Shown piece after piece: positions 1-64,000 of a stretch of DNA of 64,000 bases. Numbering within the stretch: position 1 is the first letter of the stretch; each line of letters starts with the position of its first letter. Both the position numbers and the translations under genes were made by a program. The notes under the pieces were generated by a model. The model searched no databases, had not been told where the DNA came from, and saw nothing but the letters and a program-made list of their open reading frames with translations. Source of the stretch: Camelus ferus (lineage: Eukaryota); contig NC_045696.1 of the NCBI RefSeq assembly GCF_009834535.1, forward strand, positions 35,962,001-36,026,000. The letters are read 5' to 3'.

Positions 1-264
1 CGTTTTGTGGCTTGGTCTCTTCATTTATAAATTTAGGATTTTCATATAATTTGCTTCCCAATCAAAAAAGGAAACTGAGCATGAAGTGATTATGTAAACC
101 AAAAGAGTTAAATTCCCTGAAGATTAGTGTCATAAAAGTAGCACTCAAATTGGCAGGACATCTCCTTAAAGATTCTGCATTATTTTTTCTCAACGGATAA
201 ATTACATGGACTGTGGGTATAGGATCCCCTCGGATGTTTCAAAAATGTGACCATGATACTTCCA

Positions 265-545
265 CTTAGACCTACTCTATCAAAATCTCTGGAAGTTTGG
301 AACCAGAATATGCATTTTATTAAGCTCCCATGTGATTCTTATATACTAGGATTTGATAATTATTGCTTTTGAACAAGCCTTGGTTCACCAACCTGCTGAC
401 ACATTCAACTCCCCTGGGAGCTTTGAAAAAGTTAAACTGAATGAATCAGAATCTTGGGTGGGTATCGGGCCTGAGCATCTGATATTGTTAAAACTTGCCA
501 GCTGCCTCATGCCACCCGTGCACTGAAGCCTGAGAACCACTGCTT
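265..545. mobile_element. MER5-like hAT-Charlie DNA transposon remnants (two fragments)
   Basis: gaatcagaatct..ggg, tgcattttattaagctccca.gtgattct and tgagaaccactg motifs. Confidence 0.65.
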
Positions 546-2387
546 GCCTTCAAGTTCATAGAAAACCATGGAAAGTGAAGCACACCCTTTCTGATTTCAA
601 TAATGTAGGAATGATTATTACATCACTAACCAGAAAACTGATCATCTTTTCCAGGCTATTCATTTCAATCTGTACGATTATTAATGTTGAAATGCATGTC
701 CCTTCCTTATTTTCACAACAATAAGTGCCCTGGAAGCTACTGTATTGATTTCCTTTTCACCATTACAATGTGAGTATCCATAGCCAACTAGATCATGTAA
801 CAGTGGGCTTGATTACATGGTTTTGGGGGTTGTTACACTTGTGTTTGTGGAGATTGTTGCTCTGACAGTATATGAACACACTAGGGAATGACATGCTTTT
901 ATACACCCTAAGCTTCAAGCCCCAGTTATGCTCTTGAGATTTAAATACTATTCATGAGTGATGCTATACAGCCCGTTAAATCTCTTCACTCTTTCCATAT
1001 GGAAATGCTTTGCTTAAAACTGTTCCCTAGGGACAAAGAAAAAAGAGGAAATTATTTTTAAAATATGTTGGGAGTTTTACAGGGACATGCTATATACTGT
1101 ATACACAAGTGACAATTCTGAATAGACCGTGATGACCCAAGACTTTAATTTTGTGATTTAGTCTGACATTAACATCTTAATTCCCAGTTCAACAAATTCC
1201 AGTTCAACAGCATAATGAAGCTGGATGCCACACTTAATGCTGCTTTCAGAATGTACTTTGGGGGAATTGATTTAGGCCTTTTTTATCCTTGGGAAATATG
1301 ACTTTATGCTCTTAGCTTTAAAAATGAAAACAATATGTAATAAAATGAACACAGAAATGCACAACAAAAATGAGTGGGGATTAAGAGCCAATTGGCTAGA
1401 GACATGTCCCTTAGTCACTCTGGTTAGCAAAATCAACAGATATTTGGAGAGAAATGTTGATGATCAATAGAGAAAATACAGCATTGCATAAAGAAATACT
1501 ACTGCAATTCCAGATAGTTAGCTTAAAAGCTTCAAGAAACATGTCATACTTCAAGATAATCCAGGGGAAGTTGTGTTGCCTTGCACACAACTGAGGACAA
1601 ATCAAATTTTCTTAGCCAACAGAGACATTCGTGGATTTGAAAAGGCTTGCAGATGGTCTTCACAAATGATACCTTGGAGATAATGACATCAACTTTACAG
1701 GCGAGGTAAAAATCCAGTGGCTGGGATTTTGACAGCATGCGTTCCATTTAATGACAGTAAATAATAACTTCACATATTATATTGCACATTTTACATACTA
1801 TCCTGTAGGAGAATCACAGTGGAGTAAACAAAGGCAAAACAGATTCATATACAGTAGGCTGTGGTATGTTTCCCAACACTTTGATGTTCCTTCTTCTCCA
1901 TTTCAGTTACATCACATTGTTCCATGCCACCGGGTACCTGGTACCTGCGGTTACCTAGGACTAATACAGCAGTGATTTCTGTGATGACCAGGTATCTCAT
2001 GTAACTACCTCATTCCCAACCAGCAGAATCTTTCTACAGTGACTGTATGAGACTCACAGTCCAATAGGACTACGTTTGGCACACCAAGTAGACTCAATTT
2101 GGCCACTACAGTTTAAAACTATACAACTTAAAAAGCACTGGTACATGAAGAGATAGGGAGCTTGCTCTAGAAAATAAGTCAATGTACCATTGCCTTTATC
2201 AAGAAAATCCTTCCCCAAAAATGTCAGCTGAGTCTAACAGTGTGCTTTGTAATGAAATCACTTTATATCCTGGTGCAACAACTTATCTTATTGCAGAGCA
2301 GTAGCAAATAATTCAAAAACTTAGCAGCCATCTTAGGACTAGATTTGGGTAGCACTGATTAAAATATTTATTTACAACTATAATGTC

Positions 2388-2791
2388 TGTTATGAGTTGA
2401 ATGTCCCTACCCTAAACTCCAGAACCTGTGCATATGACCTGACTTGGAAAAATCATCTTTGCAGATGAAATTAAGTATCTCGAGATGAGCTCATGCTGGA
2501 TTACCTAGGCCCTAAATTCAATGTCAAATATCCTTACAAGAGACACAAAAGGAAAGGACATAGAGAGAAACTGAAGAAGACCATGTGAAGATGGTGGGAG
2601 ATATTGGAAATCGGCAGCCACAAATCAAGGAACACCTGGAGCCTCCAGAAGGTAGAAGAAGCCAGGAAGGATTCTCCCCTAGATCCCTTGGCTGGGCATG
2701 GCCTCCAGAACTGTGAGAGAAGAAATTTCTGCTGTTTTTAAGTCACCCAGTTTGTGGTGATATTTTTTACAGTAGCCCTAGGAAACTTTAC
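2388..2791 (+). mobile_element. MLT1 (MaLR) solo LTR
   Basis: Starts tgttatgagttgaatgt; contains ggcctccagaactgtgagagaagaaatttctg; ends agccctaggaaactttaca. Confidence 0.9.
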
Positions 2792-4719
2792 AGTGATGTA
2801 GATTTTTATTGTTATGGTAACTTCTAAAAACATCATCACATACATTCTTTAGGATATATTTTGGGGAATATAACTATGTATTATATATACACATATACAC
2901 ATAAATACATAAAACACATATGTATAAATGTATTTGTCAAAGAAAATGATTCCATAAGAAACTTTAATGGTTGCAATTCATAATTTACATAGTTCTTACA
3001 ATTAGTCAAGCAAGGGACTCTCATTTAGCTCAAGTACGTGTAAGTCTGCTGAACACTAAGAATGAAATGAGCCACTTATCACAAACATCTCTACCTAAAT
3101 TTTTGTTAGTGGAAGGCAACTTTTTCTTTTCTATAGAAATGTCATGCCATGAATTGTAATAATAAGAAATTGGACAAGGAATTTATGGTATGACTTCTGC
3201 ACACACATATAAGTATACCTAAACATACAGAAATACAAATACACACACTGATATCACTAGGGGCAGAAGCTGAGAAGATACTAATGTGTGAGTTCATGAT
3301 TTAAGTGTAAGAAATTCCCTCAGTATTCTATTTCCAAGTGCAAATTGATTTGGAAAATGACAGCAAGAATGCCCTATAATTAGCTCGACCATTTTATTTT
3401 TTGTTCTCTTCTTTCAAAAGGGAAGGAATAGTTTGAATCTCATCACAGCAAAACACAGTGTACAGGCACTGGATTTGTAACCCATCAGGAATGAAACCCT
3501 TTCAGGGATCTCTCACCCATATCACTTTTCCCTCTCTCAAAGCATTTATCCTACAGTTCACTATGTACAGTTGCACCTGCATGGTATATTCACATTCACT
3601 GCTGGAACTGCCAGCAAGTGACTTGCAGTTAACATGTTTCTGTTAAAATTAGCTAGGCTCTTTCTGTCTGTGAAACATCTGCTTTGAGTGATACTGCAGC
3701 AGCTGTGATGATCTAATAGTAAGCTAAGCACTTCAGTATTCAATTGTACAAAAGGGGCTTTGAGGAGAATGATAAATGACCTAAATTAGACGACGATTTT
3801 TAAGTACCTAATTTTAACCTTGCCTATAATGAATGCTTTTTTCTCAAGCTTCTTTGCACCTGTCGCTCTTGGAAAGCAAGTAAAACACGGCTGCTTGTTG
3901 TTTAGCTCAAGTTGCGTTCTCAACAGACTGTTAAGCAACGCCTGAAATGGTGGAATGAACCCATATTGTGTCTTTTAAGTCCTTTCTCTTCATTTTTGTT
4001 TCCTCTAATTTCCTCTGGTCTTGAAAGGCAGAACGTCCTCCAGAGATGCACATTTACTGCATAAATAACACTATATAAACCTACATATCATCCTTAAGAA
4101 ATTCTTTCATGTTATTAACATATTTCATTTTTAGACTCATTAGTTTTTTCCCTAAAAACTTTTCCATACAGAAAGAACAGTATTTTGATTCAATTTTATA
4201 TTTACATGCCTACATTGTTAGGTAAATATGTGCACTAGATAATGTATGACTATTAAGAAAGTATATATTCATCCCTTTAAAATTATAAAGGTAATTGGGT
4301 TCCAGTTGTCAAAAGCAATCCCTTCTAGCTCACCAATTCCCGCCCTTTTTCATACACACATTGGAAACAGAATAATGAAATTATTCTTACCATCTGGAAA
4401 ACAATGGAATAATAATATCCACTTTACAAAGTACTTCCAGAACAACAAAGCATTTCTTTTGTTTCTGACAATAGGATCACTGAGGTAAGCTTCCTCTGTG
4501 ATAAATGATACAAGATTTAGACAGTTTAACTGCACGCAAGGGTGAAGTCAAAACTGATGCCTGGGTCTGCTTTAATTTTATTTTTATTAGTGTTATTAAT
4601 ACTCTTTCCACTATATAAAAATGATAAAAGAAAGGGAGTACATTAAACATAGTTTCAATCATCGGTCAAAATGTCATGCCTTCTATATGTGAAAAGGCAT
4701 AAAATGCACCAATCTTTTA

Positions 4720-5960
4720 TTATTTTCTTTATTAAATTATTTTCCTAAAATTATCAAAGTAATATTTGCACACAAGAACTGGTAAAGTAACACAGTGGTG
4801 TGTGAAGAAAGCTAATATATGCTCTCCCCAACCCTTTTCCATTTAAATCTCTGTCTCCAATAGACAACCAGTACTGCCTTTGCCCTGCTCTAAAAATGAG
4901 CAAGCGTCCATACACAAGCACAGCGTTTTATTGTTAACGTGTCTCTTTAAGAAAATGTATTAATAGTATAGACATTACTTTTCAACTGGCTTTTCTCTCT
5001 TAATAATATGCCATTGGCCTACCTCAGGTGAACAGATAAAAGAGTTTACCTAAGACATGCTCTCAATTTACTTAGCAGCTGGCATTTATTTACAGCAGCC
5101 TATGGTGAAGGAGACCCTCTGGCCTACTGGCCCCTTTGACCCCTTCCCTCTGAAGGTATTTTTTGTGCTTCATCCTGTATTATCAACCCAGGTCAAGACA
5201 CCTAGAGGTCCCTGCTAATATATGCCAGGGACGGCGATTTCTACATATTCCTTTACTTGTTCTTATCTTCTTGCTTTTCATGGTTACCCATTCAAAAGCA
5301 TACACTTCTGCTTTACCATCTTCTAGCACTTAGAGGACACCCTGTCTTAAAGAATGTCTCAGTCCTGGGTACATGTCTACCCACTGATGGACATTCGCAT
5401 TATTTCCAGATTTTTGCAAAAATAATTACCCCAAGAAACATTAACATTACATTATAAAAAAGTATGGGTATACATACTCATTCTTTAAATTTTGTAAGAC
5501 AGTTTTCCAGGAGAGGGATTGTCAAATTTATGTTGGTGTTTACAAATGTACCCTTCTGATTTAGTCCTACCTAATAAAAGTTACTGCTTTTTTGCAATTT
5601 TTGTCAGTCTTACTACAAATTTTTATCATATTTTTACTTGGTTTGTATTATTCTGACTACTATTATTTACTATTTAGATTTGCTCTTCTGTGATTTTTCT
5701 ACTCATAATATTTCTCCATTTTCTTTGTTCTTGGACTTTGGTAGTTTGTTAGTTCAAAATTAAAGATACTAATCCCTTGTGCTTCAAAAATATAGCTATG
5801 TAGCTTATTTACCTGTTGACCCCATTTATCACAATTTTTTCTCTATACTTAAATAATCCTATATGTCTTTTTCTGGTGTCCAAGTTTCTGGTTGTGTTTT
5901 AAAATCTTCTCCTGCCACATTTTTAGTCTCTTACATCTACCAAAACATTTCAGTAATTTT
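4720..5960 (-). mobile_element. Very old L1 (L1ME-like) 3' fragments, interrupted
   Basis: Decayed motifs such as ccactgatggacatt..tttccagattttt and tttagatttgctcttctgtga. Confidence 0.5.
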
Positions 5961-6073
5961 AATGTATACGTAATTTATCATTAGATGCAATAGAATAGAG
6001 TTTGTTTTTATGTTCTCCTAGGGAGATGGTTACTTACTATACTTCATGAGTTTACTAAGATCTGCAGTGTAGT

Positions 6074-6528
6074 TGTTAACAGAGTCAATCCACCAAGGGC
6101 CCTGAGTATCTTTGTGTATTCCTATCGAGTATGCCAAGAATGAAAAGCCCTCACTGCTCTGTCTCCAGACAACTTCTTGGGGTTCCTTTTACAGCAAAAA
6201 CCTGGAGGGATATGGTCCTCTCTTTCTCAGAAACAAAGAACAGGTTTACTTGTCCCTCATTATTAAAGTGGTAGATTCCCCAAACAATTCTTTTGTGTTC
6301 TGTAATAGAACCCACTGCAAGGGCAGGCATGCACCCGAGCCATCTACTTCATCTGCATAAGACTTGGAAAGTGAAGGGAAACGATGCAAACATACTCATG
6401 TCATTTGATGTAACATCAAAAATGAGCCTTTTTTCTCTCATCCATGAGTCTAGTGTCTTCTGCTGGTATCCATTCAACAGTAATAGGCTAACCTAGCTTG
6501 TAACTAGAGTAAAATCCCATATCCAACA
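6074..6528 (+). mobile_element. ERVL-type solo LTR (MER54/MER73/MER88-like)
   Basis: TG..CA bounded, about 450 bp, with gagtatgccaagaatg motif. Confidence 0.55.
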
Positions 6529-6664
6529 GCAAAGATTTAGATAGCTGTATACACACATATACAGCCATACATATACAAACAGACAAGCTCAATGAGTATA
6601 TTTAAGATCTTATCTTCTTTATTATTTCTATCACTTGAGCTAATTTTGAGAGCATATATAAAAA

Positions 6665-7001
6665 TCTAATTTCTCTATCCAGTCATCAATTGATGAATAC
6701 TTGTTTCCATGTCTTGGCTATTGTAAATAATGCTTTAATGAACATGGGGTTGGGGGAGCAGAAATCTTTTCAAGTTAATGTTATCATTTTCTCTGGATAA
6801 ATACCCAAAAGTGGAAATGGTGGATCATATGGTAGTTATATTTTTAATTTTTTGAGAAGCCTCCATACAGTTTTCCATAGTAACTACACCAATTTACTTT
6901 CTCACTAATAACGCACAAGGGTTCCCTTGCCTCCACATCCTTGCCAGCACTTTTATTTCTTGTCTTTCTGATAACAGCCATTCTAACAGATGTGAGGTGA
7001 T
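6665..7001 (-). mobile_element. L1 ORF2 3' end fragment
   Basis: Minus translation YHLTSVRMAVIRKTRNKSAGKDVE..EPL..VNWCS is L1 ORF2 C-terminal sequence. Confidence 0.9.
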
Positions 7002-7002
7002 A

Positions 7003-7385
7003 TTGAAACTGAGCAGGACTCTGTGGGTCTTTCCCAGGTACAGACACCCCTCAGGTCCCCCAACTCCTGTTTGTAGAAAAGCTTTAGCCTCCTAGTCATT
7101 TCCCAACTTCCAAAGAGCAAATTTAATCAGAGAAGTGAGAAAATGCAGAAACAAAGGGAAGAAGTCAAGCAAGACAAAATAATAATAGTTTAGCCATTAA
7201 AAAAATAATCAAAGGCCTTTAGTTCCTTCTCAAGGGTTCTACATAATATCCTGAGCCATATCCTTGAGTTGCTTTGCAGATACTAAAACCTCGACCAGGT
7301 GGAAGAAGTTAACTGCATGCTGACACCAGCACCTAGACCTCAGACTGGTTGGAACCAGACTGAAGATTGAGATTCCCAAAACATC
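7003..7385 (+). mobile_element. ERV LTR fragment adjoining the L1
   Basis: Begins tgaaactgagcaggac where L1 similarity stops; LTR U3-like content; 3' end missing. Confidence 0.65.
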
Positions 7386-8807
7386 ATATTTTTCCTATTT
7401 TTCTGTATGTTTAACAAATATATGATTTTTAGTCATAAATATTACATTCTGGGTTTTTATTATTTTTTTCCATTATATAGTACCTCCTTTTAGCCTAAAT
7501 AATTTTCACTTTAAATTCTATCAACTATTGATACTGCAGTACTATTTTTAGCAATCTTTTTCTTTCTGCATTTTCTGTACAGATTTCTATGTTAATGCCA
7601 CAATGTTATCTTCCTATTAACTACTTATCTCTTCAACTAAGTCCAGGAAAGCAACTATTCTGTTTTTTATTTTTAATTTTTATTATTATTTTTCCTGCTG
7701 CTTTTAATTTACATCCCCTTACTTTTCTTTATTAATCTCTTCATTTATTTTCTTAGAGGATTTTAAACATACTTTGCTATATACTTTTCAGAATATTATG
7801 ATAACATTTGAATTTTCTTTGGAAGAATACTCTTTCATTTATTGCCTATTTTTTATGAAATCAATATTCCTCAACCTGCTCTGACACATGAGTTTGAAAG
7901 GTTACCTCCTCTGGTACTGGGCTTTTATTTAAATGTGCCCAGGTGTACACTCATGTATGTGTTTCATTCTCTCTTTCTTTGCATCCGCTTTCCAGTTTGG
8001 TGGAAAGTTCTTCATCTGACCTTACGTGGTTCTGAGTTCAGACCCAGATTTAATATTGGTACCTTGAGGTCGTTCATCCAAGAAACAAAGCAGGTGCTCA
8101 GGAGCCACGGTGTGGCCTTGCCCCAGATCCTATTCCATGGCCATGTATCTCTCTGTTCCCTCTTGTCATTCCCAGAAGTAGGTCAACGAGAGTCCCAGCA
8201 CTCAGTAATGCGTGCAGTTGATTTCAGCCTCCCAGCTTGCACAGGGAAGCTGGTTTCAGGTACTATGTCTGGTTCTGGTCTCTCATCATATTAGACGGGC
8301 TTTGTCCCTCTTGTCGCTTAGGAAGGAAATCTCGACAAGCACTGCACATTTATGCCTAGGGCCAGGCGCTTTTCAATTCCTGCCACAGGTTTTCTTCTGT
8401 TTCTTGTCCACAGAAATGCTTAGACTGTTTTAAAACATGGCTATATCTTCTTTTTAATATGAAAAAAACTGCAGTAGGAGTGAGTTTGAGAATTTCAAAG
8501 GTTACAATGTTATTTTAATGTTATTTTTAACTGGAAGTGCTTGATTAACTTCTATTCTACCTTTAGGGCATATATTTATAAATGTCCTTCCTCTATTCTT
8601 CCTCAGTTTTGAGCATGCCAAGACCCAAAAGAGATTTAAATAGCTACAAGATGTTTTGATGTTTGGTGGTTGTACTAATACTTTCATGGCTCCAAAACAT
8701 GCCTTCATTCTGAGTGAAAATACATAACACACTGCACCACAAACTTCTTATTTTTTGTTTGAAAAAATTCACCTTTAAATATCACAGCCTCTAACAAAGG
8801 TGGTAAG

Positions 8808-9856
8808 GTTTTTTGTTTTTTAATTGAAGTATACTCCATTTACAATGTTGTGTTAGTCTCTGGTGTACAGCATGGTGATTCAGTTATACACACAAACACA
8901 CACACACACACATATATATTCTTTTTCATTATAGGTTACTATAAGATACTGAATATAGTTCCATGTGCTATACAGTAGAAACTTGTTGTTTATCTATTTT
9001 ATACATACCAGTTAGTATCTTCAAACCCCAGACTCCCAATTTATCCCTCCCCTGCATACCCACTTTGTAACCTTAAGTTTGCTTTCTATGTCTATGAGTC
9101 TGTTTCTGTTTTGTAAATAAATTCATTTGTGTCATTTTTTGATTCCACATGTAAGTATTTGGTACTTGTCTTTCTCTTTCTGACTTATTGCACTTAGTAT
9201 GATAATCCCTAGGTCCATCCATGTTACTGTAAATGGCATTATTTCATTCTTTTTTATGGCTGGGTAATATTTATATATATGCCACATCTTAATCCAATCA
9301 CCTGTTGATGGGCACTTGGGTTCCTCCACATCTTTGCTATTGTAAATAGTGCTTCTATGAACATTGGGGTGCGTGTATCTTTTTGAATTAGAGTTCCCTC
9401 TGCATATATGCCCAGGAGTAGGATTGATGGGTCACAGGGTAAGTCCATTTTTAGTTTTTTAAGGAATTCCATACTGTTTTCCATAATTGCTACACCAAAT
9501 TACATTCCTACCAACAGTGTAAGAGGGTTTCCTTTTCTCCATACCATTTCCAGCATTTATCGTTTGTGGACATTTTAACAATGACCATTCTAACCATTGT
9601 GAGGTGATACGTCATTGTAGTTTTGATTTGCATTTCCTGATAATTAGTGATATCAAACATCTTATAATATGCTTATTGGCCAAAATAAGTATGTCTTCAT
9701 TGGAGAAATGTCTGTTTAGGTCTTCTGCCCATTCTTCGACTGGGTTGTTTGTTCTTTTGTTATTGGGTTGTATGAACTGTTTGTACATTTTGGATATTAA
9801 CCCTTTGCCAGTCACATCATTTGCAAATATTTTCTCCCATTGTGTAGGTTGTCTTT
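8808..9856 (-). mobile_element. 5'-truncated L1 (ORF2 C-terminus plus 3' UTR)
   Basis: ORF-track peptides [39 protein letters not shown]-rich tail at the left. Confidence 0.95.
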
Positions 9857-10190
9857 GGTAATTTAAAAATTAATTTTGAAGGATTATAGTAAATCCTCAT
9901 GTGTTTTGCTTTAGAAAAAATGAACAATTAAGCAGAAATTCAAAGGTTTTTTCAGTATAGGAGAATTTGATCATTCAGATTAACACTTTTTATAAAAAAG
10001 AATAAGATTTAATCAGTGTTTAACCATCTAAATATTTAACAGAGGGTATTAATTCCTAGTATTGTAACAGAAGACATAAATCTGAGCAAGGATGTAATAA
10101 TCACTTTATCTACCTTCTTTTTGCTAATCCATAGTCACTTTCTCCCTTTTGAGTTGACATAGATATATATTCTCATTAAGATATCAAAAA

Positions 10191-10337
10191 GAAGGGAGGG
10201 TATAGCTCAGCGGTAGAGCGCATGCTTAGCATGCACAAGGTCCTGGGTTCAATCCCCAGTACCTTCATTTAATAAACAAACAAACAAGTAAACCTAATTA
10301 CCTCCTCCACTGCCCACCCTTCCCTCCACCCCAAAAG
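10191..10337 (+). mobile_element. tRNA-derived SINE (camelid Vic-1 type) with 13-bp target-site duplication
   Basis: gggagggtatagctcagcggtagagc..gggttcaatccccagtacc (A and B boxes); AAGATATCAAAAA at 10178-10190 and 10338-10350. Confidence 0.92.
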
Positions 10338-10629
10338 AAGATATCAAAAAAATCACAGGCTATTTTCAAAGATAATATAAACATGAATCAAAATTTCTTA
10401 TCACATAGAAAGAATATTAAATATATGAGACATAAATAAAAATCATAAAATAATGTCTGATTTTCAGCTAGAAAAAATTCTGGATTTCACTGAAGAGTTC
10501 TTACTTTTTAAAAAATGTATTTTGTGAGTGATTATATGGAAGAATTTTTCAAAGAAAATGTCATATTGTACAATGAGATGATAAAATACAACAGTAATTG
10601 GTGAACATTAATTTATTAAATTACAATTT

Positions 10630-10880
10630 GTAGACCTTTGGAGTATGTAAGACAGACCTTGCGGGCCAGACTGCCAAGTAAAATTCTGACTCTCCTGCTT
10701 GACAGCAGTGTGACCTTGGGCAAGTTACTCCACTTTTCTCAGTTTCAGCTACCTCATGTTTAAAAACAGTGAGGAAAAAAATAACAATACTTACCTCCTA
10801 GAGCTATAGTTAGAAATAAAAGATTAAATATATTTTAAAAGCTTAGGACAATAGTTTGCCCATTGTAAAGATTACATAAT
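10630..10880 (+). mobile_element. MIR SINE
   Basis: Core tgtgaccttgggcaagttact..ctcagtttc. Confidence 0.85.
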
Positions 10881-11431
10881 CATCAATGCCTTCGTGGAAA
10901 CATAAAAATTCTTAAAATTTGCAAATCAAGTTTGTTACTTGTCATATAAATTTTCTTATCAAAGACAGGGTCTTTAGTCAGTGATATCTAATTGCAATCT
11001 GAAATATCCATTTCTCACTGGTATACATATTTTGACTTCTTTCTCATTCTGTTAGAGGATGTTTGAGGCCTTTACACTTGTAAAGTGAAAAGTAGAAAAT
11101 ACCACCATAAATGCAATCATTTTGCCTGCTTTCTAAGGTAAAAATATATTTACTTTTATCCAAAACATAAAATAATAAAGATAATTAAGGGATTTCTATC
11201 ACTTTACTGTCTAAAATGAAGTATTATTGTAAATGTTATATAAGAATGAACACACGTGATAAAAATTCTATATTATACTGATTGAGTATTCTTTATTCAG
11301 CAACTAGTCTATGCAAAATAAGAATTCCAGCTTTGTAATAATGGCCCACCTCTTTATATTACACTTATTTTTTCAAATAACCTCTATAATTTTATGACAT
11401 CCTGTGAGGCAGTTTTAAACAGGAGGCCTTA

Positions 11432-11866
11432 CAGAGTTAATTTTATGCATCAACTTGACTGGGACACTTGATGCCCAGATACCTAGTTAAACATTATTTC
11501 TGGGTATGTCTGGGAAGGTGTTCTCAGAAGAGATTTGTATTTGAATTGGTAGAATAAGTGAAGTAGGTGGCCCTCTTCAGTGTAGATGGATATCATCCAA
11601 TCTGTTGAGGGCCTGAATAGAACAAAAAGGAAGAAAAAGGTGAATTCTCTCTGCCTGGCTGAGCTAGGCATCAGTCTTCTCCTGCCCTTGATGCTCCTGG
11701 TTCTTGAGCCTTCAATCTCAGACTGGAATCTATACCATTGGTTTTCTGGATTTCAGGCCTTCAAACTAGAACACAAGTTTTCCTGGGTCTCTGGCTTGCA
11801 GATGTTAAGACTGTGGGACTTCCCAGCCTCCATAATCAGTGAACCAATTCCTTAGAATAAATCTCA
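11432..11866 (+). mobile_element. MLT2 (ERVL) LTR
   Basis: gttaattttatg..caacttgactgg, aaacattatttctgggt.tgtctg, atccaatctgttgagggcctgaatagaacaaaaagg. Confidence 0.9.
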
Positions 11867-12249
11867 AAATTAAAAAAGTACTCAAGGCATAACGGAACAT
11901 ATCAAAACAATGCTGAAGCCAGCTTGAAGGGGCTCTCCCGGCAAGTCTGAAAAAAGTTGACTATCAAAACATATAACAAATTTATAAAACTTCATCTGTT
12001 TTACACTTAAAATGGGTAGATAAATAGACACTGACGTATTATAATTTAATGAATATAATATGATTTCATGTGTTCACACAGATAAAACAACTAGTAAATA
12101 AGAAAGAGAAGAAAGGGAGAAGACAAAGTTCACCTGTATAGTAGGATAACAAAAAACAGAATGTGGAGTTAGATAATCACAATTTGTCAACCACTCTAGC
12201 AATAATTATTTCAGAATATTCAGTAAAATCATAGTAATTTTTCCTCAAG

Positions 12250-13372
12250 TCAGTTTCCTAAGGCAAAAGAAAAATCAAAAACAAACAAATGGGATCTAAT
12301 TAAAATTAAAAGCTTTTGCAGAGTAAAGAAAACCATTGACAAAAGGAAAAGACAACATACAGAATGGGGAAAATATTTGCAAATGAGGGATTAACATCTA
12401 AAATATACAAACAGTTCATACAAATCAACAAGAACAACAAAAATCCAATCAAAAAATGGGCAGAATATTTGAATAGACATTTTTCCAAAAAAGACATACA
12501 GATGGCTAACAGGCACATAAAAAAGATGCTCAACATAACTAATTATTAGAGAAATGCAAATCAAAACTACAATGAAGTCTTACCTTATACAAATCAGAAT
12601 GGCTATTATCAAAAAGTCTATAAATAACAAATGTTGAAGAGGATGTAGAAGAAAAGGGACTCTCATACACTGCTGGTGAGAATATAAATTGGTGCAGCCA
12701 CCATGGAAAACAGCATGGAAGCTCCTTTAAAAAACTAAAAAGAGAATGACCATATGATCTAGCAATCCCACTCCAGAGTATAAATCTGGAAAAAAATGAA
12801 AACACTAATTTGAAAAGATAAATAAACCTCAATGTTCATAGCAGTACTATTTACAATAGTCAAGACATGGAAGCCTATTGACAGATTAAGAAAATTGGAT
12901 TAAGAAGAATATGGTGGAATATTACTCAGCCATAAAAAAGAGTGAAATAATGCCATTTGCAGCAACATGGATGGACCTAGAGAATATTATGTTTAGTGAA
13001 ATAAGTCAAAGAAAGGCAAATACTATACAATATCACTTTTATGTAGAATCTAAAAAATAATACAAATAAAGATATATATAAACCAGAAACAGACTCAAAG
13101 ACATAGAAAAAAGACTTGTGGTTGCCAAAGGGGAGAGGGAAGGGTGCAGGGATAAATAAGGGGTATGGGATTAACAGATACAAACTACTATATGTAAATG
13201 GATAAACAACAAAGATATACTGTATAGCACAGTGTTTTACCTATTATCTTGTAATACCAATACTGGAATATAATCTGCAAAAATACTGAATCACTATGCT
13301 GTACACCTGAAATCAACACAATATTGTAAATCCACTATACTTCAATAAAAAGATAAAATTAATAAATAAAAT
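12250..13372 (+). mobile_element. 5'-truncated L1 (ORF2 C-terminus plus 3' UTR), inserted in older L1M sequence
   Basis: Peptide [29 protein letters not shown]; ends tatacttcaataaaaa plus an A-rich tail. Confidence 0.95.
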
Positions 13373-13399
13373 CAATCTTATTTATTCAATAAAATTTTT

Positions 13400-14600
13400 A
13401 AAAATTCAATGAAATATTTACATAATCTCAAGCTATCTACTCACAAACTATTTATTACTAATAATAAAGAAAAATAACAAATAAACAGAGTAACTCTATT
13501 CTGCAAAAAACTTAATCCTTTTTTAATCAAGTTTTACACCACTTGATAGGATGCAATGAGAACACAGCGTCAAATTCTATGCTACCTCTGCCCCAAATGG
13601 ATAACCAGAAGCTACACAGTAGGAAACATCAGACAACTATAAATTGAGTAATATTTCACTAAATGACTGGCTTGCATATTCAAAAATGTCAAGGTCATGA
13701 AAGTCAAGGAAAAATGAGGAACTAGGAGACTAGAAAGACATAACAACTGTGAGCATTTCATGATCCAGTATTGATTCATAGGGCAACTGACAAAACAGGA
13801 GTGGGGCTCTCTGGGTGACTGGTATGCAGTACTCTGAGCTATACCTGTAGACATTTTGTAAATTGAAATTTTTCCAAATTATATTTTTTAAGAAATGGAT
13901 GGAAAAACATAAAAATAAAGTTAGCTATGGTTGTAGGGTGGGGGGGTATGTGGAGAAACAAACAAGGGACTTAATAGGAGCTAGAATTCTCTGCATATGC
14001 TATGTATGTAGATTTCACTTGAAATCTTAAACATAAAACAAAATTACATTTTATGTTATCCATAAACATTAAAAGTAAATGAAACAAATGAACCAAACTG
14101 CATATCAAGTTAGTGGCATAATCACACAATGACTTCAAAACACAGAGATTTGACTGTGCATATACCCTAGAAAGAAAAAGAACTTCAAAAATAGTACATT
14201 CCTCTCTGTAGTTTGTTTATTATGATAATGATGTTAGTTTTGTTCTGGGCCTGGTGTGAATGTATGTATGTATGTATGTGCTGTGGAATAAATCAAATGA
14301 CTCATTAAGAATAGGAGAAAAGGAGATATAAATGTAAGATGGATGAGTTTAATAACATCTCTTTAGTCCTCAATTTGAATTGGAAGTAATAGTAAGAATG
14401 CATGATATATTTTCTGTTAAAATACACATATTTTGTAGCTCAGGCTACTGAAAAGACTATCTAGATACGATTTCCCACTAACAAACACTGGCATCCTTGG
14501 GAAAGTGTGTGATACCAGATCTGAGTCAAGAAATGCCAAATGTGAGCCTACAACATATTGTCATAGTGGAAAACAAGGAAACTATCAAAACTAGATTTCA
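13400..14600 (+). mobile_element. Old L1MC/L1ME 3' UTR fragments
   Basis: ggaaacatcagacaa, caaaaatgtcaaggtcatgaaag motifs. Confidence 0.6.
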
Positions 14601-17600
14601 AAGCTTGACATTTTTTTCTCTTACAATTTTTTAAAAAATCATCTTTTATACAGAAAACTGGATTTTTTCAATTAATAAAATTATTTTCATAACTTTTTAG
14701 TATAAATCTAATATTTTTCTGGATTAATCTTTTTAGTATTTTTTAATTATATACTGTTCTCTCCTCTAATGTTCATATAGTTTAAAATAATTTACACAAA
14801 TTTAAAAATAGACTATGTGCGTGGATGTGTACATGTGTGTATTATACAAGATGTGCCCCTGTATAGTGTTCAAAAAAAGGGATATATGTTTTTGGGAGCC
14901 CAGTTGCAAAATCTATTATGAAAAAGATCTCTCAGCCTCCGAGATCACAATGACTACAAGCAGACAGTTGCATCTTAAAAAGGCAGCGGTGAGAGAGGCC
15001 GTGTGCATATAAACAGACAAGCAGTAAGGCTTCTATGAAACCTCCTAGATGCAAAACATATATTTAGGCCTCACTAAGAATGAGAACAATTTAAAACTCT
15101 AGAGACTGCTTGTGCCAAGGAAATTTATTTTCCTCAAAACAGTAAAGCAGTATCTGAAACTACATGCAGATAATATTTGTTGCAAATGTGTCCAAACTAC
15201 AATCAAATTGTATCTTTGAATAAAAACCTGCCATTTTAATCTCATACTGTGAAGCACTGATACAAACCTCAAACAATTCAGAGATGCAAATTTAAAAAAT
15301 TATTTTCTTGTATGTGGCTGATTTGATCTTCTTTAAAAGTTTTTCTCATAATTTACTGAAGGAGAGGAAAAACTTTTAATCTTATGTTTTAAATTTAGCC
15401 CAGTCTTGTAACTAAAACATTTCTGATAGACACTGTTCCGTGAGCTATGGAAAATAGAAGTTCAGTTGCTCAATCTCTTACATAGGCCTCCTGGCGCCTT
15501 GCATGTCTCCCTGAAATGGGAGGTGAACATAAGCAGTAAAGGAGGTTTATTCATCCTCCCTGCAGTGGCAGAGAAGGGGGCTTCTACCTCCTGTCCCCTC
15601 CTGCTGTCCCTGGTCCACCTGAGCTGCTCCTCACGGCTGAATCTGTTCTTTGCCAATGTTCTTTGCCAATCAAAGCCAGGTGTCCTTTCTTAGAACCCAG
15701 CTGTTGCTAATGCTACAGACCTCTGGAATCTGGCAGTGACTTTCATTTGTCCCAGCTCATGAGTTTAGTTCTATGGCTGCAGGCACAGAGCCACCACACC
15801 CCCACCATCATATCCTCACTTGGAATCTTCTTAGCCAAAATGTCTACTACTTCTTGCCTGAGACCTAAGAAATGAAAGGAGCAGGGGACTGCTAAGCCTC
15901 AGGAGCTCCCTCTGCCATTAAAAATGCACTATTAAGTAAGTAATCTCACATCCCGCATTGATACAGAGATCCTGCTGTGAGATCATATCCTTTCAGTGTT
16001 CTCAAAACTGAGTTAGGCACAAGCCTCTAACTCTACCTTGGGCATCATTATCTAACAGTATTCTTCTGTCTTCGATGGGGCAAAACTGTTCTCTGGCCTT
16101 TTTCTCCCCTCTTTCTCTTTTCTCGGTCCCACAGATCAGCCTATTGCCCTTGCAACAATTATATACTTTATCAAGGACAGAGGTCTCTTTACGGCCCAGA
16201 TAGATACAAAAATTGAGAGAGAAATTTCTTTAGATGATACCCTAGCTTGAAGGTCTCTTATTCAGTCTTATAATCCAAACTTGAATATGAAAATCACATT
16301 TTACTAATTATTCTTCTCTATTTATTTTACCAAGTCCTTGTTTCTGCTCTGGCAGATGAGTACCTCATGTGTACTAGGATGAAGTTTTTTATATAAGAAG
16401 GAAAAAAAGGAAAAACACAGCAAAATACAAAACTATTACTCCTTTACTTCTGTTTATTGTAACAGTCTCTTGAGCACTATTTGTTAGGTACAGCAAGGGG
16501 AGCAGTAGTTCAGTATGTCATTGTGGTAATTTGGAGTTCATTTCGTTTTTTGCTATAGTGATATATGAGTAGACAATAAAAGGTTGTTGTCTGTCTCTTG
16601 TCTTTTTTATTAGCACATAGCATAACAGTCCTTTAATGGCTAAAATTCCTTTTCCCATAACCAAATATCTTAAAAAATTATTCTCCTAAAATTTTATACT
16701 AAGCAAATTGAAGAGAAATAACAAAAATTGGAGAATCATGGAAATTTTAGAGCTGACAGAGACCCAAGACAAAATCAAGTTTAATCTCTTTCCCAAATAC
16801 TTATTTGTTGTCATGTAAACAGCATGGAGAAAGTTCAACATTCTGGATTGTTAACCAGGATTTTTTTAAATATAAACCTAGAGAATGTTAATAAACTGAA
16901 ATTTTTCAGCAAGCTATACTGAATTTGAGATTTCCTTTGATATTTTGCTATATAAATAGAATATATAATAGATTTAGTAAGATTAATTGAAGAAGGAAAG
17001 AGGAAAATTAATATTAAGTTGTAATAAAGGAATGCACTTGTGTGATTTAAGAATACCTCTGTATTTACCAATGACAGTGAAAGAAAAATTTTAGTTGTAT
17101 TAGTTCAGAATCTAAACAAAATGTAATTCCATAAAATATGTAATCACTAGTAATTATGGATGAGCAAAGGACAAAATTCTGGAAACAGTTCTACTCATTG
17201 GAAAATAAAGGAGAGCTAGAATGGTTAGCAATAAAAGACAATCATGTATCATAGATTGACTATACCACATCTGCAATAAAAAAAAAAACTAGTAAGTTAT
17301 TTTTCATTTTCCTATAAAATGTAAAAGAAATACTATAATTGAACTCTTTACAGCCTTTGCCTAAGTCAAAATTAAAAATCACAAATACAAAAAATAATTG
17401 CTTTTGAATTTATAGGGATTTTTCAAAAGTTCTGTAATATTGCTTTCAATGGAAAATAGTTAAAGTGCATGAAAATATGCCACAATTACATCTCTAGTCA
17501 TATAGCTATATGATATATTATGTACCTGAATATATTCTGAATATGGATTACATAATAACACAGAATTTGCCAATCTCATTGATTAGGTCAATAAAGCTAT

Positions 17601-19734
17601 TTAATCAATTTGTAAATTCATAGTATTTGTCATAAATGATACTAAAGACTTGGTCTAGATCTATGCCCTCAGGGAGTTTATAAAATAGTAGCACTGCAAT
17701 GTAGTAAGTGTACTGAGCAGTTAGTCATAGTAAACTAAAGTTCTACTTAAAATGTAGTCCTCAATATCTAAGTTACATTGGTAAAAAGCTAATTTAGATT
17801 AGCCCAAAAGTTGGCCAAAACCAAATTGGTGATCAAAGCATTTTTTAAAAATAAAAGCAAATATACCAAATCATCATGTTGTACACTTCAAATATATACC
17901 ATTTTACTTGTCAATTATATCCCAGTAAAGCTGGGGAGAATATTCTTAAAGCAAGTATTAAGGGTGCTCCTTGAAGCTCTTTAAGGTGCCATATGAACAA
18001 GCACCAGGTATGAGAAACTGTAAGGCTCTCAGGAACATGTCCCCCAAGCATTTCAACAAGATGCCATATTATATTATTTTCCTCCCTAAAGACATAAAAT
18101 ATTACATAAGAATATGAAAAACAGCACCTGCTTTCAGCTAGACTCCTACTTGAAATACAATCTGAATCTGACAGATGAAGACTAAGGACAAGTGTAAAGT
18201 CTCCAAGAAATATGAACCACCAGATGTGCTGTTTGCCAACCCTTCCATCCTACAAACCTGTTCTTTGACTGCTGAATTCATCATCCTGTGAAAATAATGG
18301 CTCACGAAGCCTCTTCTTGGAAATTAAAATTATGATCATACAAGTATTACTTATTCAAGCCTTCTAAATTTTGAGAAATCAATGACCATCTGACAACTAT
18401 TCAAATGTAACTATGTATTATCACCATAATAGAGTTCTAGAGATGTAAGGTAAAAAAAAAAAAAAAAACCAATTGATTTCTGCTATTGCAGACATGATCT
18501 TGAAAAGATTTAATTCTTGAACATTCCTGTTATATAAATAGCACCAATTGGATCTTAAACTCTAAAATTGTTGTGTATTCTTAGTTTTCCATTTGCAAAT
18601 CCATTTTCTGATAATCAAATTAAAAATTCTGATAGAGTAGTAATGTGGCCTGAAAGATGGTACTGTTTGCAATTTCTTAGATAAACAAATACTAAAAGGC
18701 TTGTTGATACTGATATTCAGTCTTTTATTTTTTCCTATGTGATGATTCAAATAAATGTAAAACCAAAGAAAAGTTAATATTTAAGGGCCTTTATTAAGAA
18801 TATCTTAAATGGTGAGATTCTGTATTGAGTTCAGAAACACTCTAATCAATTTATATCTCTTATTCATATTGAAAATAAATTTCTTCTCTAATGTTACGTG
18901 ATGCACTGTTGAATATGAACCTCTCTTAGAGAGAAAAAGCTACTTCCATATGCAACATACATCTGGTTAGGAAATGGAACTTTCCTATGCACATTTATCA
19001 AGACCAAGGCCTTCTATCAACTAGCTCCTGTATTTTTCCAGGCTTGTCTCTCATTACCACCCAACATGTCCATTGTCTTCTACTGACCATCCAACTGGAG
19101 GGAATGAGTGGTTACTGAATGTGACTGACTGGGCCTTGGCCTATGGCTGGTAGGCATGTTATGTTTGTGGTAATTTGCTTGCCCTCATTTACTCTTGAGA
19201 ATAAATGCTCAACAATCAAATTGGCCTAAGGACATTGTGCCTATATGTTTCAGACTATGGTTTTGCCTTTCATGAAACTTGTTTAGAAATCCATTTTCCT
19301 GAAATGTTCACACCCTCCAATTTTAGTATTTTCAGCTATTGGGGCAGCATATAACACTGAGAAGTATAATTAACCCCTGCTAGATTAGTGGAGGGTAGAC
19401 TACATTAGTTTAGCATCTGAAACAGGAAATAACAACTATAATACTACCAATTAAATGATTCTGCATGATTAAAATGTCACATACTATTCTAAGATCTTTA
19501 GATATATTTTGTTTTTTACAATGAATCTGTGCACTAGGTATAATTATCTCCATTTTATATAGGAGGGAACAGGCATAGCTCATTCAAAAAGTATATCAAA
19601 GAGTATCATATCCAGAAATATCCAGATACTACCTCATAACTTTATCAATGCATCTATTCAATCATTATTCACTAAATCCAAGTAATCTAATATTAATCAT
19701 TTTAGCTTTATAAATTCTTTAACAAAAAATAGCC

Positions 19735-19950
19735 ATCATTTGTTGAATGCTTAATAGTACTAAGTATACCAAAAGGCTTTATTTGTGTTGAATCCATTGC
19801 TTATAATTACAGGGCAATTAAGTATTAACAACCATATTTCATATAAGGAAAATAGGGATCTAAGAGTTTGAGACAGCCAAAGTCTCCCAGCCGGTAGAGA
19901 TTCAAGCTGAATTGAACCCATATGTATTTGACTACAAAATGTGTATCCTT
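19735..19950 (-). mobile_element. MIR SINE (another fragment near 19490-19580)
   Basis: ccatcatttgttgaatgctta..tattaacaaccatatttc..aggaaa..ttgaacccat. Confidence 0.6.
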
Positions 19951-20719
19951 AGCAATACATGAAAGTGTCATACTGATAGCACAATAGAAAATATTTTCTA
20001 AATGGAAGTATTCTAACCTTCAAACTAAGAAGTTTCAAAATTCCATGAAGCTGTGGGTCACTTCCTAGAAATCATCCTGATACCCAATATCATTGTCTTC
20101 AATTTAGTCCTGCATATTAAAAAATTATGTTACAAAATATGACCCAAAGTATTCAAGTGTATTATAATGCATGAAACAATTTATCCCTTTTCAGATGGTA
20201 ACTCAAACAAATGTGATCCTAACTTACATATGCATTAGGAAAAAATGAGAACTTCTTTGAAATTGACTTCAGCAGTCCAAAGGCTGGCTAAAGCTCCTTG
20301 GAGACAGCATTCTTTCCTTTGATGTATGAGACCATTTGAAGACCCAGGTTACAAAATAATAGCAAAGTAAAAGTCATCAAAAATTTCCTAAATTTCACAA
20401 ACCACAAGGGAAATCTCAAGACAGAATGAAAAAAAATGAAAAAATAAATTTCATTTTACATCCTTTAAAAAGCAAATTGTTCTGATGTTCTTGTTGATGG
20501 TACTGTTCTGGAACTTATAAATGAATGCTAAATATTAAAATGTTGTGCAATAGTTGCCTAGACGAATGTGAAAGCAACAGAACATTTCCATTTTTCTCCC
20601 TAAAATAAAAAATTTTAAATACTTCTTAATCATATTTATCTCTATGTCTATAACCATAAAAGGTAGTAAATTAAGAAGCTAATAAAGAAACAGAAACAGT
20701 TGCTCAATTAAAAACATGT

Positions 20720-21635
20720 ATACCCACTATACATCTTTTAGAATAACTAAAATCCAAAACACTGACAACACCTAAATGCTAATGAAGATGTGGAGTAAAG
20801 GAACTTTCATTCATTGCTGGTGGGAATGCAAAATAGTACAGTCACTTTGGAAAAGTTTGACGGTTTCTTACAGAACTAAACACACTCCTAATATATAATC
20901 CAGCAATATGCCCCTTGGTATTTACCCAAATTAGTTGAAAACTCATGTCCACACACACAAAAACCTGCACAGGGATGTTTACAGTTGCTTTACTCATAAT
21001 TGCCAATACTCAGAAGCAATCAAAACGTTTTTATATAAATGAATAGCTAAACTAAACTCTGGTATTTCCATACAATGAGTATATTACTCAGAGCTAAAAA
21101 GAAAAGAGCTATCAAGCCATTAAAATACCTAGAAGAATCTTAAATGCTTACTATTAAGTAAAAGAAGCCAATCCTAAAGACTGTATCTTGCATGATTCCA
21201 ACTATATGACATTCCAGAAAAGGCAAAACAATAGAGACAATGAAAAGATCAATAGTTGCCAGGGGTATTGAGAGTGTGTGTAGGGGAGCAGGAGCGATGA
21301 ATAAGTGAAGCACAAGGGGTTTTTAGCAGCAGTGAAACTATTCTGTACAACACTATAATGGTGGATGCATCCCATCACACATTTGTCAAAACTCACAGAA
21401 TGTACAATGTACAGATAGTGAACCCTAATGTAAACTAAGGACATCGGTTGCTAATAATGTGTCAATGTTGGTTCATCAGAGTGTAACAAATATGCCACTC
21501 TGGTGCAGAATGTTGAGGGTGGAGAAAGCTGTGTATGTGCCTGGGGAAGAGGTATGCGGGAACTCTCCTTACTTCCCACTCAATTTTGCTGTGAACCCAA
21601 AGCTGCTCTAAAATATAAAGTCTATTAATTTTAAA
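20720..21635 (+). mobile_element. L1MC/L1MB-type 3' end
   Basis: cattcattgctggtgggaatgcaaaat, atgattccaactatatgacattcc.gaaaaggcaaaac, gtgaaccctaatgtaaacta. Confidence 0.9.
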
Positions 21636-22154
21636 GAAAGCACTTGTACTGTATGTTATTTTATATATAAAATAAGCTGGGAGGAAAATCTCAAGAATTA
21701 ACGCATATACTTTGAAGACCAAAACCTACAAATTTAGAAACTTGAGTCAAAATTTAATTATCTGTAAGATTCTTTAAGTCAATTAGGAAGAAAGTATCAA
21801 TTTGGGATATTTGAAAAGTCATATTTTTGAGCAGAAACTCACTAACATTTTTCAGGTGTCCCTGACTAAATAAATCCTCTCTCTGGATCAATATAGCCAC
21901 ACAGCCAAAGAAAGTACTCAGTTGTTCCCTCTCTTGGACTTCCTTCCAAATATTAGATGGCTACCTTGGCTGATTCTTTAGCAGAATAACTTGTAAAAGA
22001 AAAATCATATAATCTCTTGCCTTATATTATGGGTCAAACAATCCCAGTTTAAAAATATTTCAGGAACTAACAGGAAATACATATCATTTGTACAGAAAGG
22101 ACACCGCTTATCAATTTATTGCCTCTCAATTTCAAATTAGCCTATTAGACAGCT

Positions 22155-22800
22155 CTGTGATAATGGATATGGACCCCTTAAACATTCTTCCCCTTTTACC
22201 GACTAGCACTGAAATCTGAAAAGACATTGAAAGAGGAAAAAAGTTGTTTGCCTCCTGGGTCTGGTTGTTCAGACGGCAGATCCTGCCACATGCAGGGCCG
22301 CTTTCTCTTCAGGTTCCTGCAGCTCTCAGAGCTTCTCCAGTGCCCAGGTCCTGCAGTACATGGTGACAGCAGCACTCAGCGGCCAGCAGCTGCCCCTGCA
22401 TCTCTCTCATACAATACTGTAGCAGAGTCCCTGGTGAAGTGCCTCCTTGTCAGCAGATTTCCCCAGCAAACTTGAGGGCAGACTTCTAGCAAGTTCTGTC
22501 AGTTGGGTACTATGGAGACTTCTCTGCTGCTCAGTGAACCAAAGCACCACCCTCTCTAACAAGGTCTAAATCTCATCCCTGGGAGCCTCTTCCTTGGATG
22601 AAAAATCCCAGCCCTAGCGTTAGAGACTGCTTCTTATATCTGGTATTTATGTATCATTTAGAGCTCTCTTTACTTTTTATTACCCAACATCTCATTACTC
22701 CAATCCCCTGTTATTGTAAACAATTCTTTAAGCTTTCCTCTTTAAGCATTCTCTGTTCAAATTATTGTGTGGTTTGTCTCACCTGATTGGGGCCAATTTG
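22155..22800 (+). mobile_element. ERVL-type solo LTR
   Basis: About 650-bp GC-richer block starting tgtgataat and ending with LTR U5-like tgtgtggtttgtctcacctgattggg. Confidence 0.5.
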
Positions 22801-23044
22801 AGAAAGCTTTAACAGCACAAGTTATACATTAATTAGTTTTCTGACCCATAGCTACCTATTCTGTAAAGCATTTAGCATTAACGTCATGTATTTTACAAAT
22901 ACTTAACAAGTTCCTACTATGTGACCAAAACTATTTTACATGCTAGGACTATAGCAGTAAACACACAAAACAAAAAAAATTCCAAATTAGAATAAATATG
23001 GATAAGTTATCTATGGATAAATGAATATCTATGGATAAAAATGT

Positions 23045-26000
23045 ATGGAATGCAAAAGAATGAAGTTGGATCCTTATCTTATACTACATACAAAAATTAA
23101 CTCAAAAATGGATCAAAAACAAATGAACGATCGATAAAAATATGATAGAAAACTGTGGGTATAGTAATAGAGGAAAAAAATAAAGGATCATTTCTGAACA
23201 ACTTAAGTTTGAGATCTCTTCTAAATATTCAGTTCAAAAGCATTCAGAAATGAAATAGAAGTTAGAATTAGCAGATAAGAATATTTAAACAGTTATTATA
23301 ACAATATTCTATATGTTCAAGAAGCTAGAAAAAAGATTGAACATGTTACTAAGACAAGAAAAATATAAAAAATGATTCAACAGAACTTCATCTTAGATGA
23401 AAATGACAATATCTGAGTCAAAAATATACCATGTGGGATTAATGGCAGATAATACACGGAAGAAAAAAGATTAGTGAACTTGAAGAAATAGCAAATAGTA
23501 ACTTTACAAAATGAAGCACAGGGAGGAAAAAACTGGGAAAAAAAAGAAATACATTCAGCATCAGTGAACTCTGGAGCCACTTCAAATGGCCTAATATACA
23601 TGTAATTGGAGTTTCAAGAAAAGAGAATAGGAAAACAAAAACTATTAAAGAAAAATTTCCAAATTTGATGTACAGCACAAATCAGAGTTTCAAGAAGTTC
23701 AATGAATTCAAGTATACCAAACACAAAGAAAAGTTAATCAAGGCACACCATATTCAAATTTCTTGAAACTAGTGACAAAAAACAAGATCTTAAAGCTACG
23801 AGATGAAAAAGATACATTGCATTCAGAAGAATAAAGGTAAAGATGGCAGCAGATTTCTCACCATTAAAAAGCCAAGCTTATAGTATATGTGAAGGAATGA
23901 CGTATTGCTTAGACATGAACTAATAAATTAAAGATGTACACCAGAAGCCCTAAAGCAACCACTAAAATTAACACAACAAAAGGTTAACATGAATAAACCA
24001 ACAGAGTAGAAAAAATGGTATTATAAAACTTATTAATTTATAGACAGGAAAACAGAAGAAGAGGAAATGAAGAACAAAGAACACATGGAACCAATAGGGC
24101 ACAAATAGCAAGATGGTAGATTTAAATCTATTCATATCAATAAGGACAATAAATGAAAATAGTAACTACCTCAACTAGAGGTAGAGATTGTCAGATTGGA
24201 TAAAAAAAATCAAGACTTACCTAAATTCTTCTAATAAGAAACTCACTTTAAATATAAAGATACGTATATAAATATAATGTAAGCTGATATGTGTGTGTGT
24301 GTGTGTGTGTCTATGTTAAAAATAAAAGCCATATCATGTGAACACTAATCAGAAGAAAGCTGGAGTGACTATATTAGTAACTCCAAATATTTACTCACAG
24401 CAAAGAATATCACCAAGGATAAAGAGGGTCAATTCATAATGATAAAGGGATCAGTTCATGAGGAAGATATAACAATCATAAATGTTTATGCACATAAACA
24501 CAATAAAAACAAGACCATCAAAATACTGACAGAACAGCAAGGAGAAATAAACAAACATAAATAATTACAAGAAGAGATTTCAACACTTCCTCTCAGTAAG
24601 AACAATTAGAGACAGATTCCTTAAGGATACAGAGCTTTGAACAACATTATCAACCAGCTTGACCTAAGCACCATGTATAGATGACTCCATACAGTAATAG
24701 CAGAATATACATTATTTCAAGTGCACATGGGACATATACCCAAAGAGACTATATTCTGGGTCATAAAACAAGTCTCAGTAGACTTAAAAGCCTTCAATTA
24801 TATAAAGTATTTTTTCATGTAAAATATTTTTATTATGGAATTAAATTAGAAATCAATAAAGGGTATCTTTCTAGAAAAGTTCCAAATATTTGAAAATTAA
24901 ATAACACACTCTAAATAATCCTTGGAGTGAAAGTAACAAAAAAATTAGAATGAAATTTGAGCTGAATAAAAACAAAAACACAGTATGATAAAATGTGCCA
25001 GATACAACAGAAACAGAACTTAAAGGGAAATTTATAAACTTAAATGCCTATATTAAAAAAGAAAGGTCTCAAATCAATAGCCTCAGCTTCCACCTTAAAA
25101 ATTAGAATAAAAAGAGCAAATGAAGCTGAAACTCATCTTAAAATTATAAAAAGAAGGGAAAGATATGAAAGGGGAAAGATGAAAGATTAAAGTAGAAATC
25201 AATTAAATAGAAATCAGAAGAAAAACAGACAAAAAATGAATTTATTGTTAAAAACCTTCCCTCTAAGGTATCTACAGACTCAGATGACTCCACTGAGGAA
25301 TTCTACCAAACAACTACGTAATAATAGCAATTTTGTGCAAAAAACAAAAACAAATAAAAAGAAACCTTTGATCTATATATACCACACTCCATCAAATTTA
25401 ACTCAAAATGATCACAGACTCACAAAGTCTAAACTACAAAATTTCTAGGAGAAAATCTATGACTTTGGGTTCAGCAAGGGTTTTTCAGATACAACACTAA
25501 AAGTGTGATTTATAAAAGAAAAAAAGTATATATCTGTGTTCACAAAAATCAAGAACTTCTGCTCTTTCAATGACACAACAAAGACAATGAAAAGATAAGC
25601 TGTAGAATAGAAGAATATATTTACTAAGCAATGTACCTGGTAAAGAACTTGTATCCAGAACATATAAAGGACTCCCAGAAATCAAAAATAAGAAAACAAA
25701 CAACTCAATTTAAAAATTGACAAAATATTTGAATATACATTTCACCGAAGAAGATGTATGGATGACAAATAAGCACATAAAAATGTTTAACATCATTAAT
25801 TATTAAGGAAATGTGTATTAAAGCCACTCTACACCTATTTAAAATACCTAAAATTATAAAAATTGAACAAATCAAGTCTTTAAGAGGATACGTAGCAACT
25901 GGAAATCTCAAAAACTGCTAGTGGAAATGTAAAATGGTATGACCGCTTCAGAAAACCATTTGGTGTTTTCTTAAAAAGCTAGACATGTATCAACCACATA

Positions 26001-26240
26001 AACTAGCCATTTCACTCATTTACCCAAGATATATAAAAACATATGTCTGTACAAAGACTTATTCAGAAATATTCACAGCAACTCTATTTGTAAAAGTTGA
26101 ATTTAGAAACGACTCAAATGTTCATCACCAGGAGAATCAATAAACAAATTGTTGTATAACTAAACAGTGGAGCACTACTCAGCAATAAAAAGAAATGAAG
26201 GACTGATATACCCAACAACGTGATTAAAACAAAACATTGG
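23045..26240 (+). mobile_element. Decayed, internally deleted L1M (ORF1, ORF2 endonuclease and 3' fragments)
   Basis: A-rich; peptide ISSAHGTYTQRDYILGHKTSL..GIKLEINK; gcagatttctca; gagattgtcagattggataaaaa; many stops. Confidence 0.9.
24290..24310 (+). repeat. (TG)n microsatellite
   Basis: Direct reading. Confidence 0.9.
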
Positions 26241-26259
26241 AAATAGAGGGACTGATGCC

Positions 26260-27750
26260 AGTTCATGTAGAAACCTTCCAAGAATTTTGAATACAAAAAG
26301 AATTGGATAACGAAGAAGTTGGTGGAAAGGGAAGTGAAGATCAAGAGATTTTATGTTTTAGGGAGGGGGAGCTCCTAATGGAGGCATGACGGCATGAAGG
26401 AATCCACAGAGGAATAAAATTTGTTGATGCTGAAGAAAAAGGGGAGAATTTCCAGGGCAAGTGAAGCAACTGGCCTTAAAAAGACCAAGGATTCATCCAT
26501 TCTAAAGGGAGGTTGGACAGAGCATATGGGTACTGTTGCTCACAGACAGGCAGAAATGGTAGTAGAGATTTTGAAAGGTCTCTTCTGATTTTGAGTTTTC
26601 TCACAAATATATGAAAGATGGCCATCATCTGAGAGTGAGGAATGAGAAGAGAAAGAAGAGAGGTGTTACATTATGGAAGAAGTAGAGACAGGGAGAGAGC
26701 ATGGACTAGATACACTGATTGTCTGGTGGCATTAAAAGTCCACTTAAGGTTATTAATTTAAAGTGAAACAGCCACATTCTCCTACACAAGTGCTGGCACA
26801 GAGAAGAAGAGATGGATTTACTCGAAACTCTGGTCTAACCAATCGAGGAAAATGAAGTAAGACGGGGCAAAAAACTCGAAAGTGAATGCAAGGGAATGCA
26901 TTTAATGACTGGCTAAAGAATGCAAGCTGGTGAAGAAAGAAATCAGGAAAAGAGAGACGTAAAACAAAGACATGATAAGATCAGGTGAAGGGGCTAAAGA
27001 ATTGTATTTACCATACCAGAGGGAGTGAGAGGAAGCGACAAAAGCAGTTGTCAGAGAGATGCTTGAAATTGAGGTTTCTGATGATGTTCGAGATCTTGGT
27101 CCTGTTAAGTCTAGGGTATGATCAAGGGAGTGAAAACCTAGGTGAGATGAACAAGGAGCTCAAGGAGCTGAGAGGTCAATGTTTTGTAAGTATAAGCAAT
27201 GTGGACACTGAAACCACCAAGACATGGTTTTAGAGTGACAGTAAATCAGATGCAAAAGCTTTCAGGATACAGGATGCAGTCAGAGTGGAGGTTATGACCC
27301 AGTAGTAAGCAATTACTGCAAAAATGAAGGCAATGGATACCACTATCTGGTACATAAAATTCAAAGTTAAGGGGTCTTAGAGAAAAGGGAGAGAGAATGG
27401 TCATGGGACAGCAATTCATATCAAGAAGGACACTCGCCCCACTTTCAGGCACAGTGGAATGAGAAAGGCCTATGGGGGAAGCAGTGTTCTCAAGGGACAT
27501 TTATATTTCTGTTAGAGCAGGAAATAAAGGGACCATTCAGAAAAAAGTTTGAAAATTGGGGGAATTTTTTTTTAGTAATATTCTGTGTGTTCCAGAAGAC
27601 TCAGTGGGAGGCTTTCAGCAGTTGGGGAGGGTTAAGAGATGAAAAGAGAATTGGAAGTATGCAGTCTTCAGTCATAGAAGACAAGGATGACCTGGGAGTC
27701 TGGGCTTCTTGTGGTCACTTGTGTGATCAGGATAGAGACATGTGGATATT
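26260..27750 (-). mobile_element. Probable L2 LINE body
   Basis: Long G/A-rich decayed tract typical of antisense L2; assigned on composition only. Confidence 0.45.
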
Positions 27751-30700
27751 ATTTTTCATGGTCTCAAGACAGAGAGTGGAGACAAGGCCATGATTCTTGG
27801 AGAAAAATTTTGGATTAATGTAGACCAGGGCCCTCATCTTCCTTCTTCTAAGAGAAAGAGTAGTGACTAGGAAAGGGGCCACTGTGTTCTGCTGTTTTAT
27901 TTTTAAATTGTAAGCCATGGATGTGAATGGTGGTAGACAGATGGACTCTGTTTTTCAATGCCTCTAGAAATTCATTGAAAAATCTCTGGAGTAACTGATT
28001 TGGTTCACCACACTGAAATCATAATGTTAGTCATACATGTCTCAGAGGGTGAATATAATTTAGAAAATGTTGACATGGAATTTGCATATAGACAGTATTT
28101 GGATACTAAATATATTTAATTACATTTCATGAATATATTCCCATTTCATTTTTCTTGTGGCAACATTATGATTATTCTTGTACTTATTGAGCACAAGAGT
28201 ACCAGCTAGTCTCTTTTATCATTTTGCATTACTACAGATGTTAGAGAAATATATTTAAATATACTCATCCATGCATTACATAAAAGTAAAATAAAATTTT
28301 GTGATAAAATTTCCTGGCTTTATCTTGATGTAAAAGTTTCTAATGTATGACCGCTGTAAACTTTGAGAACATTGATGCCCTTATTAAATGTTAAGGTGAG
28401 TACCGGAAGAGGTTGCTGGTAATAACCTGCAAAGAAAAGAACTACATTAAACAGGAGTGCCTCATCATGGCTCTTTTTTCCTTTCATAAAACTGTACAAC
28501 TAATTCATTTTCCCTTAAGTAACAGGTAAGTTATTCATGAATAGGGACTTAAAACTCACTCCAAGCTGAATATCTGGCAGGTAAATTAATAGGTAAACTA
28601 TAGTTAAATCAGGGAGATGATTAGATTAGTAAAGGAGGAATCTGAGTTCCAAAAGGTGAGAAATAATATGCAAAGTATACCACCTCTTGATGTTATTAAT
28701 TTTACTCCAAATCTAATGGGGGTTCATAGTCCCATTAGAGTATTTCTTGGGTCGTGAAAATGTGTAGGATTTACACATTCTCAAATATTTCATTTCCAGT
28801 GTGGTATCAGGGATCAAAAGCATTACAAGTCAACCTACTGGGAGAATATTACAGAATCTTGCAAGCCTATCCATTTGGACACACTATTCATATAGAAAAA
28901 ATAGTAACCTTTCTTCTTATTTGAGAATACTATCCTTTTTCCAATGCTCTTCTGATTTCTTTTCCCACCACTTTACTTGGTCACCTTGAAATAAATCTAA
29001 TAGAATGAGTTGTAATTTCTCCTGGGACAGTAAGTTTACAATATATATGTAACCATCCACAAGAAGGAATATGATGTCTGCTATTTAGCAACAAGCCAAA
29101 GATGATAATAAAATCATTAATTCTGTCAATATAAATGCTAATAGAAAAGGAAAATTGGATCCATGCCTGGTATCACATTTTCTCTGATAGGAAATTAGAG
29201 CAGAGAAATTGAATCTGACAAATCTTAACATTTATAGACCAGCATCAAAATTGTAGTCTAGAGAACACAATAAATGGCAGAATGCTTCTTAATTAAACTG
29301 TGCTTTTGTTAGGCTAAGATGAATGGCTCCTGCCTCACCAACAAAGTGATCCACAGTCTCCCAGAGGGATCCTTAAAGAATATAGTACAAAATAAAGACC
29401 ATAACGTTAGGAAAAATCAAGCTGACAATCCTGCACTAATTATCTTTGGTATTACAACACTGCTAATGGAGCTGAAGTCTGAAAGAGAAAAGAGGTGAAC
29501 TCATTAGCAGTGCCTTGAACTACTGTTTGGAGGGGGAGCATTAATTATCTGCTAGTTCTTACACAGCCCAACATTTCACAGCAGCATATTAAACAGGGAT
29601 CTGATTTGATTTGTGAGCATTTTTTTAACCTCTTAGTACAAATGACTTCATTTGGTGGAAAACAAATTTAAATAAATTGGAAAGTATATAACTTTAAGGG
29701 AAAAGATCAGGCAACTGACGAAAGAACTATGTTTAAAATTTTTCACTTTGAGAAAGAATTTGAAAGTACATCTAAAGTCCACCTCGGAAATCTTCCTGTT
29801 AAACTTTACCTATGCAAATTTTTTAAAAGTCTATGATAGATATAAGAATGTATTTTAGCTCTTTCTGCAGTTTGATTATTTTTAGTGAAATTTAACCTTA
29901 TTTTAATAACACTAATGGAAATGACTTCTGTTGCTTTATAAAAAGTGCGTGACTTACATGTTAGGAAACTAACAATGGAACAATCAGTATGACCAGGTTT
30001 TTGTCGGTTACTTTTAGTTTAGTGTAGTTTGCTTGCTTATTTGAGTGTAGGGACATAATCTAATTAATGAGGGACATAACCTTTTCTATTTTTATTTGGC
30101 AATACCTATATCAGTTCCCTCTTCCTTCACTCTGCCTCTCCTATGAAAACAGTCTATAAGAGTAAGAATTTGTGTAAATGTCAACAAGAAGCTTTATCAC
30201 ACTTGAATTGCCACCATTTGCAATGACTGTGTAAGACACTCTAATAATTTATTTCACAAATATTTAATATGTAGTATTTTCCTGTAAATTTTTTTCTGTA
30301 GTAATTTCTTATAGAAATATTACTCAATTTTCATTTTATTCAAACTAGTTTTAACTAAGTGATTAAACAAAGCTTGAGTTTTCCCTATCTGAAATTGCAT
30401 TCCAATGCCCTTTTTTCTATGATAGTTTTATCAGAAATATTTAATTTTAAAGACCCTGATGCTATCAAGTGCCCTGTAAAGGAGAAACATGTTTGTAACC
30501 TCTATCCTAAGCATGGTATTTCTTCAATTGCTATACATTTCTTACAAAGAAAATTAACATTTTTTTAACAAATGGTATGATTCCTGCTATATGGGTATTA
30601 AAGAAAATTAGCCATGTGAGTAAAGCCTTATGTATTATGTTTTCTTAAAATTGTCATCAAATCATATTGTTTAAATTAACCCATACTCATTTCAAACATA

Positions 30701-31542
30701 TCATTCTTCACCTAGCCATTTAATATCTAAGACAAATGCTAACATGAATCCACATCAGTAAACAAAACAAATATTATGAGTGCACAGCTTGATATAAAAG
30801 CAATGCAGCAATGTAACAGCTGTGTTTCAGAGCATTACATGTGTATGTTTATAATACATGAGTATTGAATTCTTGTGTGTGCTGTATCTATGTACATACA
30901 TACACCTGAACTTAAGAATTTTATAGATGGGTAGTTATAAATTTAAGACCACAGAGAAGATTCAGTATATCTGAACTTACACAAAGTCTGAGTTAAAAGA
31001 ACTGGAAAATGAAGCAAGAGAAGTTATATAACCTCTCTGTAGTTGGTTAATAAAATTCTGATAATCTTAGAATTGATGTAGGGTAAAGATCTAGGGGAAT
31101 TATGACCTTGAAAGAGTGCACTGCATTATCCATCCTATTCTTATTACCCAGTAATCTCCAGGATACTACCTTGAAGTGCTCTGAGAAGGACAGCTTGTCT
31201 TTTTTGAGTTGCCTGAGAAGATGGGTCCACCTATGATGAGGAGGTTTTAGAGTTCTCAATGTTATCTTCTTTCACATTGCAAAAAGAAATATTAATTGAT
31301 TAATTTAATCTGTAAATTGATTGCTTTATTATAGTTCATTTAGTAGATTCTGGTGCTTTTTAAAAAATTCCTTAGGTGGCCTCTCATGTCCAAAAACTCA
31401 GAAGTAGAAGCTATAACCAAATACTGAGTAACATTACTAATACATATCATACACAGACACACACAAAGAGCCTTTCCTCTAGCTTCTTCCAGAAAAAAGT
31501 ACACATGAGGTACCTCTGCCTTTGTCCACATCTAAGTAAATT

Positions 31543-31545
<3 letters not shown>

Positions 31546-31580
<35 letters not shown>
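31546..31580 (+). repeat. Pure poly(A) run, 35 nt
   Basis: Direct count. Confidence 0.95.
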
Positions 31581-31582
<2 letters not shown>

Positions 31583-31994
31583 ATAAAGGGCCATAACTTC
31601 TTTTTAAAATAAAACAGAAACAAAACTTGAATTTCTAGTCTCCACACACAAAATATTTCACTAGACCAGCGTACCTAAAGGTCCACTTTTAATTATCTCA
31701 TGTGCTGGAGGGGAAACATTGAAACTGTCTAAAAGGTTGCTGAATGGTTTGATGCAAAGTAACTAAAGTATTTTTAAAACATGGCATGTCTATGGAAGTC
31801 AATTCCAAAATAATTTTAAAATCTTATAACCTTTTTAAAAGCATGGCATGCCTTATGAATGCAATGAACAACCAATATGTCAACAATTAATAATATATGA
31901 AAAGGTTTATTCTTTTTTTTAATTTTTTTAAAGAATTGATGGGTATTTTATTGTGGGTCAAGAGCACCGATTCATCTTCATTTTGTTACAACTG

Positions 31995-32432
31995 CTTTTT
32001 TTAAATTATTGAAGTACAGGTAATTACAATGTGTCAATTTCTGGTGTACAGCATAATGTCCCAGTCATGCATACATACACATGTATTTATTTTCATATTC
32101 TTTTCCATTAAAGGTTTTTACAAGATATTGAATATAGTTCCCTGTGCTATAGAGAAGAAATTTCTTACCCATTTTTATATAGTGGTTATCATTTGCAAAT
32201 CTCAAACTCCCAAATTTATCCCTTCCCACCCCTTACCCCCACCTCCGTAACCCTAAAGTTGTTTACTATGTCTGTGAATCTGTTTCTGTTATGTAAATGA
32301 GTTCATTAGTGTCCTCTTCTTTTCTTTTTTTTTAAGATTCCACATATGATATCATATGGTATTTCTCTTTCTCTTTCTGGCCTTCTTCACTTAGAATGAC
32401 AATCTCCAGGTCCATCCATGTTGCTGCAAATT
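31995..32432 (-). mobile_element. Short 5'-truncated L1 3' UTR (same type as 8808 and 57464 copies)
   Basis: ttgaagtacag..ctggtgtacagc..aatatagttccctgtgctata..tccaggtccatccatgttgctgcaaat. Confidence 0.92.
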
Positions 32433-32574
32433 GCTTATTTATTTAATGAATAAATTAATGAATGACACAAACCTTGGAAAGCTTTGAGGAACCTAAACAC
32501 AGAAAAATGTAACTGAAAGAGGTAAAGAAAACTATGGTAGACATGAAAAAATATTGTTCATTCACACACACACA

Positions 32575-32752
32575 CAGCCAAATGGTTATGGCTTTCATTA
32601 CATCAGCAAATCGCTTTAGGAGATACATAGCATAATCGCAGGAGTAAACTGCCATCATGTTCATGAGTTCTTCACACACTCAAGAGATTATAGAGACTGT
32701 GTACACAAGTGGGTAGGGATCTTGGGAGCCACCTTAGAAGTCTGTCTACCAC
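32575..32752 (-). mobile_element. MLT1-type LTR fragment
   Basis: Ends gggatcttgggagccaccttagaagtctgtctaccaca. Confidence 0.6.
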
Positions 32753-32754
32753 AA

Positions 32755-33155
32755 ATCCTCAGAAAAGGAACTTCTAAAGGATATTCTTCAAGATAGAAGG
32801 ATAATAATCCCAGATAGAAGATCTGAGACATAAAAAAGAAGAGCGAGCAAAGAAAATATTAAACACATGGGTAAATCTACGCAAATATCAACTGTTGAAA
32901 AATAACAAAATACCTGATTTGTGAAATTAATGAAATAATAAAATTAAAATATTGGGTTACAAAAGTATACAAATTCAAAGGGAATGATTAATGTTGAAGA
33001 ATTCTAAGATCCATGTATTGTTTAAAAGAAAAATAAAGATATTGATTAAAGACACTGTTAAATTAAATACACAGGTTAAAATTTTTAGACTAACCAATAA
33101 AGAACAGAAATAGAGTGTATACTTTCAAAACAAGAGAGGGAAGTTTAAAATGGAA
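32755..33155 (+). mobile_element. Old L1M ORF1-end/inter-ORF fragment adjoining the C2orf81-like insert
   Basis: ctaaaggatattcttcaag..atcccagatagaag..taaccaataaagaacagaaatagagtgtat. Confidence 0.65.
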
Positions 33156-33203
33156 AAATTACTCCACCGCACCCTAAGATGCTCCTAACCAGCCTTCTCT
33201 CCT

Positions 33204-34457
<1,254 letters not shown>

Positions 34458-34509
34458 CGCCACAGCAGTAGCTCGGACCCCGGAGCACAGAGCTTCCTCG
34501 TCCCTCCGC

Positions 34510-34834
34510 GGCCACCCGGGTCTAACGGTGCCCCGGTCTAACGGCCACCCCGTCTAACGGCCACTCCGGTCTAACAGCCGGCCTGGTCTAACAGCCGCCC
34601 CGTCTAACGGTGCCCTGGTCTAAAGGCCGCCCTGGTCTAAAGGCCGCCCCGGTCTAACGGCCGCCCCGTCTAACGGCCGCCCGGGTCTAACAGCAGCCCT
34701 GGTCTAAAGGCCGCCCCGGTCAAACGGCCGCCCCCGTCTAATGGTGCCCCGGTCTAACGGCCGCCCCGTCTAACGGGTGCCCCGGTCTAACGGCCACCCT
34801 GGTCTAAAGGCCGCCCCGGTCTAACGGCCGCCCC
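34510..34834. repeat. GC-rich minisatellite, 19 units of 16-17 bp, consensus GGTCTAACGGCCGCCCC
   Basis: Counted 19 GTCTAA/GTCAAA cores starting at 34520 through 34819, head-to-tail with no spacers. Confidence 0.97.
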
Positions 34835-35231
34835 AGCAGCTGCACCACGGGCTGCACTTCCCGGTTTATTCTTTCTTTCAGTAAATAAAATTAAATTTCC
34901 ATTTAGAGCACTGCATAACCAAAAGAAAGTTTAAACAATGGTTACTTTTGGCCAAAATATAATGATTACTGAATTAAAATATAAATGGTTATCATTTGAT
35001 GCTACCTAAGAAACTATGATATTTCCGAGGAAAATTTCCAGTTGAACAGGTGGTCTCTTGCTTGCCTTTGTTTGCACAAAGGAAATGCCTCATTTTTACC
35101 AGTGGAATAGAAAAATCTAAGAAAAATAAAACAGAAGCAGCAGTAGAAGGTAGAGAGAGCCTTCAGACCTCCATGAAGGCCATGTGGAAGGAGGACTGGA
35201 CAGGCGGAGGAGATAATAAAGTTTCTGTTTT

Positions 35232-35692
35232 TGTAATGTGGCCTTGCCCCAGTTTTTGAGGTTTTGGCTAAAAGTCAGACAGTGCCCCTTCTTGAGCAGC
35301 TGATTAAGTCTGTACCACATGCTGGGCTTTCACACGCTGGACTATACACACTATGCACCTTCCCTAATAGACTCAGGGTCAGGAACTAGACAACTGAGGA
35401 CAGCCCCCAGACTCCAGCATCCACAAAAATATTCAAATTAGCCACTCCACAGGGATCCTGGGACACCTAGCTAACCTCACGTTACTTCCATACGTAACCC
35501 TCCCCTTACAGCTCCAGCTGGCTGTTATCCTGTCCTTGAAGGCCAACCTCCCATGTGGCCCTGCCTGACTGTTACCTCCATATTAGAACTGTAAGTAAAA
35601 GAGAGTTCTGCCTTTGATCTATCCAAGTGTCAGTGTGTTGTGTCCCACCATCAAAAGACTCTTTAAGTCATATAAAACAAGGAATCTTAGAT
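35232..35692 (+). mobile_element. ERV/ERVL solo LTR upstream of the C2orf81-like insert
   Basis: Starts tgtaatgtgg; ctgtaagtaaaagagagttctgcctttgatctat..tcagtgtgttgtgtccc U5-like end. Confidence 0.5.
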
Positions 35693-38600
35693 GTTGCCCA
35701 TTAGATGGGTCCTGCCTTCTGAACCCTGCAGAAAAGAGCTTGCACCCTGATCATTGTCTTGGAGTGGCCTGGGGTAGCATGACCTTGGACAAGCAGAGGT
35801 GGATACAGGGAGATGGCAAATGGGCCTTCAGCCTCCCATGCTCCCTGCAACAAGTTCTCTTGAAGGAGATCTGAGTTACACATCTCACAAAGGTCACCCA
35901 AACCCTACCCTACGGATATAGCTTAGGCTAATCTGAGCATGAAATTCCTCTGTGACTGCTATTGGTGCAGGAGTAGACTTGTGGTTTCAACTGGCCATCA
36001 GACTGAAAGTAAAGAGTGATATTCCACGACCGTGGTGGAGTTTCTCCCTCTCCCCGTATAGCCATCAATTAAAAATTACACAAATTCCCAATTACCTCTA
36101 GCAGACCACTATCATTCATGAGCAGAACCAGCAACAGGATGAAACTCATGCTAAATGGTGGCCATCAAACTGCCACACTGGGCGCCTGGCTGTCTTTGGA
36201 CTTCAAATTATGTGTAGTCAGAGTCTGGGCATCTCTTTGTTCTCGACATCAGAAAGCAGCCTACAGAATTTAATTTTTAGTGCTTTCCTTATATAAGTGT
36301 GTGTTTTCCCTTAAATAAGGTAATAGCATCTGAACATCCAAAGCAATCTATTCAGTGAAGGCTCAGCAAAACCCATTCATTACAGCATTTTTCTCTTTCA
36401 GTGAATGCACTTTAGCCAGCTCTGTTTATCCCTGCACAGATCAAGGAGCCAAACAGGAATAAAATACTTAAGGACAATGTTTACAAAGAAATCTGATCTA
36501 GCAAGCTCTTCTAATCACTCCTGCAAATATTGGCATATTTTGACATTGTAGTTTTAATAAATGCAAGACTCTGCTACAGCTGATTATCTGCTTTACATTT
36601 GAAAAGTAGATCGATCACTTGACTTGAATTAATGATGCAAGTTTCTTAATTGGACAATCAGGATCAGGAAGCTAGATATATGCTCAAGGAGAAGAGCTTC
36701 TCTTTTATTGACTTCCTCATAGGCACTAATGAAATTATCATTTAGGGTAATTTTGCTTCTTCTACTGATTGAAATATTATGATTATACAATATTGACTTT
36801 CCTAGAAAATAAAATGTAATTGGATTATTAAAACTCATTTTAATGGCTTGGGATTTGCTTGTGTAATTTATTGCAGACATTCTTGATTATTTAAGAAACT
36901 ATATTTTTTTCTAATTACTGAAAATTTTATTTTCTACATAGGGTGGTCTGAACTATCTTGGTTTTACTTTTAAAGTCAAGATATTTAAACTAAGGGAAGA
37001 CACTGAATTTAAAGCTTTAGGACTTCTCTAAGAAGGCAATTTCCAAAATTTCCTGAAAACGGTGATTGGTTAACTCCAAGGTCTTGATGACTAAGAAAAA
37101 AGATACACTCTGAGGAAATTAGAAAACATAGTATAGAAGACAGGGGTTTCCTTAGAATTTCTACTTTGTCTTCTCCTTCTCTTTCTCTTCTTTTTCGTAT
37201 TTTATAATATGTAACACTCGTAACTGCATAGATATTTTCAAATACATCCACATGTCTCATTCCATCTGCTATTCCAATTTGAAGTAGGTGTTATTTCCCA
37301 AATATTATAAACAAAAATATTGAATCTCAGGTAATTGGATATCTGCTTTCAGTCAAAGAGTTAGTTGATGTCAGAACAAGAATAAGAATCTTCAGCTCTT
37401 TTCCTCCCTAGATTGCTTCATGGTCTGATCCAAGCTCTTTTCACTGGATGACAAATTGATTAGAAAGTTATTACTGCACTGGCCTGTATATGCATAACAT
37501 ATGTAATATATTCATAGGATACATTTAAAATAGGTATTTTTATAACTATTCCTAGTTGTTTTTTCCCAACCCATTTAATGTATATTCATTAGCCCAGACA
37601 TCTCATATCCAGCATTTTCTTTCAGATATGATTTGAAAGAAGTAGATAAAAATAAGGTTTTTACATCACTTCTTTTAGGAAGATCTACCATTATGGAGTC
37701 CTAAATGAAAAGCTTTCTCCAACAGATAAATTTCTCCACTCATTTCCTTTTTTCCCCAGTACAACCATACCTGAAATATCTGGTAGAGAAAGAAATGAGA
37801 ATTTGGCATATACTCTGGTATCCCAGAGTCCAGCACATGTTTGCACAGCATAGGGCAGACAGGAAATTAGTTCAATATTTATTTTCCATGTGCTTCCTGG
37901 AAAGCTAAAGGAGCTGGGGGAATCCAGGACTTTTCTAATTGCTTTCTGTTTACTTGATCATAATTACACTTATTAAACACGGGTTCATTAAACCACAAAG
38001 ACCATTTCATGGGCTTCATGACAGGGATCACTCATCCACTCACCACACTGAGTTCTCTCCAGAAGCAAATAGGAAGGTTAAAAAGGTTCCTAAAACTCAG
38101 AAGCATCAGTCTCTGAAGCCAGCTTCAGTGTCCAAAGCCTTTGTAGTCAGTTATTCCAAGTGGGATGGAAGGTTTGCTCCAAATAAAATATTAGCATAAT
38201 TTAGCCCCAAATTCAGAAAGAAATTAGTCAGATTACATATTTTCTCTAGTGTCTGTCAATAAATATGTGATTTCCATGGATAACTAAGAAAAGGAACAAG
38301 ATCACTCTTATTCTGTAAACTCCAAGAATTAAAGTTGCAAATGTAGACAGCATTCTTCCTCTTTAAAAATCCAAATGCTAACAGGAAGCAAATCATAGAC
38401 TTTTGCATTCAGAAAAAATATGAACCATCTCCTGGTTCCTTCCACTTAATGCATCATCCTTATATTATCTGCATTAAAATTTTACCAGTTAACACTTCTT
38501 TAATTTCTTATGCACTTGCTTCCATAAGACTTTGGAGTATCCAGATGTTGTATGTCTAAATGGCAATGCAATGACTGCTACCTCAAATATAAAAACCACC

Positions 38601-40812
38601 TTCTCTACTTCATACAAAAGTCAAAGTAATCTTACTGTTGGAAAATCATGTTATAAAATGGTTTATTATATCTACTTGAATGTGTTAGAGGTCAAATGAC
38701 ACCTCCATTCCTTTATTTTCTTATTCAACAAATATTATTGGGAACCTCCTCTTTCAGGTATTGCTTGGTATTAATCACTGAATGAAATCAAGATCCCTCC
38801 TCCCTTCACATGATATTCATGAAGACTAGCAAGTTCATATGGGACAAATCTAATAAATTATATGCTAACAAAAAGGTGGTGTGCAGGTCATCACCTCATC
38901 TTTGCTAGAAAAGCCCCTGTGTGTAGACTTAAAGAGAACATTTTTAGGTATTGGAGAGTAGGGGTAGATAATAAGAGGTGGCATAAAGTGTCTTTCAGAT
39001 GCATCAGAAGGATTGCCAAGTATGGTGCATCAAGAATTTAATGACCTGAAACTCCCCTAAATACCTAGGTTCTTTGGACAGCACTTCCTGAATAGCAGAA
39101 TTATCACTTTCTATGTCATAGACTTTTTTTTTTTAATGTGTGATGACCTGACTATTTCAGCCAGTGTGAGGGCAGCTATGTGTTCAGAATTCCCCAATGT
39201 GCATATTTTTGAGAGACAGAAGGCAGACTCAAGAAATCTGCCCTCACTCATGAATGCTATATCCCTTCTTATGCTTGACAATGCCTATAGGTAGAACTAA
39301 CTGAGTCTGGAAATTTCTTTTCCATCATCTTCAAACCCAGTTCCAATCTTCTTGGACTCTGTGCATAATACATAGAATTAGTCTACCCTCCATTTCTAAT
39401 ACTTTAAGGAAAATTCTTAGATTATTTATTCCCTTGACTAACTTTCCTATTTCTTTGCGCTGGTTTCCTTCTGTTTCTTGACCTGAGCTATCCTTTAAGT
39501 CAGTATGCTCCAAATCACTTTTCATATTATTTTTTCATATTAGAAATAATCTCTTTCTAAGCCAAGTTGTCCTCTACATCTCTTATGAGTCATGTGCTTT
39601 ATTTGCTTTTCAGGCTCTTTAAAGAATTGGGTTCCATTTAATTAAAAATAAAAATTTATACAAAGAACATTCAAGTGGGATCTTATTATTTCTTGCATAA
39701 TAATGAAATATTTAACATTAATGATAATTCTTGAGGTGGAATGGAGAGAGAAAGAGAGAAAATTCTACAAGTGAATGAACAAGATCATAAGAAAAACAAA
39801 TGGTAAATTTAATAAAACTGGCATAAGTGACTGTTATTCCTTGTTAATGGTTCAGAAGCAAAGCCTACCAAACAGACCTCCTTCTCACGTTGTATTGTGA
39901 TCTACCTTCATAGTTTTCCTGTCTTAAATGCAAAATGTATATTGGGATGATTCTTCTCTTTTCAAACTCTTAGAATAATGAATTTGTTTTGAATTTCAAT
40001 TCAAAAGGAATCTTCTCTATTCCCATTGAGGCAAATCTTGCTGATCAGCAGCATTTGGTGCAAATAGTAATCAAGCTTCAAAATTATGCAAAACATTCCC
40101 TGTTTCTCAAAAATTTCACTGAATTATTTAAAACTCAGTGGATGGAAATAAGCACCAGCTGTGGTGTGAAGGGGGTAGGGATTTGTAAATATGCACAAAG
40201 GACTGGAAGGATCAGTGAGTATAATTCACATAGTTGCACACCCTTCTTCTGGCTGGACTCTGGGAGGATCACGCTGAAACCTAACTGTGCAACACACATT
40301 ACTTACCCAAAGAGGACTTTTTCTGTATTCAATTTAAAAAGTGTCTTGTCAGAGTATCTTACCATTTGTTTAAAACTTTCTAGCAATGTTACATAACTCT
40401 AGCTCATTCGTGTGGGCTATGTATTGACAGGATGTTAACTGCATAATGCTGAAATGTATAGCGACGGTATAACCCCAAATGGCACCAACGCAAGGATCAA
40501 TGTCATCTCTTCCCAAAAGGCTTTCATGGATGACAGTACATGTTAACTTGGTCAATAAAAATAAAGTTATAATAAAGAGTAAAGAAAAAACAAAAATAAA
40601 AGATTGTGGAGCTATTCTACAACAATTACTTTCAGTTATACTGAAAACATCATAGAGATGGCAGAGACTTTGCTGTCTGGGCACACCTCTTCTATACAGC
40701 AATGTGATAAAATTCCCTAAATCAAAAGCTGTAGCTACTGCCATGTTTCTACCTTTGATTCTGTGAAAACTGCAAGATGGAAAGGAGAGGAAGAGGAATA
40801 AGAATGCACGTT

Positions 40813-41459
40813 GACCAGAAGAATTCCAGATACTTCACATAGATATTCCCTCCTCCAGGAGGTGGATCTTAACTCCAGCCCACCCCCACCCCAGGAGTGT
40901 GGACAGTGCTTAGTGGTTTACTAAGTGGAGAAACCTGGCAAACACCACCCTAGCCTGGTAATCAAAGTTAATATCATCAACCATAAGCCACTGTTGACAT
41001 GATGTCCACTGATGTGATCTGATGAGATGATACATAAACACTATGATATTCCTCCCCCAAATCCATAATCCCAGTCTTACCATGAGGAAAATATCAGACA
41101 AACCCAAAATGAAATGCTACAAAATACCTGACCAGTGCTTCTGAAAACTGTCAAGGTCATCAAAAACAAGGAAAGACAGAAACTGTCACGGATCTGAGGA
41201 GACTAAGGAGACAAGATGACTGATTTTAATATGGTATCCTGGAAAGGATTCAAGAGTAGAAAGAGTACTAGGAAAAAAAGTGAAATCTGAACTAAGTATG
41301 AATAAATAGTCTTAATTAATTGCTTTAGTTGTTACAAATATGCTACAGGAATACAAGATGTTAAAACAGGGGAAACTAGGTGATGGGTACACAAGAATTT
41401 TCTGTAAAACGAAAACTATTCTAAAATAAAATGGTTTTTAAAAATTGGACAAAAAAAAG
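40813..41459 (+). mobile_element. L1MC-like 3' UTR fragment with A tail and 12-bp target-site duplication
   Basis: ccccaaatccataatcccagtct..atcagacaaacccaaa motifs; AGAATGCACGTT at 40801-40812 and 41460-41471. Confidence 0.85.
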
Positions 41460-42894
41460 AGAATGCACGTTCATCTGTTTGCTACACTTATATTACTTTA
41501 TTGGCTTCTGATCTGGGGAACTACCTATCAATTATGCTTTAACAGGACAATAATAGGCTAACATTGTCATTTTTCTTCCTCTCAGGTCATTTCATTCTCT
41601 CAACAAAAGTAGATACCATCTCTGTGATTCACACATTTCTCTTTAGTTAAGAGACAGGTTAAGTTTAATTCAATGTATATTTATCAAACTTTTATGATGA
41701 ATGCTCGAAACTTTGAGATATTCAGAAGAAGAATAAAAATGGTCTCTATCCAAAAGGAATTTAAAATGTTATTAGGTAATCTGTGTGATTTACCAACCAA
41801 GATACCTGAAGCCGCTGACCTTTAAAGAATGCCTATATTGCTCATGAATTTCATGATAATAAACATTTTAAAAATTAAACCTCTGAGTAATATATATTAA
41901 AATGGATGTGAGGGAATATATCTTTCTTGTCAATACTTTAGGAAATTGATTCCCCTGTGAATAGGTATAAACCTATCTAAAGAGGTAATGAATCTTTTCA
42001 GAACTTGCTGTTCCCTGGAGACCATCAGGGGAAAAGTAGTCAAGGTTAGGATATTACTCAATTAATTTGAAGACAATTGTTTTTCCTGGCCTGAGTAGGA
42101 CTTGCCAAAATAACTTCCTCCTTTGTGCCTTCTCTCCCTCAATGGAGGAGACAAGGAAAATGAGAAGTTGAGAGGAAGAGTAAGAAAGGAAATCATTATT
42201 GGAAAGAGAGTAGGCACCGTGGACATCTTAAATGGAAAAAAACAAAAGGGGCAAGATCTAGAAGCAAAGAGAGCTTGGGACAGATCATAAAAATTGGTAG
42301 AGATGAGCTCAGTGGTAACTTAATAACTCAATCCCAGAGACCATCAGTTAAAGAAATTTTTAGCATGCATTTTTTTCTCTCATGCAACTAAAGGAAATGG
42401 CTCTATTATATGTTGCTTTGCAGAGCATGTGTTTAGTCATATTCTGAGTAATTTTGCTTGATATAATACGGCTTTATTGAAAACACAAGCAGGAAACAAG
42501 AAGTGTTTATGTCTCAGATGAGGATTGTCATGAACGTTTTGCACAATTTCACTGAACAACATGTCTACTCTAAGAGTATGTGACATTCTAAACTGCCTGT
42601 GGGAAAGCATGAAACCAAAGAGAAATTAAAGTAATTCCTAAACTAGAGGGAAAGCCTAAGCCTTCACTCATTTTATTTTAGTACTTCGAATAAAATTACT
42701 CTCCTGTATTGACAAATACAAAATTATCTAAAACAAGAGGGATCTGAGATAGCTTTTTTTTTTTTTTGCCATTATACATTTAATGTGGGTTCTTTTCAAC
42801 TTTTAAAAATAAAACATACACTTACTGTGGGCAAAACTGATTTTGATAGAGTATGTTAAAATGTGCAGATTCCTTTTATATGCATAATGTGGTT

Positions 42895-43055
42895 TAATCA
42901 TTATAGACACCTTGTAAGTTAGTATCAATGTCTTATTTTTACTGATGATAACAGAAGAGATTAAATGATTTGTCCATTTTGGTAACTAGAGACTGGCAAA
43001 TTCGGGACACAATTCAGGCCTCCTGATTCTATGTTCAGTACTCCTTTTCCACCAC
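42895..43055 (-). mobile_element. MIR fragment
   Basis: gagattaaatgatttgtcc..ttcaggcctcctgattcta.gttcagtactc. Confidence 0.6.
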
Positions 43056-43639
43056 AAATATGTACTATATTTCTCTTTTTTCCCTTCTTTTCTCCACTCC
43101 CTTTTAAGCAAGCAGTACTTCCATTGTTAACTCTGTTTTACTCCCCAATCTTTGTAGGCTTTACCGTCTTGTGCAGGGCAAGGTCACCTAAGTAGCAGAT
43201 TGAAGAATCTGACCCTTGGCTAATTCAAATATAATAATAATAAAGGAAACCTACAACTCTTTCGAGTCCTTAATGCATTTTATGTTAAATATCTAAGCAT
43301 GCCATAAAAAGCCAGGCATGTAGCTATCTGGTTACACAAATCACATTTTCCCTAAAAACAGGCACCAGTGGGAGAGAGAGCAAGCCTTAAATTCTAAAGG
43401 CCATCGGCTTGGTTAGAAATATCTATGCAAAACTGTAAACCCTATTTTGTTGTCTTCTTTTATTCTCCCTAAGTTCCCACTGAGTCCCTCCAGATCTTGT
43501 TTTTCTACTTTCCTTATATTTTTGATCCTTGTTTTTCCCCTATTTCGCTCTGTTTTTAACCTGTTTCTAAAACATACTGTAACTTCACATACTAACATAT
43601 TCTTTATTTGTTTCCCTTTAAACTCTTTCCTCTAACTGT

Positions 43640-44400
43640 CGATTCAGCAAATATTTGCTAAGTAGCAGAAACTGTATCATGCACTGTGGACAAAAAAAAA
43701 AGACAAAAAAAAAAAGATGATATTTCTTAAAGATTTTTCTCCCAAGGCACTTTTCTCTAATTTTAAGAGAAATACAATACAAGTTGTTATATAACCTGTT
43801 CATAAAGAATGCAAAATAAGCTTCAGAAACATAGTAAAAGTAAGAACTTGGTAAGAGGGTGGATGTAGATGGATTTTGGGGGAGTTTTAGTATTTGAATA
43901 GAACTTAAAGGTAGAATCAGAGATTACAAACATGGGCATTCCAGAGAGAGGGTGCACAGTATGTAAAGCCACAGAATATAAAATATTACATTTTTGAAGA
44001 ATGGCTAGACTACAGATACTTTTTTGGAAGTGGTAGAAGATAAAGTTCAAAAGGTAGGTAAAAGCCAGAATGCAAAGAACCCTTTATGGCACATCATTTA
44101 TCTATGAGTAGCAGGGACCTACTCAAAGATTTTAAAGAGAGGAATAATGTAATCAGATATATATGATTTTAAAAGGTATGTTGGTGACAGTGTAGAGGAT
44201 GGATTGGAGAGGGAGAAAGATAAGAGGCAGGGGAAAAGCTCTGGGAAATAGTTACACACATCTAATTATGTCATGATGAGACTCTAACTATGGCAGAAGC
44301 TAAACACAGGCAGCAGATCCAAGTGACTTAGAAAAATAAAAAGTACAGACGTGTGTGCAATATACATGAAGAACACAGAAGAGAGGTTTGCTGATTCTGG
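43640..44400 (-). mobile_element. L2 LINE 3' fragments
   Basis: attcagcaaatatttgc tail; gtgtagaggatggattggagaggg; taatgtaatcagat. Confidence 0.65.
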
Positions 44401-45399
44401 TGCTGGGGAAAGGATGGTTCAAAGGGGAAGCCACAGACTCTAGGAAATTTATAATTCAGTAGAATTATCAAAGTGAATGATTGCCACTCTGAGTGACATT
44501 ACAGAGGTACAAAAGAAAATGTCATGAAGCTGTTTTGAAGTGAGAGATGTCATATGTCATCTAGAATAATGGATTGATGGAGAAGGTGAAGCTTGGAGGT
44601 GGTAAAACAACTGTGAGTCAGAAATTCTGGGTTTCTCGGGGAAAGTTCTCAACAGAGAAAGAATACAGTCTCTTGTGGAATTCTCAGACCTGTAGGGAAT
44701 CTGACATCCCATCACTTTCTTAAAGGCACCCTACGGCCCCAACATATTTGAAAATGCAACAGAGCTCAGGGATACCATCAGCTAAACTCTCCTGAAGGGA
44801 GACACAAGTTCACCTTCCTTCTGAGCCACAGAACATAAAGTATTCATTTAAAACAAGACTCAATATAGAGATTAGAAAGACACTTGAGCAGATGATTTAA
44901 TTCAGGACTCTTACCCCCCTACCAAAAAAAAAGTAGTCTCTTAAGGGTCACTAACAGAAAAATCTGTAAAATATCTTAAAGCATTTCAGGAGGTAGCTGC
45001 CAGGGTAGGAGCTAAAAATGAGATTGCTGGGGTAATCATGTCAAGAAGTAGGCTCCTGCAGAGAACCCACTGAGGCAAAAGCAAAACAGATGTGTTTGAC
45101 AGGTTGGAAAATGGCAGCAAAAGAATGAAACATTGAATTTGTAAATTTATAAAAAATCAGCTTCCCTAAGGGTTTTTCCTCAGGGACTTCTGAGTAAAGT
45201 AAAAGAACTTGTTAGGAAGAAAAATGTCCCAGTATTTTTAAGGGCTTAGGGAAAAATAATTAAATAAATGAAATTAGTTTAAAATCATAGACTTTAGGTA
45301 TCAGAAGTTTTCCTGGCATCATTTAGTCTACCACTATGGAGGACTGATATGTTAATAGGACTCATATGACCAAAGGGAAAAAAAAATCATACAGGACAG

Positions 45400-45570
45400 G
45401 GGAGAAAGTTGATATGTATTAAATAGCTATTATGGCCTGAATGCTTTTGTGAGATGTTTTACATATGTTTTCTCATTTAACCTTCATAGAAGTCTTATGA
45501 AATAGAAATTAATCTCCCCATTACAAAGGAAAGGTGACTGAAGCCAAGAGAGGTTAAGCAAATTTACTTA
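45400..45570 (-). mobile_element. MIR fragment
   Basis: tctcatttaacctt..ccccattacaaag..actgaagccaagagaggttaagcaa. Confidence 0.75.
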
Positions 45571-46649
45571 TTTATATAGCTATCTTGTTCCAAAAAAGCT
45601 TTCAAGGGTACGAGAATGACTGAAGATACCTACAAGATGACAAAAATAATAATAATCATTTAAAGCAGTGAGACAAATGCTAAAAAGAAAGCAATGTAGA
45701 GCCAAGAGTACACAAAACTGCATCTCTCATTCAATCAAAAAATGGCCTAGTTGGACAAATTTCTGTGATACTTAATGATAGAGAAATGTGATACTTCTTT
45801 GTGTAGCTCTTATGCTTTCAAGAAAATTATTTCCCAAAGTTTTGGGGAGGTTTCATTAATCATAGTAATTCCTCCAATCCTTTGCTCATGAAGTTCTTGT
45901 GGGAGATCCTGGATTCAGTAGGAAAGTGAAAGAAGTACTTTAGGACTGGCTACTATTTAGCGGTGCACATGAAGCAAGCTACACTTTTAACCAATTTCAG
46001 CAAGATTCTTGATTGATTCTTTGATGGATGGGAAATTATATTTGGTTTCAGGGCAATAAAAATTCTGTTTAGAATACACAGAAATATTAAGGGGAAAAAT
46101 TCTTACTGCTAATTTTAGGAGGAATTTGTGCCTGATCTGTCTATGGAGAATAAATGATGGACTATGACTTAAGGGAATATTAAATAAATTGTAAGACTGG
46201 ATAGCCATATAGATATACAGATATATTGAGATATATATATACACACACATACACACATACATATATGAGAGAGAGAAACATTCTTTATTGCTTATTATCA
46301 GGAACTGTACATCAAAGTCAAGAACTCAATATATTGACTCTGGAATTATGAAAGCCTTTAGAATGACTACATGTGAAATGCTCAGTGAGAGGTGTCAGAA
46401 TATAAAAGCTTACAGGAACAAAGCTGAGGACATAAATGACTTAGATAAACCTGAGGAAAAGAATTAGCAAGTGGTGGGTCTGTAATGAATGGGAGGATGT
46501 ATTCCTGGCCTGCTGCCTCCACCAAGATTTAGCCAATAATTGCCTGGAAGGATTTCAAACCAAGAGTAAAATACAGAAAAAACTCTTCATTCCACCATTT
46601 ACAAAGTCTAAGATATATTTAAAATTTACTAAATTTATAAAGAAACATA

Positions 46650-47640
46650 TAATTAAATTGGAATTTAATAACAATAATAAAATCTTCAAATATTTGGAAA
46701 CAAGCAACATAATCCTAAATAATCCAAGGGACAAAAAAGAAATCACAAGGGAAATTAGAAAAGATTTTGAACTGAATGATAATATAGACACAACATATCA
46801 AAAACCATGGAAGGCCACTAAAGCAGGAAAAATTATAACTTAAAATTCTATATTTGTAAGAAAACATTTAAAAATCAACTACCTAAGCTTCTACCTTAAA
46901 AGGTTAATTAAAAAAAAAAAGAGCAAATTAAATTCAAAATGAGTAGAAGAAAGGTAATAAAACAAAGCTAATAGAGAAAAGCAAAGAAATTGAAAACAAA
47001 TGAGAGAAAATCAACAAATCAAATATTGGTTCTTTGAAGATATTAACTAAATTGATAAACCTCTAGATAGATTAATCAAAAAAGAAATATAACATAAATT
47101 GTCCCTATCAAAAATAACAGAAGTGACATCATTACAAATCTTAAAGATATTAAAAGATAAGGGAATATTATGAAAATTTTTATGCTAATAATTCAACAAT
47201 GTAGATGAAATGGACAAATTCCTTGAGAAAGCAACTTATCATACATAATTAAAATCTTTGTTAAAATAAACTTTTAGCACCAGATGGCTTCACTAAATGT
47301 ATTCTACCAAACATTTAAGGAAGAAATAATACTAATCTTACCCCAACTACCAACATAAACTCTTTTTGAAAATCTAAGAGGTAATAATACTTCTCAACTT
47401 GTTTTATGAAGCAAAAAAAAAAAAACCTAGCAAACATTTTTTAAAAATCAGTTAACAACAATACCAATTAGGAACATAAAGGCAAAAATCCTTAGGAAAA
47501 CACCAGCAAAGCAAATCCAACAATTCATAAGAAAAACAATACTCCTAAATCAAGTAAAGTTTATCACAAGAGAGCAAAATTAATTCAATTTTAAAAATCA
47601 ATCAATGAAACTGACCATGTTAAAAGCTAAAGAAAAAAAT
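46650..47640 (+). mobile_element. Decayed L1 ORF2 fragment
   Basis: Peptide LNNPRDKKEITREIRKDFELNDNIDTTYQKPW; ttggttctttgaaga..attgataaacc; gaaatggacaaattccttg. Confidence 0.9.
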
Positions 47641-49269
47641 TTTTATGATAATTTTATTATTAAACACCAAGTAGAAAGAAGTAGTTTTTTAAACTGGGAA
47701 ATTATGCATTGAAACGGTGTATGAGGAAGATAATCCTGTTGTAATTCAACAAGTAATTAGAGCCTAAAAAAATGATGGTAAATTATCAGAGGAGGGAGAA
47801 TGGGGAAGGGGCCAGGAGAAATGTGTTTTGTGATCCAAACGGAATGTAGCAAGAAAATCTAGTAATGACAGAGATGGCAATTATTACAGTAAGTCTCAGT
47901 TGTTGTAAGGGTTCCAAGAACTTGTAAGTATGCATGATAATGGAAAGCTAAAACCTGGACTTATTTTGATAGTTCATCAAAAGAAAGATAACTTTGATAT
48001 ATTGTTATTTCAAAAACAAAAATGTAAAGAAGCAAACCAAAACAGAGACTTTTTTTCTTCTAATGTCCTATTTAAATCACTTAATTTAAAATAATATTAG
48101 ATCTTTGTAGATGTTATCATTGAACATAAAATGAGAAAACTATTTCTCAGTATTTATCTATAATAACACATGGTATGTAGAAGATACCCAATAAATGTGT
48201 TGAATGAATGGATGAATAAGACTTATTAGAATGTTTTTGTGGTAAGCTTTATAATATAATTTCAGAACTGTGAAATATGATTAAACAAAATACATTGAAC
48301 AACTCTGTATCCTTGGGAAAAGATATGTTAAAGTATACAGATGTATAAATACATATATAAATAAATGTATATATGCTTTCTTTTCCATGCCGTATTGGCC
48401 TTGAATTTAAATGTATTTTTGTATGTACATTTCTTAGAAAATAAATGTACATTTTTATTTTTAAAATGTTTATCATGAACCTAGATGCTTATTTTTTACC
48501 ATTTTAATGATTTATTACCTTTTTATGTAAAGTGCAGGAGTAATATAAACTTCCATCAGAACTTATTATACCATTTAATGTTGTAGGTCAGAAGAGAATC
48601 TCATCTCAGAAGAGATGCTCACTCCACTCCACCCTACCCTACAACACAAATACACCCACACAGTACAATGTAAGTTCTATGAAGACAGGAATTTTTCTTT
48701 TTTGATCTAGTTTCCTCCATGCCCAGAACAATTTTTGAAATACAGTGGTAAATAATAAATTTATATGACAATAAACTTGATGTATTAAAGAATAAAAAGT
48801 CAGCATATACTGTACATGTGCCATCAGAATTCCAAGCATCTGATCTTGTGTAAACTTTGTTCTCTCTTGGGAAGTCAGTGTTCTGCAGGGAGATGTAGCC
48901 TAAATGGTGAGTCAGAAATGAATTCAGAGAATCCCTAGTGGAGATTTTTATTTTAATCATTCTATTTGTTTAAAAGTTCTCAAAAAAGCAAATGGTCAAA
49001 TATCACAAACGTGGGTTATTAAACAGTGGTGGAGGAAGAAGAGAAGATATTGGAAAATCAAGAAGATAAAGGTAAAAGAGAAATCTACTAGTCTCCAAGT
49101 ATAATGTTATTTCAGTTTATTGCTGTATCTTTCATGTTTGGGCCTTCTGGGTTTGTTATTAAAGAGTTTCTATGGAGGAGTAGAGTCACTATTCTTTTCT
49201 GTATATATAAAAATACTATAAAATTCTATTAGGCATGTCCAGAAGAGCTTGCCAATAGATCCACTTTAC

Positions 49270-49470
49270 CCGTGCTCTCCAACAGAAATCTTTGCAAGAT
49301 GGAAATGTTCCACATTGTCCAATATGTTAGCCACTAACCACATGTGGCTGTTGAGCCTTTCAAATGTAGCTAGTATGACTAAGGAAACCAAATTCTTTAT
49401 TGGACTTTAAGTAATTTAAATTTAAATAGCTACATGTGACTAAAGGTTACCAAAATGGACAGAGGAGCTT
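49270..49470. mobile_element. MER3-like hAT-Charlie MITE
   Basis: gtgctctccaacagaa..tagccactaaccacatgtggctgttgag..tggacagaggagc. Confidence 0.85.
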
Positions 49471-50401
49471 TAGATGAATAAGGCAGATCTATTTTATTTT
49501 CAACAATAGTATAATACAATATTGTCATAAGGCAGAGTCTGCAAATTTCTTCCAACCAGCATATCAATGTAAGTTTAGCCTCTGGAAATGAAATGAGTAA
49601 GACAAGAAAACAGGAATGTAGCACAAGGTGGGAACACAAAGTAAACTGACAGAGGTGGATGGTAGAGATAATGTTAGGATATGAAAGGGGAAATCACTAT
49701 TTTCATAATAAAACATGCAGTGTCCACACATAATTATGTTTGTGAAATGTATCAAATGATTCTCTCACAAAAATTAAATTATGATTTTTGATCAAACTTT
49801 CATGCTAATTTTAGTAATTGCTTTACTAAAGCTTTTTAAAGATTTTATTGGAAAACTAATCGTATTTCTGGAAGTCTAACATAATCTTTTGTTTATAAAT
49901 ATAATTTTAAGAGTTTGATTATTAATTGATAAGTATGAATCTTTTTGTTCTTTTAGACTTCCAAAATTCAATTTTGATTGCGTTACTCTGATTTTGATGA
50001 CCACATCATAAGTTCAAGGACCCTTCCTAGTTTAAAAGATAATGAAAATATTATAAAAGCTGTATCAATTATGTTTTAAATGTGAAACATGTTTTTCTAT
50101 TGTGGTCTAGGTAATTGGCTTTAGATTAAGAACAAATACTTTATTTTTCATACACGTGTGTCTCCTTTTTCCCTTAATTAAAACATTTTAGCACATATTT
50201 TGGTATATTGCATAGTTGTACTATCATGTCTCCATTATTTACATGCATATCCAACATTATAAATTGCTTTTTATAGAAAATTCTATAATAGAGTATCTGG
50301 ACCATACGTTAAAATATTCCATGCAAGCAAATGTATATTTACAATACATACTTACATTGAAAACCTAATGCAGTGAAGTAGATACTTAAAATCCAATTGA
50401 T

Positions 50402-50571
50402 GAGGGGGAGGGTATAGCTCAAGTAGTAGAGCATATATATGCTTAGCATGCAGGATGTCCTAGGTTCAATCCCCAGTACCTCCACCAAAAATAAACAAAC
50501 TCAATTACCACAGCCCCCCACCAAAATAAAATAATTATGTAATACTACAATAAAAAATAAGAAACTTCTTA
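50402..50571 (+). mobile_element. tRNA-derived SINE (Vic-1 type) with near-perfect target-site duplication
   Basis: gggggagggtatagctcaagtagtagagc..ggttcaatccccagtacctcc; flanks AAAATCCAA(C)TTGAT. Confidence 0.9.
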
Positions 50572-53500
50572 AAAATCCAACTTGATATTCCTTATATTTA
50601 CCTGCAAAGCCTTTCTTACAAGTAAAGTAGTACACAAAAATCTTTGACCTCAGTGAAGATGAAACCACCTCCACGGTGACATCGTAGGTTCCCCATTATT
50701 GGTAAATATTTTAACATTCAATTGTTGCTGTTGACAATCATTAATTTGATTGTAAATCGGATATATTTTTAAAGCATGATTTTTTTCGTATGATATGGAC
50801 AGCTATAAATCAATGCCAATAAAATCTACAGAATTCATTATATTGCTAAAATGGGAACATGGACTCCCATTTCTCAAATGGGAACAGGACTATCCCCATA
50901 TAAATTCTGAAATCTTAGAATTGGGATGGAATTCATTGGAAGAAAGAATACCTGAGCATTCCTTAAAGGTATAATATATAGACTGTTCACCATTTTCATA
51001 TACTGCACTTCTAACCACTTCAATCACAGGGACTTGTTTCAGGATGGGCAGGCTCAGGAGGGAATAATTCCATCCTGCCTCAATTCAACCTGTTAGTTAC
51101 AACAAGAATTGTTCTTTAAGGTTGACATATTCCAGTGTTCCGCCTCCCCAAACCAGAAGGTTGTATCTAAGAAAGATATGAGTTGGGAGGAAAGAGAGAT
51201 CAGGGAACCACATTTTGAAACTGCTTTTAGATCACTATCCTGGTATTTGTAAGAAGAAAATCATGTTGCTGTGGTTTCAAACAAATACATTTCAGAAGTC
51301 ATCATGGGAATGCACTGTTAAACAACAGTTTTCTTTTTTTTTTTTTTTTTCTTTGCTCAGTTAATTTTTACTGTCTTCCCTGGCAGAAAAACAATATGTA
51401 ACAGCTGTATGATTTATGCAATAATTGATGCAAAACTATATTGAATCCCCAGGCCATTCACCATATCTTTTGCCAATTAGTATCAGTAAAAGCAGCCTGA
51501 CTTGGTTTCTCAAACATGCAAGTGATGTCACTTTCAATGCACTGCAATGCCAAGTGAAACCACAGACTGGTATTTCTGTATTCTCTGTTCAAGTCTGAAA
51601 GCATGGAAATGTTGCTTTAATCACTAGGGCAATGCAATTTTACTGATTTGTTGTCTGTGTAGAAATATCACACACTTTGTCTGACTCTTATCAGGAACTG
51701 GAAGTTCCTTTCAGGTTAGAGGACAGGTTGAAGTGTTTTGATGCTATGACACATTTAAAATGGGACGTCTTGGTAAAGGACAGGTAAACAGAGATAGTTC
51801 AGTGATGGCTCCTTGTGGCACACCACAACTTGTGGCCAATGCTTCCTTGATTCTAAACTTGCAAAATCTTCTCTTTTCCCCTTAGCATTAATTATCGGAC
51901 CATTTTCACCCACAACCATAAATTCTCAAATACTCTTAAAAACCAGTTTATGCTAAATTCACTTTCCCCAATTAACAAACAAAATATCTGAAAATAAATT
52001 AAACAGCTGCCAGACTTACAGAATAATTTATCTTTTCAAAAGTCAAATGTAGAAGAATGTACTCATGTTTTATCGCTGGCTCTAAGAAGTCCTCACAGGC
52101 ACAGCTCCCTATAAAAAGCAGTCACTGTCCCTGCACCCTGAATGCGAATTATGGTGAAACCCACAGTCCCCAAGGCATTCAGGGACAGTCTCACCACAGC
52201 CAGGTAAACTTTGAGGTATTTGTGAAACTAGAGGAATTGCTCTCACTACCACCATCATTGGCCACCACCAGTACCACCACTCCAGCAATTCCAGAAGTTT
52301 AGACAAATGAGGCTTCATGATTTGAGACAAGTAAAAGATACCTATTGCACGTGTACCTATTGGTGTGTTCCCTTCATTCTATTGTGGACAACTCAGTGCT
52401 GGCTGTATTTTTTTCTAGTAGAGGATGTTTTAAAAGCTTTCAAGTACAATGTTTTATAACGATCACTCTACTATTAAAAGGATTTTAATCACTCTTCCTT
52501 TAGAAGCAGTAAATACTCTAGAGTAGAGGTTAGATGGTTCTGTATCTCAAAAGTTTTAAATAAATTCCTTGGTGATATTCAGAATTGATAAATGGGAGGA
52601 GAAAAAAAGAGATAATAGATAACAAAAACTAGATGTGGGAAAAAATAGAAAGGTTTTTATCACCAATTGCTTCAGATTCCTTACTTTAAAACCTTGAGTA
52701 GTCTGCTAACTCTACAGGTATTTTGCAAGTGTCAGTGTTCAAAATAAATAAAATTTAAAACCAAATACTCCTTAAATACAAAGAGGATTACATAATTATT
52801 GCAATGCAGCAGAGAAATATATAGGTGTATAGTTTAGTCTTGAATCACAAACAACACCAGTAATTATGTATTCTGCTTTAAGGATATTCAATATACTAAA
52901 CATCTGGATTCAGAAGAAAATGTCAAAGAAAATTAGAGATAAGAGGAACTTCAAAGATCACTGAATACAAGCTGCTACTTCTATGGATGAAGAAATGGAA
53001 ACCAATTAAACGTGAGGACTTTTTTTCAGTACTTGCTTCAACAGAGTTGTGGAAGCTATTAGTTATCAGAAAGGAATTTAGATGAGGCATGAATCAAAGT
53101 TTACTTTTTTCAAATGGTATGTTGTTTTTCAGATATTTGGGAATTAGCCTAATTTTTTTCTGGAGGTTAAATGAGAGTCTTCATCAAATAGTGAGCAAAA
53201 AAGTTATTAATTTTCTCATTTAATTTACTAAAGGATTTATCAGAGGTTACTTTTAAATATTAGTTTGTCGAGTGAGAACATACTTAAAGTTGTAAGATTA
53301 TTTGCTCTAACTTCTCAGGGATGCATCTGTAATATAAAATGGGGGATATCTCTGGAACCTCATAATCAATGAATAACATCCTAACAACACTCTTGGTAAA
53401 TACAATCAAGAACTTGGAACAATTCTTACATAATTCCAAAACCAATGCCTACTACAATCTGAATGCAGTTCAGAAACAAATATCAGGTGATGAGTTAGGA

Positions 53501-53681
53501 GAGCAAAATGCAAGTATGATTATTTGATATTTATTTAATTCAAAAGTAGACTGTAAGTTATCTGGAGCAGGAATTCTTAACCTATAAACCATGGGTAGGA
53601 TTAACAGGAATGTGAACTGACTGTGTATGTATATTGTTATATGATTTTAGAAGGTGTCTGAGACTTGAAGAAACCTGTTCT

Positions 53682-54008
53682 AGAATACTGATATCCAACA
53701 GAAATATAATGTGAGCCATAAATGTGAATGACACAGGTAATTCTTAATTTTATAGGAGCTACGTTTTTAAAAGTTAGGTGAAAGTAATTTTAATATGTTT
53801 ATTTAACCTAATATATCCAAAATACTATCATTTCATGTAATCAATATAAAAATTATTGATGAACTATTGTATAGTTTTTGGTTGTTACTAAGTGTTTGAA
53901 ATCTGGTGTGTATGTAATATCTACAGTCCATTTCAAATTGGACTAGTCACATTTTAAGGGCTCAATAGCCACATGTGGCTAGTGGATACTGTAAAGGGCA
54001 GTGCATGT
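53682..54008. mobile_element. MER33-like hAT-Charlie MITE
   Basis: tccaacagaaatataatgtgagcca..ctcaatagccacatgtggctagtgg; flanked by TCTAGA on both sides. Confidence 0.85.
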
Positions 54009-56259
54009 CTAGAGATAAGATGCACAAATCAGGAAACCCATCATGAATAATACTTCGTTCTGTTGATCTATTGGTAAGTATTTAGTGCCAGTGAATTTGA
54101 GGTGATCATCTTTGATAATTACTAGTATCTCTATGTTTCAGGTTAAGGATCAATAGAAAAGATTTTTGGTCAACAGATCTGAGGTACAATTTAAACCTTT
54201 TGAAAAGTGTCATCCTGAGATAGAAGGGTGTTTGAATGGACCACCCCATCTCCCACAAACACAGGAGAGGAAATGCCTAAAGGGATTATGAAAATGTGCA
54301 CTGTTGAAATGGCCCTTAATTTCACAGAAAAATTGTCACATGACAAAATGGCCTAGTGGGATTGAGCATCATTTGTATATATTTAAAAGACAACATTAAA
54401 GAGCTTTTGGAATCTTAGTGATTAAATAAGAAATGCTCTTCTTTAAGATGACAGTAGATATTACAATTAAATTTTGTTTAAATGTAATTATACTGATTTA
54501 TATGCAATTTACTGTGTATGTGACAAAAGCCATAAATTATCTAATGACTTTTTTCTGAAATTCTCATATTGTTATAATTAATCCTATCAAAAATTAACCT
54601 TTTTCAATACTTATTGGATCTCCTTATTTCATGGAGCTATGGTTAATGGAAGCTCCCAGAGAATTTGATGATGGTATCTTTCTTCTTTCCTTTGTAGGGT
54701 TCATATAATTTAAAAGGCCACCTGATGTACATTAACTCTTCATGAGTGATAATAATTACTGGTTTTTGTACTGCCATGTTTAAAATTCAAGGATGTACTG
54801 CTGTGATAGTGTAGATAGGGTGTTTGTTTCCTTCACCTCAATTTAGAAAGAGATAAAAAGATGTATTCCTTACCTACTGAAATAGAATATCCCCTATCTT
54901 GTAAGAATTCAGCAGTAAACTGGTTTTATATCTTGAAATTTGTGACAGGAAAGTCAAATGTAGATAGAATATTGCTAGTTCAATGAATAGTGGAACATGC
55001 ATATTTGGGCAAGAGGAGAGATCACTTTTTCATCTGATTCTAGTGAATTTAAAAAAATTTTAAGTTCTCATTGGTGATTGCTCATCCCCTGAACCATCTG
55101 GCAGGTAGTGCAACTTTCAAGGGTGCAGCTGAATTGGTCCAAAGAGAGCCATACGATAGTAGATATTGCAGAAAAGCCTATGAAAGATAGGAAAGGGGGG
55201 AAAGAATAGCATTGCTTCTCCCCATCTTTCTACCTCTGTTCTACCCCCAGTATTTCCTCTTGGCCAATCCTAGTATGTTGATACATGTATTAATATAAAC
55301 ATAACAGGGGTTGAAAAGCTATTCAGGAAATTTGACCAATGCTGAAAGCCAAACTAAATAATTCAGAAACAAGAATTTTTCTTTTTTCTCTTGAGAAGGT
55401 TTTTATTCCTGAAGTATTTGGGTCATTTCCTTTATTCTCAATTTAAGATACTGACACATTTCTCAAGTTTGCCAACAGTGAGAATGAATCAGCTTTTATT
55501 ACATGGATCATATTCATGAAAGGCTTTGAGATATCCTGAAGTATTAATGTCATCATGTCATCTCAATTCATCACACACTTATTTTCAATTCAAAATTTAT
55601 TATTATATTGTGATGGCTGCTTGCTATTTTCTTAAATGATCAAAATGATTATTCTATTTTTTCTCCTCATTCCAATTTACAATCTCTAGAGGAACAGAAT
55701 TGTTTATTATTGCCCTTATTTTTATATTAATAGAAAATAAAATGAAGATAATTTAAACCTGATCACAGTGATTTTAGTCACTTGCTGTTGTAGGCTATAC
55801 GGTATATTTTTTCCTGGTTCAGTGTGCCTTTTAAATAAGTTCTTTTTCTTACATAAATTATGTAGGAAAAGTATCATTTATGACTACTTATTAGTTTTTT
55901 ATAAGTGCATAATTATATGCACTACTTGCATATTGCTCACAATTACTTACATATAGAATTTCACCCCATTAATAAAAATTTTAAGTGAATAAGGCATGAA
56001 TCAGCAATGTAAGTGATTTTCTGTTTCATTATTGGCTTAATGCACAAACCTGTGACTAAAAAGGAAAATGTATTTCCCTTAGATATTATGAAATACTGCT
56101 GCTCATGAGAATTTGTCCTTCTACTATGGAGATGTTAAGCAACAAATCACAATCAAATAATACTTATTTAAACCCACCAAACTTGAAAATGCACATGTGT
56201 AGAATGATTTATTAAGCACTTTTTCTAAAAAGCAGAATGTTAGACAATATAATATTTAT

Positions 56260-56700
56260 TTACACATTTTTTCAGTAGACATTCATTGCATGTCAGTATG
56301 TAACAGTCACTAAACTGGAAATTGTCATATAAAAAATAGATGAATAATGGTTTCTGCCTTTCTAGAGGTAAAAATCTGGTAATAAACTCTGGCCAAAATG
56401 ACCCATAAAATCAACAATAAAATATACACATACACGCCCATTCACACCAAAAAAACATGATGAAAGAGAGACACTTAGATAAGAGTGTGGAGGAATTTAA
56501 TTGGGAAGGATTTTATAGAAAAGAATCCACTTGAATTGAGTTTTAAAAGTTGAAAAGGTGACACCAAGAGAACATTGTAAGAAAATTACAATCCAGGCAG
56601 GAATAAAAAGACGCACAAAGCACAGAAGTAGGAAACAGAGGAAGTGCTCAGGATAGCTGAAGCATATGGAGGGGCGTGATGAATGAGGAGGTGAGAGGGG
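56260..56700 (-). mobile_element. L2 3' fragments (another near 57200-57320)
   Basis: tggtttctgcctt, cacttgaattgagttttaaaag, atccaggcagg motifs. Confidence 0.5.
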
Positions 56701-57463
56701 TCTCTTCGGGGGGGATCTCCTGGCAACCTCCTGAAAAGACATACTGATTATCATACTATACCTCTACATTTAGAGTAGCTCTTGTGTGCTAGCCTGGAAA
56801 AGTTGTTTACTCTCTAGGATATTGAGTTCATGTAATAAGGCCTGGGAAGAAATCTGTTCTCAGATCACAGCCTGGACCCAAAGAATTTTAATTCACATGT
56901 TTAAGGCTTAAGAAATTAGACAGTGGCTGATAGCTTTCTTCTTCAGTCCAGACCTTTCTGGACACCTACATGTTAATTTGGGTCTAGTCAGAGTACCTGC
57001 AGATATAAGTCTCTCGGATTTTAGAGATTTTTCTTAAACTTTGAATATTCCCTGAGAGCTGACACAAATCCTGACCGAATCTCACAGGCTCCTAAGTATC
57101 TCAGACTGTTCACAAAGCTGGGTAGTGTATATAAAACGGGGATGCAACTGCTAGATGCAGAAGGTACTATGTCCTCCCTTATTACAGTTAGTGGTTCAAA
57201 TGAAATCGGTTTAATTTCTTGCAATTGTATTTGAGCCACTACTGTGTGTTAATGCAGTGGGCTAAGGGCTACATGGAATACAAAATTGAAAAAGACACTT
57301 TACTACCCTCAAGGCTCATGACCCCAAATCAGGCTGGATGGTATACTCCTATGCTTGACCCCCATGGCCAGTGATGTTACAGCTGCAAAGCAGTGGGACA
57401 AGGGATTCTTTTCTACTCTTTCTTTTCTCTGTTGTGTTAATGAAAATAATATTTATGAGGCAG

Positions 57464-57850
57464 TCAGAAAGAGAAAGAAAAATACCATATAATAACACTT
57501 ACATGTGGAATCAAAAAAAAAAAAAAAAAGACAGACTTACTTACAAAACAGAAACAGACTCACAGACATAGAAAACAAACTTACAGGTTATCAGGGGGGA
57601 AGAGGGAGGGAAGGGATAAATTGGGAGTTGGAGATTTGCAGATACTAACTACTATATATAAAACAGACAAACAACCAGTTTATACTGTATAGCACAGGGA
57701 ATCATATTCAATACTTTGTAGTAACTTATGGTTAAAAAGAATAAGAAAATGAATATATGTATGTTCCCATATGACTGAAGTATTGTGCTGTACACCAGAA
57801 ATTGACACATTGTAAACTGACTATACTTCAATAAAAATATATTAAAAAAT
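57464..57850 (+). mobile_element. Young 5'-truncated L1 3' UTR with 19-bp perfect target-site duplication
   Basis: AATAATATTTATGAGGCAG at 57445-57463 and 57851-57869; ends tgtaaactgactatacttcaataaaa. Confidence 0.95.
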
Positions 57851-57925
57851 AATAATATTTATGAGGCAGAAGTTTCCCAAAGTTATAGTGAACCAGGGCA
57901 ATGGCATAGAGACAAAGTCTGCCTT

Positions 57926-58025
57926 NNNNNNNNNNNNNNNNNNNNNNNNNNNNNNNNNNNNNNNNNNNNNNNNNNNNNNNNNNNNNNNNNNNNNNNNNNN
58001 NNNNNNNNNNNNNNNNNNNNNNNNN
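57926..58025. other. Assembly gap (100 N)
   Basis: Run of N next to a (GGAA)n repeat. Confidence 1.
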
Positions 58026-58103
58026 GAAGAGGAAGGAAGGAAGGAAGAAGAGGAAGGAAGGAAGGAAGGAAGGAAGGAAGGAAGGAAGGAAGGAAGGAAG
58101 GAA
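58026..58103 (+). repeat. (GGAA)n microsatellite, cut by the gap
   Basis: Direct reading. Confidence 0.97.
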
Positions 58104-58350
58104 AAAAGTTGTTTTCAGCTGCTAAAATCCTACATACTTCAATATCCCAATTAAAGAACACATTGCTTTTGCAACCTGCACTTTGTAAGTGCGGGTTTAC
58201 ATTTGTAACGATAACCTTTCTTATCATGTGCCCCACTGAAGCTTCGTAAGTAAATACAGGGTCAGAAAAGAATGAGCTCAGTGATTTAAGATTTACCTCC
58301 CTGTACACCTCAGAAAGGCAAACTTTTTTCTCTTTTTTTGAATAATACTC

Positions 58351-58356
58351 TTTATT
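58351..58356 (-). terminator. Candidate polyadenylation signal AATAAA
   Basis: Minus strand CTCAAATAAAGAGTATTATTCA followed by a G/T-containing stretch (GTTGCCTTTCTGAGGTGT). Confidence 0.45.
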
Positions 58357-60364
58357 TGAGTAAAGAATTTGCCTTCCTTATGTACACTGGAATGTTAAAT
58401 TCCCTATGTATTTTACAGAGTTACAAAACGTCTCTCACTTTTAAATATTACCCAAAAAGTAATTTCAGAAAAAAAAATGGAAGGAACTAAACTTGACTTT
58501 TAAAAAAATCATATAGATAAGCAACTCTCAAACAAAAATGAATTAATAAGATTTCTTGTCTACTTAACTACATGACAGATTTCTTGTCCCAGTCCCCTTC
58601 CTCAAAAACCCTTATGTGGAAACCAAGCTAGAGATAAGGATTCTTCCCTGATGCAGTTAAGGGAAAATAAAAGGCCCCAAATCTCTTTGGCAAACAATTC
58701 CATCCATGGCCATTTGTGTGTGACTACTTTGCTTCAAGTGCAGCACACTCTTTGCAGGAAAGGCCAGATGCTGTTCAGAGTGAGAGTGGTCCTCTCCAAC
58801 CAGCTGAAGTCATCTGTAGTCATCTGCCTCTTCCCCCTGCCTGTGCCTGCAGCCTGGCAGCAACTCTACCAACACTGACTGCAATCTTGGGTTAAAAGCC
58901 AATGCGTGGCTGGCTGATGCAGTCCTCTCCATTGAAAAAGTAATGGATGAGATGGGGCTGAGAAACAACCACTACATGATGACACTCAACAAAAACGGCT
59001 TGGGGGATAAAAGGATTTCAGAGACAGGAACAGATAGGCTGGTGAAAAAGTGCTGGGCAGGCTAGAAGTTTAAATGGAGTATAGATCGGCAATCTCTACA
59101 TAGCAATATAATCAACAGCATCTTGAAATGCTAAACCCCTGAGGCAAACTTTTATATATATAAACAACAACAACAGCTATATATATATAATGCAATCGTA
59201 ACACAAAAAAAGTAGAACTGCACAGTATGACACACTATAACCCAAAACATACTCCTTTCACCTGAATTGTCACTTTCATTTGTGTGCTTCCTAAAAACTC
59301 AACCTTATCTGCATTAATAAACACATATTTCCAGTTGATGAGTCTTTAATTGTTACTGTTCAGAATATATAAGTATGCCAAGTTGGAGGCTGACTTGAGC
59401 ATGCTTTCAACATTTACAATGAATAAGAATCAGTAGAAAAATAACCAGGTTTTGGTCAATCATAAGTATTACATGATTAAATTTTTGAAATGACTTAAAA
59501 TAATTTAATAGTCTGTTTTAATCAAAATATCAATACCAGAAACAATTCTTTTTGTTTCCTGTTTTACCACACAGGAAAATTGGATTTAATTGTAAGAAGA
59601 GTAAACATGTCTTGAAAATCTAATGATTTTCAAAAATTATTTTCAATGTTGTGTTCACCATAAACATAAGTTTCTTGCTAAATGCATCTTTCTGTAAACC
59701 TTACCAAGTATTTTTTATTATGTATTCAGGGTGTTTCCAACCTAGGATAACCCAAAATCTAGATGTTCAGGGTATTAAGTTTCATTTACATGAAATTGCT
59801 ATTTTCGTAGCTCAAAAATTATTAAACATCAGCAATTTCGTATTACTCAGCCCAGAGTAATGGATGAAAGTAGTTAATAAATGTAATAAAACAAGTAAGT
59901 TATTTTTACTTTTTTTTTTATTTTAAAGATTGACACATTATAGGCTGACAAAAATTACTGATTATCTCATGATGACCAGACACTCTAAATGTTAATTAAA
60001 TATATTTTTATTTAATAAAACTGAGAAATAATTATTTAATAAATGCAATTTCATAAAACTACATAGCAGCTTTAAATTTGCCATAGGAGTAGTTCAACCA
60101 ACTTAAATATTCAAAAATGAAACTATTTTCCTCTCATTACATTCAATGTAATTCTCAAATGCTCATTTCTCTCAGCAGGAGGAAATAATCTAGGTAATAA
60201 ACATATTCACTTCCTGTTCACATAAAAATCTTTTTTTGGACAGCCAACCAAATTCAGAGCCCTCTCCCTCTCCACACCCCTTTTCTTGACAGCATTCTGA
60301 GCTCCAGGAGTCTTACTATTATTATGAGTTTGAAGAAGGAGTGTTCACTTCGCAGATACTTATT

Positions 60365-60894
60365 ATAGGAGAAAAATGTTCTCCTCAACCCTCTTAGGGT
60401 CCCTGGCTGAGTGTGAAAATTCAACTGACAAAGACAGATTAGCAGAAGAAAAATCATATAAATTTTATTGAATTTTTACATGTACGTGACAGTCTCCACA
60501 AGTAAGCAAAGACCTGAGGAAATGACCAGAACAGGAAGCTGTTATACCTTTAAGACAAACAATAAATTTGTGAAGAACTGACAAGACAAAGGGGTTTGGG
60601 CTGGGGCTTGTAAGTGGCAAAGAAGTAACTAGGAAGGTAAAGGTTAGTTTAACAAGACTTGTTTGTATATTTCTTGACCCAGATTTCCCATTTCTGGTGA
60701 CAAGAATGTCTTCCCTCTTACTGGTACAGCGAGGGTATCTCACAAGGGAGTTTTATAATTTGTTTCCGGGAAGAAGGATGAGGGGGTAGGAGGGTCAGAG
60801 TTACCTTCCAGCTTCTGCCAGTTTAAAAATTCCTTCAGTTTATGATATTTAAGGCCAAGATGCCACCTTTGGGGTAGTGTGTTCTGAACCCCAT
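60365..60894 (-). mobile_element. ERV1 solo LTR (MER34/MER39-like)
   Basis: Minus strand starts gatggggttcagaacacactaccccaaaggtggcatcttgg; about 530 bp. Confidence 0.7.
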
Positions 60895-61939
60895 CTTACC
60901 CTCAGGAGTCTGTTACCGATTAACACTTCCATTCTTCTCTCAGCGGGGGAAAGGCAATATGACACGCAGAGAACTAGCAGTCTCATACTATTGGCTCATT
61001 CTCCTCAGGTCCCACGTTCTCCATTCGTAAGCCAGCGAGGCTTCTTGTCCCTTGGACTCTACTATAAAGTTCCTCATCCCTTACTATGACAATTCTTTGG
61101 CAAGCATAGCATCTTCAGCTCTTTACTGCTTTTCATCTCATACTTGATCCTACTCTGTATTTTCATATCTCTTCTATACTCAGCAGGAAAATTCAACTGT
61201 TGAGTGGGGACTTATTCTGGACCTTGTCTAGCTATGCATACACTGCTAACATTTTTTTCTCTATTGCAGTGATTCCATGCTAGCAAAGAACATTCCACAA
61301 TGATGAATTCTCCTATGGTTTCATACAGGATCTGGGGTAAATATCACATCTATCCACAGATTCTTACATCTAGGAGTTTCCATCCTCTCCACTGCGTAAT
61401 TGGTGGATGGTAGTGAAAAGGACTGACAAGGAAGGGAGCTCCATGCTGATGGTAAATTCTGCTTTCTTCTTTCAATCATCTCTAACCCACCCCTCCTTAG
61501 ACCACAAATGGTTGTTACCCCCTTTTTATGTGTAAATAAAACTAAGCTTATGTGTATGATATGTATATTTTTCATTCATTTTTATTCATTCTTTTATGAT
61601 ATAAATATTTGCTCTGAGTTTTCCAAATTTTGCCCTTAGTAATCAAAACCAAATTGAGGAAATTTTAAGGATAAAAAAAGTCAATATGGAAGCCTTCTTT
61701 TCTCCAGTTTCAGGCTATTGAAATCAAAAGCCATAAAGAAGTTCAAATAACTATATTTTTAAGACAGATCCACCCTTCATTGTAATGAATACCACTGATT
61801 TAGATAATATTTGCAGAGCAGTATTATTAATAAAAAATTATCTTCATAATACTCTCATTTATACAGTTTCTTTCTTATGTTCTTAAAATAACCCTGTAAG
61901 TTATGTCAAGTAGAACTGATGTGTTGAGTAGTACTAAAT

Positions 61940-62110
61940 ACCATGATTTATTATTTATCTCATTGATTCTCACAGCAACACTTTGTGTAGAGAGAACTGC
62001 CTCATTTTACACATAAGAAAGCTGAGGTTCCACCATGACTTAAGTGGTTATTCAAATTTACCTGACATTAAAAGCTGGAGCTAAAATCTGAGTGCTCGCT
62101 TGCCTTTCCT
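61940..62110 (-). mobile_element. MIR fragment
   Basis: tctcattgattctcacagcaac..ctcattttacacataagaaagctgagg. Confidence 0.75.
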
Positions 62111-64000
62111 ATACATCATTCTCTTATGTGCAGTATCTGAAAGATGTATTAAATATATATATGATCATTTGAATAACTTTTTAAACTATTAGTAAAAAAA
62201 CAAATAATATTATGGAATGATATAATTATACGTTTCTAAATTTCAAATCATTAGACCAACACAGCTGTATATTAAAAAGAAACGATGAAATCTCCTCTAA
62301 TAATTTATCACAGGACACAATTTATGGCTTTCTGCCATTTGATAATGAAAGTTAAGTTTCTGAGCTATTTATTACTGGAATCAGGTATAATAACTCATTC
62401 TCCAAAAACCAATTTATATAGAAAACATATTCAATACAAAGATGTTTGAGTTCCTTTATTTCTCTTCTGTCATTTGGCAGCAATTTGTGTGTGACTCAAG
62501 AAAGACAGAGTAAGAATTGATGGTAGTTATTTCTGCAAGATATGTGGAAAAGACTAAGGATACTGAAAGCATGTGTCAGTTAAAATCATTCATTTTAGAT
62601 TAAACTTGTGTTCTGGCAGAGGCAAAAGTACTAAAGAAGAAATCTATCTTTAAAGATTAATAGAGTTTTATCCAAGATTATTCTTGGTCAAAAAAATATT
62701 TGTTTGGGTTTTTTTTATAAGCAATTGTGGCCACAGATAGCAGTGGACATTTAAATCTGTTTTCCAAGGTGCATAAATTTTGAACTGACTTTTTCATGAC
62801 TTCACAACTTATTTTGAAGGTACAATGGAATGTGTAACCACTGTTCACAAATACTCAGTAAATGTGTCAGTGATCTCTATCATTGAAAATAAAAAATTCT
62901 GACTGACAATTTCAACTTTTGAGCTTTTAGTATCTTTTGAGCTTTTAGTATTCCAACTCTGAAGTTAGGACTACAAAATCGTGTCTTTTCCCATATATTT
63001 CAAACCATTTGGAATGTTTTTCACTGCAGTAATGGACATTGAGGTTATCTCCTCAACAATCATTCCAAACATTCTCCATCATAAAGTAACTGTGTGAGTT
63101 GGATGGGATTGGGTAGACCCTGAGTATTCCACATTCACTGAGATAATCTCAAATTCCTTACTGCCTCTTTTGTCACAGCAATCCACAAAGCAAATGGTTT
63201 TGAAATCTAGGACAAATTCAGTTAATGCATAGCATTTTCCTGGCCACTGAGATAAGTTGAAGATTAGCCCAACCATCACGAAAGTTGGTATTTATGCAAA
63301 GAATTCTGGAAACAAATGTCTACCCCCTCCTAATGATATGATTTGTGGGTGTGCCATCAGGCTGCCACTCTGCGGGATATCAATCTAAAAATATAACTGA
63401 AACTAGAGTAGAACAGAGACTTGATCAAACCACAATTATACAAGTTTTTTATCTGAAACTTTTAAAATATGTGAAAAAAAAACCCTTGTAATTTGTCATT
63501 TGAGACAGATTTTATAACAAGTAAGTAGTCATAATTACATCTCCTTAAGTCATAAGGAGAGTCGTAACAAATATTTCTGTAGCTATATGTATTGTGCCTC
63601 ATGATTTTTACAGTTACATTATCTTAGATTATTTGCTAAGCAATTAATTAAAGGAAATATATTTTTATTAATTTGCTTAAAAGGTTAAAAAGCAAATTAT
63701 ACTGTATTTTTAAGTCACATACTTGGCTGATTAGCATCTTTTGTCCTCTTTCTCTGTAATCAAAGAATGTTAAGATGAGAATGGGATCACAATGATCACT
63801 TTATAACAGAATAAGAACTCTATTTTTACATCTTCCTACCTCTTATTGTCTTATATTTTACTATTATATATGCTATGAGTCCCACAATATATTGTTATTA
63901 TTGCTACTTAAAGACTGAATATCTTCATTTCATTTTCAAGAATATTTTGCAAGATTTTTTTCTGAATACTAAATTCTATGTTGAAAAGTAAATTTTTTTG

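What the first reader, a model, noticed from the sequence alone, without database searches (positions are those of the whole stretch)
34510..34834. Minisatellite of MYB-family sites about 55 bp upstream of the C2orf81-like start codon
Seen: 19 units of 16-17 bp; 10 carry TAACGG, 3 TAACAG, 4 TAAAGG, and one each AAACGG and TAATGG. The minus-strand consensus reads GGCCGTTAGAC, and I saw no upstream ATG in the array. Established: MYB proteins bind YAACKG, and A-MYB (MYBL1) drives spermatocyte transcription including pachytene piRNA loci. Inference: tandem amplification of one site built a homotypic, CpG-rich germline promoter for the relocated copy, and copy number could tune expression.
Basis: partly seen in the sequence, partly recalled or inferred. 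Interest (0 to 1): 0.8.

Follow-up and report, generated by a model that had tools for sequence, protein, structure and literature searches.

The report
Expanded promoter-motif repeat in camel retrocopy
A 19-unit repeat of a transcription-factor motif sits inside the front end of a reverse-transcribed camel gene copy; it likely grew from a 2-4-unit stretch inherited from the parent genes, and its mutation pattern suggests a likely methylated, drifting repeat rather than a purpose-built sperm-cell promoter.

Summary
It lies inside an L1-type retrocopy of camelid C2orf81 (target-site duplication, poly-A), 28 bp from the copy's 5' end, so it derives from the parent's 5' leader. Camelid paralogs carry the same leader with about 2-4 units, not one. 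The unit joins a GC box to CCGTTA, a hexamer bound by MYB and OVOL proteins alike. Unit variation falls on CpG sites (23 of 104 letters against 4 of 195 elsewhere), and the MYB core is no better kept than the rest. That points to germline methylation and drift, against an unmethylated, selected A-MYB promoter. A promoter role stays open: this is the window's only CpG island region, and RNA runs share its words (unlaid). Binding, start site, methylation and length polymorphism were not measured. An earlier scan note on this same window described the half-spliced retrocopy; I found no note on this array on other DNA. Verdict: new member of a known kind, modest interest.

The parts
34863..34878 (.). 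5'-side target-site duplication of the retrocopy (12 bp exact, 15 of 16 when extended)
   Evidence: family D13; the exact 12-mer occurs only twice in the window
34835..34862 (-). First 28 bp of the retrocopy: leader colinear with the paralog leader; 5 of 7 differences read as CpG loss in this copy; begins at a decayed ETS-like GGAAGT (motif name recalled)
   Evidence: paralog codons inferred from protein P0074
34510..34834 (-). Minisatellite: 19 units of 16-17 bp, consensus GC box plus CCGTTA; 10 units with CCGTTA, 13 with C[CT]GTTA, 10 GGGCGG
34458..34509 (-). 52-bp leader between array and ATG, colinear with the paralog leader
33204..34457 (-). 417-codon C2orf81-like ORF (DUF4639), open only when the short intron is read through; splicing it gives a stop after 118 residues
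   Evidence: the same 118-residue product is annotated in dromedary (P0080)
34123..34208 (-). Retained 86-bp GT-AG intron after codon 83
33751..34950 (.). Span of 200-bp windows that meet CpG-island composition (GC above 0.5, observed/expected above 0.6); with 33211-33520 the only such span in the window
31947..31952 (-). AATAAA polyadenylation signal of the retrocopy
31916..31929 (-). Poly-A remnant (its boundary with the target-site duplication is ambiguous)
31904..31919 (.). 3'-side target-site duplication

Best explanation
The array is a 19-unit GC-rich minisatellite inside the 5' leader of a camel C2orf81 retrocopy, likely expanded after insertion from a 2-4-unit GC-box/CCGTTA repeat inherited from the parent transcript, and likely methylated in the germline and drifting rather than selected as an A-MYB promoter. 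Shown: its position inside the target-site duplication, the colinear leader with few units in paralogs, CpG-directed variation, and no extra conservation of the core. Inferred: expansion by slippage or unequal exchange after insertion, germline methylation, and neutrality. The transcription-factor sites are there because the seed came from a parental transcription-start region. Any transcription that the copy has may well begin in or near this inherited stretch, but nothing here shows that 19 units were needed or favoured.
For: Target-site duplication, poly-A and AATAAA bound the copy, and the array starts 28 bp inside its 5' end. The dromedary paralog model P0074/P0060 reads through a leader that is colinear on both sides of the array with two units. 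In 4 of 4 DNA runs, paralog contigs jump from 34486 to 34625 or 34628; loose ends at 34682 are shown for X1 and X5, which leaves room for about 3-4 units. Units 1-18 against their consensus: 23 substitutions in 104 CpG-column letters, 4 in 195 others; 5 of 6 possible CpG-transition types are seen against 8 of 45 other types (Fisher P 0.003). The core hexamer has 9 changes in 108 letters, the rest 18 in 191 (P 0.84), and 9 of 19 units have lost CCGTTA. In the 28-bp leader 5 of 7 differences from the paralog read as CpG loss here. Against the dromedary orthologue, 6 of 13 amino-acid changes fit CpG transitions (expected share 0.12-0.17, P 0.003-0.012), two of them at codons 13 and 25. Non-CpG divergence among units is about 2%, while the copy differs from paralog contigs by 11-15%; this fits expansion after insertion. 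The spliced message stops after 118 codons here, and dromedary has the same product annotated.
Against: Methylation is read from mutations, not measured. Variants shared by several units are not independent events, and the four 16-bp alignments can be drawn otherwise. The array keeps 36 CpGs (observed/expected 0.96), and keeps more of them than the 28-bp leader beside it (1 of about 7 inferred), which could mean partial protection. The 417-codon frame is open in both this copy and dromedary XP_031304154.1. No other CpG island lies in the 64 kb. Paralog unit numbers come from a protein model and from cut tables (32 of 152 pieces shown), so a long array in an unseen source copy is not excluded. 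The excess of amino-acid change over the 266-residue paralog (13 of 417 against 2 of 266) is not significant (P 0.058).
Confidence: 0.55

Rival explanations
1. The expanded array works as the copy's own promoter: CCGTTA sites bound by A-MYB in spermatocytes (or by MYB or OVOL proteins elsewhere) and GC boxes bound by Sp/KLF factors start transcription within or just after the array, and the expansion strengthened an inherited weak promoter.
For: 10 CCGTTA and 10 GGGCGG end 52 bp before the ATG. It is the only CpG island region in an AT-rich window, and 72 of the 90 open frames listed gave no Pfam match above its cut-off, so no neighbouring gene was seen. Retrocopies can carry parental core promoters in their leader (PMC2386082, abstract). 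A-MYB and OVOL2 share CCGTTA (PMC11789646, passages). The parent protein is a motile-cilium central-pair protein (PMC12979858, passages). The first eight units are identical to the window in 3 of 4 DNA runs.
Against: CpG-directed decay in the array, in the leader and at codons 13 and 25; that CpG methylation blocks MYB binding is recalled, and my search found no paper for it. No extra conservation of the core. Only about 3% of expressed retrocopies with mapped starts inherited a parental promoter (PMC4772013, passages). A-MYB mostly binds chromatin that is already open (PMC10060231, passages). The one direct regulator I found for the mouse parent is RFX2 (PMC4498915, Table S1 row; the gene-name equivalence is recalled), and two X-box half-site patterns found no match in the leader or array.
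Confidence: 0.28
2. The long array was already present in the source gene's message and was copied whole; the source has since contracted or was not seen.
For: The array lies within the retrocopy. The camelid family has many divergent copies and the nearest source is not identified. A third paralog joint (34488 to 34612, runs X5 and X8) is of unknown unit number.
Against: The paralog leaders seen have about 2-4 units. Non-CpG divergence among units (about 2%) is well below the copy-to-paralog distance of 11-15%.
Confidence: 0.1
3. The array is transcribed from a start further upstream and acts as a long, structured 5' UTR that damps translation.
For: It is leader-derived, 70% GC and free of upstream ATG. 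An LTR-like element lies about 360 bp upstream (recognised by eye).
Against: The 408-nt leader folds no better than its shuffles (z 0.66; 73 of 100 shuffles fold as well). The LTR-like element appears to point away from the copy. No upstream start is known.
Confidence: 0.07

Closest known systems
Retrocopies that carry a parental core promoter in their 5' leader (Okamura and Nakai 2008, PMC2386082; Carelli et al. 2016, PMC4772013)
   Same: An L1-type copy whose 5' end holds sequence from the parent's transcription-start region, CpG-rich and with transcription-factor motifs.
   Different: Here the inherited motif is tandemly expanded about five- to tenfold and shows CpG decay; a start site within it has not been shown.
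Promoter and 5' UTR minisatellites that carry transcription-factor sites, such as the TYMS 28-bp, MAOA and INS repeats (recalled, from no call)
   Same: A GC-rich tandem unit near a start codon, each unit holding a factor motif, so copy number could change the number of sites.
   Different: Length polymorphism and an effect on expression are not shown here; the host is a decayed, half-spliced retrocopy and not an established gene.
A-MYB and OVOL2 CCGTTA clusters at piRNA-pathway promoters and piRNA clusters (Alizada et al. 2025, PMC11789646; Nair et al. 2007, PMC1865076)
   Same: The same core hexamer, in many copies, next to a gene whose parent is a motile-cilium protein.
   Different: Those sites are shown by ChIP or binding assays and are conserved across species. 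Here the sites are repeat units, 9 of 19 are altered, and the core is no more conserved than its flanks.

Membership tests
Minisatellite / VNTR | Head-to-tail units of about 10-60 bp | tested here: met
   Period 17, 19.6 copies, 80% matches; 19 units listed
Minisatellite / VNTR | Unit number varies between individuals | tested here: inconclusive
   Contigs match the window through 34655-34659 in 3 of 4 runs and end at 34559 in the fourth; no shown piece spans the array, which holds a 38-bp exact internal repeat
Dispersed satellite | Same unit in arrays elsewhere, away from genes | tested here: inconclusive
   No match to the 12-base core (up to 2 mismatches) elsewhere in the window; the other contigs shown with units continue into C2orf81-type leader; no whole genome is held
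L1-mediated retrocopy | Target-site duplication | tested here: met
   12 bp exact, 15 of 16 extended, at 34863-34878 and 31904-31919
L1-mediated retrocopy | Poly-A tail after a polyadenylation signal | tested here: met
   AATAAA at 31947-31952 and an A-run ending at the duplication
L1-mediated retrocopy | Loss of parental introns | tested here: inconclusive
   The intron after codon 6, inferred from gene models P0063, P0040 and P0048 that read into it, is absent; the 86-bp intron after codon 83 is kept: half-spliced
Parent-inherited retrocopy promoter | Upstream region homologous to the parent's 5' region | tested here: met
   Leader colinear with P0074 on both sides of the array and with paralog contigs
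Parent-inherited retrocopy promoter | Transcription start inside the inherited stretch | not testable with these tools
A-MYB-driven germline promoter | YAACKG / CCGTTA motifs near the start | tested here: met
   10 of 19 units
A-MYB-driven germline promoter | Motif kept better than its flanks | tested here: not met
   9 of 108 against 18 of 191 changes, P 0.84
A-MYB-driven germline promoter | A-MYB occupancy and dependence in spermatocytes | not testable with these tools
   No camel chromatin data; the motif is shared with OVOL1/OVOL2 and c-MYB
CpG-island promoter | GC above 50%, CpG observed/expected above 0.6, over 200 bp | tested here: met
   33751-34950; array 0.96 and 70% GC
CpG-island promoter | Unmethylated in the germline | tested here: inconclusive
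   Indirect only: the mutation spectrum points to methylation; no bisulfite data

The most novel reading that the evidence does not exclude
A retrocopy carried a small GC-box/MYB-OVOL module in its 5' leader and amplified it to 19 units in place, turning a fragment of the parent's start region into a self-contained germ-cell promoter in an AT-rich desert, with unit number and unit variants (CCGTTA against the TAAAGG type) setting its strength; the CpG decay would then come from methylation in only one germline or one past period.
Probability: 0.22. Interest if true: 0.6.

Novelty: new member of a known kind. Interest (0 to 1): 0.3.

Why it matters
How retrocopies gain promoters is only partly settled: the two papers read give 'more than half' of 29 functional pairs and about 3% of expressed copies for inheritance from the parent. 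A case where the inherited motif was then tandemly multiplied would add a simple, testable route, and the natural series of 2, 3-4 and 19 units in one gene family is a ready reporter experiment. If the best reading holds, the lesson is cautionary: a dense cluster of germline factor motifs before a start codon can be a by-product of repeat expansion in methylated DNA. Searches on C2orf81, 1700003E16Rik, tandem repeat with A-MYB and VNTR, camel with retrocopy, and retrogene with tandem repeat and promoter (listings seen) showed no paper on this locus or on such an array; the library lacks most subscription papers.

Tried and rejected
Whole-genome search: no genome is held for this window, so dispersal of the unit could be tested only in the window and in laid contigs. 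Parent leader in non-camelid mammals: a degenerate exon-1 pattern in metagenome contigs gave 14 loci, none like the leader (best BLASTN E 0.52), taken as chance matches; a protein search with the paralog's 66-residue extension returned only P0060. A two-unit pattern in viral contigs: 0 matches. An alpaca or llama orthologue of the retrocopy: none among 67 and 6 hits; this is no evidence of absence, as it may be unannotated. Zero contig depth over most of 34854-35250 is not read as a deletion, because the tool leaves records out. The RNA rows with shares 0.35 and 0.28 are not used. RNA structure: no excess folding. Higher-order repeat: no clear period above one unit (mean identity 0.79-0.85 at offsets 1-11). 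Coding role of the array: all three minus-strand frames are stopped by the unit's own TAG. ZFP57-type TGCCGC (motif recalled): none in the array, one in the ORF, so an imprinted-region reading has no sequence support. The sigma-70 scan has no bearing on a mammal. A-MYB target lists: 2 of 3 supplementary files of PMC10060231 were searchable and held neither gene name; the third file, and bioRxiv supplements, could not be seen and may bear on whether the parent is an A-MYB target. PMC13261958 (passages) had no bearing. The look-alike note e1-4558619 (2 of 70 words, bacterial) is unrelated.

Full report
Observation. The array is present as described. Tandem Repeats Finder reports 34509-34834, period 17, 19.6 copies. 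It splits into 19 units of 16-17 bp with hexamers TAACGG 10, TAAAGG 4, TAACAG 3, AAACGG 1 and TAATGG 1. It ends 52 bp before the ATG at 34457, with no upstream ATG on the minus strand. Ten YAACKG matches exceed all 5000 shuffles of the array (mean 0.41), which only says that one unit is repeated; the window as a whole has 75 matches against 83.8 expected. On the gene's strand the unit is a GC box followed by CCGTTA: GGGCGG occurs 10 times in the array and 3 times in the rest of the window.

The gene. The 417-codon minus-strand ORF matches Pfam DUF4639. It is 99% identical to a Camelus bactrianus C2orf81 homolog, identical over its first 83 residues to a Camelus ferus model, and has a 417-residue dromedary orthologue with 13 differences. 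The window is therefore from a two-humped camel (inference). In other mammals C2orf81 is a motile-cilium protein: tagged mouse protein sits with the central pair (PMC12979858, passages), and the human protein is confined to cilia of fallopian-tube epithelium (bioRxiv 10.64898/2026.03.14.711768, passages).

The array is inside a retrocopy. A 12-bp exact direct repeat (15 of 16 when extended) lies at 34863-34878 and 31904-31919; the 12-mer occurs only at these two places in the window. Inside the lower copy are an A-run and an AATAAA. The intron after codon 6, inferred from gene models that read into it (P0063, P0040, P0048), is gone, while an 86-bp intron after codon 83 is kept. The array begins 28 bp inside the 5' end. 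It is therefore derived from the parent's message leader and not from the landing site. Splicing the kept intron gives a stop after 118 residues, and dromedary has the same product annotated (P0080), so the frame-breaking loss predates the split of the camel species.

The parent had more than one unit. Camelids carry several divergent C2orf81 copies. One dromedary model (P0074, also P0060) has a 60-residue extension that reads through the leader. It is colinear with this copy on both sides of the array and has two units in its place, the second apparently degenerate (DNA inferred from protein). Laying four DNA runs at 80% likeness showed, in 4 of 4 runs, paralog contigs that jump from 34486 to 34625 or 34628. 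Loose ends at 34682 are shown for X1 and X5 and resemble the further upstream part of P0074. That leaves room for about 3-4 units. The tables were cut (40 of 143 letter rows, 32 of 152 pieces, 24 of 80 loose ends shown), so a long array in an unseen copy is not excluded. Whether non-camelid mammals have the unit could not be settled.

The mutation pattern. Against the majority unit, units 1-18 (unit 19 left out as the array's end) show 27 substitutions, 16 of them CpG transitions. By column, 23 of 104 letters differ at the three CpGs and 4 of 195 elsewhere. Because duplication spreads variants, I also counted types: 5 of 6 possible CpG transitions occur against 8 of 45 other changes (P 0.003). 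In the 28-bp leader, 5 of 7 differences from P0074 read as CpG loss in this copy and none as loss in the paralog. In codons 1-83 against the 266-residue paralog the count is 4 lost and 0 kept among 32 differences, and in 38 of the 40 letter rows shown (two allele rows dropped) it is 6 lost and 2 kept; these two are weak. Between this copy and its dromedary orthologue, 6 of 13 amino-acid changes fit CpG transitions (P 0.003-0.012 under two transition weights), in both lineages and as close as codons 13 and 25. By established knowledge such a spectrum marks methylation in the germline. The MYB core is not spared: 9 changes in 108 letters against 18 in 191 (P 0.84), and its CpG is intact in 10 of 18 units, as is the next CpG. 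Non-CpG divergence of about 2% among units, against 11-15% between this copy and paralog contigs, suggests that most of the expansion came after insertion.

What speaks for function. The array still has 36 CpGs (observed/expected 0.96), more than the leader beside it keeps, which could reflect youth or partial protection. The copy holds the only CpG-island-like DNA in 64 kb, and 72 of 90 open frames scanned (those over the retrocopy and the N-gap region left out) gave one weak Pfam hit below its cut-off. The 417-codon frame is open here and in dromedary, though the Bactrian reference protein stops at 401. Four RNA runs hold 0.80-0.84 of the words of 33200-35300, of which 0.79 of the length is retrocopy; two are labelled reproductive system. 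The first eight units are identical to the window in 3 of 4 DNA runs, and no shown contig spans the array, so length variation is unknown.

Which factor. CCGTTA is the high-affinity c-Myb site and equally the Ovol1 site, and the two compete for it (PMC1865076, passages). OVOL2 and A-MYB share the core, and about 36% of mouse OVOL2 sites are also bound by A-MYB in testis (PMC11789646, passages). Thirteen units match C[CT]GTTA. Most A-MYB sites are open before A-MYB peaks (PMC10060231, passages). The mouse gene 1700003E16Rik, which I recall to be C2orf81, is listed as RFX2-bound with no expression change entered (PMC4498915, Table S1 row). So even if the array is active, A-MYB is one candidate among MYB, OVOL and GC-box factors. 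That CpG methylation blocks MYB binding is recalled; one search found no paper showing it.

Mechanism and odds. Most likely (0.55): a capped, half-spliced message of a camelid C2orf81 copy was inserted by L1 machinery (shown by the duplication and tail). Its leader held 2-4 GC-box/CCGTTA units (shown in paralogs, inferred for the source). These were multiplied in place by slippage or unequal exchange (inferred), while the island was methylated in the germline and decayed at CpG without regard to the MYB core (spectrum shown, methylation inferred). Rivals: a working inherited-and-amplified promoter (0.28), a long array copied from the source (0.10), and a translational 5' UTR element (0.07; folding z 0.66).

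Comparison and verdict. It works like, and on sequence qualifies as, parent-derived leader in a retrocopy. Okamura and Nakai found such inheritance in more than half of 29 functional pairs (PMC2386082, abstract), and Carelli et al. in about 3% of expressed copies (PMC4772013, passages). It is a minisatellite by structure; it is not shown to be a VNTR, and it fails the one A-MYB-promoter feature that could be tested beyond the motif itself. I found no paper on this locus (listings). New member of a known kind; interest 0.3, or 0.6 if the promoter reading (probability about 0.22 in its full form) is shown.

Noticed in passing
P0051, P0061, P0063, P0067, P0070, P0071, P0081 against window 34209-34457: Camelids appear to have an expanded, fast-diverging C2orf81 family: over the N-terminal block the camelid copies are 53-64% identical to eight other mammals, which are 84-98% identical among themselves. 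No camelid protein of the usual 600 residues appeared among 67 hits; this may be an annotation gap.
   Followed up: partly
P0061, P0067 and P0084: Two dromedary models join C2orf81 pieces to a segment that matches, by eye, the rhotekin-like part of the whale model P0084 (name recalled). This hints at DNA-level duplications of the C2orf81 neighbourhood in camelids. P0060 joins a C2orf81 copy to a retinol-dehydrogenase-like gene.
   Followed up: no
window 34855-34866: The copy begins with one more G than the paralog's inferred CCGGAAGT. This is either a point change or an untemplated G of the kind reported for capped messages (recalled); if the latter, the parent's start lay at this ETS-like motif, 28 bp before the repeat.
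   Followed up: partly
window 33204-34457: The long frame needs the 86-bp intron to be read through. The Bactrian reference protein ends at residue 401 while this copy and dromedary reach 417. Already noted by the scan as e1-8044255.
   Followed up: partly
window 33723-33764: A 21-bp direct repeat (86% identical) sits where paralog contigs leave the window at 33744, the edge of an internal loss in this copy.
   Followed up: no
window 35232-35679: An LTR-like element on the plus strand (TG start, CA end, poly-A-signal-like motif), recognised by eye and not tested against any library; it appears to point away from the retrocopy.
   Followed up: no
window 31546-31580 and 57926-58103: A 35-base A run about 320 bp beyond the retrocopy's 3' end, and a 100-base N gap beside an AGGA repeat.
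   Followed up: no
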